Translations under genes and position numbers: made by a program
Shown: positions 1 to 64,000 of the stretch, piece after piece
How the letters are laid out: each line of letters starts with the position of its first letter
Position numbering within the stretch: the first letter of the stretch is position 1
Notes under the pieces: generated by a model
What the model was told of the DNA's origin: nothing
The model's database searches: none
What the model saw: only the letters and a program-made list of their open reading frames with translations
DNA from: Microcoleaceae cyanobacterium
GTDB taxonomy: Bacteria; Cyanobacteriota; Cyanobacteriia; Cyanobacteriales; Microcoleaceae
Direction: 5' to 3'
NCBI GenBank assembly: GCA_051652765.1
Contig: JBOFUV010000102.1
Location: 1 to 64,000, forward strand
Length of the DNA stretch: 64,000 nt

Positions 1-203
1 GTATAACTTTCGAGCAGAACCATTTGGGAGTGGTCAACCGCGTTTTCAACCTGAATGTCTCTTTCCCTAAACCACAAATGGGTACTGAATGATGTGATCA
101 GACACAGGAGCGGAATTGCCATTGCGATCGCGCCGCGCTTAGCGAGTGACAGCCTTCGCCATTGCCTTCTGAGGTGTGATAAAGGGGATTTCAAGCGTTG
201 CAT
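1..203 (-). CDS. 5' part of a membrane sensor protein (TM + CHASE3-like start), probably a histidine kinase; runs off window edge
   Basis: Not in ORF track. Hand translation from ATG 203: MQRLKSPLSHLRRQWRRLSLAKRGAIAMAIPLLCLITSFSTHLWFRERDIQVENAVDHSQMVLLESY. Basic N-terminus, hydrophobic helix, then VDHSQMVL resembling the V-x-H-T/S-x-x-V-L start of CHASE3. Confidence 0.65.
   Translation of the reverse strand, partial: MQRLKSPLSHLRRQWRRLSLAKRGAIAMAIPLLCLITSFSTHLWFRERDIQVENAVDHSQMVLLESY
124..131. repeat. HIP1 octamer (representative; recurs throughout the window)
   Basis: GCGATCGC at 124, 1893, 2228 and many other positions, in and between genes. Confidence 0.95.
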
Positions 204-259
204 TCGGTCACCAAGCAACAATTTCAGCAGGGATGGTCTGTAGTCACGCTCAAAATTGA

Positions 260-304
260 GAAAATATCTGAAAAATGTCTGAAAGACATTTTTCAGATAT
301 TTTC
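260..304. repeat. Perfect 21-bp inverted repeat (hairpin, 3-nt loop)
   Basis: gaaaatatctgaaaaatgtct-gaa-agacatttttcagatattttc. Confidence 0.9.
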
Positions 305-542
305 CGATATGATATGGCAATTCTAATCGAGTTGCGACATCGGGCGGTACCAGAAGCTTTGCAGCGCGAACACCTTGCCCCATGAAAAGCAGTAGCTCTA
401 GACTCAAAAAGAACAGGCTTCACAAGATCTGATCCATTCTACGACAACAACTGCAATGAAAGCATCAGAAAATATTTCTAAACCTACAGACTTTAAAATA
501 TCGGCGATAGGTGCTTGAAGATCAGAACAATACTTCATCTAC

Positions 543-767
543 CTAAGCTCGAAATTCTCGTCTTTCTAGATCAATTTTATCTTGCAGTTCTTTGACTTGA
601 GCACAAGCTTTGACGCTGGCTTCTTGCTTAGATGCACTAATGATTGCAGTCACCTCTTCAATCACTGCCAATCTAACCATTTGCCGAATTTTATCGGTTC
701 TGGAAATCCCTTCTTTTTTGGTTTTTTGAAGGTCGGCAGAAATTCTCTGATGTATTATCTCAAGCAT
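543..767 (-). CDS. Short helical hypothetical protein, possibly a truncated member of a conserved cyanobacterial family
   Basis: 74 aa; N-terminal I-x-A-D-L-Q-K-x-K-x-E-G-x-x-R-T-D-K-I-R-Q-M-V resembles, from memory, the start of longer cyanobacterial hypothetical proteins. Confidence 0.45.
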   Translation of the reverse strand: MLEIIHQRISADLQKTKKEGISRTDKIRQMVRLAVIEEVTAIISASKQEASVKACAQVKELQDKIDLERREFRA

Positions 768-1153
768 GTTAAAGTTCGACTGAATATCAGTACGAGCGAC
801 ATTGTAAGTTCTAGAAATTAAACAAATTCAGGCCCAGTCAAAAGTTCGATTGAATATCATTTCAAGCACTAGCAGAAGTCCTGGTAATGATCCAAATTGC
901 ATGAATCACTCCGGGGATATAGCCCAGAAAAGTTAATAGGAGATTAATCCAAAACTGAGTTCCGATACCCACTTGCAAAAATACACCGAGGGGAGGGATG
1001 AAAATAGAGGCCAAAAGACGAAGAATATCCATAATTAACTCCTTAAAGCTTCAATGATTTGTCGAGGTCTATCTCGTTTGTTGAGACTACTATACGGTAT
1101 ACCAGAGAGGCTTTTCGTCCTTCCAAAGATAGATATAGCAATCAGTCATAATT

Positions 1154-1260
1154 TACAGCAGTTTTTGGATTGGTGAGGGACATTTCAGCCACTCAAGTCC
1201 GCCTTTTCAAGGGGGATTTCGGGGATTGTGCTGTATCGCATCTGAACAAAAACGGCTTTA
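1154..1260. mobile_element. Degenerate MITE-like cyanobacterial repeat, copy 1
   Basis: Ends tacagcagttttt... / ...aaaaacggcttta form imperfect TIRs; internal aagggggatttcgggga motif; similar copy at 45474-45589. Confidence 0.55.
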
Positions 1261-1270
1261 TTGTTAATTT

Positions 1271-3319
1271 TCAAGTAGTACTACTAACTTGCGGGGCCAG
1301 TACCCAGGTAAAACGAAAGGTTGCCCCCTGTTCTAATTGAGACTCTAGGTGAATTTGTCCACCGGTTTGCTCAATGATTTTTTTGACGATTGCCAATCCA
1401 ATGCCTGTACTTTCTGTTTGATCGCGGCTAGTCAGGGTTTGGAAAATATCAAACACCCGACTATAGTTTTTAGATGCAATGCCGGGGCCATCATCGGAGA
1501 TGATAAATTCATAGCCCTGAGCTTGATCTAGGGCGTGAACCATAATTTGCACCCGTCCATCGGGGCGGTTATGATGTTTGACGGCGTTGCCAATCAGATT
1601 GGTCAATACTTGGCTGAGCAGTAAGCGGCTCGTGGTTAGGATGGGTGGATCGGGTGGGAACTGGACTGTAAATTCGGGCGGAATATCTAGGGAATTCACG
1701 ATTTCCTCTAGCAACTCCTTGAGGCTGAAGGTTTCGCAAGGAGCCTCCCGATAGCTGATCCGGGCGTAGGCCAGTAATCCATTGATCAAGGCTTCCATGC
1801 GATACACCCGCGATCGCAATAATTCCAAGTTTTGTTTGATGTCTGGAGAGGCTTGGTCTGCCAGATCGTCTTCAAGCCATTCCGACAGATTGGCGATCGC
1901 CCGCAGCGGTGCTTTCAGATCATGGGAAACAATATGGGCAAATTGATCCAGTTCTTGATTGCGTTGATTCAGTAGGGTGGTGGTGTGCAGCAGCAGCCGA
2001 TTCATTTGACTGAGTTCCTGGGTGCGTTCTTGCAGGTTAACTTCGGCCTGCTTGCGAGCTGTAATGTCCTGAGCCATGCCCATCATCCGAATCGGTTTGC
2101 CCTGCTCGTCGTAAAAGGCTCGCCCTTTGGCAAGAATCCAGTGCACCGTCTCATCCGGCCAAATGCTGCGGTACTCGATGTCATACTCTACATGGTCTGT
2201 CACAGTCCGAGTGGCAGCAATGTGAGTGCGATCGCGATCGTCGGGATGGAGTGCTGCCATAAAGCGCTCGTAGCTCATTTCAGTCTCAGGATCGAGGCCG
2301 AACAAGGTCTTGCAACGAGCAGTCCAGACCAATTTATCTTCGACTAAATTCCAGAACCACATGCCAATGTCTGCTGCTTCGGTGGCCAGACGCAATCGTT
2401 CCTCGCTCAGTTGTAGCAATTCCTCAATCTGTTTGCGATCAGTGATATCTTGCAACATACCAACCATGCGGAATGGCTCACCCGCACTGTTAGCATAAAA
2501 TCGCCCAAATCCTGCCACCCAGTGCACACTGCCATCCTCCCAAATCACCCGGTATTCGGCGGAGTAGTCCGTACCTGTTGCAATGGCATTCTGAACCGCA
2601 GCTTCCGTTGCGGCCAAATCGTCTGGATGAACCCGCCTTGCCCAGTCTTCATAGGTACGTTCTGGTGTACCGGGCTCATAGCTCAACAGAATCTCGTGAT
2701 AGGTACTCCAAATAATGTTTTGATGCTCTAAATCCCAGTCCCACGACCCCATCTGGGCAGCATCCATCGCCAAGCTAATCCGTTCCGCATAGTGCTGTGC
2801 CTGCGCTATAGACCGTTCCAGTTCGGCGGTGCGCCGAGCTACCCTGGCTTCCAACTCTTGATTCAGTTGGCGTACTTCAGCTTCGGCTTGCTGGCGATCG
2901 CGAATTTGCTGCTGTAGCTCCTGGTTAATTGTAGCTAGCTGGGTTGGACTGGGCAACGCCAACACTTGAGGCATCAACTTCACCAGCACAATAGCGGTGT
3001 ATAAGGAGATTATGGCAGTGATGGCTTTGATTGTTCCAGATAACCAGTAGGTCGGATGCCAGAGCGTCCAAACCTCCATCAGGTGCATGGTGCCGCAGGA
3101 AACAATAAACGCACCAAACAAGAGAAAAATCCAATTGAAAGGTAAATCCTTGCGTTTCTGGACAAAATAAAGCAGGGTCAGGGGGATAGAGTAATACGCC
3201 AGAGCGATCACTGAGTCAGAGAGAAGATGCAGCCAAACCAACCCAGGTCGCCAGAGATAGCAGTGTCCATGGGGAATGAAAGAACCGGATGAAAACAGCG
3301 TTGCGATCAGTTCTGCCAT
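1271..3319 (-). CDS. Sensor histidine kinase with N-terminal ETR1-like (ethylene-receptor-type) membrane domain, two PAS/PAC, HisKA, HATPase
   Basis: SDSVIALAYYSIP and CGTMH match ETR1 helix I and C-x3-H; two WxW...HPDD...EYR PAS repeats; H-box SHDLKAPL; N box NLIGNAVK; G boxes DDGPGI and GTGIGL-like (STGIGLAIV). Confidence 0.9.
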   Translation of the reverse strand: MAELIATLFSSGSFIPHGHCYLWRPGLVWLHLLSDSVIALAYYSIPLTLLYFVQKRKDLPFNWIFLLFGAFIVSCGTMHLMEVWTLWHPTYWLSGTIKAITAIISLYTAIVLVKLMPQVLALPSPTQLATINQELQQQIRDRQQAEAEVRQLNQELEARVARRTAELERSIAQAQHYAERISLAMDAAQMGSWDWDLEHQNIIWSTYHEILLSYEPGTPERTYEDWARRVHPDDLAATEAAVQNAIATGTDYSAEYRVIWEDGSVHWVAGFGRFYANSAGEPFRMVGMLQDITDRKQIEELLQLSEERLRLATEAADIGMWFWNLVEDKLVWTARCKTLFGLDPETEMSYERFMAALHPDDRDRTHIAATRTVTDHVEYDIEYRSIWPDETVHWILAKGRAFYDEQGKPIRMMGMAQDITARKQAEVNLQERTQELSQMNRLLLHTTTLLNQRNQELDQFAHIVSHDLKAPLRAIANLSEWLEDDLADQASPDIKQNLELLRSRVYRMEALINGLLAYARISYREAPCETFSLKELLEEIVNSLDIPPEFTVQFPPDPPILTTSRLLLSQVLTNLIGNAVKHHNRPDGRVQIMVHALDQAQGYEFIISDDGPGIASKNYSRVFDIFQTLTSRDQTESTGIGLAIVKKIIEQTGGQIHLESQLEQGATFRFTWVLAPQVSSTT

Positions 3320-3633
3320 CGCATCTCCTTATACCTGCTCAAGATCCCCATACTTACCCAAAGTCCCCAGCATTTCTGAGATATTGGGGATCTAGATCGA
3401 TCAATTTTGTTGTTCAGATTCAAGTAAGATTGTCACCCCTACCAGTCTACCTTGCCAAACAAGGATCGCTTACTATCCCTAAAGATAGATTTATGCTCAG
3501 ATCCTTTATGATAAACCTACGCCGCTGGATAGACGGTTTCACTTCTCATTCCAATGTTGAATAATCTTAGGCATGGGTGTCTCGAAAGACATCGGGTGTC
3601 TGGAGCCCAGTCAACCTATTTGGTTATCACCCA

Positions 3634-4374
3634 ATGAATCATATTCGCGTTGCCCTCATCGAAGATCACGACGTTGTGCGGATTGGCCTACGCACTACTC
3701 TAGAAAGCCAGAATGATATTCAAGTCGTTGGAGAAGCGGCCAGCGGCACCCAAGGGTTGAAGCTCTTGCAAACCACCCAGCCCGATGTCGCAATTGTTGA
3801 TATCGGGTTGCCGGGAATGGACGGGATTGAGCTGACCCGAAAGTTCCGCGAGTTTCAGTCGGATCATGAAGACGTTGCAACCAAAGTCTTAATTTTGACC
3901 ATGCAAGGCAATGAAGAGAGCGTGTTAGCCTCATTTGCGGCGGGTGCTGATTCCTACTGCATGAAAGATATGGGGATGGAACGCATGGTCGAAGCAATCA
4001 GAATGACTCACAGTGGCAATCCTTGGATCGATCCGGCGATCGCCAGTATTGTGCTGCGACAGATGCGGCAGTCTATTTCCAAAGCTACGTCCAAAGCTAC
4101 GTCCAAAGCCGCCCATGAAAGTGATCGCACCGTTGAAATTCGGGCGCTGGAGGCAGACTATGAAGACATCTTGCAAGCTTACCCACTGACGACGCGGGAG
4201 CAGGAAATTCTTGAACTGATGGTCAACGGTTGCAGCAATCTCATGATTGCCGAGCGTCTATTCATCACAGTCGGTACTGTCAAAACCCATGTTCGGAATA
4301 TTTTGAGCAAGCTTTGTGCCAACGATCGGACTGAAGCTGCGGTGAGAGCCCTGCGATCGGGCATTGTTTCCTAG
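3634..4374 (+). CDS. NarL/LuxR-family response regulator
   Basis: REC domain (IEDH, VDIGLPGMDG) plus LuxR HTH (LTTREQEIL...TVKTHVRNILSKL); ATG 3634 preferred over upstream GTG. Confidence 0.92.
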   Translation: MNHIRVALIEDHDVVRIGLRTTLESQNDIQVVGEAASGTQGLKLLQTTQPDVAIVDIGLPGMDGIELTRKFREFQSDHEDVATKVLILTMQGNEESVLASFAAGADSYCMKDMGMERMVEAIRMTHSGNPWIDPAIASIVLRQMRQSISKATSKATSKAAHESDRTVEIRALEADYEDILQAYPLTTREQEILELMVNGCSNLMIAERLFITVGTVKTHVRNILSKLCANDRTEAAVRALRSGIVS

Positions 4375-4609
4375 ATTAGAACAGTGAACAATTCAAATTC
4401 AGCTTTAATCCAGCTTTAATCCAGCCTCTATTTCTCTATCAATCGGAAGAATACCTAGCTCATGACTAGCAAGTTGTCTATCCCAATCGACGCGAAGTAA
4501 ATGAATCATTGGGTAGATAAAGCAATTGAATCGTTTCGATATATTTGGGATATTGCAAACGCGATCAAGCTTGCTTAATCAAGTCATTAACGATGAGATC
4601 GAAAATATT

Positions 4610-4957
4610 ATGACCACTCAAACTTCTCAAACCACCCCAGACCCAAATAGTTCCTCTAAAGCCGCAATTCCGCCGGATCAACAAGGAACTGAATCCTACG
4701 ATAACCCTACCCCAGACAGCTATGATGCCCATATTATCCCGGCAGAAACAGCAGCCAGGAAAGAACGTGAGGGTGAAAATTTTAAGCATTTGGATAGACA
4801 CCCACCTGGCTCTGAGAGCATCAATACAACTGGCGGTTTTACAGTCGATAAAGAAGGGCTAATTGATAACTTTGCGATTGAACCGGAAATGTATTATGAA
4901 ACCCCCGGAGACTTGGCAGATCAGGAAGGCGAAGCGGTAGAACAACCCAAACAGTAA
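4610..4957 (+). CDS. Acidic hypothetical protein (cyanobacterial, probable stress protein)
   Basis: Hydrophilic ORF with IIPAETAARKEREG and GFTVDKEGLIDNFAIEPEMY segments; ATG 4610 preferred. Confidence 0.7.
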   Translation: MTTQTSQTTPDPNSSSKAAIPPDQQGTESYDNPTPDSYDAHIIPAETAARKEREGENFKHLDRHPPGSESINTTGGFTVDKEGLIDNFAIEPEMYYETPGDLADQEGEAVEQPKQ

Positions 4958-5257
4958 CTGAATCAGAACTGAACCGGAACTGGGTCGCCAATACAGGAGA
5001 GACAACCCAGTGTCGGACATTGAGCTTTAATACAGCCTCAGTGTGAACTCAGTACTTATCTATTTGAGCGCAATTTGAGCACAATAAGTCGATCTAGCGA
5101 TCGCAGTGATTTGTGAAGTGTTTGTGGTGCAAGCATCTTGCCTACCCAGGCTAGCTACACATTCTACATTCACGCATCAAATCAGATTCCAATAAATTTG
5201 GCTCTGCCTGCTCCATTACTTCCATTACTAAAGTCATTCAATCAAGAGGAATTCGTC

Positions 5258-5524
5258 ATGAGTATCATTACCTGGATTATTTTGGGTCTCCTCGCCGGGG
5301 CGATCGCTAAAGCAATCGTCCCCGGTCATCAAGGTGGCGGCTGGCTGGCAACGATGGTCTTAGGCGTCGTCGGTGCTTTTATCGGGGGCAGCTTGCATAG
5401 TCTGCTCCAGACTGGAACTCTGCAAATCGCTGCAACCAGTCTGACTGTTCCTGGAGTTGCGATCGCAGTTCTAGGTGCAATTATCGCGATTTTCATCTAC
5501 GGTGCCCTGGCTCGCAACACTTGA
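5258..5524 (+). CDS. GlsB/YeaQ/YmgE family (transglycosylase-associated) membrane stress protein
   Basis: MSIITWIILGLLAGAIAKAIVPG...GVVGAFIGG signature; SD gagga upstream of ATG 5258. Confidence 0.9.
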   Translation: MSIITWIILGLLAGAIAKAIVPGHQGGGWLATMVLGVVGAFIGGSLHSLLQTGTLQIAATSLTVPGVAIAVLGAIIAIFIYGALARNT

Positions 5525-5582
5525 TGAATTGATGAATTAATACCAAGTCTGGTTCTGCAAGCAGCATTCCATCAAACAGGCC

Positions 5583-5604
5583 CCTTCCCCTTGGCAGGGG
5601 AAGG
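5583..5604 (+). terminator. Hairpin downstream of GlsB-family gene
   Basis: ccttcccc-ttggca-ggggaagg; no clear U-tract. Confidence 0.4.
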
Positions 5605-5644
5605 TAACGCAAACGATAGCAACCTCTAAATTACTAAAATCTCT

Positions 5645-7177
5645 ATGCATTCCCTTACTGGCAAACCCATTTCCTATTGGATTGACTCAACTCCGGAGAC
5701 AAGCTTCCCACCCTTAAATCACGATATGGCTGTTGATGTCGCAATTGTTGGCGGTGGCATTGCTGGGCTAACCACCGCCATGCTGCTAAAAAGAGCGGGT
5801 AAGACGGTCGCTGTGATTGAATCTCAAAAAATAGCAGCAGGAGTCAGCGGTCATACGACTGCCAAAGTCACCTCTCTGCATCAGTTGATTTATGCTGATC
5901 TAGTCCAAAATCTTGGGATTGACAAAGCCCGAATTTATGCAGAGTCTAACCAGGCAGCTCTCGAGCGGGTTGCCAAATTTGTAGATGAAGAGGGCATTGA
6001 TTGTGACTTCAGCCGCAGGAGCGCCTACACCTTCACAGAATCTGAAGCTGGGCTAAAACAGATTGAAAAAGAAGTTGATGCTGCCCTAAAGCTGGGTTTA
6101 CCCGCCACTTTTGTGCAGGAAACCTCGTTGCCATTTGCGATCGCCGGAGCAGTCAAGTTCGATCACCAAGCTCAATTTCACCCCCGCAAATACCTATGGC
6201 ATCTGGCTCAGGATCTACAAGGGGATGGCAGCTTCGTGTTTGAAGACACGCGAGTTGTCAATGTTGAAGAAGGGATGCCTTGCCGGGTGATGACTCATCA
6301 AGGGGTTGTTTCAGCCCCCAAAGTCGTGATCACAACTCACCTCCCTATCCTAGACAGCGGCCTCTTTTTCGCGAAAACCTATCCCAAACGCTCTTATATC
6401 GTCGGAGCCCGGATCGATCCCAACCGAGCACCCGAGGGAATGTTTATTGGCAGCGGTGACGGCTACTTCTCCATTCGTACCACCCCTGACCGCGATGGCT
6501 TATTGCTGCTTGTTGGTGGCGGTGGGCATAAGGTAGGGGAGGTTACTAAAACGGAGGAGCAGTACCAAAAAGTAGAGGACTTTGCTCGGCAACGTTTTGG
6601 CATTGACACCTTTGATTATCGCTGGTCAACCCAAGATATGGTGTCTTTTGATCAGTTGCCCTACATCGGCAAACTTTTACCGCTCAACCCTCATATTTAT
6701 GTGGCAACCGGGTTTAGCCTGTGGGGAATGACAAAGGGAACATTGTCTGGAATGCTGCTTTCAGACTTGATCTTAGGCATTGATAATCCCTGGACTGATC
6801 TGTATGATTCCACTCGAATCACGCCCTTTGCAACTCCAGCAGGAATCAAGCAAACCATTAGTGTGGGTATGCATTGGGTTGGCGATCGCCTGAAAGGACT
6901 CGGCACATCAGCCCTCTCTGAGATGACACCGGGGGAAGCAAAACTAGTGACGATCAACGGTGAAAAGCTGGGAGCCTATCGGGATGAACAGGGATCGATC
7001 CATACTGTTTCTGCGGTATGTTCTCATTTGGGCTGCATCCTCGCGTGGAACAGTGCTGAGAAAAGTTGGGACTGTCCTTGCCACGGTTCCCGTTTTGGCT
7101 GTAACGGTGAAGTACTTCATGGCCCAGCCGTGAAAGACTTGAAGGGGGTTCAGGCCCAAGCCACTGTAAATCAGTAA
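5645..7177 (+). CDS. FAD-dependent oxidoreductase with C-terminal Rieske [2Fe-2S] domain (YhfW-like)
   Basis: GGGIAG FAD motif; Rieske motifs CSHLGC and CPCHGS. Confidence 0.92.
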   Translation: MHSLTGKPISYWIDSTPETSFPPLNHDMAVDVAIVGGGIAGLTTAMLLKRAGKTVAVIESQKIAAGVSGHTTAKVTSLHQLIYADLVQNLGIDKARIYAESNQAALERVAKFVDEEGIDCDFSRRSAYTFTESEAGLKQIEKEVDAALKLGLPATFVQETSLPFAIAGAVKFDHQAQFHPRKYLWHLAQDLQGDGSFVFEDTRVVNVEEGMPCRVMTHQGVVSAPKVVITTHLPILDSGLFFAKTYPKRSYIVGARIDPNRAPEGMFIGSGDGYFSIRTTPDRDGLLLLVGGGGHKVGEVTKTEEQYQKVEDFARQRFGIDTFDYRWSTQDMVSFDQLPYIGKLLPLNPHIYVATGFSLWGMTKGTLSGMLLSDLILGIDNPWTDLYDSTRITPFATPAGIKQTISVGMHWVGDRLKGLGTSALSEMTPGEAKLVTINGEKLGAYRDEQGSIHTVSAVCSHLGCILAWNSAEKSWDCPCHGSRFGCNGEVLHGPAVKDLKGVQAQATVNQ

Positions 7178-7283
7178 GGGACACTAACTGCTGATTACAA
7201 GATGGCAGGATTTTATAGAACTCATTGTAGAAATCATTTGGGATTGCTATAAAATCTTGGTGAAGCAGAGGACTGGGCAGCCA

Positions 7284-8342
7284 ATGAAGCGTCTTGTGGT
7301 GTGTTGTGATGGAACCTGGAAAAAACTGGATGCACCTTGCCCAACTAATGTCTTAAAAGTTGCCCAGACTGTCAAGTCGGTTGCTGGGGACGGTGTGTCT
7401 CAGATTGTGTTCTACGATGAAGGAATTGGAACAGAGGGCAACTCGCTGGACGTGCTTTTAGGAGGAGCTTTTGGCCAGGGAATTGACCGCAACATTCAGG
7501 ACGCTTATCGTTTCCTGTGTTTCAACTATAGTCTTGGGGACGAAATTTATCTCTTTGGATTTAGTCGAGGGGCTTACACGGTTCGGAGTCTAGCAGGTAT
7601 GATCTATAACTCTGGCCTATTAACCCGTTCTCATATTCGCCTTGCTTCAACGGCCTACGAACTCTATCGAGACGATGTGATTATGCCCAATGACCCTGTA
7701 ATGGAGAGCTTTCGCAAACAGCATTGCATTTCGGGGACTGTAGAATACCGTGTACCCATCACGCTTCTGGGATGCTGGGAAACCGTGGGTGCATTGGGGC
7801 TTCCAGAAGTGACAGTACTCCAGAGAATTTCTCAAAGACTAAACCAACGCTATCAGTTCCATGACACCTCCCTGAGTCCAATTATCCAACATGCGCTCCA
7901 TGCCGTGGGGATTGACGAGCTGCGTCAGATCTTTTGTATCACTCCCATGAACAAAAGTTGTCATTCAGACACTCAAGTCATGCATCAGGTTTGGTTTCCA
8001 GGGGATCACACGAGTGTAGGCGGAGGGTTAGAACAGCTTCAGGGGTTATCTGATCGGTGTTTGCAATGGATGATCACCTCAATCCAAGATCTGGGGTTGG
8101 GTTTAGACCTTGATTTAGAGGTAATTCCAACTGGGTTTCAACCTGATCCAATGATTGATTTTGCTTCGAATTGGCTCACTCGGTTGACTCAACTCGGGGG
8201 ACTGAAGCCACGAGAATTGAGCGATCGCTTTGAAGATTTAGATGAGAGTGTGATTCAACGTTGGCAAAACCGTTCAGACTATCGACCTGAAAACCTAGCT
8301 CAAAAACACGGCAACCAATTGGATAGGCTACCACAGGACTAG
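7284..8342 (+). CDS. DUF2235 (Tle1-like) alpha/beta hydrolase
   Basis: KRLVVCCDGTW, GFSRGAYT nucleophile motif, QVWFPGDH. Confidence 0.88.
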   Translation: MKRLVVCCDGTWKKLDAPCPTNVLKVAQTVKSVAGDGVSQIVFYDEGIGTEGNSLDVLLGGAFGQGIDRNIQDAYRFLCFNYSLGDEIYLFGFSRGAYTVRSLAGMIYNSGLLTRSHIRLASTAYELYRDDVIMPNDPVMESFRKQHCISGTVEYRVPITLLGCWETVGALGLPEVTVLQRISQRLNQRYQFHDTSLSPIIQHALHAVGIDELRQIFCITPMNKSCHSDTQVMHQVWFPGDHTSVGGGLEQLQGLSDRCLQWMITSIQDLGLGLDLDLEVIPTGFQPDPMIDFASNWLTRLTQLGGLKPRELSDRFEDLDESVIQRWQNRSDYRPENLAQKHGNQLDRLPQD

Positions 8343-8440
8343 AAGTAACATTGGCAGATTTTGAAGCCTATTTTGATCACAATAAAAGTTGCTGGTATAG
8401 TTAAAGATCTACTGATCTGAAAATCACTGTAAGGTCAGCG

Positions 8441-9223
8441 TTAGGAATCCATTCTAGGATCTTCGGCCTTGATGCCTAGGGATTTTAACTCCTGAGGTTC
8501 AGGGATTTTGACAAAATCCTTCTGTTTCTCCTTGACCTTGAGCGGGATCTTAAGGGGCTCAGGTTGGTCAATCCAACAACTCGCTAACGGCAAAGTTTGC
8601 TCCAAATCATCTAAGGGTCGGGGGATGACCATCACTGCATTTAACTCTCCAATCCGTTCGGCTTCGTGCATCCCAATTTCTATTGCAACTGCCACGTTGG
8701 TAACAGATCCCCGAATAATTGCTGTACATAGCCCAGCTCCAATGGTTTCATAGGAGGCAAAATACACTTCTGCTGCCTTCAACATCGCATCTGCTGCGCC
8801 AACCATGGCCGGAAAACCTCGGGTTTCTAGTAAGCCGACAGCTTGGTTACTCAAGCGACTATGACCCCCACTAATTGCAAGTTGGGAGAGGCGGGTACTG
8901 ATGGGGAGAACATATTCTAGATTGGGCAAGGGTCGCGGAATCACCAAAGAGGACTGAAGTTGACCTAGCTGCTCGGCAATCCTGCGTCCAGCCTCTACCG
9001 CCAGACGAATTTCAGCAAAACGCCCCCGCACAATTGCAGTACAGTACCCCTCGCCAATTTTTTCATAGCCGACTAGATGGACATTGGAAGACTTCAGCAT
9101 CATATCTGCCACTCCCACAATTGCTGGAAAACTGCGGGTAGATACTAGACCCAACGCCAAGTCCTGAAACTCTGGCCGGAGGAACTGTTGATCAGGCGTA
9201 GAACTCTGTAGATTTAGATCCAT
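8441..9223 (-). CDS. ccmO: Carboxysome shell protein CcmO (tandem BMC domains)
   Basis: Two BMC repeats: LGLVSTRSFPAIVGVADMMLKS and VGLLETRGFPAMVGAADAMLKA; start could be TTG 9274. Confidence 0.88.
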   Translation of the reverse strand: MDLNLQSSTPDQQFLRPEFQDLALGLVSTRSFPAIVGVADMMLKSSNVHLVGYEKIGEGYCTAIVRGRFAEIRLAVEAGRRIAEQLGQLQSSLVIPRPLPNLEYVLPISTRLSQLAISGGHSRLSNQAVGLLETRGFPAMVGAADAMLKAAEVYFASYETIGAGLCTAIIRGSVTNVAVAIEIGMHEAERIGELNAVMVIPRPLDDLEQTLPLASCWIDQPEPLKIPLKVKEKQKDFVKIPEPQELKSLGIKAEDPRMDS

Positions 9224-9293
9224 TTGGCGGTTGGGCTGAGGGAGTAGGGACTCGGGGATAGGGGCAAGTTTCAAGGGTGAACTATTCTTAATC

Positions 9294-9341
9294 TTAAAGG
9301 GTTTTCATTTTAAAGGGCTTTTACTTTAAAGGGTTTTTATT
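9294..9341. repeat. Imperfect 16-bp tandem repeat x3 in the ccmO/thiO divergent region
   Basis: ttaaagggttttcatt / ttaaagggcttttact / ttaaagggtttttatt. Confidence 0.75.
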
Positions 9342-9496
9342 GAATTGTAGGTTAGTCACCCACTCGTTTTTGAGAGCGTCGTCGCAGACAGAATTGGCAA
9401 GTACAGCAACGCTCTAAATTCTTACTTAAGTTTTAGGTTGAATTTTAAAAGGCTTTGATAGGATTAACGGTGTTCTGGCCTCGTGGTTAGCTGCTC

Positions 9497-10603
9497 ATGA
9501 ATACTCAGGGTGACGTTGTTATAATTGGTGGTGGACTCATTGGATTGTCCATAGCGCTTGAACTGAAACTGCGGGGGGCAACGGTCACTGTTCTCAGTCG
9601 CGATTTTCAAGAGGCAGCGGCTCATGCAGCAGCAGGAATGTTAGCTCCCCAAGCAGAAGCAATTCAACAGGGTTCCCTGTTAGAACTTGCTCTACGCAGC
9701 CGTGCCCTATATCAGAATTGGATTAGGAAGCTAGAAGAGATTACAGGACTAGACACAGGCTACTGGCCCTGTGGAATTTTAGCACCCATTTATCAACAGC
9801 CTCAGTCAACGGTTGGATCTCAATCTGCAGCGGCTCCAGCCTATTGGTTGGAGCGGGAGTCCCTGGATCAGCATCAACCTGGTTTGGGGTCGGAGGTGGT
9901 CGGGGGATGGTGGTTTCCTCTGGATGCTCAAGTAGACAATCGCCGGGGATTGGCACGAGCTTTGCAAAGTGCGGCTCAGGAACTGGGGGTGAATCTATGG
10001 GAAGGCACGGAGGTTCAGAGTCTCGTAACTGACCATTCCTCAGTAGTCCTAGGGCTGAAGACCAATCGAGGGGAAGTGAGAGGCTCGCACTATATTCTGG
10101 CAACTGGCGCATGGTCGGCCCAGGTATTGCCGCAGATTCCTGTTTATCCGATCAAGGGACAAATGGTGTCTGTTAGGGTTCCGCCAGCTTTTGCCCAGTT
10201 GCCTCTCAAGCAGGTTCTGTTTGGCCAAGAAATTTATATTGTTCCCCGTCAAGATGGACTGATCGTGATTGGAGCAACGGTTGAACAGGTCAACTTTGAT
10301 CCAGGTTTAACTCCTGAGGGAATTCAAGGATTATTATCACGGGCAATTCGGCTTTATCCTGAGTTACAGAACTTTCCAATTCAGGAATTTTGGTGGGGAT
10401 TTCGGCCAACAACATCTGATTTGTTGCCGATCCTAGGTCATAGCCCCTTTGAAAATTTAACCTTGGCTGTAGGCCATCATCGGAATGGAATTCTGCTTGC
10501 CCCGATTACCGCGCAACTTATTGCAGATTGGGTGCTCGAGCAAAGGTCAGACCCAATTTTAGACAATTTTTGTTGGGATCGCTTCCCAACCGTTCAAGGA
10601 TAA
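9497..10603 (+). CDS. thiO: Glycine oxidase ThiO
   Basis: GGGLIG, AAAGMLAP, YIVPR, WWGFRP, GHHRNGILLAP. Confidence 0.9.
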   Translation: MNTQGDVVIIGGGLIGLSIALELKLRGATVTVLSRDFQEAAAHAAAGMLAPQAEAIQQGSLLELALRSRALYQNWIRKLEEITGLDTGYWPCGILAPIYQQPQSTVGSQSAAAPAYWLERESLDQHQPGLGSEVVGGWWFPLDAQVDNRRGLARALQSAAQELGVNLWEGTEVQSLVTDHSSVVLGLKTNRGEVRGSHYILATGAWSAQVLPQIPVYPIKGQMVSVRVPPAFAQLPLKQVLFGQEIYIVPRQDGLIVIGATVEQVNFDPGLTPEGIQGLLSRAIRLYPELQNFPIQEFWWGFRPTTSDLLPILGHSPFENLTLAVGHHRNGILLAPITAQLIADWVLEQRSDPILDNFCWDRFPTVQG

Positions 10604-11161
10604 ACCCGAAGCGTTCAGCGCTATAATTTTATGTATATAGTAATTGTATATAGAAATTTGGAGCAGTCAGGGGTTCACCCAACTTGATGTGAATCCTGTC
10701 GGTTGGTGTCGAGTTCATAACGTCCAACATGCTCAAGGGCTTGTCGGATATTGCGTTCTTCTCTCCAACCGACAAAATTTGCACAGGCAAGCCGCTAGCG
10801 ATAGCAACAATTGTGTTTTGGGTTTTCTTTGTTTAAGCGGCAGGTATTGAGTTTCCGTTCCAAAGTTACTGCTTTTAAGCCTAATGCTTTAAGCTTCCTG
10901 TTTTTGGGTTGATGATTTTAGGGATTTCTCCTTACACGTGTCTCATTAAGATCGGCTGAACTAGAAATTTTCCTGTTTTCTGAGTTTAAGGCAGAAGAAT
11001 TAAATAGCAACACTCCAAGACTTCTACAAATTAACCCCAGCGTTATTAACTTTTATAGATCTAAATCGTACTCTGGCAGGGCTAGAGGAACAGAGTAGTT
11101 GTCAAGTCCCTCTCAGGTCAGGGCTTCAAAATTAGAGAAACGTTCTAGCGAAAGGAGAAAA

Positions 11162-11410
11162 ATGTTTATCAGTCGGCAAAAATGGTTCGTCTTGGCCAGC
11201 CTATTATTTCTTTCTATGATCAGTCATGGATATTACCCTCCACTTGTCAAAGCGATCGCCCTTCCTACAAATTCTGAACAGATACCCATCGCTGCACCCT
11301 CAAGCAGCGTGACGTTGAATGCTGAAAGTCGGGACGCTTTGAGACCTCAAGCTCAAGGTAGACGGGATGCTGGTCGTAGAATCGCTTGCGAAGGGTTTGG
11401 AGTCTGCTGA
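11162..11410 (+). CDS. Small secreted peptide precursor (82 aa), PatX-like layout but without canonical RGSGR
   Basis: SD aaggag 5-6 nt before ATG; signal-peptide-like N-terminus, P/S-rich linker, C-terminal GRRDAGRR then CEGFGVC. Confidence 0.65.
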   Translation: MFISRQKWFVLASLLFLSMISHGYYPPLVKAIALPTNSEQIPIAAPSSSVTLNAESRDALRPQAQGRRDAGRRIACEGFGVC

Positions 11411-11612
11411 ACTCGCTTCAGAGGTTGCTTCAGACGTTACCCCAATCAGGATCAAACCGAGCTTATATTCTCAAGAGGGTTTGGGTGAGTGTAAAGTTCC
11501 GCAGATGGAAATTTCAAGGCTCTGTTGTTTTTGTCTGCAGGTTCCGATCGAAAGGGTTAATGTTCGTTCTTATCAGAGAAAGATGAGTTAATCTAGAGGT
11601 TATCCAGGGATC

Positions 11613-14600
11613 ATGAGGGATCGTGTTATGAGTCTGCCTCCCCAAGATAACGTAGAGATTCATAATCAAACTCAAGTCAATACCCTCGCCAGAACTCTGC
11701 AATTGTCGGCGGGTCAATTCTCATTACTGTTTGCCCGCTGTAACTATGTGAGTCTCCGGCAACAGATTATTGAGCAACTCCAGCACTCCCTCAATGAACC
11801 GTTTAGCCTGCTTTCTCTTGATTCCTCCGTTCACAATCTTTATCGAACCATTGAAATGGAGATGGCTCAGCAACCATCCCTCCCGAATGTTTTAATGGTC
11901 GTTGGTTTTGAGGGGATCGCTGCGATTGATGAAGTTTTAGACTCGGCCAACCGTAGTCGAGAGGCTTTCCTCAATCTCCCGTTCCCAATTGTCTTGTGGA
12001 TCAATGACAAGCTCTGGCGCAAGCTGAATCGTCAGGCACCTGACTTCACCAGTTGGGCGACAACGACAGAGTTTCTCCAGAGTTCTGCGTCACTCCTCTA
12101 TTTCTTGCAGGACAGAGCCCAACAGGTTGTCACTACGGCCCTGAAAGTCGGTGCCAGTCAATTTATTCCCAACGCGAAAATTTTGGGAGTCGATGCGGCG
12201 ACTGAACTGCAAGCTGCCTATCAGGATTTGGCAACTCGTGATGTTACGCTTCAACCCTTCCTAGAAGCGAGTTTAAGATTTGTTTTAGGTCGGCATTATT
12301 ATGCTTACCAAGAGATAACTGAAGCGTTAGAGCAGTATCAACTCAGTTTGAAATTTTGGGAAACCAGTGAACGCGATCGCAAACGAATTAGTCCCAAAAC
12401 CGTCCTCAATCATAACGCTCAAAATTCCAATTCTCACAGCTCAAACCGACTGAGTTCAAGTCTCAGTTCTGATGCTGCCAGTCTCAATCTCCTCTCTCAA
12501 GCCACACCCTTAGAATGGCAGGGTTTGCTATTGTTTCACCTTGGGCTGTGTTACATCTATCTTGCGGAACAACATCTCCAATATAGCGGTCAATCAGACT
12601 GGGAGAAAGCAAAGGTGCATTTGCAGGGTTGTATCAACCGATTTGAAACTGCAAATCGTCAGGATTTGGTAGCAAAATTCATCAGCAAACTAGGTGAAGT
12701 CCTCCGTCAATTGAAGCGATGGAATGAACTCTGGCAACTTGCACTTCGTTCCCAGAAACTTCGTCATCAACTTTCAGACGCAGATCCAATTCAAATTGCT
12801 CAGGACTACGGATTCTTGGCGGAGGTTGCGCTCCATCGAGGAGCCTTTGAAAACGCAAAAGAACTTGCGATTGTTGCCTTAGAAAACTTGGATCAAGATT
12901 CGACTGACAACTCCAATGATCCGATTAGAAATCAGCACCGAGGGTTGTATTTATTTATTCTGGCTCAATCCCTAGAACATCTTGGCGAGCCCTGGGAAGC
13001 CATTGACAAGCTTGAAGTTGCCTATCGAGACACTAATGCTAAGTATGATCCAAGGTTGTATCTAAAAATCCTAGATCACCTCAACCGATTGTATTTTAAA
13101 TTGGGTGAATATCGGGAAGCATTTGAAATCAAAAAAGAGTATCGGACAAAGTCCAGTACGTTTGGCTACACGGCTTTTATTGGTGCTGGACGGTTACGCT
13201 CTCGGGAACGGATCGTTGATCCCATTTTGGGGACGATTTCACTCAATGAAAACTCAACATTTACGGATGAAATCCAGGCATCAGGTCGAGAAGAAGCCAT
13301 TAATCGCTTGCTGCAACGAATGGCGATCGCGCAGCACAAACTGACTGTTATCTACGGGCAGTCTGGAGTTGGAAAAAGTTCGATTTTGAGAGCTGGATTA
13401 GTTCCAGCCCTAAAGCGTTATCGGGTGGAAACTCGTCAACTGATTCCAATCATTGTCAGAACCTATAATGCTTATATCAATGAGCTAGATCAAAAACTCT
13501 CCTTATCCACAAACAAAAAAGGTCAATCCGAACTCCAGGTTGATGACACCAACTTGACCTTGGAACTTTCAAATAGTAACGCTGAGCAGTTTCAAGAAGT
13601 CTTGAGCAGCGTGATTGAAAAGCTCAAAAAAAATACGGATAATAATAAAATTACTGTTCTAATCTTCGATCAATTTGAAGAATTTTTCTTTGTCTATAAA
13701 ACCAGAGCCGGACGGCAGACTTTCTTCGAGACTTTGCGGGATTTTTTAGATCTTCCCTTTGTCAAAGTAATTATTTCTCTCCGAGAAGACTATATCCACT
13801 ATCTTTTAGAATGCGTTCGGTTTACCTACATTGAGGTAATCAATAATGACATTCTGAACAAAGATATTTTGTTCTACCTGGGGAATCTGACCCAAGCGGA
13901 AGCCTCTAATGTGATCAAGCGGTTGACCGATCAGTCTCACTTTTATTTGGAAGATGCCCTAGTTCAGGCATTGGTTGAGGATCTATCCGATGATTTTGAT
14001 GAGGTTCGACCGATTGAACTGCAAGTTGTGGGGTCACAAATCCAGGCGGAAGCGATTACAACCCTGGCCGAGTATCAACAAAAAGGCCCGAAGAAAAAGT
14101 TGGTTGAACGGTTTCTGGAACAAGTCGTTCATGATTGTGGCCCCGAAAATGAACGGGCTGCCCGTTCGATTTTATATCTGCTCACCGATGAAAATAACAC
14201 CCGACCCCTCAAAACACGGAATGAGTTGGCGGAAGAATTGAGAGATGAGTTAAGTCAAAATTCCATCGATGAACAGTTGGATTTAGTCCTTTATATTCTG
14301 GAAAAATCCGGGTTGGTCTCCCGTGAAATTGGTATTGGAGCTAGCTTTTATCAACTGGTTCACGACTATTTAGCAGACTTTATCCGCCAGCAACATCGTT
14401 CTGATCGAGATGCAGAATTTCAACAAATTGTTCAGGAAAAAAATGTTTATGCCAAACTAGCTCTCGAACGGGAAAAGCTAGCCCTAGAAACGGAGAGAAG
14501 ACGGCGAGCTGAGCAGCGGAAGCGTCGATCTGAGCGATTTTTGGGTCTGTTGTTTGGCCTGTTTCTGGTCAGTCTAGCCGGACTTGGATTCTGGCTGACC

Positions 14601-16826
14601 CGGAAGGAAGGAGCAGCCAGAATCAGTGCGATTGAAGCAACAACGGAAGCCCTGTTGGTCTCCGGTCGCAATAATCAACTCGGGGTTTTACAAGCCAGTT
14701 TGAACACCGGAAAAAGTATTCAAACCACTCGAGCTTCGGCTGACATTCAAACGGAGGTTGCCCTGGGACTAAGACCCACGATTACTAATATTCAAGAGCG
14801 CAATCGCCTGGAAGGCCATGAAAGCGGGGTTTTGGGAGTTGTCTACAGTCCTGATGGCACGGTAATTGCTACCGCCAGTGCTGACAGAACAGTGAAAATT
14901 TGGTCAAGTCAAGGCAATCTCTTCTCCACCCTGAACCATGATGCCAGCGTCGTTGATGTCAGCATCAGCGACGCTGGCGTGATTGCCACGGTCACCCTTG
15001 ACCTCGTCAATCCAGACCAAAATCGCGTTCAACTTTGGCAGATCAACGGGGAAAAAATTGTCCATGCGCCGATCAGTCATGGCGGCGCGGCGATCGCCAG
15101 TATTAGCTTTAGCCCTGACGGGAAAATGCTTGCTTCTGGAAGTTGGGATAAAACTATTAAATTGTGGACACTAGACGGAGCCCTGGTTCGAACCCTAGCT
15201 GGACATCAAGGTCGCGTCCAGGATGTGGAATTTAGCCCCGACGGAAAAACCCTCGCCTCAGGGAGTTGGGATACAACTATTAAATTGTGGGCCCTAGAAG
15301 GCACTGTCCTGAAAACATTGAGAGGTCACTGTGAATCCTTGAAATTGAATTCCGGTGAGTCCCAAGAATGCATTCGCCATATCAGTTTCAGTCCCGATGG
15401 CAAACGGCTCGTCTCAGCCAGTAGCGATCGCACCTTAAAAATCTGGGATCTGGAGAGCGGTCGAGTCTTAGGGGCCTTGGAGGGACACAACGAGGCAGTC
15501 TTGAGTACCAGCTTCAGCCCTGATGGTCTCACCATTGCCAGTAGTAGCAGAGACCGCACGGTTAAACTTTGGAATGCTTTAAATGGAACCTTACTCCAAA
15601 CTTTCTCAGGTCACCAAAGTGATGTCTGGGCTGTGGTGTTCAATCCAGAGGGTCGAATGATGATCTCTGCCAGTGCAGATAAGACCGCCAGAATCTGGGA
15701 CTACAATCGGAATCCCGTTAACGACCGATTGTTGTATGGTCATACCGCAGCCGTTTGGAACGTTGGGTTCAGTCCTGATAGTCAGCTCACGGCGACAGCA
15801 AGCGATGACAACACGGTACGACTCTGGGATGTCGCTCTCGGAAAACCAGCCCTCGGCCTTGGGGGAAAACCTGTGCTGTTGCAACATAACGATGACGTGA
15901 GCGGGGTCAGTTTTAGTCCTGATGGCCAAACCATTGCCACCACCAGTTACGACCAGACCGTAAAACTTTGGCGGCTCAACGGTCAACTGGTGCGATCGCT
16001 GGATAACGACAATGATGTTGTTTCTGCCCTGAGCTTTAGCCCAGATGGCAAAACCTTGGCCTCAGCCAGTCAGACGGTTAACCTGTGGACACTAGCAGGA
16101 AAACGCTTGGACACCCTTGGCCTGAACAAGCCCGCTTGGGACATAGAGTTCAATCTCCTAGGCAATCAGATTGCCGTTGGGACTAGTGACGATAGCGGCA
16201 CTGACACTGAAGTTGAGCTTTGGGAAAACCAGAACGGACGCTGGCAGCGCACCCTGAGCCTAACCCCTGAACTGATCGTTCAGAGAAACTCATCGTTCCG
16301 GAAATCTCCTAATCCCCCCCTATCCTCCTCAAGCGCCGAAATTAATGCTTTTAGCTACCCGCCCCAGGCAGATCAACTCGCCCTAGCGATTAGTAGAGAG
16401 GTTCGGTTCTGGAGTTCAACTAAAGGTGGCTCTTGCCCCATCAGTCATAGTGCCCAAGTCGAAAGTCTGAGCTTTTCTCCCAGGGTTCTACCCTCAGGAG
16501 ATTACCTGCTCGTGACCGCCAGCCAAGACAAACAGGTACGGTTTTGGCACGTTAGTGAAGCCCAGCTTTGGCCAGAGTCCCAGACCTGTTCAACCGTTGA
16601 GCCCTTCTATGCCATTAACCAAGATGCCATTGTCAACCATGTTCATTTCAGTCCCAATGGGGAGACCTTATCGATCGCCCAGGATAATGGTGTTGTGACT
16701 CTGTGGAGCATGAAAGGCTTTGAACTCGATTATCAAATTGAGCAAAGCTGTGAGTGGTTGACAGACTATCTGAACACCAATGTCAATTTGACACCAGAAA
16801 GCCGTGCCCTTTGCTCAACAAAATGA
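11613..16826 (+). CDS. Large signalling protein: degenerate NTPase-like N-domain + TPR-like helices + STAND (nSTAND1-type) NTPase + coiled coil + TM + WD40 repeats
   Basis: Walker A GQSGVGKSS, Walker B LIFDQFEEFF, SLREDY, VRPIELQVVG, YQLVHDYL; hydrophobic FLGLLFGLFLVSLAGLGFWL; more than 10 GH...FSPDG...W repeats. Confidence 0.9.
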   Translation: MRDRVMSLPPQDNVEIHNQTQVNTLARTLQLSAGQFSLLFARCNYVSLRQQIIEQLQHSLNEPFSLLSLDSSVHNLYRTIEMEMAQQPSLPNVLMVVGFEGIAAIDEVLDSANRSREAFLNLPFPIVLWINDKLWRKLNRQAPDFTSWATTTEFLQSSASLLYFLQDRAQQVVTTALKVGASQFIPNAKILGVDAATELQAAYQDLATRDVTLQPFLEASLRFVLGRHYYAYQEITEALEQYQLSLKFWETSERDRKRISPKTVLNHNAQNSNSHSSNRLSSSLSSDAASLNLLSQATPLEWQGLLLFHLGLCYIYLAEQHLQYSGQSDWEKAKVHLQGCINRFETANRQDLVAKFISKLGEVLRQLKRWNELWQLALRSQKLRHQLSDADPIQIAQDYGFLAEVALHRGAFENAKELAIVALENLDQDSTDNSNDPIRNQHRGLYLFILAQSLEHLGEPWEAIDKLEVAYRDTNAKYDPRLYLKILDHLNRLYFKLGEYREAFEIKKEYRTKSSTFGYTAFIGAGRLRSRERIVDPILGTISLNENSTFTDEIQASGREEAINRLLQRMAIAQHKLTVIYGQSGVGKSSILRAGLVPALKRYRVETRQLIPIIVRTYNAYINELDQKLSLSTNKKGQSELQVDDTNLTLELSNSNAEQFQEVLSSVIEKLKKNTDNNKITVLIFDQFEEFFFVYKTRAGRQTFFETLRDFLDLPFVKVIISLREDYIHYLLECVRFTYIEVINNDILNKDILFYLGNLTQAEASNVIKRLTDQSHFYLEDALVQALVEDLSDDFDEVRPIELQVVGSQIQAEAITTLAEYQQKGPKKKLVERFLEQVVHDCGPENERAARSILYLLTDENNTRPLKTRNELAEELRDELSQNSIDEQLDLVLYILEKSGLVSREIGIGASFYQLVHDYLADFIRQQHRSDRDAEFQQIVQEKNVYAKLALEREKLALETERRRRAEQRKRRSERFLGLLFGLFLVSLAGLGFWLTRKEGAARISAIEATTEALLVSGRNNQLGVLQASLNTGKSIQTTRASADIQTEVALGLRPTITNIQERNRLEGHESGVLGVVYSPDGTVIATASADRTVKIWSSQGNLFSTLNHDASVVDVSISDAGVIATVTLDLVNPDQNRVQLWQINGEKIVHAPISHGGAAIASISFSPDGKMLASGSWDKTIKLWTLDGALVRTLAGHQGRVQDVEFSPDGKTLASGSWDTTIKLWALEGTVLKTLRGHCESLKLNSGESQECIRHISFSPDGKRLVSASSDRTLKIWDLESGRVLGALEGHNEAVLSTSFSPDGLTIASSSRDRTVKLWNALNGTLLQTFSGHQSDVWAVVFNPEGRMMISASADKTARIWDYNRNPVNDRLLYGHTAAVWNVGFSPDSQLTATASDDNTVRLWDVALGKPALGLGGKPVLLQHNDDVSGVSFSPDGQTIATTSYDQTVKLWRLNGQLVRSLDNDNDVVSALSFSPDGKTLASASQTVNLWTLAGKRLDTLGLNKPAWDIEFNLLGNQIAVGTSDDSGTDTEVELWENQNGRWQRTLSLTPELIVQRNSSFRKSPNPPLSSSSAEINAFSYPPQADQLALAISREVRFWSSTKGGSCPISHSAQVESLSFSPRVLPSGDYLLVTASQDKQVRFWHVSEAQLWPESQTCSTVEPFYAINQDAIVNHVHFSPNGETLSIAQDNGVVTLWSMKGFELDYQIEQSCEWLTDYLNTNVNLTPESRALCSTK

Positions 16827-16894
16827 CAAAGGCAAACCGGTTCAAAGACTGCTATTACTGTCTCCAAGCCTACTGGTTCTGAGCTAAAGATGTT

Positions 16895-16911
16895 AGTCTA
16901 GACTGTACAGT
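16895..16911. promoter_or_regulatory. Candidate TetR operator (overlapping palindromes)
   Basis: agtctagact and actgtacagt palindromes about 100 bp upstream of the TetR gene. Confidence 0.4.
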
Positions 16912-17010
16912 TTGATTTTTTGTGTGTAGCTACCCAGTTTGATCGTTCGGTTTGATGATTGAGTTTGATAGTGATAGCCATATGAGTTAAGGAGACCCAG
17001 AATCAACACC

Positions 17011-17661
17011 ATGCCCAAAGCTGTTAACGATGCCCACGTTCAATGTGCCCACGGTCGTCACGGAATTGCCGATAAAGCAGAGCAGATTCTGAATGGCGCA
17101 ATCCCCGAATTTCTAAAACACGGTTATTCCTGTACCAGCATGGATCGGATTGCCAAGGCGGCAGGGGTCTCCAAACAAACCCTATACAGCCATTTCTTAG
17201 ACAAAGATGGCCTCTTCACAGCCCTGGTTGAACGCATTGCCTGTGAGAAGTTTCAGATGGTTTGGTCTCATCCTCTCGAAGGACAACCCAGCCAAGTGTT
17301 GCGAGAGCTGGCCAAGCGTATCCTGATGGAAAACATTGACGATGAAGACTACTTGGGATTTTGTCGATTAATTATCGCGGAATCCGGTAAGCGGCCCGAT
17401 CTAGCTCATGTATTTTTAAAAAATTTAGTCCAGCCTGCAACAGTCATCCTGACTCAATACCTGCGAGATTGTCCTGAACTAAGGATCTCTGACCCCGAAG
17501 CAGCAGCTCGAATTTTTGTTGGAGCCCTGATTCATTTCATTCTGATTCAACGGGGACTCCATGGAGAGACCCTGATGCCAATGGATGCCAATCGATTGGT
17601 GGATACCCTAGTGCAGATGATTGCAGGTTCTGGAAAAACCCCTGAATTGCAGCTACAGTAA
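17011..17661 (+). CDS. TetR/AcrR family transcriptional regulator
   Basis: GYSCTSMDRIAKAAGVSKQTLYSHF HTH. Confidence 0.92.
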   Translation: MPKAVNDAHVQCAHGRHGIADKAEQILNGAIPEFLKHGYSCTSMDRIAKAAGVSKQTLYSHFLDKDGLFTALVERIACEKFQMVWSHPLEGQPSQVLRELAKRILMENIDDEDYLGFCRLIIAESGKRPDLAHVFLKNLVQPATVILTQYLRDCPELRISDPEAAARIFVGALIHFILIQRGLHGETLMPMDANRLVDTLVQMIAGSGKTPELQLQ

Positions 17662-17730
17662 TAATGGCGTTTTGAAACCAGAACGCTTTGAGACTCTAAC
17701 TTCCATGCCATCGCTTCACATCTCACTGCT

Positions 17731-18873
17731 ATGTATGCTCCTCCATTTGCTTTGAACACCGGCATTGCCATGACCCTCTATGCTGGCTTGAAAGCTAGCC
17801 AAACCTGGGAAAGCACCCTCAGGGAGCCAGAGCCTGCCTACAGTGAACATATTTTTTTAGGGGCTGGGAACACCCCGATTTTTGGGATTGTTGCCATTCC
17901 ACCCAATCCTCGAGGAACCCTGGTTGGCACCTATGGGATCACGGGGGATTTGGACAATCAGTGGTTCCTCAGGGTCTTAGGACGTAAAGCCTTTGCTCGA
18001 GGCTATGCTGTGGTTCTATTTGATTGGCGAGCCCATGGCAAAACCGCAGAACTCTCTCCTACTCTAACTTCTGATGGGTTGTATGAAGGTCAGGACTTTG
18101 TGCATATTGCGGCTCAAGCTAAGTCCTTGGGATGTCCGGCTCCATTTTGGTTTACGGGATTTTCCCTAGGAGGTCAGTTGGCCCTTTGGGGGGTTCAGGC
18201 AGCCCAAACCCTGGCACAGTGGGGCCAAGGGTTAGATCCCGCCTTAAACCCGACCTTAAACATTACAGAACCCGAATTAGCAGGAGGAGCTGTCATTTGT
18301 CCGAGCTTGGACTCTACTCGCTCCCTACGTTATCTGGTCAAGCATCCTGTGGGCAAGCATCTGGAACGATCGATCGCCCGCACCCTCAAAAAATTAGCCT
18401 ATCGAATTGCTGCGTTTCATCCGGGAGCCCTTGACCTGAAAGCGATTGAACGGGTCAATACGATCTGGGATTTTGACCAAGAATTAATCATTTCAACCCT
18501 AGGGTTTGCCACTGTTGAAGACTATTACGGGGCTAGCAGTCCCCTACCGTTGCTCCCCCACCTGCAAAAACCAACGCTGATTCTCTACGCGGCAGATGAT
18601 CCTTTGTTCGATCCGGCTGTGATACCTGACTTGCAAGCAGCGGCCCAAGGGAACCCTAGAATTGATTTGAGGCTGACGGCTCAGGGTGGCCATGTTGGCT
18701 ATATCAGCAGCCAAGCTTGCCAACGTCAAATGCAAGATCCCGACTGTTGGTGGGCTTGGAACCGGGTTCTGGAGTGGTGCGATCGCCCTCATGATTCCCT
18801 TCAAAAGGACTCTTCAGACTCATCCAAGCTGGAATCAGGAATTATTCAACTTTCCCCTGTAATTAATAGTTAA
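17731..18873 (+). CDS. YheT-like alpha/beta hydrolase
   Basis: GFSLGG nucleophile, ADDP acid, GGHVG histidine. Confidence 0.88.
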   Translation: MYAPPFALNTGIAMTLYAGLKASQTWESTLREPEPAYSEHIFLGAGNTPIFGIVAIPPNPRGTLVGTYGITGDLDNQWFLRVLGRKAFARGYAVVLFDWRAHGKTAELSPTLTSDGLYEGQDFVHIAAQAKSLGCPAPFWFTGFSLGGQLALWGVQAAQTLAQWGQGLDPALNPTLNITEPELAGGAVICPSLDSTRSLRYLVKHPVGKHLERSIARTLKKLAYRIAAFHPGALDLKAIERVNTIWDFDQELIISTLGFATVEDYYGASSPLPLLPHLQKPTLILYAADDPLFDPAVIPDLQAAAQGNPRIDLRLTAQGGHVGYISSQACQRQMQDPDCWWAWNRVLEWCDRPHDSLQKDSSDSSKLESGIIQLSPVINS

Positions 18874-18904
18874 TCAACAGTAACGAGCTGTAGGAAAAAA
18901 TAAA

Positions 18905-19855
18905 ATGGGTCAAAACCAGGGTCAATGGGTCAAGCTAGGACTGGGGACGACGTTAGCCGGGATCTTGATCTCGAGTTGCAGTAGTCCAATCATACCGAGC
19001 GCTACCCTCCCACAAGCAGGTTCAACAACTTCACAACCCGCCCCAGCGTCTGAAGTTTCAGCTTCAGACGGGGAGAACTTGGCCCTCAATTCCCCGACCG
19101 CTAGTGCTCCTAAGGCTTTACCCCAGTTGGTCAAAACGGCAGCGGTTTCCCTCGTGGTTGATTCAGTCGAGTCTAGTATCCAGGGGGTGAGACAAATTAC
19201 CCAACAGTCCCAGGGAGACCTCATGGGATTGCAGGATGAAACCTCTACCGATGCAATAGATCGTCAAAGGGCTTCGATGCAAATTCGGGTTCCTCAGGAG
19301 AAACTGGACTCAACCCTACAAAAGCTGAAGCAATTGGGCACTATCCAAAGTCAAACCCTTACAGCAGAGGATGTTTCTGATCAACTCGTGGATTTTGAAG
19401 CTCGTCTGCGGAACCTACGAAAGACCGAGGAAACCTTGTTAAAAATCATGGAACGCTCCGGTGAAGTCGCTGATGTCCTGAAAGTTGCTCAGGAACTTAG
19501 CGGTGTACGGAACTCTATCGAACAAACTGCTGCTCAGATCAAGTCCCTCCAGAATCGAGTCGCCTATTCTACGGTTACGATTAACTTAGAAGCGGCGATC
19601 GCATCCCCAACCTCCGAACGTTCAGTTGCCAATCAATTGCAAGAAACCTGGCAGGACGTAAGCCGTTCCCTCGGTCAGTTTACGACAAACCTAATGCAGC
19701 TAGGGATCTGGCTATTGCTCTACAGCCCCTATTTGTTGCTAATCACCGGGGGAGGGGTACTGTTCTACCGATGGCGCAGATCTAGACCGGTTAGAGGGGG
19801 TTTAGCAACCCTGCCAACTCCTCTCTCCTCCCCAGACAACGAGCAATCCCATTAA
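18905..19855 (+). CDS. DUF4349 lipoprotein with C-terminal TM helix
   Basis: Lipobox ISSC; EDVSDQLVDFEARLRNL...L..V...L..VR..IEQ; C-terminal TM helix. Confidence 0.85.
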   Translation: MGQNQGQWVKLGLGTTLAGILISSCSSPIIPSATLPQAGSTTSQPAPASEVSASDGENLALNSPTASAPKALPQLVKTAAVSLVVDSVESSIQGVRQITQQSQGDLMGLQDETSTDAIDRQRASMQIRVPQEKLDSTLQKLKQLGTIQSQTLTAEDVSDQLVDFEARLRNLRKTEETLLKIMERSGEVADVLKVAQELSGVRNSIEQTAAQIKSLQNRVAYSTVTINLEAAIASPTSERSVANQLQETWQDVSRSLGQFTTNLMQLGIWLLLYSPYLLLITGGGVLFYRWRRSRPVRGGLATLPTPLSSPDNEQSH

Positions 19856-19966
19856 ATCTAAATCTTCCAGCGGCTATAATTGTTTGAACCCAATGCCAGT
19901 TGGCTTCCTGCCGACTTTATATAATAGATAACGCCCTATAGAGAGCGCCCTAGGGGAAAGCTGGGA

Positions 19967-20749
19967 TCAGGATTTTAGAGCAGGATATAACCCTTCAAGT
20001 TGCTCTGGAGTGGCAGTTCTCAGCTTGATAGTTTGGGTTGTGCTGGGGGACAACAGGACATCTCGATAGCGTACAAACGTTAGATTTTCTGGGGTCACAG
20101 TCAAGGAAACGGGTGGAGAAGTGGCTAAAAATTCTCGAATACTCTGACTAACAAGGTTCCAACGCTGATCGCTAGGGTTTTGTTGAAACGAGCCTAGGCG
20201 CAGGTAGAAATCGTTGTCCACTGCTGCAGGCTGGCGGTGATACTTGTGCAACAGATTAAAGTGTTGGGCTTTTTTGCGGAATTGATTTAAATCCTGAACA
20301 ATATTTCCGGCTTTGAACGGCCAACCAATCAAGACAACAGTGTTGCCCAATAATTGGAATGACCGCTCAAAGGGAGGTTGATTTTGACTGAGGAATCCAT
20401 AATCCACAGTTGAACAATAGCCGCCAATTTGGATTTGTAAGGGCAGATCTGAAAGCTGATCCAGATAATCTAAAAACCCCAGCCAATTAACATATCTAGT
20501 TTCGCCCCGTTCTGCTTGAAACCAATGACTCAGAATTCCATTGGGAGTTTTCACCCCTTCACAACCGATTAGAGTGGCATGAACCTGCTCGATTGGGCAA
20601 GGTTGAAAGTTGTCCTGAAATTGACCCAACAAATAGCTTTGTAAGCCCAGGATTTGCCTTGAAAAATCAGGAGGTTTTGAACCATAGAAGGAAACCAGGC
20701 TGACATTTGGGCACTCAGGAATAGGAAATTCAGGAATTCTAACGTTCAC
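19967..20749 (-). CDS. Hypothetical protein, possible 2H-phosphoesterase-like fold
   Basis: VHATLIG (HxT) and a later FYLRLG at the expected second-motif position; GTG start 8 nt after the frp stop. Confidence 0.6.
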   Translation of the reverse strand: MNVRIPEFPIPECPNVSLVSFYGSKPPDFSRQILGLQSYLLGQFQDNFQPCPIEQVHATLIGCEGVKTPNGILSHWFQAERGETRYVNWLGFLDYLDQLSDLPLQIQIGGYCSTVDYGFLSQNQPPFERSFQLLGNTVVLIGWPFKAGNIVQDLNQFRKKAQHFNLLHKYHRQPAAVDNDFYLRLGSFQQNPSDQRWNLVSQSIREFLATSPPVSLTVTPENLTFVRYRDVLLSPSTTQTIKLRTATPEQLEGLYPALKS

Positions 20750-20757
20750 TGCTTGTT

Positions 20758-21084
20758 TTACATTCGAGTCAGAGCAGCGACTTTAGTCACCTTGTCCTTG
20801 TCTAAGCCCTCTAGATCCTCAAGTTTGAGCCATCCTTGTTTGACCAACTGAGCAAAGGTAAAAATCAGTTCTGAATAATCATAAGCGTACTTGCCATCGA
20901 TATCATGACGTCTGGCACTCAAAAAATCATGCAACCGCCACAGATCATTTAATTCACTGATGCCACCCGCACTGTCTCGAATAAGCTGAATCAGGGTTAG
21001 CGTTTCTCGTTCATAAGCTTTATCAAAAGCGGCCTTGGCAATGGTTTGCTCTGTTTCAGACCATGTAATCTCACTAACTTGCAT
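20758..21084 (-). CDS. frp: Fluorescence recovery protein
   Basis: WSETEQTIA..AF..AYERE, LWRLHDFLSARRHDIDGKY; directly downstream of ocp. Confidence 0.93.
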   Translation of the reverse strand: MQVSEITWSETEQTIAKAAFDKAYERETLTLIQLIRDSAGGISELNDLWRLHDFLSARRHDIDGKYAYDYSELIFTFAQLVKQGWLKLEDLEGLDKDKVTKVAALTRM

Positions 21085-21281
21085 TATTAGACCTAAAAAT
21101 TAAAAAACTACACAATCATTAATATTAATCTATCTTATATTCCTAGACCACATTCTGCAAAGACCTCATCCCCAATTCCTATAGTTTCGTTTGTATCTTC
21201 GGTTTTAGCCGGTTTAGGGCTTGTTTTGAGGGTCATGTCCTCAGGTTGCTCGTTCCAGTCTTAAGAGCCTGACAACAATAA

Positions 21282-21305
21282 AGCGCCCTCAATGAGAGAG
21301 CGCCT
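21282..21305 (-). terminator. Imperfect hairpin downstream of ocp
   Basis: aagcgccctcaatgagagagcgcc, followed on the - strand by a short T-rich tract. Confidence 0.4.
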
Positions 21306-21376
21306 TGGGAAAGATGAGAAATTTTAAAGAAATTTCAAGGGAGTGATTGCTATGGCAAGCAATCCTCAGCTCACAT

Positions 21377-22336
21377 CTAACGGGAGAAGTTCAACAGTTC
21401 CTTGGGAGAGGCTAACAAGTCAATCGCAACAAAGTAAATCTTGCCCTCAGGATTGAGCAAGAAGCGCCAAGCAATATTCATCCCAACACCACCCCCAAAC
21501 CAGGGGGTTTGAACTTTTCCAGTCACTTTGAGCTGGGTATAGCCTTCGTCAGCCGGTTCAGCCACGCCCTGTTCTGGGAGCAATTTTAGGTTTTGGCACT
21601 CTTCCCGGAAAAACCGAAGCACAGCTTCTTTCCCAATAATTGGGCGACGGAAGGGAGGTTGTAGAGCGCCATCGGGAGCAAATAGCTCAATCAACGCATC
21701 AAAATCATTGGCGTTGAGATTATTCATGTAGCTAGTCACCGTTGCATTGTCGATGCCTTGAATGGTCACCTGGGTACGCTGGGCCATATCCACAGGAGGC
21801 ACAACAGCTTCAGCAATACGAGCGTAAGTCCCCATTTTATTCGGGTCAAATCCCATATCAACCACAGAATTTCGCAAAACAGTGATCTGCTGACCCGGCT
21901 CTAGGTCTTGAATGGATTGCAGCACTACTGCGGCATTGGTAGAAAGTTTGTAGCCTTCTGGAATTGGCGCTACAAGGCCCTGATCCATCCACTCGCCCAA
22001 CTGATACCAAAAGCCCAGCTTGATGTTTGGAGACCAAGTGGCATAGGTACGAGCAATGGGAGTATCAGCCCGATTGGCCAAATCACACATCACTTGAGTT
22101 TGCTGAAGGGGAGTCATTTTCTTGATTTCATTCATGGTTCCCTCTGCAAACTGCATGTTGGCAGCGCCCGGAGCCGCAATGGTAATGGTTTTCCCCATCT
22201 CTAGATATGCAAACCAGATGAGTGCGAGTTGGTCTTCAGCACTCAGTTGAACAAATCTGGCAATCGTGGCAGGCACGGCATCAGCCGCTAAAGTGTTTGG
22301 AAAAATGTTGCGAGCTGAATCAATGGTGAATGGCAT
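21377..22336 (-). CDS. ocp: Orange carotenoid protein (OCP1 type, FRP-linked)
   Basis: MPFTIDSARNIFPNTLAADAVPA; NTD plus NTF2-like CTD with KVQTPWFG. Confidence 0.97.
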   Translation of the reverse strand: MPFTIDSARNIFPNTLAADAVPATIARFVQLSAEDQLALIWFAYLEMGKTITIAAPGAANMQFAEGTMNEIKKMTPLQQTQVMCDLANRADTPIARTYATWSPNIKLGFWYQLGEWMDQGLVAPIPEGYKLSTNAAVVLQSIQDLEPGQQITVLRNSVVDMGFDPNKMGTYARIAEAVVPPVDMAQRTQVTIQGIDNATVTSYMNNLNANDFDALIELFAPDGALQPPFRRPIIGKEAVLRFFREECQNLKLLPEQGVAEPADEGYTQLKVTGKVQTPWFGGGVGMNIAWRFLLNPEGKIYFVAIDLLASPKELLNFSR

Positions 22337-22527
22337 AGATCTACCTCACTTAGGTTTAAAAGGGATTTAAGTAGTTTTTATTGCTTTTTATTGCAAATGC
22401 TACAGAAACCACCTTCAGGATATGAAACTCCTGATCCCTAGCACTTTAAGAAATGTTAAAGGAGGGCATGTTCCAACACTGATCCAGAAGCATTTCTGTA
22501 AGCATTTACTTCTTCTGTCAAGCAATA

Positions 22528-22566
22528 TTTACGCATTTTAACATAACCGTTACGATCCTTTACAAC
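22528..22566. promoter_or_regulatory. Candidate tandem HLR1-like (RpaB) sites in the ocp upstream region
   Basis: tttacgca-tt-ttaacata and gttacgat-cc-tttacaac resemble (G/T)TTACA(T/A)(T/A)-N2 direct repeats. Confidence 0.45.
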
Positions 22567-22610
22567 TGCATGAAGCTATTTGGCTTGCAACCAGACAAGT
22601 CGCAGCACTC

Positions 22611-22670
22611 TGCAATGTTTCAGACTGCAATGTTTCAGACTGCAATGTTTCAGACTGCAATGCTTCAGAA
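22611..22670. repeat. 15-bp tandem repeat x4
   Basis: (tgcaatgtttcagac)x3 + tgcaatgcttcagaa. Confidence 0.95.
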
Positions 22671-22724
22671 AGATTACAGAGTCATCGAATAACTTCTGGG
22701 ATTTTGTGGATTAGTGATCCGGCC

Positions 22725-22905
22725 TGACTTCACAAAGGCGAGACAGCGATTCCGCAGTCCTGGGTTTACAACCCTTGAGGGTTCGATTGCTGAATCAGGA
22801 GGAATAGGTCATCTTCTCCTGACACTAAGGTAGGTTATTATCCTTTGCGCCCAACTTCCTGGATGCCAAGGACTTCGCTGTACAGACTTCACCGCGCCGA
22901 CTTGA
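22725..22905. ncRNA. Candidate structured non-coding RNA, family not identified
   Basis: Nested complementary pairs 22743-49/22875-81 and 22756-61/22869-74; internal hairpins 22770-83 and 22795-801/22816-22; GC-richer than flanks; no ORF in track. Confidence 0.5.
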
Positions 22906-23331
22906 CTGTAATAAAGTGCTAGCACAGCTTGTTATGGCTATTCTAAATCAATCATGAGAGACGTTAGAGAGGGGTTTGGGGACTTCTCACAAATCATTGC
23001 TGATTGCTATTCTCAACTGCTTGTCGTTTAGCCAATAGGTTAATCAGTGCATTTTGTAAAGACTTTGTAAGTGTAAATATTGTGTGTAAATATTGTGTGT
23101 AAATATTTTGTAAGATTGGAGGGTTTTCAGGGAAAATGCTTGGCAAACTTGTAGCGAACTCAGTAATCTGTAGCAATCTCGAGTCATTTGCAGGATTGTA
23201 GTACAGGAATTCTGCCTACATTAGTCCTACATTAGTTAAAATACTGGCACTCCAAATTTCTGACAAATCATTTGAATTTTTTGAAAATCATTAAACATTG
23301 CTATCCCTAAAAAATTATAAGGAGAGAAAGT

Positions 23332-23997
23332 TTGCAGTACCAAATTAATTATAAGCCTGCTTTTGCTACAATTTTTGTCACCTTGAATCCAGGAGAAAGC
23401 ATTGTTTCGGAAGCAGGAGCCATGGCCAGTATGGATGCCAAGTTATCTATGAACACAGCATTTTCTGGCGGTTTTTTCCCTGCTGTAGTTAAAAAATTTT
23501 TGGGTGGAGAAACTTTATTTATTAACACATTTACAAACAACACTCAGCAACCTTTACAGATAGTTTTATCCCAATCTATGATTGGTGATATTGAGTATAT
23601 TGAGCTTAAAAAAGACCAGCAACTTTATTTTCAATCCGGAGCTTATATTGCTAGCTCCAAGAACACTAAACTGGGTGTAGGCTGGGCAGGCTTTGCGAGT
23701 TGGTTTTCTGGCGAGGGCTTGTTTCGCTTGAGAGTTACGGGGCCAGGAGTTGTATTTTTCGGGGGCTATGGTGGGATTACAAAAAAACAAATTACCCAAG
23801 AATTTATTGTTGATACAGGTCATTTACTCGCTTATGAGCCAGGAATTAAATTGGGAGTGGGATTATCGGGAGGTCTATTCAGCTCTATTACCTCAGGTGA
23901 AGGGTTTATCAGTCGATTGAAAGGAAGTGGAACGATTTACTTACAATCTCGCAGTGTGGAAGGATTAGCTCGATTTCTCAGTCCTAGACTCCGATAA
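23332..23997 (+). CDS. TIGR00266 / AIM24 family protein
   Basis: EAGAMASM, GGETLFIN, GEGLF, IVDTGH, SGEG...G.G..YLQSR; TTG start with SD aaggag. Confidence 0.88.
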   Translation: MQYQINYKPAFATIFVTLNPGESIVSEAGAMASMDAKLSMNTAFSGGFFPAVVKKFLGGETLFINTFTNNTQQPLQIVLSQSMIGDIEYIELKKDQQLYFQSGAYIASSKNTKLGVGWAGFASWFSGEGLFRLRVTGPGVVFFGGYGGITKKQITQEFIVDTGHLLAYEPGIKLGVGLSGGLFSSITSGEGFISRLKGSGTIYLQSRSVEGLARFLSPRLR

Positions 23998-24031
23998 AAT
24001 GTGTTTCCCATCCCCAAAAAATTCTAGAGAA

Positions 24032-24103
24032 AGTAAGTTTAGAAATAGTAAGTTTAGAAATAGTAAGTTTAGAAATAGTAAGTTTAGAAATAGTAAGTTT
24101 AGA
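24032..24103. repeat. 15-bp tandem repeat x4.8
   Basis: (agtaagtttagaaat)x4 + agtaagtttaga, between convergent genes. Confidence 0.95.
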
Positions 24104-24142
24104 GACAGTCGTTCAAGGGTAAACGTCATGATTGTGCCTGCT

Positions 24143-24370
24143 TTAACCCTTTTTTAGGGCGAGCTGAGAATACCAGACCGCCTCCTGTTCATTGGTCACG
24201 AGGAAATCCCAATCATTTTTGGTTCCTGCTCCAGCCAAACAGCAGCCAATCACAATCCCTTCAATTTCCTCCCCTTGCCAGGTTGCAATGACGCGATCGC
24301 CCATCTGAAAGCGGGCACTTTCATGCCAAGTTTTCACCTGTTCTGCAAACTGAATTAATCGCTTGTCCAT
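24143..24370 (-). CDS. Small hypothetical protein (possible SH3/KOW-like beta fold)
   Basis: 75 aa with FQMGDRV...GIVIG pattern. Confidence 0.55.
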   Translation of the reverse strand: MDKRLIQFAEQVKTWHESARFQMGDRVIATWQGEEIEGIVIGCCLAGAGTKNDWDFLVTNEQEAVWYSQLALKKG

Positions 24371-24828
24371 CTGTGCCTGCTGAAATCTCTAAGCTGCAAT
24401 TTTTTGTTCTGGCAATTTTCAGTTTAAGAGACCTTGACTGAACCATAGCAAAAAGCTCATCGTACCGATGTAATTTCTAGAACTTAGATTGAACGTTTTT
24501 TATTCTGGGCTAGTCTCTAATATAGAAGGCTCCAGAGCCCGAGTCTGGCCAAAAAAACTGCCAACCACAAGGATTGACAGTGTTCCATTACTCCATAGGG
24601 TATAGAATCCCAAATCTATAGACTAAAAATTAAAAATTTTGCTCCCGACTCACCTAGCGGTAGAGAAATTTGTGTTGGACAGCGGTCGCCAGGGATTAAA
24701 AGCTGTTGTTCCTTGTTGGACAGTCGTTCCAGTTTTTGAGTTGAGTCGAGAAGAGCTTGAGGATTAGAGGCTATGATATACATCATTGATAATTCTTAAT
24801 TTTTGTTTACATAGCTCTAGCCTGCCTA

Positions 24829-26235
24829 ATGCTGATTTCCTCCGATTACTCGACCCAGATCAAGCAGTTCTTCAAGCGAACCCTGTTTCTTGGGAATGAA
24901 CCCACCCTGGAACTTGTTGCAATCCTCATGGTTTATTTTGTGCAAGGCATTCTGGGCCTTGCTCGGTTGGCAGTCAGCTTTTTCTTAAAAGATGACTTGG
25001 GCATGAGTCCAGCAGAGGTCTCAGCCATGTTTGGGATTGTGGCCCTGCCATGGGTAATTAAGCCTTTATTTGGGTTTGTTTCGGACGGTCTGCCGTTGTT
25101 AGGATATCGGCGACGATCTTATCTGATCTTGTCTGGACTGATGGGAACGGCTTCTTGGATCATGCTATCGACTTGGGCTCACACTCCCTGGATGGCAACC
25201 TTGATCATTACGTTGAGTTCTATCTCTGTCGCTATTAGTGATGTCATTGTCGATTCTTTGGTGGTTGAACGAGTCCGCAATGAATCTATTAGCGATGTCG
25301 GGTCTTTACAATCCCTCTGCTGGGGAACCTCTGCCCTAGGGGGATTGGTAACCGCTTATCTGAGTGGCTTTCTCCTAGAACTATTTGACAGTCGAACCAT
25401 TTTTCTGATTACCGCGAGTTTCCCGTTAATCATCTCAAGTGCTGCATGGCTGATTACCGAAGAAAAAGTCAGCCGTCTTTCAAGCTGGGATACGGTCAAG
25501 GGACAAATCAGTCAACTGCGTCAAGCTGTAACCCAGCGGGCAATCTGGCTGCCCACTGCGTTTCTGTTTATCTGGCAAGCCACTCCGACTGCAGATTCGG
25601 CCTTCTTTTACTTCACCACCAATGAGTTGGGATTTGAGCCTGAATTTTTGGGAAGGGTGCGGTTAGTGACGAGCATTGCATCCTTGGGCGGGATTTGGCT
25701 CTTCCAACGATTTTTTAAATCCGTGCCATTCCGCACTATTTTTGGCTGGTCAACAGTTGCTTCTGCGGTCTTGGGGATGACGATGCTGCTGTTGGTCACC
25801 CATGCGAACCGAACTTTGGGCATTGACGATCACTGGTTTAGTTTGGGAGATAGCTTGATCCTCACTGTGATGGGACAAATTGCCTATATGCCTGTGCTAG
25901 TTTTGGCGGCTCGGTTATGTCCTGCTGGGGTCGAAGCAACCTTGTTTGCGCTACTGATGTCTGTTTCTAATTTGGCGGGGTTGTTGTCCTATGAATCGGG
26001 CGCTTTGCTAACCCATGTTTTTCACGTTACAGAAACTAATTTCGAGAATTTATGGCTGCTGGTCGTGCTCACCAACTTAACCACTCTATTGCCCTTACCG
26101 TTCTTGAATTGGTTACCCGATGTCAGCGCTCAAGGAGAGGAAGAACCCGCTCTCATCCTTGCGCCAGAGATGATTGGTAAAAATGTTGTGCCTGAATTCA
26201 TCCCTGAATGTGAAGGGATTGGCATTCGAGATTAA
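24829..26235 (+). CDS. Folate/biopterin MFS transporter (BT1/FBT family)
   Basis: YFVQGILGLARLA, PWVIKPLFG, DVIVDSLVVE, LCPAGVEATLFALLMS. Confidence 0.93.
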   Translation: MLISSDYSTQIKQFFKRTLFLGNEPTLELVAILMVYFVQGILGLARLAVSFFLKDDLGMSPAEVSAMFGIVALPWVIKPLFGFVSDGLPLLGYRRRSYLILSGLMGTASWIMLSTWAHTPWMATLIITLSSISVAISDVIVDSLVVERVRNESISDVGSLQSLCWGTSALGGLVTAYLSGFLLELFDSRTIFLITASFPLIISSAAWLITEEKVSRLSSWDTVKGQISQLRQAVTQRAIWLPTAFLFIWQATPTADSAFFYFTTNELGFEPEFLGRVRLVTSIASLGGIWLFQRFFKSVPFRTIFGWSTVASAVLGMTMLLLVTHANRTLGIDDHWFSLGDSLILTVMGQIAYMPVLVLAARLCPAGVEATLFALLMSVSNLAGLLSYESGALLTHVFHVTETNFENLWLLVVLTNLTTLLPLPFLNWLPDVSAQGEEEPALILAPEMIGKNVVPEFIPECEGIGIRD

Positions 26236-26266
26236 TCCCTTCGTTTTAATTTTTTTGTTTGAAATT

Positions 26267-27754
26267 ATGACAAATACCCAGCTTTCCCATCTTACTTCTG
26301 AACCGTTAGGGCTCTCCTACGACCCCCAAGATTGGCAACAAGGATACCGTTCTCAACCCAATGAGTATGAATATTGGATTGAAGAAATAGCAGGAGAAAT
26401 TCCCCTGGCATTGGAGGGAACCCTGTTTAGAAATGGCCCCGGTTTACTCGATATTCAGGGCCAACCGATTCATCATCCTTTTGATGGAGATGGCATGATT
26501 TCAGCGATTAAATTCTCCCAAGGTCGGGCCCACTATCGTAACCGCCACGTTCGGACTCAAGGGTACGTTGAAGAGCAGAAAGCTGGAAAAATCCTCTACC
26601 GGGGAGTCTTTGGTACTCAAAAACCGGGAGGAGTGTTGGCAAACATATTTGATCTGAGGTTAAAAAATATTGCCAATACTCAGGTGATTTATTGGGGTGG
26701 GAAATTACTGGCCCTGTGGGAAGCTGCCGAACCCCATCGACTTGACCCAGGGTCCCTCGAAACCTTTGGTTTGGATGATCTGGATGGGATTTTGCAGCCC
26801 GGAGATGCCTTTGCGGCCCATCCTCGGATTGATCCGGCCTGTGAATTTGATCAGGGCGATCGCTGTTTAGTCAATTTCTCGATTAAACCCGGCCTTTCAA
26901 CCACGATTACCATTTATGAACTCTCTCCTACGGGCCAACTCCTCCGAAAACACGCCCATTCGGTTCCAGGGTTTGCCTTCATTCATGACTTTGTGATCAC
27001 GCCTAACTCCTGCATTTTTTTCCAGAATCCCGTGGGTTACAATCCCTTCCCGTTCCTGCTGGGCTGGGCTGGAGCCGGAGAATGTGTGCAATTCCAGTCT
27101 GGCAAACCTACTCGGGTGATTGTGATTCCCCGCGATCCTCAAAACCAGCGGTCTGTACAAACCTTTGAAGTAGAAGCTGGATTTGTATTTCACCATGCCA
27201 ATGCCTTTGAACAAGACGGGGAACTAATTGTCGATTCCGTTTGCTACGCGACCTTGCCTGGTGTTGACCCCCAGGCTGATTTCCGCAACACCAACTTTGA
27301 TGATCTCGATCCGGGGCAGTTATGGCGCTTTCAGTTTGATCTTCAGACGGGTTCAGTCCAGAGCCGATTGATTGAAAGCCGTTGTTGTGAGTTTCCCTCG
27401 ATTCACCCTGAACACATGGGACGACCTTACCGTTATGCCTACCTGGGAGCTGCCCATCATGCAACGGGAAATGCGCCGTTGCAAGCTGTTTTGAAGGTGG
27501 ATTTGGAGACGGGCGATCGCCAGAGCTGGAGTGCCGCCCCCCGAGGGTTTACCGGAGAACCGATCTTTGTTCCCCATCCCCAGGGAACTCAAGAAGACGA
27601 AGGTTGGGTCTTGACTCTAGTGTATGATGCCAGTCATCATCGAACTAATATTGTGATTCTTAATGCTCAGAACTTGAATGCTGCTCCAATTGCCCAGTTG
27701 CACCTCAAGCATCATGTTCCCTATGGTCTCCATGGCACCTTTGCTCAGGTTTAG
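26267..27754 (+). CDS. Carotenoid cleavage oxygenase (RPE65/ACO family)
   Basis: RNGPG, HPFDGDG; Fe-ligand His in FAAHP, FIHDF, FHHANA, GLHG; ATG 26267. Confidence 0.93.
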   Translation: MTNTQLSHLTSEPLGLSYDPQDWQQGYRSQPNEYEYWIEEIAGEIPLALEGTLFRNGPGLLDIQGQPIHHPFDGDGMISAIKFSQGRAHYRNRHVRTQGYVEEQKAGKILYRGVFGTQKPGGVLANIFDLRLKNIANTQVIYWGGKLLALWEAAEPHRLDPGSLETFGLDDLDGILQPGDAFAAHPRIDPACEFDQGDRCLVNFSIKPGLSTTITIYELSPTGQLLRKHAHSVPGFAFIHDFVITPNSCIFFQNPVGYNPFPFLLGWAGAGECVQFQSGKPTRVIVIPRDPQNQRSVQTFEVEAGFVFHHANAFEQDGELIVDSVCYATLPGVDPQADFRNTNFDDLDPGQLWRFQFDLQTGSVQSRLIESRCCEFPSIHPEHMGRPYRYAYLGAAHHATGNAPLQAVLKVDLETGDRQSWSAAPRGFTGEPIFVPHPQGTQEDEGWVLTLVYDASHHRTNIVILNAQNLNAAPIAQLHLKHHVPYGLHGTFAQV

Positions 27755-27889
27755 GGCTAGTCTTTATGATGTCAGGTTCGATGATATCCAAAACAGATTG
27801 GATGGGTGACTTGTAGGCTATTTTACCGGAACCACAGAGGTGTCTGATATACTAGAAGACTGTAACAATTTTTAGAAACAAGCTGAACT

Positions 27890-28159
27890 ATGACTCTCAC
27901 GCAACAGCGTAAACAAGAAATCATGGCTGACCATCAGACCCATGAGACCGATACAGGTTCCTCAGATGTGCAAGTAGCGCTGCTGACAGCCCGAATTAAC
28001 AAACTCAGTGAGCATCTCAAGGTCAACAAGAAGGATCATGCCTCCAGACGAGGTTTGCTCCAGATGATTGGCCATCGCAAGCGTCTACTGAGCTACATTC
28101 GCAACCAAGACTTGGCTCGATATCAGGCACTGATTAAGCGGTTGGGGATTCGGGGCTAG
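27890..28159 (+). CDS. rpsO: 30S ribosomal protein S15
   Basis: [28 protein letters not shown]. Confidence 0.98.
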
Positions 28160-28230
28160 GGCTTGAACCCAAGTTTGCCAGTCTACGTGAGTTGAGCTTG
28201 TAAGTTAAACTGATGCAACGTTCAGCGTGA

Positions 28231-28868
28231 TAACGTTCAGCGTAATATTGATGAAACAGTCCTATGCCCTCTAAACCGTCTCGTCAGCGTCTTCCCTTTG
28301 AACCTAGCAAAAACGTTAAAAAACCTGCTAAGACAGAGGCTTCAGGAATGCCTTCAAGCTCGGAGCCTTCCCCTGCGGTAGAAACCCGTCAGCCCAAACA
28401 GAAGGTTCAGGCTGTTTCACCACAGGCTTCGATTCGTTCAGCCGATCGAGCAATTCCTGAAGCGGTCAGTCGCCGGATGGTTGCTCGGATGGCAACATTC
28501 TCGGGTGTGCCGTTATTTATGGCAATGGGCACTTTTATTGCCAGTTATCTAATTGTGACTAATGAGATGTTTCCCCTACCTGGCACCGCCGTATTGCTGA
28601 TGAGTTTAGGGTGGTTTGGTTTGAGTGTTGTGGGAGTCAGCTATGGTGTACTTTCAGCCTCATGGGACGAGGAGAATGTTGGTAGTCGATTAGGCTGGCA
28701 GGAGTTTCGGCTGAACTCGGATCGGGCCTGGGGCGCAATCCAGGCAGGGAGACAGCAGTCTAAGGCGCGGCGGGAGAGCGATCGCCAGAAACCCACTCCA
28801 GGGGCCAAGCCTTAAGTCCTAAGCGTTAGAAACTGAGCAATGATGGCTCAACATTACGCTGAACGTTA
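28231..28868. repeat. 21-bp inverted repeat pair bracketing pam68
   Basis: taacgttcagcgtaatattga (28231-28251) vs tcaacattacgctgaacgtta (28848-28868): 20/21 complementary. Confidence 0.9.
28264..28815 (+). CDS. pam68: PAM68 family PSII assembly factor (DUF3464)
   Basis: IPEAVSRRM..RM..FSG.P, two TM helices, SYGVLSASWDE; typical position after rpsO. Confidence 0.92.
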   Translation: MPSKPSRQRLPFEPSKNVKKPAKTEASGMPSSSEPSPAVETRQPKQKVQAVSPQASIRSADRAIPEAVSRRMVARMATFSGVPLFMAMGTFIASYLIVTNEMFPLPGTAVLLMSLGWFGLSVVGVSYGVLSASWDEENVGSRLGWQEFRLNSDRAWGAIQAGRQQSKARRESDRQKPTPGAKP

Positions 28869-29004
28869 AAAAAAAGGAACAACGATTTGAATCTCCCCAG
28901 AGTACGTTACATTAACTGTTAGGGAAAGCGCAGGTTGGGTGCCAGAGCTAGGCTGACTATCCACCTCCTCACTGCAAACTAGTAGGGCAATAGGAAAGAG
29001 TTCA

Positions 29005-30066
29005 ATGATTATCGTGATGAAAGTCGGTTCTCCAGAGTCCGAAATTGAACGAGTTGGCGAAGAGCTTCAGACAACTTGGAATGTTACTCCAGAGAAGATT
29101 GTAGGCAAACATAAGGTTGTTATCGGTTTAGTTGGGGAAACGGCTGATCTTGACCCTTTGCAGTTACGGGAAATCAGCCCCTTTATCGAAGATGTGCTTC
29201 GGGTTGAAAAACCCTTTAAGCGTACTTGCCGAGAGTTTCGCCATGGAGAAGCTAGCGAAGTTGCTGTTCCCACTCCAGCAGGAACAGTTCATTTTGGGGA
29301 AAACCATCCTCTAGTTATTGTTGCGGGGCCGTGTTCCGTTGAAAATGAAGAGATGATCGTTGAAACAGCACGGCGGGTCAAAGCTGCCGGTGCAAAGTTC
29401 TTGCGAGGTGGGGCTTACAAACCCCGGACTTCTCCTTATGCATTTCAGGGCCATGGAGAGAGTGCCCTAGAGCTTTTGGTTACGGCCCGAGAAGAAACAG
29501 GGTTAGGGATCATTACTGAGCTGATGGATGCCGAAGATCTGCCTGTGCTGGGGAAAGTTGCCGATGTCATCCAAGTTGGCGCTCGCAACATGCAGAATTT
29601 TTCGCTGTTGAAGAAAGTGGGCGCTCAGGATAAACCGGTGTTGCTCAAGCGGGGGATGTCTGCCACTGTTGAAGAGTGGCTGATGGCTGCGGAGTATATC
29701 TTAGCAGGTGGAAACCCCAATGTCATTCTCTGCGAGCGCGGGATTCGCACCTTTGACCGGCATTACACTCGCAACACATTGGATTTGTCGGTGATTCCTG
29801 TCCTCCGCCTCTTAACTCACTTGCCCATCATGATTGATCCCAGTCATGGAACGGGGCTAGCTGAATATGTGCCCTCAATGACTTTAGCTGCTATTGCCGC
29901 AGGGACAGATTCTCTCATGATTGAAGTTCACCCCAACCCTGCAAAGGCGCTGTCTGATGGGCCTCAGTCCCTCACTCCAGAACAATTCGACCGACTGATG
30001 CAGGAAATGGCTGTGATTGGCAAGGCGGTTAAGCGTTGGCCGCAGATGGAGCCTGCCTTGGTTTGA
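29005..30066 (+). CDS. aroF: 3-deoxy-7-phosphoheptulonate (DAHP) synthase, class I-beta
   Basis: [41 protein letters not shown]. Confidence 0.96.
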
Positions 30067-30193
30067 TTGATCCAACCTTGAGGGGTGCTAGGTCAAACAA
30101 AGCTTGTAAACAGGTGGAGTTCAGACAATCTTGTCCGTTTTCAAGCGGGCTGATCGTGTATCAAACCGAATGGGTTATGGTTGATGCAAACTT

Positions 30194-30222
30194 GCGAGAC
30201 TCAAGAGCTTATTGAGTCTCGC
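30194..30222 (+). terminator. Strong hairpin downstream of aroF
   Basis: gcgagactcaa-gagctta-ttgagtctcgc. Confidence 0.6.
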
Positions 30223-30664
30223 AGGTTTAACATATGGTTTAACATATATGCCTAGGATAATCCTAGGGTGAAGGGCTAGGGAGCAAAGCAAAAACATTCA
30301 ACTTGCTTTCAAAAATGCCTGAATGGAAACGATCAGAGAGCAGGATTAACCTCAGAACGCCTAGACTCTGATGATCGCCGGGGAACAATTTACCCGGAAT
30401 TTAGAACAAGAGATGTAGAACCAGAAATATAGAGTCAGAGATCTACAGCTAGGAATTAGACTAGAAAGAGATTCAGCGAAAGATTAAGCATCTGCAATAG
30501 ATATAGAGATTTAAGATAAGCTGAACAGATTGACGAGGGAAGTATTGGCAAATTTTGTGAAGTTTGCTCCTGAAGTTTATCCGTGAAATTTAGCTAACAG
30601 TCTGGCTAGGTTAAATTATTTAACGCCATCGACACCGTATAGGTTGATATTAAGGAGACAGAAG

Positions 30665-31471
30665 ATGTTCTGGAAATCATTGCGGATTCTGAGTAGGCTA
30701 GTGGGAGTATTGTCTCTGACAACAGTTAGTTTGATAAGTGTACCCTTGCAGGCTTCAAGCTTAGAATTTCCTCCATCCCCCAATCGCAACGGCCCTAAAA
30801 GCACTGCTGGCGGAGGAACTCGGGGTGGCCCAGAAAGTCAAGAGCAGATTTGTACCACGGGAGAGATTCCCCTAACCGCCTTGATTCCCGCTGAGGACGA
30901 TGAAATCATAACGGTTAAAGCAAATCCAGAGTTTTTCACCTATGTTCCCCGAACAACAGCCAAACAGGCTCAGGTTTCGTTAATTGATCAAGACACAGGG
31001 GATGAGATCTACAGGAACACCTTTGGTTTACCAAGTCAGCCTGGAATCATTTCTGTTCCTTTGCCAGAAAGCGTTGCCCTAGAGGTTGGAAAATCTTACA
31101 TCTGGCAGTTCGAGGTGCTCTGTAATCCCGACGACCCAGCGGAAGTTGAATTTGTTCAAGTTACGATCACTCGTGCAAAATTGAGCGAGGAGCTAAAAAA
31201 ACAACTAGAAGCCACTAAAGAACCGCTGAAACAAGCTGAACTCTTGGCAAAAGAGCGAGTCTGGCTCGATACCCTGGTCGTCATGGCTCAACTCCGAGAC
31301 TCTAACCAAACGGAATGGGAACAGTTGCTCAAGTCGGTAAAATTAGGGGATCTTTCCTCTGTCCCGTTGACCTCCTGCTGTACAGCCGATCCAGAACCTA
31401 CTGAATTAAAACCTACTGAATTAAAACCCTCTGAATTAAAACCTACTGAATTAAAACCTTGCGGACGTTAA
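30665..31471 (+). CDS. DUF928 domain secreted protein
   Basis: Signal-like N-terminus, AGGGTRG motif, LTALIP, P.F..YVP, LEVGKSY.W, W.QLL.SV.L; SD aaggag. Confidence 0.88.
   Translation: MFWKSLRILSRLVGVLSLTTVSLISVPLQASSLEFPPSPNRNGPKSTAGGGTRGGPESQEQICTTGEIPLTALIPAEDDEIITVKANPEFFTYVPRTTAKQAQVSLIDQDTGDEIYRNTFGLPSQPGIISVPLPESVALEVGKSYIWQFEVLCNPDDPAEVEFVQVTITRAKLSEELKKQLEATKEPLKQAELLAKERVWLDTLVVMAQLRDSNQTEWEQLLKSVKLGDLSSVPLTSCCTADPEPTELKPTELKPSELKPTELKPCGR
31396..31459 (+). repeat. 15-bp coding tandem repeat x4 (ELKPT/S) at the DUF928 C-terminus
   Basis: (acctactgaattaaa)x4 with one variant unit. Confidence 0.95.
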
Positions 31472-31480
31472 ATTCTCTCC

Positions 31481-33739
31481 ATGAGAAACCTCTGGATCAC
31501 CTGGAAAAGGAAATTATGGGATTGGCGCGGGGTCTGGATCGCAACTCCTTCAATGGCAGTGTTAATTCTGCTCCTACGTTTTGCTGGGATCTTGGAACCC
31601 CTAGAATGGTCAATCTTTGATCAGTACATGCGGCTACGTCCGCCAGACCCGCCCAGCAAACGAATTGCCATTATTGGCCTCGACGAGGCGGACATGCAAT
31701 ACCTCGGTCAGGGCTATGTGTCTGACCAGATTTATGTCCAACTCCTCCGCAAGTTGATTGCGATGGAACCTCGGGCCATTGGTTTAGATATTTACCGCGA
31801 TTTACCCTACGAGCCCGGTCATGAGGAACTCACAAAAATTTTTGAGACCACTGAGAACTTAGTGGGCATTGAAAAAGTGGTGGGCGATCGCCTCCGCCAA
31901 GCCGTTGCAGCTCCTCCAGCATTAAAACAAGTGGGGCGAGTCGCGGCCAATGATGTCTTGCTAGATGACGATAGCACCATTCGGCGGGCCTTGCTGGTTC
32001 ACAAGAATGAAAATGACGAAACCTTCTACGGTCTTGGTTTGTATCTCGCCATGCTCTATCTGGAGCAGGAAGGTATTTCCCCCCAGATCATTCCAGGAAC
32101 GGATAATTGGTGGCAGTTTGGTCATGTGGTCTTCACGCCCTTCAACGCGAATGATGGCGGATATATCCGTGCTGATGCGGGCGGCTATCAAGTCTTGCTC
32201 AATTATCAAGGCCCCCCTGGATCTTCTTTTGAAACTATTTCCTATCGAGATATTTTGGCAGATCGGGTTCCGGCAGATTGGGGACGCGATCGCCTGATTA
32301 TGATTGGGGCAGTAGGGGACAGTTTCCAGGATTTGTTTGCGACTCCGTTTACCCAATCGGCAGATCAGCGCATGGCTGGGGTTGAAGTTCATGCCCATAT
32401 TGCCAGTCAGATTATTGATGCGGCCCTAGACAACCGTCCTTTGCTCAAAACCTGGTCAGAATCTCAGGAATGGCTGTGGATATTGTTCTGGTCAGGGGTC
32501 GGGGCCGCCTTAACTTGGACTATTCGATCCACGAGTCATATTAGGCGATTTTTGCTGCGACAAGTGAGTCTATTTGGGATGGCAACGGGGACTTTAGGAG
32601 CCATAACCTATTTTGCTCTACTCAAGGGATGGTGGCTGCCTGTGGTTCCGCCATTTTTGGCCATGTCTGGATCAGCGATCGCGATTACTGCCTACATTGC
32701 TCGTACTGCTGCTGACATTCGTAAAACCTTTGGACGGTATTTGAGTGATGAAATTGTCGCAACGTTGTTAGAAAGTCCAGAGGGTTTAAAGATGGGCGGA
32801 GAGCGCCGTAAAATTACCATACTGACCTCAGATTTACGGGGATTTACTGCCCTTTCAGAACGATTATCGCCAGAAGAAGTTGTTAAAGTTCTCAACTTTT
32901 ACTTATCCCAAATGGCAGATGTCATCACGGATTATCAAGGCACGATTGATGAATTCATGGGGGATGGAATTTTAGTCTTGTTTGGTGCACCAACTCCACG
33001 AGCAGATGATGCAACCAGGGCTGTTGCCTGTGCCGTTGAGATGCAAATCAAGATGTTAGAAGTGAACCAACAGTTGGAAGCCTGGGATTTAAACCTATTA
33101 GAAATGGGAATTGGCATTAATACAGGAGAGGTTGTCGTCGGCAATTTGGGTTCGGAAAAGCGCACAAAATATGGTGTTGTTGGGAATCAAGTGAACTTGA
33201 CCTATCGGATTGAATCCTACACAACAGGCGGACAAATTATTATTTCAGAAACAACCCTCAAAGAAGCTGGAGAGAATATTATCAAAGTTGATAGTAAAAA
33301 ATTGGTTCAGCCTAAAGGGGTGAAGCATCCAATTAATATTTATGAAGTTGGAGGTATTGCTGGAGACTATAATTTACGGATTACACAAGCAGAAGAAGTC
33401 TTTTTCCCCATTCCAGAGCTGTTTTTACACTATACGATTCTGGAAGGCAAACATGTGGGCGAGAACTTGTTTACGGGACAGTTATTGCAACTTTCAACGC
33501 GGGGGGGTCTAATCCAAGCGGAAGGCGGCGAGAATGCTTTACCCATTGTCCTGACGAATATCAAAATCAACTTGCAGTCTGAACAAGCAGAACTGCGAGA
33601 AGATTTTTACGCCAAAGTTCTAGAGGAACAGGCCGAAGCCGGGAAATTTTATATCCGCTTTACCTCAAAGCCTCCTGCTGTTGAAGCAAAGTTTCAGGAA
33701 ATTTTTGAGCGCGCTCAGAAACAGGTTGAACCCCAATAA
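31481..33739 (+). CDS. CHASE2-domain adenylate/guanylate cyclase (class III)
   Basis: CHASE2 (PRAIGLDIYRD, GVEVHA), 3 TM, cyclase SDLRGFT, FMGDG, GIGINTG, GNQVNLTYRIES. Confidence 0.93.
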   Translation: MRNLWITWKRKLWDWRGVWIATPSMAVLILLLRFAGILEPLEWSIFDQYMRLRPPDPPSKRIAIIGLDEADMQYLGQGYVSDQIYVQLLRKLIAMEPRAIGLDIYRDLPYEPGHEELTKIFETTENLVGIEKVVGDRLRQAVAAPPALKQVGRVAANDVLLDDDSTIRRALLVHKNENDETFYGLGLYLAMLYLEQEGISPQIIPGTDNWWQFGHVVFTPFNANDGGYIRADAGGYQVLLNYQGPPGSSFETISYRDILADRVPADWGRDRLIMIGAVGDSFQDLFATPFTQSADQRMAGVEVHAHIASQIIDAALDNRPLLKTWSESQEWLWILFWSGVGAALTWTIRSTSHIRRFLLRQVSLFGMATGTLGAITYFALLKGWWLPVVPPFLAMSGSAIAITAYIARTAADIRKTFGRYLSDEIVATLLESPEGLKMGGERRKITILTSDLRGFTALSERLSPEEVVKVLNFYLSQMADVITDYQGTIDEFMGDGILVLFGAPTPRADDATRAVACAVEMQIKMLEVNQQLEAWDLNLLEMGIGINTGEVVVGNLGSEKRTKYGVVGNQVNLTYRIESYTTGGQIIISETTLKEAGENIIKVDSKKLVQPKGVKHPINIYEVGGIAGDYNLRITQAEEVFFPIPELFLHYTILEGKHVGENLFTGQLLQLSTRGGLIQAEGGENALPIVLTNIKINLQSEQAELREDFYAKVLEEQAEAGKFYIRFTSKPPAVEAKFQEIFERAQKQVEPQ

Positions 33740-33780
33740 CAGCCGGGATAGTTAACCTTGTGAGTCCTGAACAACAGTTG

Positions 33781-34887
33781 TCAACGGATCAACGCTGGAA
33801 AACTTGGCACATTTACCCAGGTTCCAGTCGCGTTGGATTCATGGGTTAGATCCATTAACAATTGAGAATAAACCCCTTCCCACAAAGAAGGAACAAGGGA
33901 TTGACCCTGTTGAATGCCTGTCACCCATTGATCAATGACTCGAATGAAGGGAGCAATCCTGCCATCTGGATAAACCTGGGAAAAAGCTAACCGTTCAGGA
34001 ATAGCAAGCTCTACCAAGGCATCCCCATGTTTACTCCCCCAAAGTTTAAATCCATGGACATAATCCTGTTGATTGTCACTGCCTAAAACAAGCGTTCCCT
34101 CACTGCCATACACCTCGACCCAGTGCCCCCGTCCTTGATAAGTGACCGAACTCAGACACACCTGACAGGGAGTACCCTCTTCCAGTTCTAACATCAGCAT
34201 ACAGGTATCATCCGCATCCACAGGTTTTAACATCCCTTGGTCTAACGGATCAGGGCGTTCTCCAATTGCCGTGCTCAACTGTCCACAGAGCCGACGAACT
34301 GGCCCAAACAACCAACTCACATAGTCAAAGCTATGGGAACCGATCGCCCCTAACGCCCCTCCACCCTTGTCGGCTTGAGCATACCAATTCCAGGGCCGTT
34401 CAGGATTGGCGCGACTCGAGACTAACCAGTCAATTTTAATTAACCGCTTTTTCCCCACATAGCCTGCGGCTAACAGTTCGGCCAAGTGTTGCCAAGCTGG
34501 AACAAACCGAAACTCAAAATCCATAGTGGTCACACACCCCTTTCCCTGTGCCAACTGATGGAGATAGCGAGCTTCTTGCACAGTTAACGCGGTAGGTTTT
34601 TCTAGTAACAAATGTTTGCCAGCATGGAGCACGGTTTTTGCCATCTCAAAATGCAAAAACGGCGGGGTTGAAATCGCTGCACCTACCACCTCTGACAAGG
34701 CCATCACGTCTTCAAGGTGGTTACAAGCATGGGGAATGCCATGGCTAGACGCGATCGCCTGTGCCTTCTCCAAGTCCCGATGATACACAGCAACGACTTC
34801 AGTCTGAGGATGGGCTTGAAACCCAGGGATATGAACCTTTTTGCCAAACCCTGTCCCAATTACCGCGATGCCCAATTTGTTTACCAT
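33781..34887 (-). CDS. Gfo/Idh/MocA family oxidoreductase
   Basis: GTGFG, GKHLLLEKP, GGGALGAIGSH. Confidence 0.9.
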   Translation of the reverse strand: MVNKLGIAVIGTGFGKKVHIPGFQAHPQTEVVAVYHRDLEKAQAIASSHGIPHACNHLEDVMALSEVVGAAISTPPFLHFEMAKTVLHAGKHLLLEKPTALTVQEARYLHQLAQGKGCVTTMDFEFRFVPAWQHLAELLAAGYVGKKRLIKIDWLVSSRANPERPWNWYAQADKGGGALGAIGSHSFDYVSWLFGPVRRLCGQLSTAIGERPDPLDQGMLKPVDADDTCMLMLELEEGTPCQVCLSSVTYQGRGHWVEVYGSEGTLVLGSDNQQDYVHGFKLWGSKHGDALVELAIPERLAFSQVYPDGRIAPFIRVIDQWVTGIQQGQSLVPSLWEGVYSQLLMDLTHESNATGTWVNVPSFPALIR

Positions 34888-34940
34888 AAGTCTCTAGGAG
34901 TGACGACTGAAAGATATCTTAAAGTATCTCTAAAGTGTCT

Positions 34941-36128
34941 CTAAAGTATCTTTAAAAAGTCTGCCATCCGCTCGACGGCTTGACACAACCGTTCGGGGGG
35001 ATGAACCAGAGCAAATCGCACATATCCTTCCCCTGACTTACCGAAACCGATGCCGGGGGACGCGGCTACCCCGGTTTGTTTCACCAGTTTAGTGCAGAAC
35101 TGTACCGAGTTCTCAGTCCAGGGTTCAGGGAGCTTGGCCCAAATGTACAGGGTGGCCTCAGGCAAAGCAACATCCCAGCCCATAGCGCTTAACTGCCTCA
35201 CGAACACATCCCGTCGTTCCTGAAACGTTTTCACGGTTTGCCTAACGTGATCTTGCGACCCTTCTAAAGCGGCGATCGCCCCATTCAAAATCCCGCGATA
35301 TTGATTAAAATCAACGACCGCTTTGACCTGTTTTAAGCCCTGAATTAACCGTCGATTGCCAATGGCAAAACCAATCCGAAACCCCCCCATGTTGTAGGAC
35401 TTAGAAAAGGTAAAGAATTCAATCGAAACGGTTTTTTCTGGGTCAGCTTGCAGGATCGAAGGGGCAAGCACTGTCACAGGCTGATCCTGGGTGAACACGA
35501 AATCTCCGTAGGGAAAATCATGCACTAAAACCAGATCATGGGCCTGACAAAAGGCAACAGCAGTTTGAAAAAAACTGAGGGGCGCGATCGCTGTGGTGGG
35601 ATTGTGGGGATAGCTCAAGATCATCATTCGGGACTGAGCCAAAACCGCCTCTGGAATATCAGCAAATATAGGTAAGAACTGGTTTTCAAGCCGCAAGGGC
35701 ATCGAGTAAACTTGACCCCCAGCCAAATAAACACCGCCGCTATGGGAGGGATAACAGGGATCTTGCAACAGGGCAAAGTCCCCCGGATTTAAAATTGCCA
35801 GGGGCAAATGGGCTGTGCCCTCTTGGGAGCCAATTAGTTGCAATACCTCCGTTTCAGAGTCTACGGGAACCCTGTACTTCTGGGCATACCATCTGGCGGC
35901 GGCTTGTCGAAACTCCCGAGTACTATGAAATAAAGCATAACCGTGGGTGGCGGGCTCAAATATTGAGGCTTGAATCCGTTCCAAGATCTCGGGAGCAACC
36001 GACAAGTCGGACGACCCTAAAGACAAGTCAATTAAGTCTTGGCCCAAGGCAACTGCCTCAGCCTTAGCTCGATCCATATCGGCAAAAACATTCGACTTGA
36101 AATCAGCTAACCGTTCAGCAAATTGCAT
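34941..36128 (-). CDS. Class I/II PLP aminotransferase (LL-DAP aminotransferase-like)
   Basis: YPHNPT, HDFPY, SKSYNMGGFRIG, GEGYVRFAL. Confidence 0.9.
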   Translation of the reverse strand: MQFAERLADFKSNVFADMDRAKAEAVALGQDLIDLSLGSSDLSVAPEILERIQASIFEPATHGYALFHSTREFRQAAARWYAQKYRVPVDSETEVLQLIGSQEGTAHLPLAILNPGDFALLQDPCYPSHSGGVYLAGGQVYSMPLRLENQFLPIFADIPEAVLAQSRMMILSYPHNPTTAIAPLSFFQTAVAFCQAHDLVLVHDFPYGDFVFTQDQPVTVLAPSILQADPEKTVSIEFFTFSKSYNMGGFRIGFAIGNRRLIQGLKQVKAVVDFNQYRGILNGAIAALEGSQDHVRQTVKTFQERRDVFVRQLSAMGWDVALPEATLYIWAKLPEPWTENSVQFCTKLVKQTGVAASPGIGFGKSGEGYVRFALVHPPERLCQAVERMADFLKIL

Positions 36129-36151
36129 GATAGAAAGGTTGAAATGCTGGA

Positions 36152-36478
36152 CTATAAGTTTGCCTCAACCCAATCGATGAGCTTTTGCTTCGTAATGGCT
36201 CCTTCATGGGATTGCACAACTTGTTTGTCTCGAAATAATCTCAGCGCAGGCACACCCTCAACGCCACACATTCCTACCGCTGTAGGATTCGCATCAACTT
36301 CGAGTTTCACAATTTTGAGGCGATCACGATAGGCCCCTGCAATTGCTTCAATCGAAGGGGAAACCAGCTTACAGGGGCCACACCACGTTGCCCAAAAATA
36401 CGCTAGAACAGGGACTTCAGCATTTAAAACTTCAGATTCAAAGTCAGAATCTTGAATCACAACGACAGATTGACTCAT
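36152..36478 (-). CDS. Thioredoxin, x-type
   Basis: YFWATWCGPC, KLEVD.NP..V..C.VEGVPALRLF, HEGAI. Confidence 0.9.
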   Translation of the reverse strand: MSQSVVVIQDSDFESEVLNAEVPVLAYFWATWCGPCKLVSPSIEAIAGAYRDRLKIVKLEVDANPTAVGMCGVEGVPALRLFRDKQVVQSHEGAITKQKLIDWVEANL

Positions 36479-36901
36479 GGGTTCCTTCGACACTCACTTC
36501 CGTCACAAAAATACACAAAACACTCTGTTGCTAAACCAAACTGTGCTGGCAAAACTTACATTGAAACTTTACATTGAAACAAAGAGCAACCTTGCTAGTA
36601 AAGCACCATTAGCTCCTTGTGCTTGTAACTTGCACTTGTAAATAAATAAGTAAACGAAGTAATGCAAGATATCTGATAATACCTGGATTGTTACTCTCTA
36701 AGATAAACCAAAACAAGACGTTACATTCGTGCCGAACGCCTGAATTCCTTTGTTCAGCTTGGGGAAACCGACCAAAGACGTAAAATTTAACAAAACCCAG
36801 GGCTTGCATAACACCATGACGATCCCCCCTGCTGATAGACTTTAACACTGGGAGTGCCTGAATTAAACCTGGCAAACTCAGACACTGGGAGGATCAATCT
36901 T

Positions 36902-37939
36902 GTGGATAATGTCATTGGTTTAGAGATTATTGAAGTTGTTGAGCAAGCGGCGATCGCCTCTTCCCGCCTTATGGGCAAAGGGGATAAGAATATGGCGGAT
37001 CAGGTTGCTGTAGAGGCAATGCGTAAACGCATGAATGAAATTCATATGCGAGGTCGCATCGTGATTGGGGAAGGAGAACGGGACGAAGCCCCCATGCTTT
37101 ACATCGGCGAGGAAGTTGGGATCTGTACCCGCGAAGATGCCGCCAAATTCTGTGACGTGAAGCAGTTGATGGAAGTTGATATTGCGGTTGACCCCTGCGA
37201 AGGAACCAACCTTGTGGCCTACGGTCAGAACGGTTCTATGGCCGTTCTAGCCATCTCCGAGAAAGGAGGTCTATTTGCGGCTCCTGACTTCTACATGAGA
37301 AAGCTAGCTGCTCCGGCGGTGGCCAGAAACCATGTTGACCTGCGAAAAACCCCTACTCAAAACCTGCAAATTATTGCAGATTGCCTGGATCGTACCGTTG
37401 AAGAATTAGTCGTTGTGGTGATGGATCGTCCTCGCCACAAAGAGCTAATTGCTGAAATCCGTCAGGCGGGGGCACGGGTTCGTCTGATTAGTGATGGGGA
37501 TGTTTCTGCGGCCATTTCTTGTGCCTTTGCTGGAACTAACATCCATGCCCTGATGGGAATTGGTGCTGCTCCTGAAGGGGTGATTTCTGCAGCCGCAATG
37601 CGTTGTCTGGGGGGCCACTTCCAGGGACAGTTAGTCTATGATCCCGAAGTGGTGAAAACAGGGTTGATTGGGGAGAGCAAGGAAGGAAATCTGGCTCGGC
37701 TCATGGAAATGGGCATCGAAGAGCCTGACCGCATCTACAACGCAGAAGAGCTGGCTTCGGGACAGACAGTCCTGTTTGCGGCCTGTGGGATTACACCGGG
37801 AACCCTGATGGAAGGGGTGCGTTTCTTCCAGAATGGGGCTCGGACTCAAAGCTTGGTGATTTCTTCCCAGTCCAAGACCGCTCGCTTTGTTGACACCATC
37901 CATATGTTTGATACACCCAAGTCTTTACAACTACACTAG
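36902..37939 (+). CDS. glpX: Bifunctional class II fructose-1,6/sedoheptulose-1,7-bisphosphatase
   Basis: GTG start [43 protein letters not shown]. Confidence 0.97.
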
Positions 37940-38257
37940 AAATACGGAGTGAGGCATAGAGAACCAGGGACAGGTAATTGGACTTCAGCCATTGGCCTTC
38001 AACCATTGGACTTCAGGAAATTGAATATCCAGATCGGTTTAAGCGGGTGAATTTAGAACGATAATCATCCGGCTTGTGGTGCAGGCATCTTTCCTGCAAG
38101 TTAGGAACTTGCACCACACTTGCTCCCGTTGCCTAGTTTTATTAGCCTTAATTGGTACAACAAACTGTGTAAAATAAGTTTCAAAACTTTTTGATCGCTG
38201 ATTTTGATCGCTGATTTTTAAGTTACTGAATTCATTACTAAACCGATAAATAGCTTT

Positions 38258-39556
38258 ATGAATATCGCAGTCATTGGTCTGAGCCATAAGACAGCGCCTG
38301 TTGAAGTTCGTGAGAAACTGAGTATTCCAGAACCTCAGATTGAAGGGGCGATCGCCCATCTCCTGGGATATCCCCACATTGAAGAAGTTGGAATTCTGAG
38401 CACTTGTAATCGTTTAGAAATTTACATTGTTGCGACAGAAACTCAACCCGGTGTGCGGGAAGTCGTGCAATTTTTGTCGGAATCTAGTAAGCTGCCGCTG
38501 CATCAGTTGCGTCCCCATTTGTTTACGCTGCTGCATGAAGATGCCATCATGCATTTGATGCGGGTTTCCGCCGGACTGGACAGTTTGGTCTTGGGAGAGG
38601 GGCAGATTTTAGCCCAGGTTAAACAGGCTCACAAGTTGGGCCAGCAATTCAAAGGCATTGGCCAAATTTTGAATCGGTTATTTAAACAAGCCCTGACTGC
38701 AGGAAAACGGGTTCGGACGGAAACCAGTATTGGCACAGGGGCCGTCTCTATCAGTTCAGCCGCTGTGGAACTAGTGCAGTTAAAGGTGAAGGATTTAAGT
38801 TCCTACCGGGTCACAATTATTGGGGCAGGGAAAATGTCCCGCCTGTTAGTCCAGCATCTGATCTCAAAAGGAGCTACACAGATTGCCGTGGTGAACCGCT
38901 CTCTGAAGCGAGCGGAGGAATTGGCCAATCAATTCCGGGAGGCAGAATTAAAGCTTCATTCCTTGGAGGAGATGATGGCCGTCATTGGTCAGTCTGATAT
39001 TGTCTTTACCAGTACTGGAGCAACGGAACCTATTCTAGATCGAGCCAAGCTCCAGAGCTGTCTTGACCTCAGTGGTTCTCTGATGATGGTTGATATCTCT
39101 GTTCCTCGGAATGTGGCCGCCGATGTGAACGAACTCGCCAATGTTCAATGTTTTAATGTGGACGATCTGAAGGCTGTGGTTGCTCAGAATCACGAGAGTC
39201 GCCGCCAGATGGCCCAAGAAGCAGAAGTGCTTCTAGAAGAAGAAGTTGAAGCCTTTGAAGTCTGGTGGCGCAGCTTGGAAACAGTGCCCATCATTAGTTG
39301 TCTCCGAGACAAAATTGAAGGTATCCGAGAGCAGGAGTTAGAAAAAGCGTTGTCTCGTCTCGGATCTGAGTTTGCTGAAAAGCATCAAGAGGTGATTGAG
39401 GCCCTCACTCGCGGAATTGTCAATAAAATTCTCCATGATCCTATGGTGCAACTGCGGGCACAGCAAGATATTGAAGCGCGTCGTCGAGCCATGGGAACGT
39501 TGCAATTGCTGTTCAATCTTGACCCAGAGCAATCATCAACTCAACAGTACAGTTGA
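38258..39556 (+). CDS. hemA: Glutamyl-tRNA reductase
   Basis: [43 protein letters not shown]. Confidence 0.97.
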
Positions 39557-39589
39557 TGGGATCATGAATCTAGGACTTAATAGATGCTT

Positions 39590-39710
39590 TAAACTGCTGC
39601 CCTCACCAACAGCTTGAGCAATACACTGTTCCCAATCACCCGCCGCTTTATTCCGGCTGTGCCTAAGGATGTATGTTCCATCATCTGTCACTAATACCCA
39701 ACCATACTTT
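39590..39710 (-). pseudogene. Possible remnant of a pyridine nucleotide-disulfide oxidoreductase C-terminus
   Basis: GWVLVTDDG...(G-I-frameshift)-AAGDW...IAQAVGEG resembles TrxB-type G-Y-I-x-T-D...GIFAAGD...A.G.G. Confidence 0.3.
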
Positions 39711-39745
39711 GATGCACGACCAAAAGCTCTAAGGGTCATGGGATT

Positions 39746-40426
39746 TTAAAGGGTGTCTGGATCAATATTCAGCTCTTTTAACTTTGCAGCTAATCTTTCA
39801 TTTTTCGCTTGAGTTTCTGTTGCAAATTCTTCTGGAGTTGGAGCCAGTTTCTGATCAGAAGTAAAAAATCTTAACTGCTTTTCATACACACCCAAAAATA
39901 AGTGTAACTGTTCACTCCAGATCAACCCGGACTCATTAGTTGGCATTGATTGATACTTACCATGAACCAATTCAAACCCTTGAAATTCTAGGGTTTCTGG
40001 ATGGAACCAAAAGTATTCCAGGGTGCGAAAAATATCTTGATAAACTTGTTTTTTTTCGGTGCGATCAATGGTTTCAGTCGAGTTCGATAAAAGCTCAATA
40101 ATTAAGTTTGGATACTTGCCACCTTCTTCCCAAACTACCCAACTCTTGCGAGGCTTCCGTTCTGTGTCTAACACTACAAAAAAATCTGGCCCTCGGAAAT
40201 CTCTAGATTTTTTTTGTTCTGGGCTAAAATAAATCGTTAAGTTTCCAGCAGCAAAATAATCCGTGCGATCGCGCCATAACCAATCTAAACATTTAATCAA
40301 GAGTAAAAGTTGCTGAAGATGTAAGTAAGTTTCCAAGGGCGGCTCCTGACTATCTAAATCACCAGGCGGATATTCAATACCTTCAAACTCTGATTCTGCC
40401 TGAAGAAGTTCTAGATTTTGAGTCAT
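39746..40426 (-). CDS. Uma2 (DUF820) family endonuclease-like protein
   Basis: EPPLETYLH, GPDFFVV, RKSWVVWEEGGKYP..IIELLS.ST...DR..KK..Y. Confidence 0.92.
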   Translation of the reverse strand: MTQNLELLQAESEFEGIEYPPGDLDSQEPPLETYLHLQQLLLLIKCLDWLWRDRTDYFAAGNLTIYFSPEQKKSRDFRGPDFFVVLDTERKPRKSWVVWEEGGKYPNLIIELLSNSTETIDRTEKKQVYQDIFRTLEYFWFHPETLEFQGFELVHGKYQSMPTNESGLIWSEQLHLFLGVYEKQLRFFTSDQKLAPTPEEFATETQAKNERLAAKLKELNIDPDTL

Positions 40427-40491
40427 AGTTATGATGTCCTCCAGTATTCTAATTCTTAGTATAATTCATCAACATAAGATCGACGTTATCA

Positions 40492-40775
40492 TTACAAACG
40501 TGAACGAGTAATCAATTCCCATTTCTCAAACCATTTTCCCTGAGTTTTATCCCGCATTAAAATAATTTTTGCCTGCTCTAAATTGGGTGGCATCAACCAA
40601 TGAAGTTCTTGTCGAACCCAATCTGCAAACATTCGGCAAAATGTACTTTTTCCGCCTCCGGTGTTGGAGGAATTATCGTAACCTTTCCAAGTAAACAACC
40701 TGGGCAACCAACTGTACCGAATCTGCTAGATGTAAGAACGTGATCGCCCAAATGTTGCAGATCTTCCCAATACAT
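40492..40775 (-). pseudogene. Fragment of a NACHT-type NTPase gene
   Basis: GGGKSTFCRMFADWVRQELH resembles the Walker A region of cyanobacterial NACHT/pentapeptide proteins; broken across frames and only about 280 bp. Confidence 0.5.
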
Positions 40776-40860
40776 TTACAGTTACTCTTAGATTGCCCTT
40801 GCACAAGGGAAGGGAGACAACTATCATTTGTGATCAGAGTTTAGACTGTGAGAGGCATAG

Positions 40861-41286
40861 ATGGTAGGGATCGACATTGGGCTAACTCACATAGCGCTTC
40901 CGGTTGCAGATGTTGAGCGCAGTATCAAGTTTTACTCTACTTATGCTGGAATGCAGGTCATTCATCGTCGGATTGATGCAGAAGCAGGGGTAGCCGTTGT
41001 ATGGCTTTCTGATCGGACTCGTCCTTTTGTCATTGTTTTGATCCAAACCGATTCAGTGCATCCCGTTCTATCTCCCCTTGCCCATCTTGGAGTCGGTTGT
41101 CAAAGTCGTGAATCCATGGATGCTCTGTGTGAACAGGCAAAACAGGCAGGTATTCTGCTTCAAGCCCAAAAAGACTCTGGATATCCAATCGGATATTGGG
41201 CTTTCTTGCAAGATCCAGATGGTCATACCCTTGAACTGTCCTATGGACAGGAAATCGGACTAACCGTAGAGCAAACCCTTGAGTAG
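40861..41286 (+). CDS. VOC/glyoxalase family protein
   Basis: THIAL.V.D.ERSI.FY, HLGV, DPDGHTLEL. Confidence 0.92.
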   Translation: MVGIDIGLTHIALPVADVERSIKFYSTYAGMQVIHRRIDAEAGVAVVWLSDRTRPFVIVLIQTDSVHPVLSPLAHLGVGCQSRESMDALCEQAKQAGILLQAQKDSGYPIGYWAFLQDPDGHTLELSYGQEIGLTVEQTLE

Positions 41287-41458
41287 TTCACTGGGACTGG
41301 ATGAATGTTTACTTGGTGAATGTTTAGACTGAATGTTTGACTGAATGTTTAAACAAATCCAATTCAGCAGGCAGACTTGCGTCAATGAGATGATCTGCGG
41401 CGGGATCTGACAACGATAAAAACCTGGTAATGTAAGAAAAACTCTGCAGCGATCGCCC

Positions 41459-43213
41459 TTGAACTCTAGTTATTGGCAACTTCTTCCCTATCTTCGACCG
41501 CAGTGGCCAACCATTACCAGAGCCCTGGCTTGTACCTTGGGATTCACCGTATTCTGGCCCTTGTTAGCCTGGTTAATGGGTCGAATGGCTGTTTATATCG
41601 GTCAGGGAGAGGTGAGGGCGATCGCCAATCTGGCTGGAGTTGCTGCCGTCATTTTCCTAGTGCGGGGAACCGTGCAATATGGCCAGGATACCTTGATCGC
41701 AAAAGCAGCCCTGTCCATTACTCTGAACCTGCGGAAGCAAACCTACGCTCATCTACATCGGCTGGAGGTGAGCTACTTTGAAACTGCAAAAACGGGGGAT
41801 TTGACCTATCGCCTGACGGAAGATATTGATCGAGTGGGGGAGGTGATTAATAAGTTTTTCCATCAGTTTGTGCCTTGTATTCTGCAACTGATTGTGGTGC
41901 TGGGCTACATGATCTATCTCAATTGGCAGCTCACCTCGGCAGCCTTGGTGATTGCCCCCTTGATGGCGGTATTAATTGGTTGGTTTGGGGAAAAGCTGCT
42001 TAAGTTTAGTCGGTATAGTCAGAATCGTTCCTCTAACTTGGCCTCTCTATTGACCGAAGTCTTTAGCGGGATTCGCTTGGTACAGGCATTTGCCGCCCAG
42101 GACTACGAAGTGACTCGGTTTACCGTCGAAGCTGAACAGAACCGTCGGGCCAAATTCCGCACCGAACAACTGAAAGCGCTGCAGTTTGTAGTAGTCGGTT
42201 TTTTAGAAGCGATGAGCGTGGTGGTGTTATTTTTGCTGGGAGGCTGGCAAATTTCCCAGGGAAATCTCACGGGGAGTGGGTTTATTAGTTACGTCACCGC
42301 AGTCGCATTGCTGATTGATCCGATTTCCCTAACCACAAGCAACTACAGTGAATTTAAAGAGGGAGAAGCCTCCTGGGATCGAATTGTAGAACTCTTGGCG
42401 ATTCAGCCTCAAATTATCGAGAAACCTGGAGCCACTGTCCTGCCCTCGGTTAGAGGCCGAGTTGAATATGATCAGGTTTCCTTTGCCTATGTTCCGAACC
42501 AACCGGTTTTAACGGCTGTGAGTTTGCGGGTAGAACCGGGGGAAGTAATTGCCTTGGTGGGGACTTCTGGAGCGGGAAAAACCACTCTGGTCAGTTTGTT
42601 GCCTCGATTTTATGATTGTCAACGGGGTCAAATTCTGATTGATGGAGTAGATATTCAAACGGTGACCCTAAATAGCTTGCGTCAACAGATTGGGATTGTT
42701 CCCCAAGAGGTTACTCTATTCTCTGGAACCATTGCTCAGAATATTGCCTTTGGTCAGGTCTATTATGACCTTGAGGAGGTTCAGACTGCTGCCGAAATTG
42801 CCAATGCCCACGGGTTTATTTCCCAGTTGCCTGAGGGATATCAAACTGCCGTCGGGGAACGGGGTGTAAACTTATCCGGGGGACAGCGCCAACGAATTTC
42901 TATTGCCCGTGCTGTGTTGCTCAATCCTAAGATTTTAATTTTAGATGAAGCAACTTCGGCCCTGGATTCCGAATCAGAAGCCTTAGTTCAAGAGGCGCTA
43001 GAACGTTTGATGCAGGGTCGAACGGTATTTATTATTGCCCATCGACTGGCCACTGTGCAGCGCTCTAACCGGATTATCGTCATGGAACGAGGCCAAATCA
43101 TTGAGTCCGGAACCCATGGGGAATTGTTGCAACGGGGCGATCGCTATGCTCAATTTTATGCTCAACAATTCAGAGGTCAGGAGAGACCCGGAATTATCGT
43201 TAAGTCAAATTAA
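41459..43213 (+). CDS. ABC transporter, fused permease/ATPase (MsbA-like)
   Basis: TM domain; GTSGAGKTT, LSGGQRQR, ILDEATSALD, IAHRL. Confidence 0.95.
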   Translation: MNSSYWQLLPYLRPQWPTITRALACTLGFTVFWPLLAWLMGRMAVYIGQGEVRAIANLAGVAAVIFLVRGTVQYGQDTLIAKAALSITLNLRKQTYAHLHRLEVSYFETAKTGDLTYRLTEDIDRVGEVINKFFHQFVPCILQLIVVLGYMIYLNWQLTSAALVIAPLMAVLIGWFGEKLLKFSRYSQNRSSNLASLLTEVFSGIRLVQAFAAQDYEVTRFTVEAEQNRRAKFRTEQLKALQFVVVGFLEAMSVVVLFLLGGWQISQGNLTGSGFISYVTAVALLIDPISLTTSNYSEFKEGEASWDRIVELLAIQPQIIEKPGATVLPSVRGRVEYDQVSFAYVPNQPVLTAVSLRVEPGEVIALVGTSGAGKTTLVSLLPRFYDCQRGQILIDGVDIQTVTLNSLRQQIGIVPQEVTLFSGTIAQNIAFGQVYYDLEEVQTAAEIANAHGFISQLPEGYQTAVGERGVNLSGGQRQRISIARAVLLNPKILILDEATSALDSESEALVQEALERLMQGRTVFIIAHRLATVQRSNRIIVMERGQIIESGTHGELLQRGDRYAQFYAQQFRGQERPGIIVKSN

Positions 43214-43254
43214 ATCAAGTTAAGTTAACTTAAATTCAGTAAGGTGAATCCGAT

Positions 43255-44418
43255 ATGACGCAGGCACGCAGTTATCAAATGACCTCTGACCGGGTTCACT
43301 TCTTTAGTGAACATAGCGGACAGGGTACACCGAACTTTCGGACTGACACACCTTATCCTCAAATTGTCTTATTTGATTACAACAATGAAGAGTTCACCAA
43401 GCGCGAGATTGAGCAACCCATCGACTGTGTGCCCTACCTAGAGCGTGAGTCAGTCACCTGGCTAGATGTCCGAGGCTTAGGGGGTGAGGAAACCTGGAGA
43501 CAACTCCAGAAGGTCTTTAATCTACATCCTTTGGCCCTGGAAGATATTATTCATGTTCCCCAACGACCTCATGTTGAAGAATATGACGACCAACTAGTGA
43601 TTATCGCTCGCATGATCACTTTGAAGCACGATCGCCGAGGATTCGTCAGTGAACAAGTGAGTTTTATTCTGGGGCAGTCTTACCTGGTGACGGTGCAAGA
43701 GGAGCCAGATTATGATTGCTTAGAGTTTGTTCGATCCCGGATCAGTACTCATAAATCAAACCTGCGAAAATCAGGGGCCGACTACTTGGCCTATGTATTG
43801 CTTGATGCGATTATCGATGGGTTTTTTCCAGTTTTAGAAATGTATGGAGAACTGATTGAAGATCTAGAGGCAGAAGTGATTGCCGCCCCCACACCCAAAA
43901 CCTTGGCAACGATTTATGAAATTAAGCGGGAACTGTTGATCATGCGCCGTGCGATTTGGCCCCAGCGCGATGTCCTCAATTCTCTCATTCGGGATGGTAG
44001 TGAGCTAATCAGTGACAATGTGCGGCTCTACTTGCGAGATTCCTACGACCATGCTGTTCAAGTTTTAGATGTTGTTGAAACATACCGAGAGCTTGCCTCT
44101 AGCTTGACAGACATTTATCTGTCTTCTGTCAGCAATCGCATGAATGAGGTGATGAAGATCTTAACCATTATTTCCAGTATTTTCGTTCCCCTGACCTTTG
44201 TCGCTGGAGTTTATGGGATGAACTTCAACACCGAAACATCTCCGTTTAACATGCCCGAACTGGACTGGTACTGGGGGTATGTTGCCAGTTTAGGGGTGAT
44301 GTTGATCATCGCGATCGCCATGATAGGCTTCTTCTGGCGTAGAGGATGGTTCAAAGACTTTACTCGAGTTAAAACTACGCGCATCAAAAAGCGATCAGAC
44401 AATCCCAATGATGGGTGA
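43255..44418 (+). CDS. corA: Magnesium/cobalt transporter CorA
   Basis: HPLALEDI, EQVSF, N..MK.LT, YGMNF, MPEL. Confidence 0.95.
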   Translation: MTQARSYQMTSDRVHFFSEHSGQGTPNFRTDTPYPQIVLFDYNNEEFTKREIEQPIDCVPYLERESVTWLDVRGLGGEETWRQLQKVFNLHPLALEDIIHVPQRPHVEEYDDQLVIIARMITLKHDRRGFVSEQVSFILGQSYLVTVQEEPDYDCLEFVRSRISTHKSNLRKSGADYLAYVLLDAIIDGFFPVLEMYGELIEDLEAEVIAAPTPKTLATIYEIKRELLIMRRAIWPQRDVLNSLIRDGSELISDNVRLYLRDSYDHAVQVLDVVETYRELASSLTDIYLSSVSNRMNEVMKILTIISSIFVPLTFVAGVYGMNFNTETSPFNMPELDWYWGYVASLGVMLIIAIAMIGFFWRRGWFKDFTRVKTTRIKKRSDNPNDG

Positions 44419-44542
44419 AAAGGAAATAGACGGGGAATAGATAACTGCGGCAACCTTACTCAATATGAGCCTGTCAAGCCTTAACGTTACACAGGTCTAG
44501 GGATCTACTGTCAGATGTAGAGCTGCCTCTGGGTAAACAGCG

Positions 44543-45451
44543 TCAAGGAATAGAAACAGTCTGCAAAAGTTGCTCAACGATTGTTCTGGCTCGTCTTCCG
44601 CCTGCCGGGATCAGACGATGAGATAGGACAGAGGAACTTAGGAACTTAATATCATCTGGAATCACATAATCTCGCCCATTAAGAAAGGCGAATGTTTGAG
44701 CGGCTCGATGGAGGGCGATCGCTCCCCTAGGGCTAACCCCTAGAGTGACTTCTTCATGGTCTCTCGTCTGTCTAACTAGAGCCAAAATGTATTGCTGCAA
44801 AGACGTTTCAACTTTGACTTGGGTACAGAGTTTCTGCAGATCCAGAATCTCTTGCAGATCAAGGCAGGGTTGTAGATTGTCCGTGCTAATGCCTTGAGAC
44901 AATCGCTGCAACATTTGCAACTCCTCAGATTCGGTGGGATATCCCAGGGTTAGAGACAGCAGAAACCGATCCATTTGAGCTTCTGGCAACGGAAACGTTC
45001 CCTGGTATTCAATCGGGTTCTGGGTTGCAATTACAAAGAATGGCGGAGAAACCGGGCGGGAAACCCCATCAACGGTGACTTGCCGCTCTTCCATCACCTC
45101 CAAGAGTGCAGATTGAGTTCGAGGGGTCGCTCGGTTGATTTCATCGGTCAGGAGAACATTGGCAAATACCGGCCCTGGAATAAATTCAAACTCTCCGGTT
45201 CGAGGATTCCAGATGTTTGTACCCGTGATGTCTGTTGGTAGTAAATCGGGAGTGCATTGAATCCGATGAAATTGTCCGGCAATGGAGCGAGCCAGAGACT
45301 TTGCCAGTAGGGTTTTGCCGACCCCCGGTACATCTTCAAGGAGAGCGTGGCCACCTGATAATAGGGCTACCAAGGTTAACTGAATTGCCTCAGCTTTGCC
45401 AACAATCGTTTGACTCAAATTTTGCTTCAGGCGCTCAATTCGATCTCTCAT
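44543..45451 (-). CDS. MoxR family AAA+ ATPase
   Basis: EDVPGVGKT, RIQCTPDLLP.D, DEINRA.P.TQSALLE, ATQNP.E..GT.PLPEAQ.DRF. Confidence 0.95.
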   Translation of the reverse strand: MRDRIERLKQNLSQTIVGKAEAIQLTLVALLSGGHALLEDVPGVGKTLLAKSLARSIAGQFHRIQCTPDLLPTDITGTNIWNPRTGEFEFIPGPVFANVLLTDEINRATPRTQSALLEVMEERQVTVDGVSRPVSPPFFVIATQNPIEYQGTFPLPEAQMDRFLLSLTLGYPTESEELQMLQRLSQGISTDNLQPCLDLQEILDLQKLCTQVKVETSLQQYILALVRQTRDHEEVTLGVSPRGAIALHRAAQTFAFLNGRDYVIPDDIKFLSSSVLSHRLIPAGGRRARTIVEQLLQTVSIP

Positions 45452-45473
45452 TCCAGTTGCTTTAAAGGTCAGT

Positions 45474-45589
45474 TACAGCAGTTTTGCAGTCGGTTTTGAA
45501 GTCAGTGAGAGAGATCTTAGCCCTAGATTCCCCTCGTCAAGGAGGATTTAGGGAATTGGTCTGTATTGTATCTGACCGAAAACCGCTAT
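45474..45589. mobile_element. Degenerate MITE-like repeat, copy 2
   Basis: tacagcagtttt...aaaaccgctat ends; internal aaggaggatttaggga; parallels 1154-1260. Confidence 0.55.
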
Positions 45590-45844
45590 GACTCAGTTTA
45601 AGTTAAAAATCTTGGGAGTGATGCACTTGCCCCTTAAATCTCCTAATTCTGGAGACTTTGAATCCGCCTCCCCATCCTAAAATCTTGGGCAGCCAGGGTT
45701 TTAGAAAGTTAGCAAAGTTTTGAACAAATGCTCAACCAGTCAGGGGTTAGATCGGTTGCCCATACTATTGTCTGCGCTTGAGGGCTGCTGTTGGAAAACG
45801 CTAAAGTAACGGCAGAAACAGTTAATACTTTTTGGTGCTTAACA

Positions 45845-46518
45845 ATGACTTGGAGAACATTGGGGTTTGGGCTGCTGTGGATTGGGCTGATAGTCTATGC
45901 CTTTGGGTTTGCCCCCCTGATCAACCCGATACCTTGACGTTGATTCAGAATCTGTCTACCGGACAGTGGCAGGGCATTAACCCTTGGGTGATTTCACTAT
46001 TCAACTTGATGGGAATTTGGCCCTTGGTTTACGGCTGTGTTTTATTTGTCGATGGTCGAGGACAAAGGATTCGGGCGTGGCCCTTTGTGATCGGGTCTTT
46101 TGGGGTAGGAGCATTTGCCATATTGCCTTACCTAGCGCTGCGTCACCCCAACCCCAGGTTTAGTGGGCCGAAGAATACCTTTTTGCAATTGTGGGATAGC
46201 CAATTGACGGCGATTCTGTTGATGTTGGGGGCGATCGCCTTACTGGTTTATGGTTTGACTCAGGGAAACTGGCCTGACTTTGTCCAACAATGGCAAACCA
46301 GTCGCTTCATTCATGTCATGAGTCTTGACTTTTGTCTTCTGAGCATTTTATTTTCGACTTTGCTCGGGGATGACATGGCTCGACGGGGCATGGATCGTCC
46401 AACGCTGTTTTGGATTGTCGCATTCCTGCCGTTGATTGGGCCATTGGTTTATCTATTGGTCAGGTCTCCCTTAGTTGCAGTTGAAGTTGAACACTTGACT
46501 TCACAGTCATCCGCCTAA
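45845..46518 (+). pseudogene. DUF2834-like membrane protein, frameshifted at a C6 run (or sequencing error)
   Basis: ATG 45845 gives MTWRTLGFGLLWIGLIVYAFGFAP, then the long frame resumes PDQPDT...; C run 45912-45917 is one C short of an in-frame join. Confidence 0.7.
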
Positions 46519-46802
46519 CGGTTAGGATTAGGAGCCAGAACTTAAAATTACGTAAATTCTTGAACGGAAGATGGTTGATTATTTTTATCCCGTGCTAATC
46601 TACAGAGAAGCATAGGGCTGGCAACCTATCTTGTCCTCTACCAAAGGGCTTGGGCGGTTAAGGGCCTGTTAAGATTTAAAGCGGTCAAGGATTAAGCTTC
46701 TAGGGTCAAGAAGTTTAAGTTTTGTGCTCTAGTTCTTAACCTTATGCCAAGCAGTTTAGAGTATTCTGCCAAGGTGGTCTAGCATCACCTTCTCAAAAGT
46801 CA

Positions 46803-48371
46803 ATGGATAACCAGCAAGCCGTTTCTAGACAACTTCTCTTCTTGTTCCTGAGTACGCTCCTGGGTGCTTGTGCAGCCCAACCTCAAGCCGCAACTCCTCC
46901 TCCTGTTGCTGTGGTCATTGGTCGGGTAGAGTCAACCGATGTGAAAGATAGTACGATTTATAACGCCAGAGTGGAGGGAGTTGATAATGCTGTGATTCGG
47001 CCTCGGGTTGAAGGAATAGTCAAGCAAGTTTATGTTAGTTTGGGCGACAGCATTGAGGAAGGGGAACCCCTACTCTTGATTGATCCTGCACAGCAGCAAG
47101 CCAATTTAGCGAGTAGACTAGCTACCGTTGAGTCGAGGCGCTCACAAGTTGAGGTGGCAAGGGCAGAGCTTGCAGGTGCAGAAGCTGAGTTGAAGCGGAC
47201 TCAAGCCGAGCTTGAGTTTCAGTCTCAGGGAGCAAACTTAGATCAGAGTCAACAGGGAGTCGCAGCCCAAAAGCAAGAAGAAGAGAGACTTCGATTTGAG
47301 TTGGAAAACGCAAAGAAGACTTTACAAGCACAACGACAGGAACTCGTGCGACGGCAGGCCATTCAAACTGAGCGGCAGGCATCCTTTAGTCGCTATGATG
47401 AGCTTTATCAAGAGGGAGTTGTCTCTCGAGAAGTTTACGACGAACGACTCCGGGATCGAGAAACCAGTGAAGCGGATGTGGCCACTCAAGCCGAAAGGGT
47501 GCGAGCGGCTGAATCCAGTGTCGAAAGTGCCAGGAGAGGTCTAGCTCGACAGGGAAGTAACATTGCAGGGGCCCAAGCCGGAGTCAAAAGTGCTGAGAAT
47601 GATTTGGCCCGACAAGTGACCACTCTGGAAGCCCAACTTGAGAGGCAAAAACGCAACATCCAGGCAGGGCAGGCTCGGATTGATTCACTGCAGCGGGAAA
47701 TTCAGGGCGCTCAAGCAGATGCTGTTGGTCAACAAGTTCAACTTGAGTTTTACAATGTCATTGCTCCAATTAATGGAATTGTGGGGAACGTTCCCGTTAA
47801 GGTCGGAGATCTGGTCAACAGTCAGACGGAAGTGACCAGTATCCGCAGTAATACGCAGCTAGAAGTCAATATTGAAATTCCAGTTGAAAAACTTGCTCAA
47901 GTTCGCGTTGGTACGCCCGTTGAAATCATTAGTCAAGACACTGGGGGATCTGTAGGAACCAGCCGGGTTTCCTATATTGCACCCAGTGCAGGTCAGACCC
48001 AAACTATTTTAGTCAAGGCGATCTACGACAACACTGACGGTCAACTGCGAACGGATCAGATTGTGCGCGCCAGAGTCATTTGGCAGCAAAAACCAGGGTT
48101 GACAGTTCCGACGACTGCTGTGAGTCGAATTGGGGGCCAGAGTTTTGTGTTTGTTGTAGAGGAGGACAATACAGAAGGCCAACAGAGAGAGGTTGCCAGA
48201 CAAAGACCTGTGCAGTTAGGGAGTATTCAAGGCCAAAGCTATGCGGTGATCTCCGGGATAACGGCAGGCGATCGCATTGTAACCGATGGGATTGTGAAGT
48301 TGCGAGATGGCCTTGCCGTGACTGATCAATCTCCCCTCCAGCCCGGTGAATCGTCCCAGCAAAGTCCTTAA
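46803..48371 (+). CDS. RND efflux periplasmic adaptor (MFP) lipoprotein with extended coiled coil
   Basis: Lipobox LLGAC; IRPRVEG; APING.VG; V.GD.V; VPTTAV. Confidence 0.9.
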   Translation: MDNQQAVSRQLLFLFLSTLLGACAAQPQAATPPPVAVVIGRVESTDVKDSTIYNARVEGVDNAVIRPRVEGIVKQVYVSLGDSIEEGEPLLLIDPAQQQANLASRLATVESRRSQVEVARAELAGAEAELKRTQAELEFQSQGANLDQSQQGVAAQKQEEERLRFELENAKKTLQAQRQELVRRQAIQTERQASFSRYDELYQEGVVSREVYDERLRDRETSEADVATQAERVRAAESSVESARRGLARQGSNIAGAQAGVKSAENDLARQVTTLEAQLERQKRNIQAGQARIDSLQREIQGAQADAVGQQVQLEFYNVIAPINGIVGNVPVKVGDLVNSQTEVTSIRSNTQLEVNIEIPVEKLAQVRVGTPVEIISQDTGGSVGTSRVSYIAPSAGQTQTILVKAIYDNTDGQLRTDQIVRARVIWQQKPGLTVPTTAVSRIGGQSFVFVVEEDNTEGQQREVARQRPVQLGSIQGQSYAVISGITAGDRIVTDGIVKLRDGLAVTDQSPLQPGESSQQSP

Positions 48372-48634
48372 ACGGTTGGCTGCGGGAAATTGTTGATCCG
48401 TATGTGAATCTCGTTATAATCTGACTTATTGAATAATTGAGTTTAATCAGCATTACTGTAGTCAAAATGCAAGTTTCGGTGGCGAACCTATTGCTCCGAA
48501 GCAGTTCTGAAACAATATTGGGAGGCATTGGTGAACTTTGTGGCCTAGGGCGTTGTGAGAGGAATCTTTTTGAATGACCATTGGCTGAATTTGTTTGGGT
48601 AACTTGAAATCTAGCTGTTCTATCCCACTTCTTT

Positions 48635-51600
48635 ATGCTCCTGTTTGTTAGCGCCTTTATCAAGCGACCTGTTCTTACGACGGTCTTGACTATTCTGATT
48701 CTTCTGATAGGAGCAGTCTGTATTCCGCTCCTACCGATTACGCAACTGCCCCAACTGGCCAACACTCAGATCAATGTAACGTCAATCAATATTGGTTCAG
48801 ATGCAGAGACGACAGAAACCACGGTAACCACCCTCTTAGAGCGTGAGATTAACGGGGTAGAGAACATGAAGTACATTAGCTCCAACACAGGGAATAATGG
48901 ATCTTCTAGTATTTCAGTCGTGTTTCCAGTGGAGGTGGATAGGAACGTCGCTCAAGTTAACGTTCAAAACCGCGTTTCTCAGGCAGAGCCTAGCTTACCC
49001 CAGAGTGTTCGGCAAACTGGAATTCGGGTCGAGGCAGCGTCTCCCAGTATTCTGTTGTTGGCCGCGTTTTATTCAGATACGGATGAAAATGGCAAATTTA
49101 TCTACGATGACATTTTCATGAGTAACTACATGGATCTGAATGTGACCGACCAGATCAGGCGGATTGACGGGGTAGGTCAAGCACAGATCTTTGGAGAACG
49201 GAAGTATGCGATGCGGCTCTGGCTCGATCCTAAGCGGATGGCGGCACGGGGATTATCCGCTCAAGATGTGGCTAGTGCATTGCAAGAACAGAATATTCAA
49301 GTTGGAGCGGGTAAAATTGGTCAAGCCCCAACCCCAGAGGAACAACGCTTTGAGATTCCCCTCCAAGCCGTAGGACGCTTGAGAACCATAGAAGAGTTTG
49401 AGGATCTGGTACTCAAGCAGGGAGAGAACGGCAATCTAGTCACAATTCGTGATGTGGGTCGAGCAGAACTAGGAGCGCAAGGGTACGATACAGTTGCAAC
49501 CTATAAAGGTCAACCGACCGTTGGCCTTGCGATCTATCAGGTTCCAGGGAGCAACGCCCTAAATGTTGCCAGTCGAGTCAAGGCAACAGTTGAAGAATTG
49601 AGCAAGACTTTCCCCCCTGGTTTAAACTACGACATTCCTTACGACACAACTTTGTTTATCACGACTTCTTTGAGGGAGGTGGTGATAACCCTCGTTCAAG
49701 CCATCGGCCTTGTTATCTTAATTTTGTTCATCTTTCTCCAAGACTGGCGAGCGACCATAATTCCAGCGGTTGCCATTCCAGTGTCATTGATTGGAGCCAT
49801 GAGTGGGCTGAAAATAGTAGGGTTTGAGCTAAATACTTTGACGCTGTTCGCCTGCACCTTGGCGGCAGGTTTGGTGGTGGATGATGCGATCGTAATTGTA
49901 GAAGCCGTTGCCCTCAAAATTGGCCAAGGGATGAAAGGCCGCCAAGCCGCTTTGGATACGATGCAGGAACTCACCGGAGCTATCATTGCCACTTCCTTGG
50001 TACTGTTGGCAGTGTTTATTCCAGTTTCCTTCTTTCCTGGCACGGTAGGGATTATCTTTAAGCAATTTTCCCTGACTATTGTGTTCGCTGTCTTTTTCTC
50101 TACGTTAAACGCCCTGACCTTTTCTCCGACTATGTCAGCGATCCTTCTCCGACCCAAACAAGAAGTGACTGGGCCATTAGGATGGTTTTTTGACAAATTT
50201 AATCAGGGCTTTGATTGGGTACAGAGTCAGTATGGTAAGTTGATTGCTTTTTTAATCCGGATCAATACTCTGGTTATGGGGCTGTTTATTGGGGGATTGA
50301 TATTAACTGCTCTGATGTATACCTGGGTTCCCGCAGGGTTTGTTCCAGAAGAAGATCAGGGCTATTTTATTGTGCTGTTTCAAGCTCCAGATGGCGTTTC
50401 CGTCAACTATACGGCCAAAGCATCTGAGCAGATTACAGATAGACTACTCGATATCCCCGAGGTGGAAGCAACCTTTGGCGTTTCGGGCTTTGGCTTTGAC
50501 GGTGTGAATCCTAGCCAGGGAATCATGTTTGTGACCCTCAAGCCTTGGGAAGAACGTCCCGGAGAAGAAAAATCAGTCTACGGCCTGCTGCGTCAGGCAA
50601 ATTTATCATTGCAAAGCGTTAAGGAGCTGAGGGCGTTTGCGGTGAATGCCCCGGCGATCCAAGGAGCAAGCAGCACAGGGGGATTTGAGTTTCAGGTGCA
50701 GGATCGGGGTGGAAATTTACCGATTTCTGCCCTGCTAGATAACGGCAACAGAGTCATCGCTGCTGCCAACTCAGAGCAACATCCTGCCATTGGGAATGCC
50801 TTTAGTCAATTTTCAGCCAGCAAAGCCCAGAAAAAAATTGAGGTGTTGCGGGATCGGGCCAAAGCTCTCAACGTTAATGTAGATGATATTTTTAGAACCC
50901 TGCAAATTTATTTAGGTTCCTCCTACGTGAATGACTTTGTTCTGGGACAGCGGCAATATCGGGTTGTTGTGCAGGCGGATCAAGCGTCTCGAAGCAGCCC
51001 AGATGATATTCGTCAGCTCTATGTTTCCTCGCGAGATGGCAACATGGTTCCCCTAGACAACTTAATTAGGACTACCGACTTTACTGGGCCAGAAACCATT
51101 AGTCACTTCAATATCTTTCGCTCCATGAAGGTTCAGGGATCAACTGCCCCTGGCTTCGGTTCAGGCCAGTCGATTGAGCAGATGGAGCAGGCTGCAGAGG
51201 CCAACCTTGAGCCCGGTTTTGGCTATGCTTGGCAAGGTTCGGCGCTAGATGAAAAATCCTCTGGTTCCCCGTTGGTGATTTTTGGATTGGGCTTCGTGAT
51301 TGTGTTTCTGGTTCTGGCGGCCCAGTACGAGAGCTACATTGACCCGTTGATTATCATGTTGTCAGTTCCCTTAGCAGTTTTAGGGGCACTTTTAGCAGTT
51401 TGGTTTCGATCCAATGTGCTAATGGCAGGGGGGCTATGGCCCGTAGTCACGAATGATGTCTACTGTCAGGTGGCCTTGGTCATGTTGATCGGCTTGGCTT
51501 CCAAGAACTCTATTCTCATCGTGGAGTTTGCCAACCAGTTGAAGGACAAGGGATTGAGCATCTCTCGGGCCGCAGTACAAGCAGGAGAACAGCGATTTCG

Positions 51601-52000
51601 CCCCATTCAGATGACGGCGATATCTAGCCTCGTTGGTTTCTGGCCATTGGTTGTAGCAACGGGGGCAGGTTCTGCTAGTCGCTGGTCTCTGGGAACGGCT
51701 ATTTTTGGGGGAATGTTGGTGGGAACTGTGCTGAGTTTGTTGATCACCCCCAACTTGTATGTTGCAATCAAAAACCTGGAAAGTCGTTTTCTCAAGGGAG
51801 AAAAGCCTGACAAGCCCGATAAATCTGATAGTCCAAAACTTCCCAGGCAGGGGCAAGGAGAGTCTTCGCACACTGAGAAGCAGATGGAAGAAGGAATTCC
51901 TCAGAATGGTAAAACACTAGAAGAATCAGAGGAGCCAGAAGTTCCAGAAGCTCCTAAATCCCCTGCTCAATCGGATGAAGTGTTCCGAAACAAAGGTTAA
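48635..52000 (+). CDS. RND efflux permease (HAE1/AcrB family)
   Basis: FIKRPV, AMRLWLDP, GLVVDDAIVIVE, F.PEEDQG, LAAQYES, KNSILIVEFA, RFRPI.MT. Confidence 0.96.
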   Translation: MLLFVSAFIKRPVLTTVLTILILLIGAVCIPLLPITQLPQLANTQINVTSINIGSDAETTETTVTTLLEREINGVENMKYISSNTGNNGSSSISVVFPVEVDRNVAQVNVQNRVSQAEPSLPQSVRQTGIRVEAASPSILLLAAFYSDTDENGKFIYDDIFMSNYMDLNVTDQIRRIDGVGQAQIFGERKYAMRLWLDPKRMAARGLSAQDVASALQEQNIQVGAGKIGQAPTPEEQRFEIPLQAVGRLRTIEEFEDLVLKQGENGNLVTIRDVGRAELGAQGYDTVATYKGQPTVGLAIYQVPGSNALNVASRVKATVEELSKTFPPGLNYDIPYDTTLFITTSLREVVITLVQAIGLVILILFIFLQDWRATIIPAVAIPVSLIGAMSGLKIVGFELNTLTLFACTLAAGLVVDDAIVIVEAVALKIGQGMKGRQAALDTMQELTGAIIATSLVLLAVFIPVSFFPGTVGIIFKQFSLTIVFAVFFSTLNALTFSPTMSAILLRPKQEVTGPLGWFFDKFNQGFDWVQSQYGKLIAFLIRINTLVMGLFIGGLILTALMYTWVPAGFVPEEDQGYFIVLFQAPDGVSVNYTAKASEQITDRLLDIPEVEATFGVSGFGFDGVNPSQGIMFVTLKPWEERPGEEKSVYGLLRQANLSLQSVKELRAFAVNAPAIQGASSTGGFEFQVQDRGGNLPISALLDNGNRVIAAANSEQHPAIGNAFSQFSASKAQKKIEVLRDRAKALNVNVDDIFRTLQIYLGSSYVNDFVLGQRQYRVVVQADQASRSSPDDIRQLYVSSRDGNMVPLDNLIRTTDFTGPETISHFNIFRSMKVQGSTAPGFGSGQSIEQMEQAAEANLEPGFGYAWQGSALDEKSSGSPLVIFGLGFVIVFLVLAAQYESYIDPLIIMLSVPLAVLGALLAVWFRSNVLMAGGLWPVVTNDVYCQVALVMLIGLASKNSILIVEFANQLKDKGLSISRAAVQAGEQRFRPIQMTAISSLVGFWPLVVATGAGSASRWSLGTAIFGGMLVGTVLSLLITPNLYVAIKNLESRFLKGEKPDKPDKSDSPKLPRQGQGESSHTEKQMEEGIPQNGKTLEESEEPEVPEAPKSPAQSDEVFRNKG

Positions 52001-52017
52001 TCTCGCAATAACAACCC

Positions 52018-52638
52018 ATGACCTATTTCAACGAAGAACAGCCCGAACGTAAAGCAGGTAAACCGGATGAGGTTTGGTCTGACCCGCTAACCCAGACTCA
52101 AGAACTCACAGTTGCTGAACTGACCCAACAGGTGACTCAACTCGAGGAAAAACTAGGCCAGGTCGTTGAGCTTTTAGGAGATATTTATCGCTATGGAAAA
52201 TTAAGGAATTTCCTAGCAGCCCAACAATTTAGAGAGGCAGACGAAGAAACCCTGAGGGTAATGCTAGAAATCTCTGGGCAGGGTAGCCAGGATCAGATTA
52301 CTCCAGAGGGTATCTTGCAATTTCCTTGTAGCTCAATTCAGTTGATTGACCAACTGTGGGTCAAGTATAGTGGCGGACGGTTTGGCTTTAGTGTTCAAAA
52401 TCGAATCTATCAGGAGCTAGGCGGAAACGATGATATCACCCGCATCGACATGGATTTACTGCATCAAGTTGGCGATCGCCTAGGGGCTCGGGAAAATAAT
52501 AAATGGATTGCCTACACTGACTTAAATTTCAGCTTGGCAGCTCCTGAAGGGTGTTTTCCTGCTGCGTGGTGGCAGTCTCCCTACGGTGCAAAAATGATTG
52601 TTTACTTCTGTGCTCGCATCATTGCCTGCGGAATCTAG
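52018..52638 (+). CDS. GUN4-domain protein with short N-terminal coiled coil
   Basis: Y.KLR.FLA...F.EAD.ET, FPC..I..ID.LW.KYS.GRFGFSVQ, AP.G..P. Confidence 0.88.
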   Translation: MTYFNEEQPERKAGKPDEVWSDPLTQTQELTVAELTQQVTQLEEKLGQVVELLGDIYRYGKLRNFLAAQQFREADEETLRVMLEISGQGSQDQITPEGILQFPCSSIQLIDQLWVKYSGGRFGFSVQNRIYQELGGNDDITRIDMDLLHQVGDRLGARENNKWIAYTDLNFSLAAPEGCFPAAWWQSPYGAKMIVYFCARIIACGI

Positions 52639-52693
52639 ACCCAAAACAAGATAGGGCATCAGATCTAGATACCGCAAAGAATGGTAAGGGATT

Positions 52694-52852
52694 CTATTCC
52701 TTTTCTTCTTCGTCTTCTTTGCTCTTGGTCTGCTGATTATCGGAATATTGTCTGCCTTTAGAATAATTGCGAGCAGGACTCTTCCGGAACTTACGGGCGT
52801 GCATTTCGTTGCGCTTTGCTTTTTCTTTCTTAAGATTACGTCTTTTAGCCAC
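52694..52852 (-). CDS. Small Lys/Arg-rich protein with acidic tail (52 aa), missed by ORF track
   Basis: GTG start; MAKRRNLKKEKAKRNEMHARKFRKSPARNYSKGRQYSDNQQTKSKEDEEEKE*; N-terminus resembles, from memory, a conserved cyanobacterial small protein. Confidence 0.75.
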   Translation of the reverse strand: MAKRRNLKKEKAKRNEMHARKFRKSPARNYSKGRQYSDNQQTKSKEDEEEKE

Positions 52853-52984
52853 TCTGTTTGTCCACTAGTACATCAAAAAAACTCAAGGCGCTAAGCCCTC
52901 TAACCTGAGAAACTCTCAACATCACTAAAACTCTATTCGGGAAAACCCCAGCACTGCCTCAACAAATTCAAACAAAATGAATGA

Positions 52985-53110
52985 ACGGTGAGTGTTACCG
53001 GTGCTAAGTTCGACTTCCTACCTCAGCCTACTGCGGAAAGACAAGGGTTCGGAACTTAAATCTGCTACAGCTAATCGCTAGCCAAGTCAACACGTGCAGT
53101 AGACTGCCGA
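52985..53110 (-). ncRNA. Candidate structured 5' leader / cis-regulatory RNA
   Basis: 11-bp stem 53096-106/53024-34 whose single non-WC pair is G-U only on the - strand; further stems cross it. Confidence 0.5.
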
Positions 53111-53166
53111 ATCTTGTTTTACTACTGTTCTAGGGTAACACAGATCACCTGAATTGAACTTGGCCG

Positions 53167-54303
53167 TCAGCACTCCTGTGAAAATAGGGACAACTGCTCT
53201 CCAGGATAGGAGTAACCTAAGTGTTTCCAGGCGTGGGGAGTCGCAACCCGTCCCCGATGGGTGCGTTGCAGGAGGCCCATTTGCATGAGATAGGGTTCGT
53301 ACACCTCTTCAATGGTTTGGGTATCTTCCCCTGTAGAGGCAGCCATTGTTTCTAAACCGACAGGCCCCCCGTTAAAGTTTTCAATCATCATGGTTAGCAG
53401 GTTACGGTCTGTCCAATCTAATCCAATCGGATCAACGTTGAACAGTTCTAAAGCCGTTGTTGCCAACTCCTCCGTGATCGACCCAGAAGCCTTTACTTCA
53501 ACATAATCCCGGACTCGCTTCAACAAACGATTGGCGATTCTTGGGGTGCCTCGGGAGCGGCGGGCAATTTCTTCAGACCCCCTAGGAGTGATGGGGGTGT
53601 TCAGGATCTGAGCTGTACGGTGGATAATCTGACTCAGTTCATCGATTTCATAAAATCTTAATCTTTGAATCAGACCAAAGCGATCGCGCAGTGGAGAGGT
53701 CAGCGATCCAACTTTTGTGGTTGCCCCGATCAGGGTAAACGGCTTGAGGGGAAGACTCCGGGTTTTTGCCGTGCGTCCCTGACCCGTGGTGATATCTAGA
53801 CGAAAGTCCTCCATGGCAGGATAGAGAATTTCCTCGGCAACTTTAGACAAGCGGTGAATTTCATCGAGAAACAGAATCTCTCCGGGTTTGAGATTGACTA
53901 AGAGTCCAGCAATATCACGGGGCTTTTCTAGGGCAGGAGCAGTGGTGATTTTGCAAGTCACCCCCATTTCTGTGGCAAGAATGATGGCCATTGTGGTTTT
54001 CCCCAGTCCCGGTGGGCCATAGAGCAAAATGTGATCCAGGGGTTCATTCCTGGACTGGGCGGCGGCGATCGCAATATTCAGTACTTCTTTGAGATCTTTT
54101 TGACCAATGTACTCCGCCAACCGTTGGGGTCTCAGGGTCTCCTCCTGCTTGATATTCCCTTTTTCTTCCGGTGTTTCTTGAGGTTTCAATAAGTTCTCAG
54201 AGGGAAGGTCTTGTGATTTTGTCTTGGCTGAACTGGCCAAAGAGTTTGCCGGGGGGGTTTGGCGGGGTTCAGCAGGTTGCGGCTTGGAGGAGATAATGGC
54301 CAT
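53167..54303 (-). CDS. ruvB: Holliday junction branch migration helicase RuvB
   Basis: [52 protein letters not shown]. Confidence 0.97.
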
Positions 54304-54476
54304 GTTTGGAGTCAGCAAGGAGTAGACTTATTCTTCATTCATTCTACCTGTTAGACTAGAGCTTCCTGTAGGAATTAGGTAAAGTGAGCGGGCATCTTGC
54401 CTGCACAGGCTGGAAGCCCAAGCCACAGATCACAACAGATATTTGATGAATCATTCCTGGCTGCTCTGTAGCCACC

Positions 54477-55667
54477 TTAAGCAGATTTGAGATCACTGAT
54501 GGCTTTGACCAAACGTTCCAGCTCAAAGACCTCAGTGAAGTAGTGAACACAAGCTCGAATACAGGCTGGATGCAAAATTGTTCGCACATAGATTCCTTGG
54601 GTTTCAAGGGCTCTAACTGCTTCGCTGTGAGAGATACCGTTAATCAACTGAAACGAGACCAAACCCGCTTCTGGAGGAGCCGTTCGCAAACAAGTAACGT
54701 GGGGAATTTGGCTTAACTGTTGCCAAAGCCAGCCACTCAATTGACAAATCTGGTGATATCGTGCCGTAGCAGTTCCCCAGTCATGATGCAGGGCGATCGC
54801 CTCTCGCAGTCCAGCATAGAGAGGATAGGCAGAAGTGGCGATTTCATAGCGCTGTCCATCGGGTTTCCAGTCAATCGGTTGTCCAGTTTTGTCAATGGTA
54901 ATTCCGCGCCAACCGATAAACGTAGGCGAGAGTTCTAGTCGGGCCTCAGGACTCACATACAGTCCCCCCAATCCCTCTGGCCCACACAACCATTTGTGAC
55001 CTGTGAAGGCATAGAAGTCCACATTCAATTCCACCAGGTTGAGCGGTAACACACCCACGGATTGGGCGGCATCGACGAGTACCCGAACTTTCCCCTGGGG
55101 TTGATCATGACAGAGACCCATAATATCTGCCAAAGGCAGCACCTGTCCTGTATTCCAGAGAATGTGACTGATTACAACCAATCGAGTTCGAGGTTGCAAA
55201 TGTGCAGCAATGACTTGAACGGGATCACCTTGATTTAAGGTTTCCAGTAAGGGACAGACGGAAACCTTAAGCTGAAATCGTCGTTGTAGTTCCTGAATCG
55301 CGGCGATAATGCCGGGGTGTTCACAATCGGAGAGCAATATATGATCGCCGGGTTGCCAATCCATTCCCCACAAAGGAATATTGCAGCCAACGGTAACATC
55401 TTCTGTGAATGTGATTGTTTCAGAAGATACACCGAGTTCAGCAGCGATCGCCTGTCGAGTAGAGTTTGACTCCAGTTTTAGCCAATTTCCTACGGCTAGA
55501 GAGAATGGCCCTTTTTGCTGAACGGCGGTATAAAATTGATAGATTGAGTCTAAAGAAATCTGGGGAAGAGGCCCCTGTCCGCCATAATTGAAATAAGCTT
55601 TATTTGTTAAAGCAGGAAATAGGGTTCGATGATGTTTTTGATGGTGCTCTAAGGTAAGATTGGTCAT
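54477..55667 (-). CDS. Class V PLP aminotransferase (cystine C-S lyase/CefD-like)
   Basis: YFNYGGQG, CEH, SHILWNTG, DAAQS, TGHKW.CGPEG.G. Confidence 0.9.
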   Translation of the reverse strand: MTNLTLEHHQKHHRTLFPALTNKAYFNYGGQGPLPQISLDSIYQFYTAVQQKGPFSLAVGNWLKLESNSTRQAIAAELGVSSETITFTEDVTVGCNIPLWGMDWQPGDHILLSDCEHPGIIAAIQELQRRFQLKVSVCPLLETLNQGDPVQVIAAHLQPRTRLVVISHILWNTGQVLPLADIMGLCHDQPQGKVRVLVDAAQSVGVLPLNLVELNVDFYAFTGHKWLCGPEGLGGLYVSPEARLELSPTFIGWRGITIDKTGQPIDWKPDGQRYEIATSAYPLYAGLREAIALHHDWGTATARYHQICQLSGWLWQQLSQIPHVTCLRTAPPEAGLVSFQLINGISHSEAVRALETQGIYVRTILHPACIRACVHYFTEVFELERLVKAISDLKSA

Positions 55668-55750
55668 TTCCTGAAAAGATTACTTAGAAATAAATTTTTC
55701 TTTATATTAATCAATGTCTTTATGATTAATGTCTTCATGCTAATTTCTTC

Positions 55751-57367
55751 ATGTTAGTTACAGACCAGCAACTGTTGTTCTATCAACGTTGCGATCGCCG
55801 TGCTTTTCTGGACACTTACGGAGAGTCGGGCCAAAAAGAGCCTCCAAGTGACTTTTTGCTGAAGCTGATGCAGGATAGTGCTGCTTTTCAGCAAGGCGTT
55901 CTAGCGAATCAGGTGTATGAAACTCCAAACTATTCTGAGAGAAACTGGGCTTCTGGGGCACGGGCAACCTTAGAGCTGATGCAACAGGGTGTAGAACGAA
56001 TCTGCAGAGGGGTTCTGATGGTGATGCCAGAGCAACTCAGTCAAGTACAGTGGCTCCCAACTTCAGGGGAAGTTACGTTAGTCAGTTGTCCTGATATTCT
56101 AGTGAAACAACCCGGATATTCCAACTTTGGGGATTGGATCTATGTCCCAACGGATATTCGTCTGGGCAAGCGTCCTAAGCTAGACTACCAAATAATCGCG
56201 ACATTTCATGCTCAAGTTCTGGCTTTTGTTCAAGGAACCCTGCCGGATGTCTCTTGGTTGATTCTGCGGGAGAAGGGAGCCTATGGCGTAAACCTTGGTC
56301 AGCGCCTTCACCAAATGCGAGAGATTTTGGCCAGCTATGTTGCTATGATGCTGCTCAAGCAGGAACCCGAGGTGTTCATTGCGCGTCAAAAATGTAGCTT
56401 GTGTCAGTGGTATCAAAGCTGTTATGCCGTGGCTCAAGCTCAGCACCATCTATCCCTGCTGCCCGGTGTAACGCCGACTCGGTATTTATGTTTACAAGAT
56501 CTGAACCTTCTGAGTGTTGAAGCCTTGGCCCAAGCGGCTCCGGACGTGTTAGAAAACTGTCCAGAGTTTTCGGATGGCAGCGCCGTTCAAGTGATCCAAC
56601 AGGCTCAGGCCATTTGGCAAAATCGAGCTGTTTTACGATTGGAGCCTCAAGCTAGTTTGGCACTTTCGACTGCAACAGGTTTAACTTCATCAGGTTCAAC
56701 TTCATTAGGGGCTGGGAATCCTTCGAATGGTTCTGGCCAACCCCGAAAAAATGGCGATCGCAGCTCAAGTGACCCAGGGAAAAGACCTGAGGATTTTTTG
56801 GGTTCCGCTCCAGTTGAACTGTACTTTGATCTTGAAGCTCAACCGGACTTAAATCTAGATTATTTGCATGGTGTGCTAGTGGTTGATCAGCGTTCCAATA
56901 CCCAAACATTTCATGGTCTCCTAGCAGAGCATCCAGAGGCGGGAGCAACAGTTTGGCAACAATTTTTAGAGTTGGTTTGGACTTATCCGATTGCCCCAAT
57001 TTATCATTTTTGTGACTATGAATCCAAAACAATTCAACGGCTGGCTAAACTTTACAACACTCCCCGTTATCTCTGGCAACCCTTACTCAAACGCTCTGTT
57101 GACATCCATCAAAAAGTGACTCAAGCCGTCACCCTGCCCGTGGAAAGCTATGCTCTCAAACCGATTGCCCGGTGGATGGGATTTGAATGGCGCGATGCCA
57201 ATGCGAATGGGGCTCAATGTGTCTACTGGTACGAACAGTGGCTCAGGACAGGCGATCGCACCTTCCTTGAGGCCATCGTGCGCTATAACGAGGATGATTG
57301 TCGGGCAACCTATCATGTGAAAGAATGGTTGGCGGATTTCTTACAGAAAAGTTTTTTGCAGAACTAA
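55751..57367 (+). CDS. TM0106 family RecB-like putative nuclease
   Basis: QRC.RRAFLD, PD.LVK, C.LC.W...C, YFDLE, SY.LK.IA...GF.W, YNEDDC.AT. Confidence 0.9.
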   Translation: MLVTDQQLLFYQRCDRRAFLDTYGESGQKEPPSDFLLKLMQDSAAFQQGVLANQVYETPNYSERNWASGARATLELMQQGVERICRGVLMVMPEQLSQVQWLPTSGEVTLVSCPDILVKQPGYSNFGDWIYVPTDIRLGKRPKLDYQIIATFHAQVLAFVQGTLPDVSWLILREKGAYGVNLGQRLHQMREILASYVAMMLLKQEPEVFIARQKCSLCQWYQSCYAVAQAQHHLSLLPGVTPTRYLCLQDLNLLSVEALAQAAPDVLENCPEFSDGSAVQVIQQAQAIWQNRAVLRLEPQASLALSTATGLTSSGSTSLGAGNPSNGSGQPRKNGDRSSSDPGKRPEDFLGSAPVELYFDLEAQPDLNLDYLHGVLVVDQRSNTQTFHGLLAEHPEAGATVWQQFLELVWTYPIAPIYHFCDYESKTIQRLAKLYNTPRYLWQPLLKRSVDIHQKVTQAVTLPVESYALKPIARWMGFEWRDANANGAQCVYWYEQWLRTGDRTFLEAIVRYNEDDCRATYHVKEWLADFLQKSFLQN

Positions 57368-57395
57368 CACAGAACTAACACAGAATTAGCTTAAT

Positions 57396-58574
57396 ATGAT
57401 TCGTAAATTTAGCGGGTTTTTGATGGTTGGCTTAGGGTTGGTTGTGGCGATCGCCTTTTTGCATCAAACCCTAATAGTTCAGGCAGACTCGAAAAAATTA
57501 GAGTTTTTAGGTCAAGCGACGTTCCCAACGGGGTCGCTGTTTGAACAGACTGAGATCGGAGGATTGTCAGGCATTACTTATAATCCAGATCTGGATGTTT
57601 ACTATGTAATTTCTGATGATCGAGGCGAGAAAACACCCCCGAGATTTTATACCTTAAAGATTGATGTGAAGTCCGGTTTGCAACCCAAGGTTAATCCTGA
57701 TGCCGAACCCAGTGCCAGTAAGGGTTCCTTTGATGAAACTTTAGTCAATATTCAAACTGCAACTTTCCTTCGGGATAGACAAGGTCAGCTATTGCCTGCC
57801 TATACTGCTGATCCAGAAGGGATTGCCTTTGCTGGAGAGAGTGTGTTTATTTCTTCAGAAGGAGATGTCGTCCGCAATATTCCCCCATTTATTAAAGAAT
57901 TCTCTTTGGCAGGTCAGGAACTTCAAGACCTCCCGATTCCTACAAAATTTCTCACTTCAGCAGATGACAAAAACTTTGGAACGCGCAACAATTTAGCCCT
58001 AGAAAGTTTAACTCTAACCCCAAGTAAAACCTCTTTATTCACAGCGACAGAGGGTGCTTTAATTCAAGATGGAGAGCCTGCAACTCCCAAGCAGGGCAGT
58101 CCCAGTCGGATTATTCACTATGATTTGAATACTGGAAAACCTGACCGGGAATATATCTATCAGTCTGAACCTATTGCCGTTTTATCTGATCTTGATCAGG
58201 AGTTCAAGGTGAGTGGATTGGTTGAACTTTTAGCCTTAGATGAAACTCGCTTTTTGAGCTTGGAACGTTCTTTTTCCATCAGTGCTGGAAACGTGATTCA
58301 ACTTTTCAAAGTTTCCCTGGATGACGCTGATCAGGTTCAAGGCATTGACCGTCTTCAAGACCAAATTACCCAATTTTCTCCGGTTCATAAAACCCCATGG
58401 TTGAACTTAAATTCCCTAGGTCTGACTTTGGACAATGTTGAGGGCATGACCTTTGGCCCTGAATTGCCCGACGGGCGGCGATCGCTGATCCTAGTGAGTG
58501 ACAACAACTTTAATCCTATACAAGTGACTCAGATTTTACTCTTTGCTGTTCCTCCAGAAGATCTGATGTTCTAG
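57396..58574 (+). CDS. Esterase-like activity of phytase family secreted protein
   Basis: Signal peptide; GGLSGI.Y, ISDDRG, DPEGI, RNNLALESL, DNVEG, VSDNNF. Confidence 0.88.
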   Translation: MIRKFSGFLMVGLGLVVAIAFLHQTLIVQADSKKLEFLGQATFPTGSLFEQTEIGGLSGITYNPDLDVYYVISDDRGEKTPPRFYTLKIDVKSGLQPKVNPDAEPSASKGSFDETLVNIQTATFLRDRQGQLLPAYTADPEGIAFAGESVFISSEGDVVRNIPPFIKEFSLAGQELQDLPIPTKFLTSADDKNFGTRNNLALESLTLTPSKTSLFTATEGALIQDGEPATPKQGSPSRIIHYDLNTGKPDREYIYQSEPIAVLSDLDQEFKVSGLVELLALDETRFLSLERSFSISAGNVIQLFKVSLDDADQVQGIDRLQDQITQFSPVHKTPWLNLNSLGLTLDNVEGMTFGPELPDGRRSLILVSDNNFNPIQVTQILLFAVPPEDLMF

Positions 58575-58684
58575 ATTTACCCAAAGTAAAAATTAAGGGG
58601 CGCATCTGTCTTTTTACGGTTGATTTTGTAAGTACTTTTGTAGGTAATTTTGTAAGTAACTTTGCAAGTTGTTAGCGGTTCAAA

Positions 58685-59104
58685 TTAGGCAAACAAATCC
58701 AAGGGAAAATGCCCATAGATGCCGTTGAATCCCTTGCTCTCTGGCGATTGATAGGAGACCAACACTCCTCGGTATTGTTCAGCATAAGAAGCTGCGTAAA
58801 AAGATTGAGCACGGCCATTAAATTTGAGATAAACGGCTCCCTCAACCGGAGACAGTTTGCTCTGATCAAGAACGATAGTGCTATAGTTGAATGCCTGTAA
58901 ATATTGATGCAATGTAGTGAATGCTTCCTCCAAAGAATCAGCACAAATACCAAACATTTGATATTCAGAGTCTTGAGCAAGACTTTTTAGCGCTGCCTGA
59001 ACCTGCTCAACTTTCTCTGAAGAAATGAAAGATTGAGTTTTAACGCAAGTAAATTCTTCTAAGAGTTGCTGTGCTGCCTGAACAATCGGAGAAGTAGAGT
59101 TCAA
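58685..59104 (-). CDS. DUF1824 family protein
   Basis: GICADS, G.VYLKFN, Y...YRGVLVS.Q, GH.PLDLF. Confidence 0.85.
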   Translation of the reverse strand: MNSTSPIVQAAQQLLEEFTCVKTQSFISSEKVEQVQAALKSLAQDSEYQMFGICADSLEEAFTTLHQYLQAFNYSTIVLDQSKLSPVEGAVYLKFNGRAQSFYAASYAEQYRGVLVSYQSPESKGFNGIYGHFPLDLFA

Positions 59105-59130
59105 AACTTTTGATGGGTTGAAACTTTAAG

Positions 59131-59152
59131 GGGACGGCCTTTAAACCGTCCC
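59131..59152. terminator. GC hairpin between two - strand genes
   Basis: gggacgg-cctttaaa-ccgtccc. Confidence 0.45.
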
Positions 59153-59164
59153 ACTATACTACCA

Positions 59165-59518
59165 CTAAGCAAGATTCAATTCTCCTTGTTGATTAGAAGG
59201 GTCAAGCAAGATCGTGACTGAAGAAACCCGCTCCAGAATTTGATTCACAGGAGAGTTTACCCCTTCCTCTGTCTCTGGAATAGGAACCAACATCGAATCT
59301 GCGGGTCGCACCCACATCTCGCCCTGTTTGAAAGCCAAGCGCAATTGACCACCTTGTTTCCAAGCGTGGAACTTAACTGCATTCCAGCGAGGATTCACAG
59401 GATATCCTGCAAATCCTGAACGTAGTGCTGGAATACAAGCGTCATCTAGGAACGTCATCACCTGGATGCCGTCGGCAATTTGAACTTTTTTGGCCAGATT
59501 TTGCGGTTTCAATCCCAA
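59165..59518 (-). CDS. Hypothetical protein (cyanobacterial)
   Basis: ALRSGFAGYP.NPRWNA.KF.AWK.G segment; start uncertain. Confidence 0.65.
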   Translation of the reverse strand: MGLKPQNLAKKVQIADGIQVMTFLDDACIPALRSGFAGYPVNPRWNAVKFHAWKQGGQLRLAFKQGEMWVRPADSMLVPIPETEEGVNSPVNQILERVSSVTILLDPSNQQGELNLA

Positions 59519-59804
59519 TTCACCTCCTTTAAGTTTTGTATAGGGCCAACTATTAGCATTGTAACGATGCGGTCTACCCGGTTACAACCAGAGTTAACAA
59601 AAAGTGAAAACGCTGCTTACTCCTCTCTTCAAGGAATTGGAAGACCAAATCCGGAGAGTTGAAAACAGTTCCGTGAAATTAGTGATTTGACTTAATTTCC
59701 TTGCAAATCAACCCTTAACATTCCAAGTCATGTGTATAATTTTGTGCGAGACATTCATCAAACGGCTCCGAGATTTTTATCTGCCTCAATTTTGAAATTC
59801 AGCC

Positions 59805-60452
59805 ATGTATATCCAAACCATTTTTAGAGTTGCTATGGCAGCCACTATTGTCTGTGCTTTTCCTTTGGCTGCAAATGCCCAGACCGTTAATGCCCGCTGC
59901 GATATTTATCCCCAAGGCGAAGATAGGGCTTCTGCTGTGCTACCCTGCACCTTCTCTCAACGTCAAGGGGCTGTCCGGATTACTCGGCAAGATGGCGTTA
60001 CCCATGAACTAAGTCCAACAGGTTCGGAACCAGGGAACTATCTGGATCAAAACGGCAAAGCCGCTTACCGTCAGGCTGGCTTGGGCGATCGCGGTCAAAT
60101 TTATCGTCTTGCCAATGAGTCAGTTTATGTTTATTGGGATACTGCAGGGCTACCTTCCTCGAGCAACACTAGCAAGAATCCAGTTACCTCTACCACCGTA
60201 ATCGACCCCAACCATATCAATGTCCAGATTACTGAAGGAGAATTCTCCTTCCGAGGTACCCTGACCAAACTGCCGGGGCCGGATTATTCGGGCAGCGATG
60301 GACGGGTGCGCGTGGTGCTGACCCCTAGCAGTGGACGTGTCCTCATCTTTAACGAAGTAACGGGGAAAACTTTCTATGACTACAAGATCAATCCAGTGGC
60401 GGTGGGTGAAGATCCAAATACTATGTGCAACCCTGCCCTAGAACGTTGTTAG
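59805..60452 (+). CDS. Secreted hypothetical protein
   Basis: Signal peptide ending ANA-Q; ARCDIYP.G.D.A....PC.FSQRQG; C-terminal Cys pair. Confidence 0.75.
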   Translation: MYIQTIFRVAMAATIVCAFPLAANAQTVNARCDIYPQGEDRASAVLPCTFSQRQGAVRITRQDGVTHELSPTGSEPGNYLDQNGKAAYRQAGLGDRGQIYRLANESVYVYWDTAGLPSSSNTSKNPVTSTTVIDPNHINVQITEGEFSFRGTLTKLPGPDYSGSDGRVRVVLTPSSGRVLIFNEVTGKTFYDYKINPVAVGEDPNTMCNPALERC

Positions 60453-60457
60453 AGGGC

Positions 60458-60482
60458 AGCGTTATAAAGTTGTTATAACGCT
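60458..60482. terminator. 10-bp inverted repeat just after stop codon
   Basis: agcgttataa-agttg-ttataacgct. Confidence 0.5.
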
Positions 60483-60599
60483 GCGGTTTTCGCAATTGGC
60501 AGTATAGCGCGATCGCTCGCACTCTGGAAAGTAGACTTTATCGAATTGCAATTTCCTTCAGATGCAGAGCCTAAATGGCTGTTGGAAGTCAGTCGTCTG

Positions 60600-61160
60600 G
60601 TACTTCCATGAAAACTAAAACGATTACTTTCTCGACTCAATTTCCTCTCGGTACTTTTCTAACCGATTGTTGATCTCTTTTTTTTCATCGACTAGCTCAA
60701 GGTCTTGACAAGGATTCTGCTTTTGAGACTTCTTCCAAGAAATCCCTGCTTCTTGAAACAGGTCGTAGTAGCTTGATTTTGCCGCAAACATCACATCAAA
60801 CTGCTCCATAATGTAGCGTTCCAGTTCATTAAGATTCCAATAATTCTTGTGTTTCAACCAGCTCCGAACTCGCTGCTTTTGTTCAGCCGTGAGGTATCCT
60901 TTTGTCCCTTGATAAGCCAATTTCAGCCCTTCCACGCCTCTGAGCATAAAAGCCTGTTTCCACTTGCTAATGAATCCAGAACAAACCTGCAAGATTGCCA
61001 TTATCTCTTCATGGGTGTAGCCCTGTAGGGTCATGCTGACGGCAAGGGCTCGTTTCAGCTCTCTTGGGTCAGGATTAGAGACAATAAAGGCAGCGAGTTC
61101 TTCCATTAAACTAACCAGTAGCTTTGTTTCAGTTTCTCACACATGATTTCTGACTACTAT
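60600..61160 (-). mobile_element. Truncated IS630-family element (HTH part of transposase, ORF 60624-61106; DDE domain missing)
   Basis: RELKRALAV, FISKWK..F...G..GL.L.Y.G, SYYDLF..AGISWKKSQK.NP; end sequence atagtagtcagaaatcatgtgtgag upstream. Confidence 0.8.
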
Positions 61161-61187
61161 GGATAACATTTTTGTCATTCAGCCGTC

Positions 61188-62825
61188 CTAAATTGGACAA
61201 GACAGAATCTGCGATCGCTGGCTAAATCGAGCATTTTCTCGATAGTCTACCGGGCAGTCAATCACGGTCGGCACATCTTGGGCCAAGGCTTCCTTCAGAA
61301 TCGGAACCAACTCGGCTGCCGACTCTACTCGATACCCTTTTAACCCCATACTCTCGGCAAATTTTACAAAATCAGGATTATTGAACTTAATGTAGGCAGA
61401 GTGACCAAACTGATCTTCCTGTTTCCATTCAATCAAGCCATAGCCTCCGTCATTAAAGACCAAAGTCACAAAGGCCGTTCCGACTCGTAATGCAGTTTCT
61501 AGTTCTTGACAATTCATCATGAATCCTCCATCTCCAGTCGCCGCAACAACTTTCACATCGGGGTTCACGAGTTTGGCAGCGATCGCCCCTGGAATGGCAA
61601 TTCCCATGGCCGCAAATCCATTGGAGATCAAGCAAGTATTGGGGCGATCGCAGTGGTAGTGACGAGCAATCCACATCTTATGGGCCCCCACATCGGAAAT
61701 CACAATATCACTTGGCCCCATCACTTGGCGCAGGTCATAAATTAGTTTTTGGGGTTTGATGGGATAGCTATTATCCTGTTCATACTGTTCGTAATCTTGG
61801 CGAATTTCGGTGCGTAATTCTAGGGCGTGGGCATCGGATTTGCCGCTGCGATCCGAACGGCGTAAAATTTCCATGAGGGAATCAGAAATATCCCCAATAA
61901 TTTCGGCAATGGGAATATAACTACTGTCGATTTCCGCTGAAGTGGACGCAATATGAATAATTGGAATCGTTCGATTCGGGTTCCACCGTTTTGGCGAGTA
62001 TTCAATCAGATCATAGCCAATGGCAATCACTAAATCGGTTTCATCAAAAGCACAACTGATAAAATCTCGTTTTTGTAATCCGGTTGTCCATAGGGACAGG
62101 GGATGGGTGTAAGGAATCGCCCCTTTGCCCATGAAGGTATTGACCACAGGAATATTGAGTTGAGTGGCAAACTCGGTAACCGCGTCACTGGCATTGGCTC
62201 TCAGGGCTCCGTTTCCCACTAAAATTAACGGGTTTTTCGCCTTGGAGATCGCGATCGCGGCCTCGTTCATACTGTGGTAAGCAGAGTACACTTTTTCTCG
62301 GTTGTCTCGTCGGAGGGGTTGACCTTCAACAGCCATAGCCGCAATATTTTCAGGCAGATCAATATGCACCGCACCGGGCTTTTCCGATTGGGCAATTTTG
62401 AAGGCTTTGCGAACAATTTCTGGGGTGTTGCTCGGGCGAACAATCTGAGAATTCCATTTGGTCACCGGGGCAAACATGGCCACCAAGTCCAAGTATTGGT
62501 GGGATTCAATGTGCATTCGATCCGTGCCGACCTGTCCCGTAATCGCAACTAAGGGCGCACCATCCAAGTTCGCATCGGCAACCCCGGTAATTAAGTTAGT
62601 CGCTCCCGGCCCTAGAGTTGAGAGGCAAACCCCCGCCTTGCCCGTTAACCGTCCGTAGACATCGGCCATAAAAGCTGCGCCCTGTTCATGGCGAGTAGTG
62701 ATGAATTGAATTGAGGACTGTTGCAGGGCTTCTAGAACTGCCATATTCTCTTCACCGGGCAGTCCAAAAACATATTCAACGCCTTCATTTTCCAAGCACT
62801 TGACTAAAAGTTCTGCTGTGTTCAT
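61188..62825 (-). CDS. ogdA: TPP-dependent acetolactate-synthase-like enzyme, probably 2-oxoglutarate decarboxylase
   Basis: FGLPGEEN, RHEQGAAFMAD, GDGGFMMN; directly downstream of SSADH as in the cyanobacterial TCA-bypass operon. Confidence 0.85.
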   Translation of the reverse strand: MNTAELLVKCLENEGVEYVFGLPGEENMAVLEALQQSSIQFITTRHEQGAAFMADVYGRLTGKAGVCLSTLGPGATNLITGVADANLDGAPLVAITGQVGTDRMHIESHQYLDLVAMFAPVTKWNSQIVRPSNTPEIVRKAFKIAQSEKPGAVHIDLPENIAAMAVEGQPLRRDNREKVYSAYHSMNEAAIAISKAKNPLILVGNGALRANASDAVTEFATQLNIPVVNTFMGKGAIPYTHPLSLWTTGLQKRDFISCAFDETDLVIAIGYDLIEYSPKRWNPNRTIPIIHIASTSAEIDSSYIPIAEIIGDISDSLMEILRRSDRSGKSDAHALELRTEIRQDYEQYEQDNSYPIKPQKLIYDLRQVMGPSDIVISDVGAHKMWIARHYHCDRPNTCLISNGFAAMGIAIPGAIAAKLVNPDVKVVAATGDGGFMMNCQELETALRVGTAFVTLVFNDGGYGLIEWKQEDQFGHSAYIKFNNPDFVKFAESMGLKGYRVESAAELVPILKEALAQDVPTVIDCPVDYRENARFSQRSQILSCPI

Positions 62826-62973
62826 GGTAAGAAGCTACTGATTAAAACGAATTTGAATTGATCGTAAGCGCAGTCATCATCGCCTATTCTCGAGCAGAAT
62901 GCCGGTTTGCACGACGGCTCACGGCTGAGTCGAGATGGCGATCGTACTGACACTTAGGGGTTGCTCTAACACC

Positions 62974-64000
62974 CTACTTCACCCAAACAGCCTTGATGTT
63001 GACAAATTCATGCATCCCCTGAATACTCAGTTCTCGACCGTAGCCTGAATGTTTGATGCCGCCAAAGGGGAGACGGGGATCAGATTTGACCAAACCATTG
63101 ATAAACACAGCTCCAGCTTCCAGTTCGGTCATCAGGCGATCACGCTCTAGGGCATCCGTTGTCCAGGCACTGGCCCCCAGACCAAAGGAAGTACTGTTGG
63201 CTAGGGCAATTGCTTCATCCAGGGTCTTAATTCGGAACATGAGCGCTACAGGCCCAAAGAATTCCTCTTGATCGGCTGGAGTGCCTGGGGGAATTTTAGT
63301 CAAAATCGTTGGTGGATAAAAGTTCCCTGAACGATCCAGGGCTTCACCCCCGATCAGGAGACTCGCTCCTTTGGCCAGACAAGTCTGAACTTGTTCATCC
63401 AATTCTTGCAGAATATCTGGGGTCGCCAGCGGGCCAACATCCGTATCCAACATCATCGGATCGCCCAGTTTCAGGGCAGCAAATTTTTCGGCCAGACGTT
63501 GTTCAAATTCATCGGCAATGGACTCAGCCAGAATAAAGCGCTTGGCTGCAATGCAGGACTGACCATTGTTTAACATCCGGGCAGTGACGGCGGCTTCGAT
63601 GGCGGCATTGAGATCGGCGCTCTCCAAAACAATAAACGGATCACTTCCCCCCAATTCTAGAAGGGTTTTCTTGATATGTTTCCCCGCTAGGGAGGCGAGA
63701 CTTGCTCCCGCAGGTTCACTCCCTGTAAGGGTTCCCGCTTTTACCCGTTCGTCTGTAATCACTTGAGCAACTTTGTCTGAGCCAATCAGTAGGGTTTGGA
63801 GGGTGCCCTCGGGAAACCCTGCTGCCTGAAAAATCTCAGCGATCTTGAGGGCACATTGGGGTACATTAGAGGCGTGTTTTAGTAAACCCACATTCCCCGC
63901 CATCAGCGCTGGAGCCGCAAATCGAAACACTTGCCAGAACGGGAAGTTCCAAGGCATGACTGCTAAGATTGGCCCTAGGGGCTGATAGCGAATAAAGCTT
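62974..64000 (-). CDS. gabD: NADP-dependent succinate-semialdehyde dehydrogenase (5' end outside window)
   Basis: MPWNFP.WQV.RF, LELGGSDP, NNGQSCIAAKR, EEFFGP, PFGGIK.SGYGREL. Confidence 0.92.
   Translation of the reverse strand, partial: SFIRYQPLGPILAVMPWNFPFWQVFRFAAPALMAGNVGLLKHASNVPQCALKIAEIFQAAGFPEGTLQTLLIGSDKVAQVITDERVKAGTLTGSEPAGASLASLAGKHIKKTLLELGGSDPFIVLESADLNAAIEAAVTARMLNNGQSCIAAKRFILAESIADEFEQRLAEKFAALKLGDPMMLDTDVGPLATPDILQELDEQVQTCLAKGASLLIGGEALDRSGNFYPPTILTKIPPGTPADQEEFFGPVALMFRIKTLDEAIALANSTSFGLGASAWTTDALERDRLMTELEAGAVFINGLVKSDPRLPFGGIKHSGYGRELSIQGMHEFVNIKAVWVK

Follow-up and report, generated by a model that had tools for sequence, protein, structure and literature searches.

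In the genome of a Microcoleaceae cyanobacterium (GenBank assembly GCA_051652765.1, contig JBOFUV010000102.1), a small open reading frame precedes a very large gene for a protein that combines a STAND NTPase with WD40 repeats, and the locus raises the question of whether the two genes encode an exported peptide and its receptor. Such a pair was proposed in an earlier note drawn from the letters of the window, the whole 64,000-nucleotide stretch that was analysed. Both reading frames, of 82 and 1737 amino acids, were found as described there, co-oriented and with 202 nt between them (Table 1). The receptor gene includes a second in-frame start, ATG at 11628, with GAGGG located 8 nt upstream; this is the likelier start because the same-genus homolog begins there, and the protein is probably 1732 aa long. 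RNA folding of the intergenic region between peptide gene and receptor gene (z 0.23) and a promoter/terminator scan were uninformative.

Table 1. Features of the peptide-receptor locus and its neighbours (positions in the window).
Feature	Position	Strand	Basis
ThiO-like FAD oxidase, upstream; syntenic locally only, outside the system	9497..10603	+	profile match, synteny
AGGAG, Shine-Dalgarno-like site of the peptide gene	11153..11157	+	sequence
82-aa precursor of an unannotated Cys-loop peptide family (secretion predicted)	11162..11410, ATG 11162	+	
Predicted Sec-type signal peptide: basic n-region, h-region 8-20, putative VKA cleavage site	11162..11254	+	hydropathy
Conserved core: basic residues, then C76-x5-C82, putative disulfide loop	11360..11407	+	alignments, pN/pS
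STAND-WD40 protein, 1737 aa, predicted to be membrane-anchored	11613..16826	+	profiles, hydropathy, AlphaFold models
N-terminal alpha/beta domain, putative degenerate P-loop without Walker A; the partner ATPase may dock here	11652..12152	+	
TPR-like helical solenoid	12195..13160	+	
nSTAND1 NTPase with helical and winged-helix domains	13284..14372	+	PF20703, fold matches
Charged coiled-coil-like linker, basic KRR cluster at its end	14385..14531	+	sequence
Single predicted transmembrane helix, putatively N-in/C-out	14538..14597	+	hydropathy, positive-inside pattern
Two WD40 propellers with about 14 blades in total, predicted to lie outside the cytoplasm	14796..16709	+	profiles, models
C-terminal helices with Cys1713 and Cys1734	16734..16823	+	invariant in 42/42 rows
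TetR-family regulator, downstream; local synteny	17011..17661	+	profile match, synteny

The small gene is a constrained protein-coding gene, under purifying selection across its family. pN was lower than pS in 49 of 50 pairs of homologs, a set in which the gene from the window lacked a close partner, and constraint was strongest in the basic and Cys-loop core (pN < pS in 48 of 50 pairs, the other two being ties at zero). Purine-rich sites of the GGAG/GAGG type are present at most of the 14 homolog starts displayed. The h-region of the 82-aa precursor has a hydropathy of 2.62 over 11 residues, and a hydrophobic N-terminus recurs among the homologs; an N-terminal export signal of the kind found in PatX is thus indicated by both hydropathy and conservation. 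The family plan consists of a signal peptide, a variable spacer, a basic site and C-x5/6-C. The C-terminal disulfide loop suggested previously stands as far as its cysteines are concerned, C76 and C82 being invariant in alignments of 26 and 42 rows, while closure of the loop is a prediction. ORFs with the fixed pattern of hydrophobic start, basic residue and terminal Cys loop number eight in the 5.04-Mb genome, and the pattern lies upstream of 2 of its 1773 long ORFs, one being the window's receptor gene.

The peptide showed no significant match to Pfam or NCBIfam, and PADLOC includes no model for it. Searching with the single peptide sequence revealed no significant relative among 60 other genomes, and a first 15-row profile no credible match in 300 class-level genomes; the family was recovered only by synteny combined with a core-focused profile. 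A tblastn search of plasmids gave nothing relevant. Of 301 genomes sampled from the order, 92 yielded a member of the family, mostly as a single copy. The Atlas cluster name for the peptide, 'Osc7112_2153 family protein' (0.86, a lead only), matched no NCBIfam model or paper, and the locus name all2124 was dropped as no relevant paper was found. Neither the peptide family nor the three-gene locus is described in the literature searched, mostly non-subscription, and the supplementary tables of PMC8195603 and PMC13581612 may list the STAND clade.

The C-terminus of the small protein had been read as carrying a variant RDAGR form of the PatS/PatX motif. This reading failed, as RDAGR is confined to the window's peptide among 111 family C-termini, and comparison of these termini identified the Cys loop, not RDAGR, as the conserved element. 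If the small protein were a PatX/PatS-type inhibitor of HetR with a variant motif, its layout of signal, spacer and basic C-terminal motif would be explained, as would an Atlas feature score of 0.82-0.84 to PatX (a lead only), the exact RGSGR in a same-genus homolog, and the presence of hetR in 90 of the 92 peptide-bearing genomes. However, RG(S/T)GR was found in 1 and R-x-x-G-R in 6 of the 111 C-termini, and a separate patX candidate (HRGSGR) is located upstream of hetR on another contig, C49; a HetR inhibitor is therefore highly improbable. Because that distinct candidate adjoins hetR, the system is considered separate from HetR inhibition, as the note had supposed. With PatX-PatP-HetR, as outlined in PMC12756182, PMC7761841 and PMC11298460, it shares a small precursor putatively exported by Sec, a basic C-terminal core and hetR-bearing filamentous hosts. 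Unlike PatX in these accounts, the peptide lacks RG(S/T)GR, has a conserved Cys loop and is linked to a STAND receptor instead of hetR.

The pairing of peptide and receptor genes is strong. In the survey of small ORFs upstream of homologous STAND-WD40 genes that the note had proposed, the small ORF was kept beside receptor homologs in both search directions. Of 130 homologous receptor genes, 57 have a peptide gene upstream, as compared with 2 of 1773 control genes (the window's locus among them), in counts where the profile was built partly from the loci counted, loci were ranked by similarity to the window's receptor, and kin among the related genomes are not independent. Conversely, 55 of 60 regions fetched by peptide hold a real peptide, at places outside the profile-building set. 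Forty-five of the 55 lead into a receptor, seven into a partner ATPase only, with no receptor within the 2-5 kb of sequence examined, and three into neither. In most families, the gene for this partner ATPase (430-490 aa) lies between those for peptide and receptor; in the window's genome it is found only beside paralogs and is absent in cis at the window's locus. No peptide was found at 19 receptor loci outside the order, nor by profile search in the receptor-carrying genomes G364, G050, G422 and G046. No effector domain or processing peptidase was found linked to the system.

Neutral synteny, i.e. co-inheritance of unrelated genes, would fit the separation of the two genes in several lineages. 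The g6 peptide stayed near thiO when the receptor moved (L023, L226), and the g15 peptide stayed beside an ArsA-like ATPase gene (L224, L225). Neutral synteny is nevertheless improbable, since the link has outlasted repeated turnover of the upstream neighbour (at least 22 changes, with 22 families across 43 loci), the downstream partner being constant, as well as gain and loss of the intervening ATPase. Each tandem duplicate also retains a peptide: in one genome two systems lie in tandem (L098), and their peptides differ from one another. Where the genes lie apart, the presence of both in six genomes examined (G002, G007, G016, G027, G031 and G036) likewise speaks for a functional pair.

Within its family, 101 of 121 genomes carry the receptor, mostly with one match each. 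The window's protein has the domain order given previously, from the N-terminal domain through TPR-like helices, nSTAND1, coiled coil and hydrophobic segment to WD40; its AlphaFold models have pLDDT values of 88 and 90. The nSTAND1 module (PF20703, residues 558-920) scored 126.7 bits against a cut-off of 27.1 (E 2e-36), with fold matches to ORC/Cdc6, Avs3 and resistosome. The NTPase is intact, as claimed, with Walker A GQSGVGKSS (13356-13382) and Walker B VLIFDQFEE (about 13656-13682), and G582, G585, G587, K588, S589, D686, Q687 and E689 are invariant in 70 rows. For the putative 'degenerate NTPase' at about residues 14-180, the predicted helix/strand order is that of a P-loop core lacking a Walker A loop, and no sequence or profile match was significant. 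Its profile resembled neither the partner ATPase nor the nSTAND1 domain to a significant degree, and no Pfam family is common to more than 2 of 30 receptor N-terminal domains. TPR_12 matched residues 358-426 below the cut-off, and PADLOC gave weak matches centred on the P-loop (for the receptor, E no better than 1e-3). Within the WD40 part, C1608 and C1659 form a clade-specific pair, both being carried by the same 10 of the 42 rows. By eye, the WD40 blades look divergent.

The hydrophobic segment is conserved among homologs, and its flanks follow the positive-inside pattern, with more K/R before than after it in 63 of 72. In the window's protein, residues 973-998 are the only segment with a 19-residue hydropathy above 1.5 (peak 2.18 at 977), and nine K/R lie within the 15 preceding residues. 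The propellers are accordingly predicted from sequence to lie outside, and the degenerate P-loop/TPR/nSTAND1 part inside. The density of Cys after the NTPase is 4.3 per 1000 in TM-bearing as compared with 9.8 in TM-less proteins. The pair Cys1713/Cys1734 was rejected as a topology marker, as TM-less paralogs carry it too. A first TM scan took a hydrophobic stretch of the winged helix, and TM calls were made behind an HDYL anchor. A peptide adjoins 35 of the 72 TM-bearing receptors and none of the 17 TM-less ones, a comparison that left out 13 of 114 proteins lacking the anchor (all with hydrophobic segments of at least 1.76, six with peptides) and 12 further proteins that were short or had no upstream DNA. 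The TM-less forms are spread over several clades, and all 39 assessable receptors of the peptide-first set have a segment with hydropathy of at least 1.44. Adjacency is not obligatory, as 37 of the 72 TM-bearing receptors have no adjacent peptide.

Co-variation between peptide and propellers, a check also proposed previously, was seen at first for the eight residues that precede the first Cys. These follow the WD40 part rather than the cytoplasmic one (partial r 0.55 among 22 representatives, with 0.00 for the signal peptide as control), but the signal fades without two divergent lineages, whose removal lowered the partial r of the distal propeller from 0.64 to 0.19 (p 0.11, leave-clade-out), and the mirror-tree result was downgraded. 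No such tracking was seen for the Cys loop. Complex prediction with the WD40 region (740 aa) and the last 40 aa of the peptide gave scores of 0.24 and 0.23 against a mark of 0.32 in runs without controls, and weighs neither way on binding. The peptide might also be a co-regulated output or envelope accessory, e.g. a secreted defence peptide or the signal of another receptor, co-expressed and not bound by the propellers. Linkage and export would then be accounted for without binding, and the behaviour of the Cys loop and the seven peptides that stay with the ATPase alone agree with it. The restriction to TM-bearing receptors and the distinct peptide of each tandem receptor in L098 are hard to explain in this way, and such an accessory role is rather unlikely.

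The locus looks like an undescribed signal-receptor pair of filament-forming cyanobacteria. It would form part of a three-part envelope-signalling system in hetR-bearing cyanobacteria, in which the small gene yields a pre-pro-peptide that is probably exported by Sec, trimmed near the basic site and closed into a disulfide loop of 5-6 residues. The large protein, predicted to cross the membrane once, would bind the peptide through its propellers, the peptide acting either as an agonist or as a self-marker that keeps the switch off, and binding would control ATP-dependent STAND assembly. Output would most likely proceed via the separate ATPase, with filament-level coordination or self/damage sensing as the most economical guess at its physiological nature. 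Whether the exported loop peptide binds the outward-facing propellers and gates assembly is, in our judgement, evenly poised.

Alternatively, though this is considered quite unlikely, the peptide would be exported, trimmed and re-imported, as in RRNPP- or PatX-like routes, its target then being the partner ATPase or, within the receptor, the cytoplasmic TPR domain. RRNPP systems likewise have a small exported precursor (export being predicted here) beside a gene for a TPR-containing receptor. RRNPP receptors (NprR, Rap, PlcR) are soluble, recognise linear peptides and have no STAND, TM or WD40 part.

Several known systems can be compared with that proposed here, with binding at outward-facing propellers. 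The nSTAND1-clade proteins, as presented by Kaur et al. 2021 (PMC8195603) and Dore et al. 2024 (PMC10907252), include CLec/FGE sensors with effector-associated domains; shared features are an nSTAND1 module above the Pfam cut-off, multicellular hosts and a variable C-terminal sensor. In contrast to that clade as presented, the window's receptor has a putatively degenerate alpha/beta domain with TPR, a predicted TM and WD40 predicted to face outward, no effector was recognised in it, and a peptide with predicted export is linked. The best structural and sequence match of its WD40 part is Npun_R6612/WRAP of Nostoc punctiforme (PDB 2YMU), described with near-identical blades and a partner ATPase carrying TIR or caspase (bioRxiv 10.1101/2022.03.13.484165). 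In that description, WRAP likewise has a STAND ATPase, a 14-blade double WD40 propeller and a coupled second STAND ATPase gene. Unlike in WRAP, three partner ATPases of the family that were scanned contain P-loop families only, with no TIR or caspase, and the cited account of WRAP mentions neither a TM nor a peptide.

For two-gene systems of active and inactive STAND (nSTAND2), PMC8195603 proposes hetero-oligomerisation with GT4 or HEPN effectors. The locus type described here would likewise combine a gene for an active NTPase with a neighbour whose product has an NTPase module that is eroded, putatively so in the present case; however, this domain stands at the head of a receptor that contains a further, intact NTPase, and no nSTAND2 Pfam match was obtained. 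Avs/bNACHT receptors, in the account of PMC13581612, sense phage proteins intracellularly and have N-terminal effectors. They share the STAND switch and repeat-domain sensor, whereas no effector was recognised here, the receptor occurs in most genomes of its family, and the TM predicted before WD40 makes the sensor presumably non-cytoplasmic. BASS pairs are described as sharing a motif between the C-terminus of the small protein and the NLR N-terminus, together with a Bell domain (bioRxiv 10.1101/2020.01.06.895854); here, by inspection, the receptor N-terminus lacks the Cys-loop motif, and the small protein has a predicted signal peptide.

More tentatively, the system may represent a transmembrane NLR-like receptor with an endogenous secreted disulfide-loop peptide ligand, signalling inward by STAND assembly and the partner ATPase, and a second ancient multicellularity peptide circuit beside PatX-HetR, with lineage-specific peptide-propeller codes. 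As far as the cited accounts go, characterised STAND/NLR switches detect ligands intracellularly, and these are mostly foreign. A STAND protein that spans the membrane and has a dedicated, self-made exported peptide, if true, would extend the class to intercellular signalling and provide a bacterial counterpart to peptide-hormone or self-recognition receptor systems. The candidate ligand, of 10-20 residues, is easily synthesised, which makes the question directly testable and offers a handle on why filamentous cyanobacteria hold many giant STAND-WD40 proteins without a known ligand.

The 82-aa peptide gene and the 1737-aa receptor gene lie on a contig of a 5.04-Mb genome (G000). Both open reading frames, and the order of receptor domains proposed in the earlier note, were recovered. 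A profile scan placed nSTAND1 at receptor residues 558–920 (126.7 bits against a cut-off of 27.1) and also matched WD40 repeats, and hydropathy revealed a single strongly hydrophobic segment at 973–998. The receptor belongs to the nSTAND1 clade, and its Walker motifs are invariant across a 70-row alignment. In the AlphaFold model of residues 1–935 (pLDDT 88, pTM 0.83), an alpha/beta domain is followed by a TPR solenoid and then by a STAND module of ORC/Cdc6-like fold. The model of residues 998–1737 (pLDDT 90) has about 14 blades, with three helices ahead of them and two at the end; it most closely matches 2YMU, a double propeller from Nostoc punctiforme. The modelled helix and strand order of the first domain is P-loop-like and suggests the degenerate NTPase proposed previously, although sequence and profile searches gave no support for this identity.

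Positions of the peptide and receptor genes and of further features in G000 and related genomes
Feature	Position	Strand	Description
Peptide gene	11162-11410	+	82-aa ORF
Receptor gene	11613-16826	+	1737-aa ORF
TetR regulator and alpha/beta hydrolase	17011-18873		downstream of receptor gene
Likely patX	G000:C49:19459-19773		upstream of hetR; hydrophobic start, C-terminal RG(S/T)GR
Possible extra PatX-like peptide	G000:C28:51157-51339		hydrophobic start, C-terminal RG(S/T)GR
Possible extra PatX-like peptide	G000:C61:41024-41260		hydrophobic start, C-terminal RG(S/T)GR
Same-genus locus (G001)	L022:4554-10482		peptide with RGSGR, interrupted receptor gene
ATPase-receptor pair	L100:1-4331		divergent from ftsQ-/ftsZ-like genes
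ATPase-receptor pair	L132:450-4661		divergent from ftsQ-/ftsZ-like genes
Clustered ORFs (relative G003)	L027:1226-9955		phage-tail/baseplate-like

Named relatives of the receptor come from filamentous cyanobacteria, e.g. Capilliphycus, Limnoraphis, Lyngbya and Planktothrix. Within the family, 101 of 121 genomes have an ortholog of the receptor, in most cases a single strong match, a distribution closer to that of core genes than of mobile defence genes; for the receptor PADLOC gave weak P-loop matches only. In several relatives it is followed by the TetR regulator and hydrolase, also where the peptide gene has moved away. The phage-tail/baseplate-like cluster of G003 presumably resembles a contractile injection locus.

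A direct search for relatives of the peptide failed. When small ORFs upstream of receptor homologs were surveyed, as the earlier note had suggested, ORFs of 60–140 aa that begin with a hydrophobic stretch and end in a Cys loop turned up repeatedly. A fixed pattern of this shape matched eight ORFs genome-wide and lay within 1.5 kb upstream of only two of 1773 ORFs of at least 300 aa, one of the two being the receptor gene. Among close homologs pN was below pS overall in 49 of 50 pairwise comparisons, with the strongest constraint on the last 15 residues, and ribosome-binding sites precede most starts. The small gene, as claimed, is real, and it founds a family. The 119 sequences, collected with profiles that favoured the loop, gave 111 distinct C-termini with a five-residue (102) or six-residue (9) loop; C-x3-G-x-C occurs in 93, Arg/Lys shortly N-terminal of the loop in 108 and [AS]-A-[RK] in 47. 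Peptides at five loci (L297, L301, L302, L306 and L316) extend 40–45 residues past the loop and abut the start of the ATPase, with no receptor within the DNA examined.

The proposal that the peptide carries a variant PatS/PatX motif proved wrong, since RDAGR and RG(S/T)GR each occur in one of the 111 C-termini. Furthermore, hetR of G000 has its own HRGSGR-bearing signal-peptide ORF immediately upstream, the layout reported for patX-hetR of Leptolyngbya (PMC11298460). Hence the peptide is not PatX, and a role as a PatX-like inhibitor of HetR is highly improbable. Nor does the system qualify as a BASS pair. The G001 peptide has an exact RGSGR N-terminal to its loop; at that locus a TAG about 345 codons in interrupts the receptor gene, either a real break or an assembly error. 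After removal of two false matches, hetR was found in 90 of 92 peptide genomes, and the peptide in only two of 122 genomes lacking a hetR match, counts that are incomplete as the search overlooks known members; some families with hetR and the receptor gave zero peptide matches in the order-wide profile search.

Linkage was examined in both directions. The forward set was made up of 130 distinct receptor genes for which 1.4 kb or more of DNA upstream was available; they had been ranked by similarity to the window receptor, and some had served to train the peptide profile. The peptide lies upstream of 57 (43 directly, 14 ahead of an intervening P-loop ATPase of 430–490 aa); in a further 48 just the ATPase is upstream, and 25 lack both. 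The peptide was found at none of 19 receptor loci from outside the order. In reverse, the peptide core profile matched 94 of 301 genomes of the order, nearly always once. With training loci, previously seen loci and close kin left out, 60 of 98 places were fetched and 55 contained a real peptide. Of these, 45 lead into a receptor (39 through the ATPase, six directly; two have one inserted gene), seven into an ATPase with no receptor in the 2–5 kb examined and three into neither. The gene upstream of the peptide belongs to 22 families across 43 loci, and neutral synteny as the source of the adjacency is improbable. Adjacency is not obligatory, because the two genes are apart yet both kept in six genomes (G002, G007, G016, G027, G031 and G036) and four further receptor-bearing genomes yielded no peptide. 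The pairing is well supported on the genomic side, and physically the two are putative partners.

On one contig (L098) two systems lie in tandem, and the peptides of the two differ. A recurrent tandem (L093, L094, L101, L107 and L117) consists of ATPase, receptor paralog without a TM segment, peptide and TM-bearing receptor, which suggests a duplication whose cytoplasmic copy kept the ATPase and membrane copy the peptide. Two ATPase-receptor pairs are presumably divergent from ftsQ-/ftsZ-like genes.

Receptors of this family either have a TM segment or lack one. Of 89 that could be assessed, 72 reach a hydropathy of at least 1.5 and 17 fall below; the peptide is adjacent to 35 of the 72 and to none of the 17 (34 of 70 and one of 19 at 1.6), Fisher p values overstating the association as kin are not independent; in an approximate, midpoint-rooted tree, TM-less and peptide-flanked receptors are each spread over several clades. 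Of 39 receptors assessable in the reverse set, 36 reach 1.5 and the other three lie at 1.44–1.48. K/R is richer before than after the TM segment in 63 of 72. Cys residues after the NTPase number 4.3 per 1000 in TM-bearing as against 9.8 in TM-less forms, TM-bearing ones often having just two. C1608 and C1659 are confined to one and the same set of 10 ectodomains out of 42, the pattern that gain of a disulfide would produce. The hydropathy split, K/R bias, Cys density and this Cys pair all fit a predicted N-in/C-out topology. Six receptor homologs (L174, L175, L185, L187, L191 and L205) end soon after the TM helix, without WD40.

Co-variation between peptide and propellers, which the earlier note had proposed to check, was assessed in 22 representatives by a permutation test, with WD40 similarity controlled for the cytoplasmic part. 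The eight-residue stretch preceding the first Cys tracks the WD40 part (partial r 0.55, p 0.001), with the signal concentrated in receptor residues ~1480–1720, but the Cys loop (−0.15) and signal peptide (0.00) do not. Without the clade of G000 and one other divergent lineage, the distal-propeller value fell from 0.64 to 0.19 (p 0.11); therefore the covariation would come down to roughly two occasions on which the peptide motif and the distal propeller diverged in concert.

There is about an even chance that the peptide acts as a ligand: the precursor would be exported and cut at its basic site, after which it would form a small oxidised loop that would engage the outward-facing propellers and gate ATP-dependent assembly of the STAND module, the partner ATPase being the first relay. 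No ATPase is encoded at the window locus; ATPases of this kind occur elsewhere in G000, on C143 and C142, next to receptor paralogs. The other two of its four receptor paralogs (C128 and C119) are truncated, and the peptide is beside none of the four. That the peptide is instead a co-regulated output or accessory is rather unlikely. Less likely still is an RRNPP-like route, in which the peptide would be taken up again and bind the TPR domain; the structural match of the receptor to NprR is generic.

The receptor would work like Npun_R6612-type STAND-WD40 pairs, in which the partner ATPase is described as bearing TIR or caspase domains (bioRxiv 10.1101/2022.03.13.484165). It also echoes active-plus-inactive STAND pairs (PMC8195603) and, with a TM segment and no recognised effector, differs from antiviral NLRs (PMC13581612). 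No description of the peptide family or of the peptide-ATPase-receptor locus was found in the main text of the open literature. What this analysis adds is the peptide family, together with its linkage, in both search directions, to TM-bearing receptors and, if ligand binding were shown, the system might, with somewhat less than even likelihood, prove categorically new.

Follow-up and report, generated by a model that had tools for sequence, protein, structure and literature searches.

The structured-looking region upstream of a cS24/bS24 gene in a Microcoleaceae genome is probably an ordinary leader of that ribosomal protein gene

Ribosomal protein S15 of E. coli autoregulates on its own pseudoknotted leader. 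In cyanobacteria, feedback by ribosomal proteins is described as unstudied but expected in the accessible text of PMC13640635, which also names the family cS24 (Ssr3189, COG5794, Pfam PF30515), reports K9, R14 and N15 as invariant across 665 homologues, demonstrates RNA binding and gives the ssr3189 5' UTR as 108 nt. The same text lists an RRM gene as the commonest upstream neighbour of cS24 and mentions two strains with two cS24 genes. RNA binding and co-migration with 30S were likewise demonstrated for the Nostoc homologue Asl3888 (PMC11797042, accessible text). For Synechocystis, the accessible part of 10.64898/2026.07.03.736309 places the protein, there called bS24, on the 30S platform adjoining the anti-Shine-Dalgarno sequence and describes a single N-terminal helix, an unconserved tail and conserved K9 and R20. 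Our literature search found no described cS24 leader element, a point on which the supplements of two 2026 preprints could bear.

The window analysed here is a 64,000-nucleotide stretch from a Microcoleaceae cyanobacterium. A first-pass annotation had proposed that 52853-53110 holds, on the minus strand, an undescribed riboswitch-like or autoregulatory leader (or sRNA) coupled with a basic RNA-binding microprotein. The small gene (52694-52852, minus strand, GTG start) encodes 52 aa with 35% K+R. Over 42 aa its product shares 62% identity with the 55-aa protein of locus L180 (E 2e-12), and it carries K9, R14, N15 and R20, all invariant in 19 of 19 aligned sequences. In L180 and L183, two of the five fetched loci, the 55-aa member is preceded by trpS and followed by yqeK and rsfS, as in the published gene order, and the gene names were confirmed in L180 (trpS, small gene, yqeK/apaH, rsfS). 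This 55-aa member contains 18% Arg and 7% Lys, and its computed mass of 6.25 kDa and pI of 11.7 are slightly off the published values of 6.22 and 10.7. On sequence grounds, the microprotein can securely be assigned to the known cyanobacterial 30S ribosomal protein cS24/bS24 (Ssr3189 family), known from papers of 2024-2026, likeness to Ssr3189 being judged through the L180 protein of matching gene order and not through the published sequence. The location on the 30S platform and the RNA binding would carry over to the window protein from the homologues in the cited papers, and the proposed basic RNA-binding peptide thus belongs to a family validated as an RNA binder in the accessible texts of PMC11797042 and PMC13640635. 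Pfam and NCBIfam searches with the small protein returned 0 families, our copy of Pfam possibly predating the PF30515 model, and a PDB sequence search gave no chain below E 0.34.

Among 1118 candidates in the protein collection, 1069 were relatives of the small protein; cS24 was present in 129 of the 151 genomes of the order, and none was found in viral contigs. A minority of genomes (e.g. G046, G055, G072, G098) gave two cS24 matches each. The leader comparisons below used 97 loci, which are 124 ORFs minus duplicates and loci with less than 320 nt upstream; an RRM gene lay upstream in 25 of them and was the commonest neighbour here too. In L138, L143 and L144 the cS24 ORF was only 30 or 42 aa long, compared with 62-64 in close kin, and these may be contig ends or truncations.

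The flagged helices sit on the minus strand in a 314-nt gap between ruvB (54318-53167; NCBIfam NF000868/TIGR00635 above the cut-off) and the 52-codon ORF (52852-52694). The first-pass annotation had placed its module downstream of ruvB, and ruvB does adjoin the leader here, but the synteny is incidental, ruvB being upstream in only 2 of 97 cS24 loci. A GUN4-domain gene (52018-52638, plus strand) converges on cS24; before it, at 46803-52000 (plus strand), lie what appear by sequence to be a membrane-fusion protein and RND efflux transporter pair. In the same-genus genome G002 the upstream gene is not ruvB, while the GUN4-like and efflux genes are retained downstream, and some 330-400 nt 5' of its cS24 (L002), beyond the promoter, there is a palindromic REP/MITE-like element. 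No tRNA or tmRNA was found in the window.

We located a single extended -10 promoter element of the TGnTAnnnT type in the 314-nt gap (53132-53140, minus strand), a motif that occurs at 0.0008 per base in this genome. G002 has an almost unchanged copy of the 22 nt surrounding it, and G001, of the same genus, has the motif as well. When the nearest-motif rule was applied to L180 and L183 it gave a leader of 109 nt, compared with the published 108 nt for ssr3189. Because the element is single, is conserved within the genus and follows a rule that reproduces the published length, we predict a 5' untranslated leader of about 273 nt for this cS24 gene (52853-53126, minus strand), with three other TAnnnT hexamers inside it. 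The corresponding predictions for G002 and G001 were 126 nt and 102 or 120 nt, respectively, and the leader here exceeds the nearest-motif estimate for most homologues. In two runs of a single study, RNA-library contigs of a close relative extend to 53085 and 53084; these ends were not used as a start site, since contigs of this kind do not reveal where transcription begins and could include DNA, and missing cover above 53085 is evidence neither way. A weak GGA Shine-Dalgarno (SD) sequence precedes cS24 at 52863-52861. The flagged DNA is therefore the predicted leader of a real, basic small protein of an RNA-binding family, and the first-pass annotation was right about the strand and about the placement 5' of a genuine small gene. 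Taken with the results below, we consider it quite probable that the region is an ordinary, fast-drifting 5' leader of a known, monocistronic cS24/bS24 ribosomal protein gene.

All five annotated pairings are present on the minus strand. P1 (53106-53096/53024-53034; 53024-53106 overall) has 11 bp with one G-U, and the inner hairpin (53069-53083) has 6 bp with two G-U. PK1 (53052-53058/53005-53011) has 7 bp, Watson-Crick throughout; PK2 (53084-53090/53010-53016) has 7 bp and PK3 (53088-53093/52992-52997) 6 bp, each with one G-U. Their number and length did not exceed chance. We counted 16 helices of at least 6 bp in 52985-53115, against 14.9 +/- 3.5 in 1000 dinucleotide shuffles (p 0.43), and an 11-bp helix, the length of P1, appeared in 10% of the same shuffles. 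Five helices of at least 6 bp cross the longest one, compared with 2.7 in shuffles (p 0.21). The result nearest to significance was for crossing helices of at least 7 bp, with 3 against 0.8 (p 0.076). Minimum free energy z-scores on the minus strand were +1.0 for 52985-53115, -0.2 for 53020-53110 and +1.4 for the whole leader. Of 1200 intergenic 131-nt windows of this genome, sampled out of 4471 with mechanical ORF calling and including real terminators and repeats, 141 had on one strand an 11-bp helix crossed by three or more 6-bp helices. It had been argued that G-U pairs compatible with one strand only indicate selection on the RNA, a claim that failed: base-shuffled copies gave 14.8 helices on the minus strand against 9.4 on the other, with an excess on the minus strand in 88% of 300 shuffles. 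The strand bias of the G-U pairs is a composition effect.

The claim that three segments form pseudoknots was upheld as far as each helix being there, but not as a joint structure. PK2 overlaps PK1 at 53010-53011 and PK3 at 53088-53090, which prevents all three from forming together and leaves at most PK1 and PK3 to coexist. As nested helices, PK2 and PK3 (52992-53093) have a probability of about 0, being possible but unsupported pairings. Folding from the predicted start gave two competing nested folds, A, which contains P1, and B, an irregular nested hairpin at 53058-53005. The predicted probability of fold A was 0.75 at 37 C and 0.26 at 25 C, and that of fold B was 0.22 and 0.67, so that their rank swaps with temperature; the inner hairpin had a free-ensemble probability of 0.13-0.17. 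Fold B has a z-score of -1.1, which is not significant. Its base is the PK1 helix and it excludes P1; PK1 is therefore more simply read as a nested alternative to P1 than as a pseudoknot. By rough estimate, pseudoknot totals were less favourable than the nested ensemble by 3-8 kcal/mol under a penalty of 9.6 kcal/mol, and more favourable by 2-6 with no loop penalty (-80.9 to -85.7, compared with -79.3). The estimate depends on the assumed penalty, so energy neither supports nor excludes pseudoknots. The pseudoknot pairings look like chance complementarity.

We also followed the predicted folds down to the expression signals. The distal element ends about 150 nt 5' of the start codon, and a weak terminator-like hairpin (52899-52885) with a T7 run (52881-52875) lies between them (52875-52899 overall, minus strand), matching the U-rich tract common to cS24 leaders. 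Whether P1 was forced or blocked, the SD region was predicted to be unpaired at 0.68 and the terminator-like hairpin to form at 0.5; forcing fold B gave the same 0.68 and 0.5, and removing the distal leader gave 0.60-0.69. Folding prediction thus yielded no expression platform for either fold, and the proposed switch-type coupling to the ribosome-binding site or the terminator-like hairpin did not appear in it. These results bear on the reading of the region as a so far undescribed RNA with P1 and a pseudoknot at its core, be it a metabolite riboswitch, a thermoswitch, a ribozyme or a processed sRNA. The helices exist, the predicted dominant fold changes from P1 at 37 C to fold B at 25 C, and the crossing helices of at least 7 bp come closest to an excess; set against this, the structure is at chance level and single-copy, belongs to no Rfam family, has no predicted expression platform and had no homologue in the family, order, phylum, viral, phage or plasmid searches, making such an RNA very unlikely.

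Those searches were made at several levels. Rfam gave no match at gathering score in the window, and the leader matched no described family at gathering or E-value thresholds, its region yielding only noise at E of at least 1.2. A model of fold A (R1) had 0 hits in 143 family genomes, 149 order genomes and 99 other cS24 loci (best E 0.42 at 10 loci with filters off), and a model of fold B (R2) had 0 hits in the 143 family genomes and one hit of E 1.8 in the 99 loci; both are single-sequence covariance models of limited reach that would miss remote structural analogues. DNA searches returned 18-41-nt matches in 48 of 400 phylum genomes (best E 9e-5) and 22-41-nt matches in 9 of 143 family genomes (E of at least 0.003). 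The two best long phylum matches were rejected as homologues for their unrelated flanks. The P1 pattern was absent from viral contigs, the plasmid search gave 0 hits and the phage search gave 11 records at E 0.9. Scanning a genome contig collection with a pattern of 19 specified bases gave 8 matches, none cyanobacterial by title, with about 4 expected by chance, and a metagenome scan showed no close relative among the best 80 of 313 loci. The BLAST and pattern matches are short and at chance level. The assembly yielded no 16S gene by motif test, which had been sought for rRNA-site mimicry.

No alignable homologue of the structure was found in any of these searches, including the same-genus orthologues G001 and G002. 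In both, the promoter and the last 25 nt of the leader are conserved, and the leader body between them aligned no better than shuffles (p 0.19 and 0.13). The undescribed RNA-peptide module, riboswitch or sRNA is thus not borne out, the peptide being the known cS24/bS24 and the other cS24 leaders searched being devoid of the structure.

The leader here is 150 nt longer than that of G002 between the conserved anchors, which would be consistent with a decayed insertion. We found the leader to be single-copy in its own genome (next best E 0.35, with no repeat or MITE copies), nothing below E 0.65 in G001 and G002, and no signal of internal duplication (p 0.81), all of which argue against an insertion. 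The extra 150 nt might instead reflect a translated upstream ORF of 21 codons with a GTG start (53093-53028, minus strand), whose frame is stop-free over the 6 full codons visible in the close relative; such ORFs, however, occurred in 80% of shuffled leaders (n=1000) and 4 of the 6 visible codons change amino acid, so this one is probably due to chance. Either origin of the added length appears extremely unlikely.

The close relative seen in the two RNA-library runs provided one indication of constraint. It has 5 listed differences in the 159-nt cS24 gene and matches at 46 of the 50 nt in 53015-53064. The 125 nt that follow have diverged at equal length, and over the 55 nt of the intergenic stretch 52639-52693 there are 14 differences. 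The binomial p for the block was 0.002 at the 52639-52693 rate, 0.018 at 80% and 0.11 at 85%, uncorrected and for a block picked by the aligner. A further 21 nt 5' of the block match at 13 positions. Fold B's core and the 3' strand of P1 lie within the block, which ends short of the 3' strands of PK1-3. In the inner hairpin 5 of 6 pairs are possible in the relative, two by one-sided changes, and one is broken; compensatory changes were 0 among the 6 visible pairs. The kept block may be under constraint as an RNA or a DNA site, or may have been preserved by luck.

One DNA reading of 53064-53015 is a second, newer promoter or a transcription-factor site, with a candidate TAnnnT at 53030-53025 and a start near 53018. 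It would account for both the leader's length and the local conservation without invoking RNA structure, and the block does span about -46 to +3 of the predicted start of this hexamer. The hexamer has no TG extension and no good -35, though, and a promoter scan gave 0 promoter-like sites; the relative's contigs also run 70 nt upstream of 53018, so that upstream transcription or DNA would be needed too. We regard a DNA element as decidedly improbable.

The kept block also overlaps fold B, which favours an autoregulatory reading. In this reading free cS24 would bind fold B or a P1/PK1 knot and lower its own translation, and 53085-53005 would be a young, lineage-specific operator with hairpin B as one state and P1, or the P1/PK1 knot, as the other. 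The gene product is a validated RNA-binding ribosomal protein encoded outside the classical operons, the two folds are nearly equal, and such feedback is the kind anticipated for cyanobacteria in the accessible text of PMC13640635. Against this, the orthologous leaders searched show no trace of the element even within the genus, the element ends about 150 nt short of the start codon, no predicted fold changes access to the SD, and no pair in the relative was compensated. We consider both autoregulation through this leader and the operator at 53085-53005 to be unlikely; if true, the latter would be the first autoregulatory leader of the cyanobacteria-specific cS24.

The signals nearer to the start codon are of wider occurrence. 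Across the 97 loci (L001-L044, L076-L154), cS24 leaders have a common layout of a variable hairpin, a U-rich tract between -28 and -13 and an SD of the GAGG type. A stable hairpin between -85 and -22, combined with a U fraction of at least 0.5, was found in 25 of the 97, compared with 4 of 300 control leaders, counts in which kin are not independent and the controls come from this one genome; 11 of the 25 rbp-linked leaders and 14 of the 72 others had this combination. The window leader has the U-tract (0.56) but no stable hairpin (z -0.3). In the rbp-linked loci the combination is probably the rbp terminator, and in the family as a whole it is a candidate terminator, attenuator or feedback site. 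A broader form of the operator reading, in which the hairpin and U-tract near many cS24 genes serve as a feedback or attenuation site, is unlikely to the same degree when the two forms are taken jointly. In 10 of the 97 loci (L138, L139, L141, L143, L144, L146, L147, L149, L151 and L154) we observed a G+C hairpin followed by a GTCAA-like motif directly before the SD, within 70 nt of the cS24 start, which we take to resemble an end of the IS200/IS605 family. The upstream sequence of these loci differs, and they are possibly repeated insertions at one site.

If the region is an ordinary cS24 leader, a sigma-70-type promoter with its extended -10 just past the ruvB stop would start the mRNA near 53126. 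The distal 200 nt would form a loose, self-contained domain in either of the two near-equal nested folds, P1 or hairpin B, which most likely does no more than bury the 5' end in what we suppose to be a passive role. Translation would be set by the proximal U-rich tract and the GGA site common to cS24 leaders, and the leader would drift fast and have lengthened in this species. The protein would then act on the 30S platform by the anti-Shine-Dalgarno sequence, as the accessible text on the Synechocystis homologue shows for that protein. So judged, the locus has little import, being one more cS24 gene with a long leader. It does carry the lesson that roughly one intergenic window in eight contains an 11-bp helix with a few crossing pairings of 6-7 bp. 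The locus would be of importance if cS24 did control its own mRNA, given the unstudied state of such feedback in cyanobacteria according to the accessible text of PMC13640635, and this is better sought at the family-wide hairpin and U-tract than in the distal leader of this species.

Among known systems, r-leaders such as that of S15 share with this region the position in the 5' leader of a ribosomal protein gene, a structured leader and two competing folds. They differ from it in that here structure conserved with covariation among orthologous leaders was not found, the helices are not by the ribosome-binding site and in folding prediction neither control nor overlap it, and no Rfam r-leader matched. 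With the metabolite riboswitches and small ribozymes of Rfam 15 it has in common the 5' leader position and a closing P1 helix; it differs from them in matching no described aptamer or other family and in showing neither conserved loop nucleotides nor an expression platform in the form of a coupled terminator or SD-sequestering helix. From the published cS24 loci it differs in having ruvB upstream and not an RRM gene or trpS, a GTG start, a weak SD and a leader predicted at 273 nt, compared with the published 108 nt for ssr3189. It resembles cS24/bS24 as known from Ssr3189 and Asl3888 in having a monocistronic gene that has its own promoter and a 5' leader, and a short basic protein, conserved over its first 23 residues and with a variable tail, that fits a family of 46-88 aa spread across cyanobacteria.
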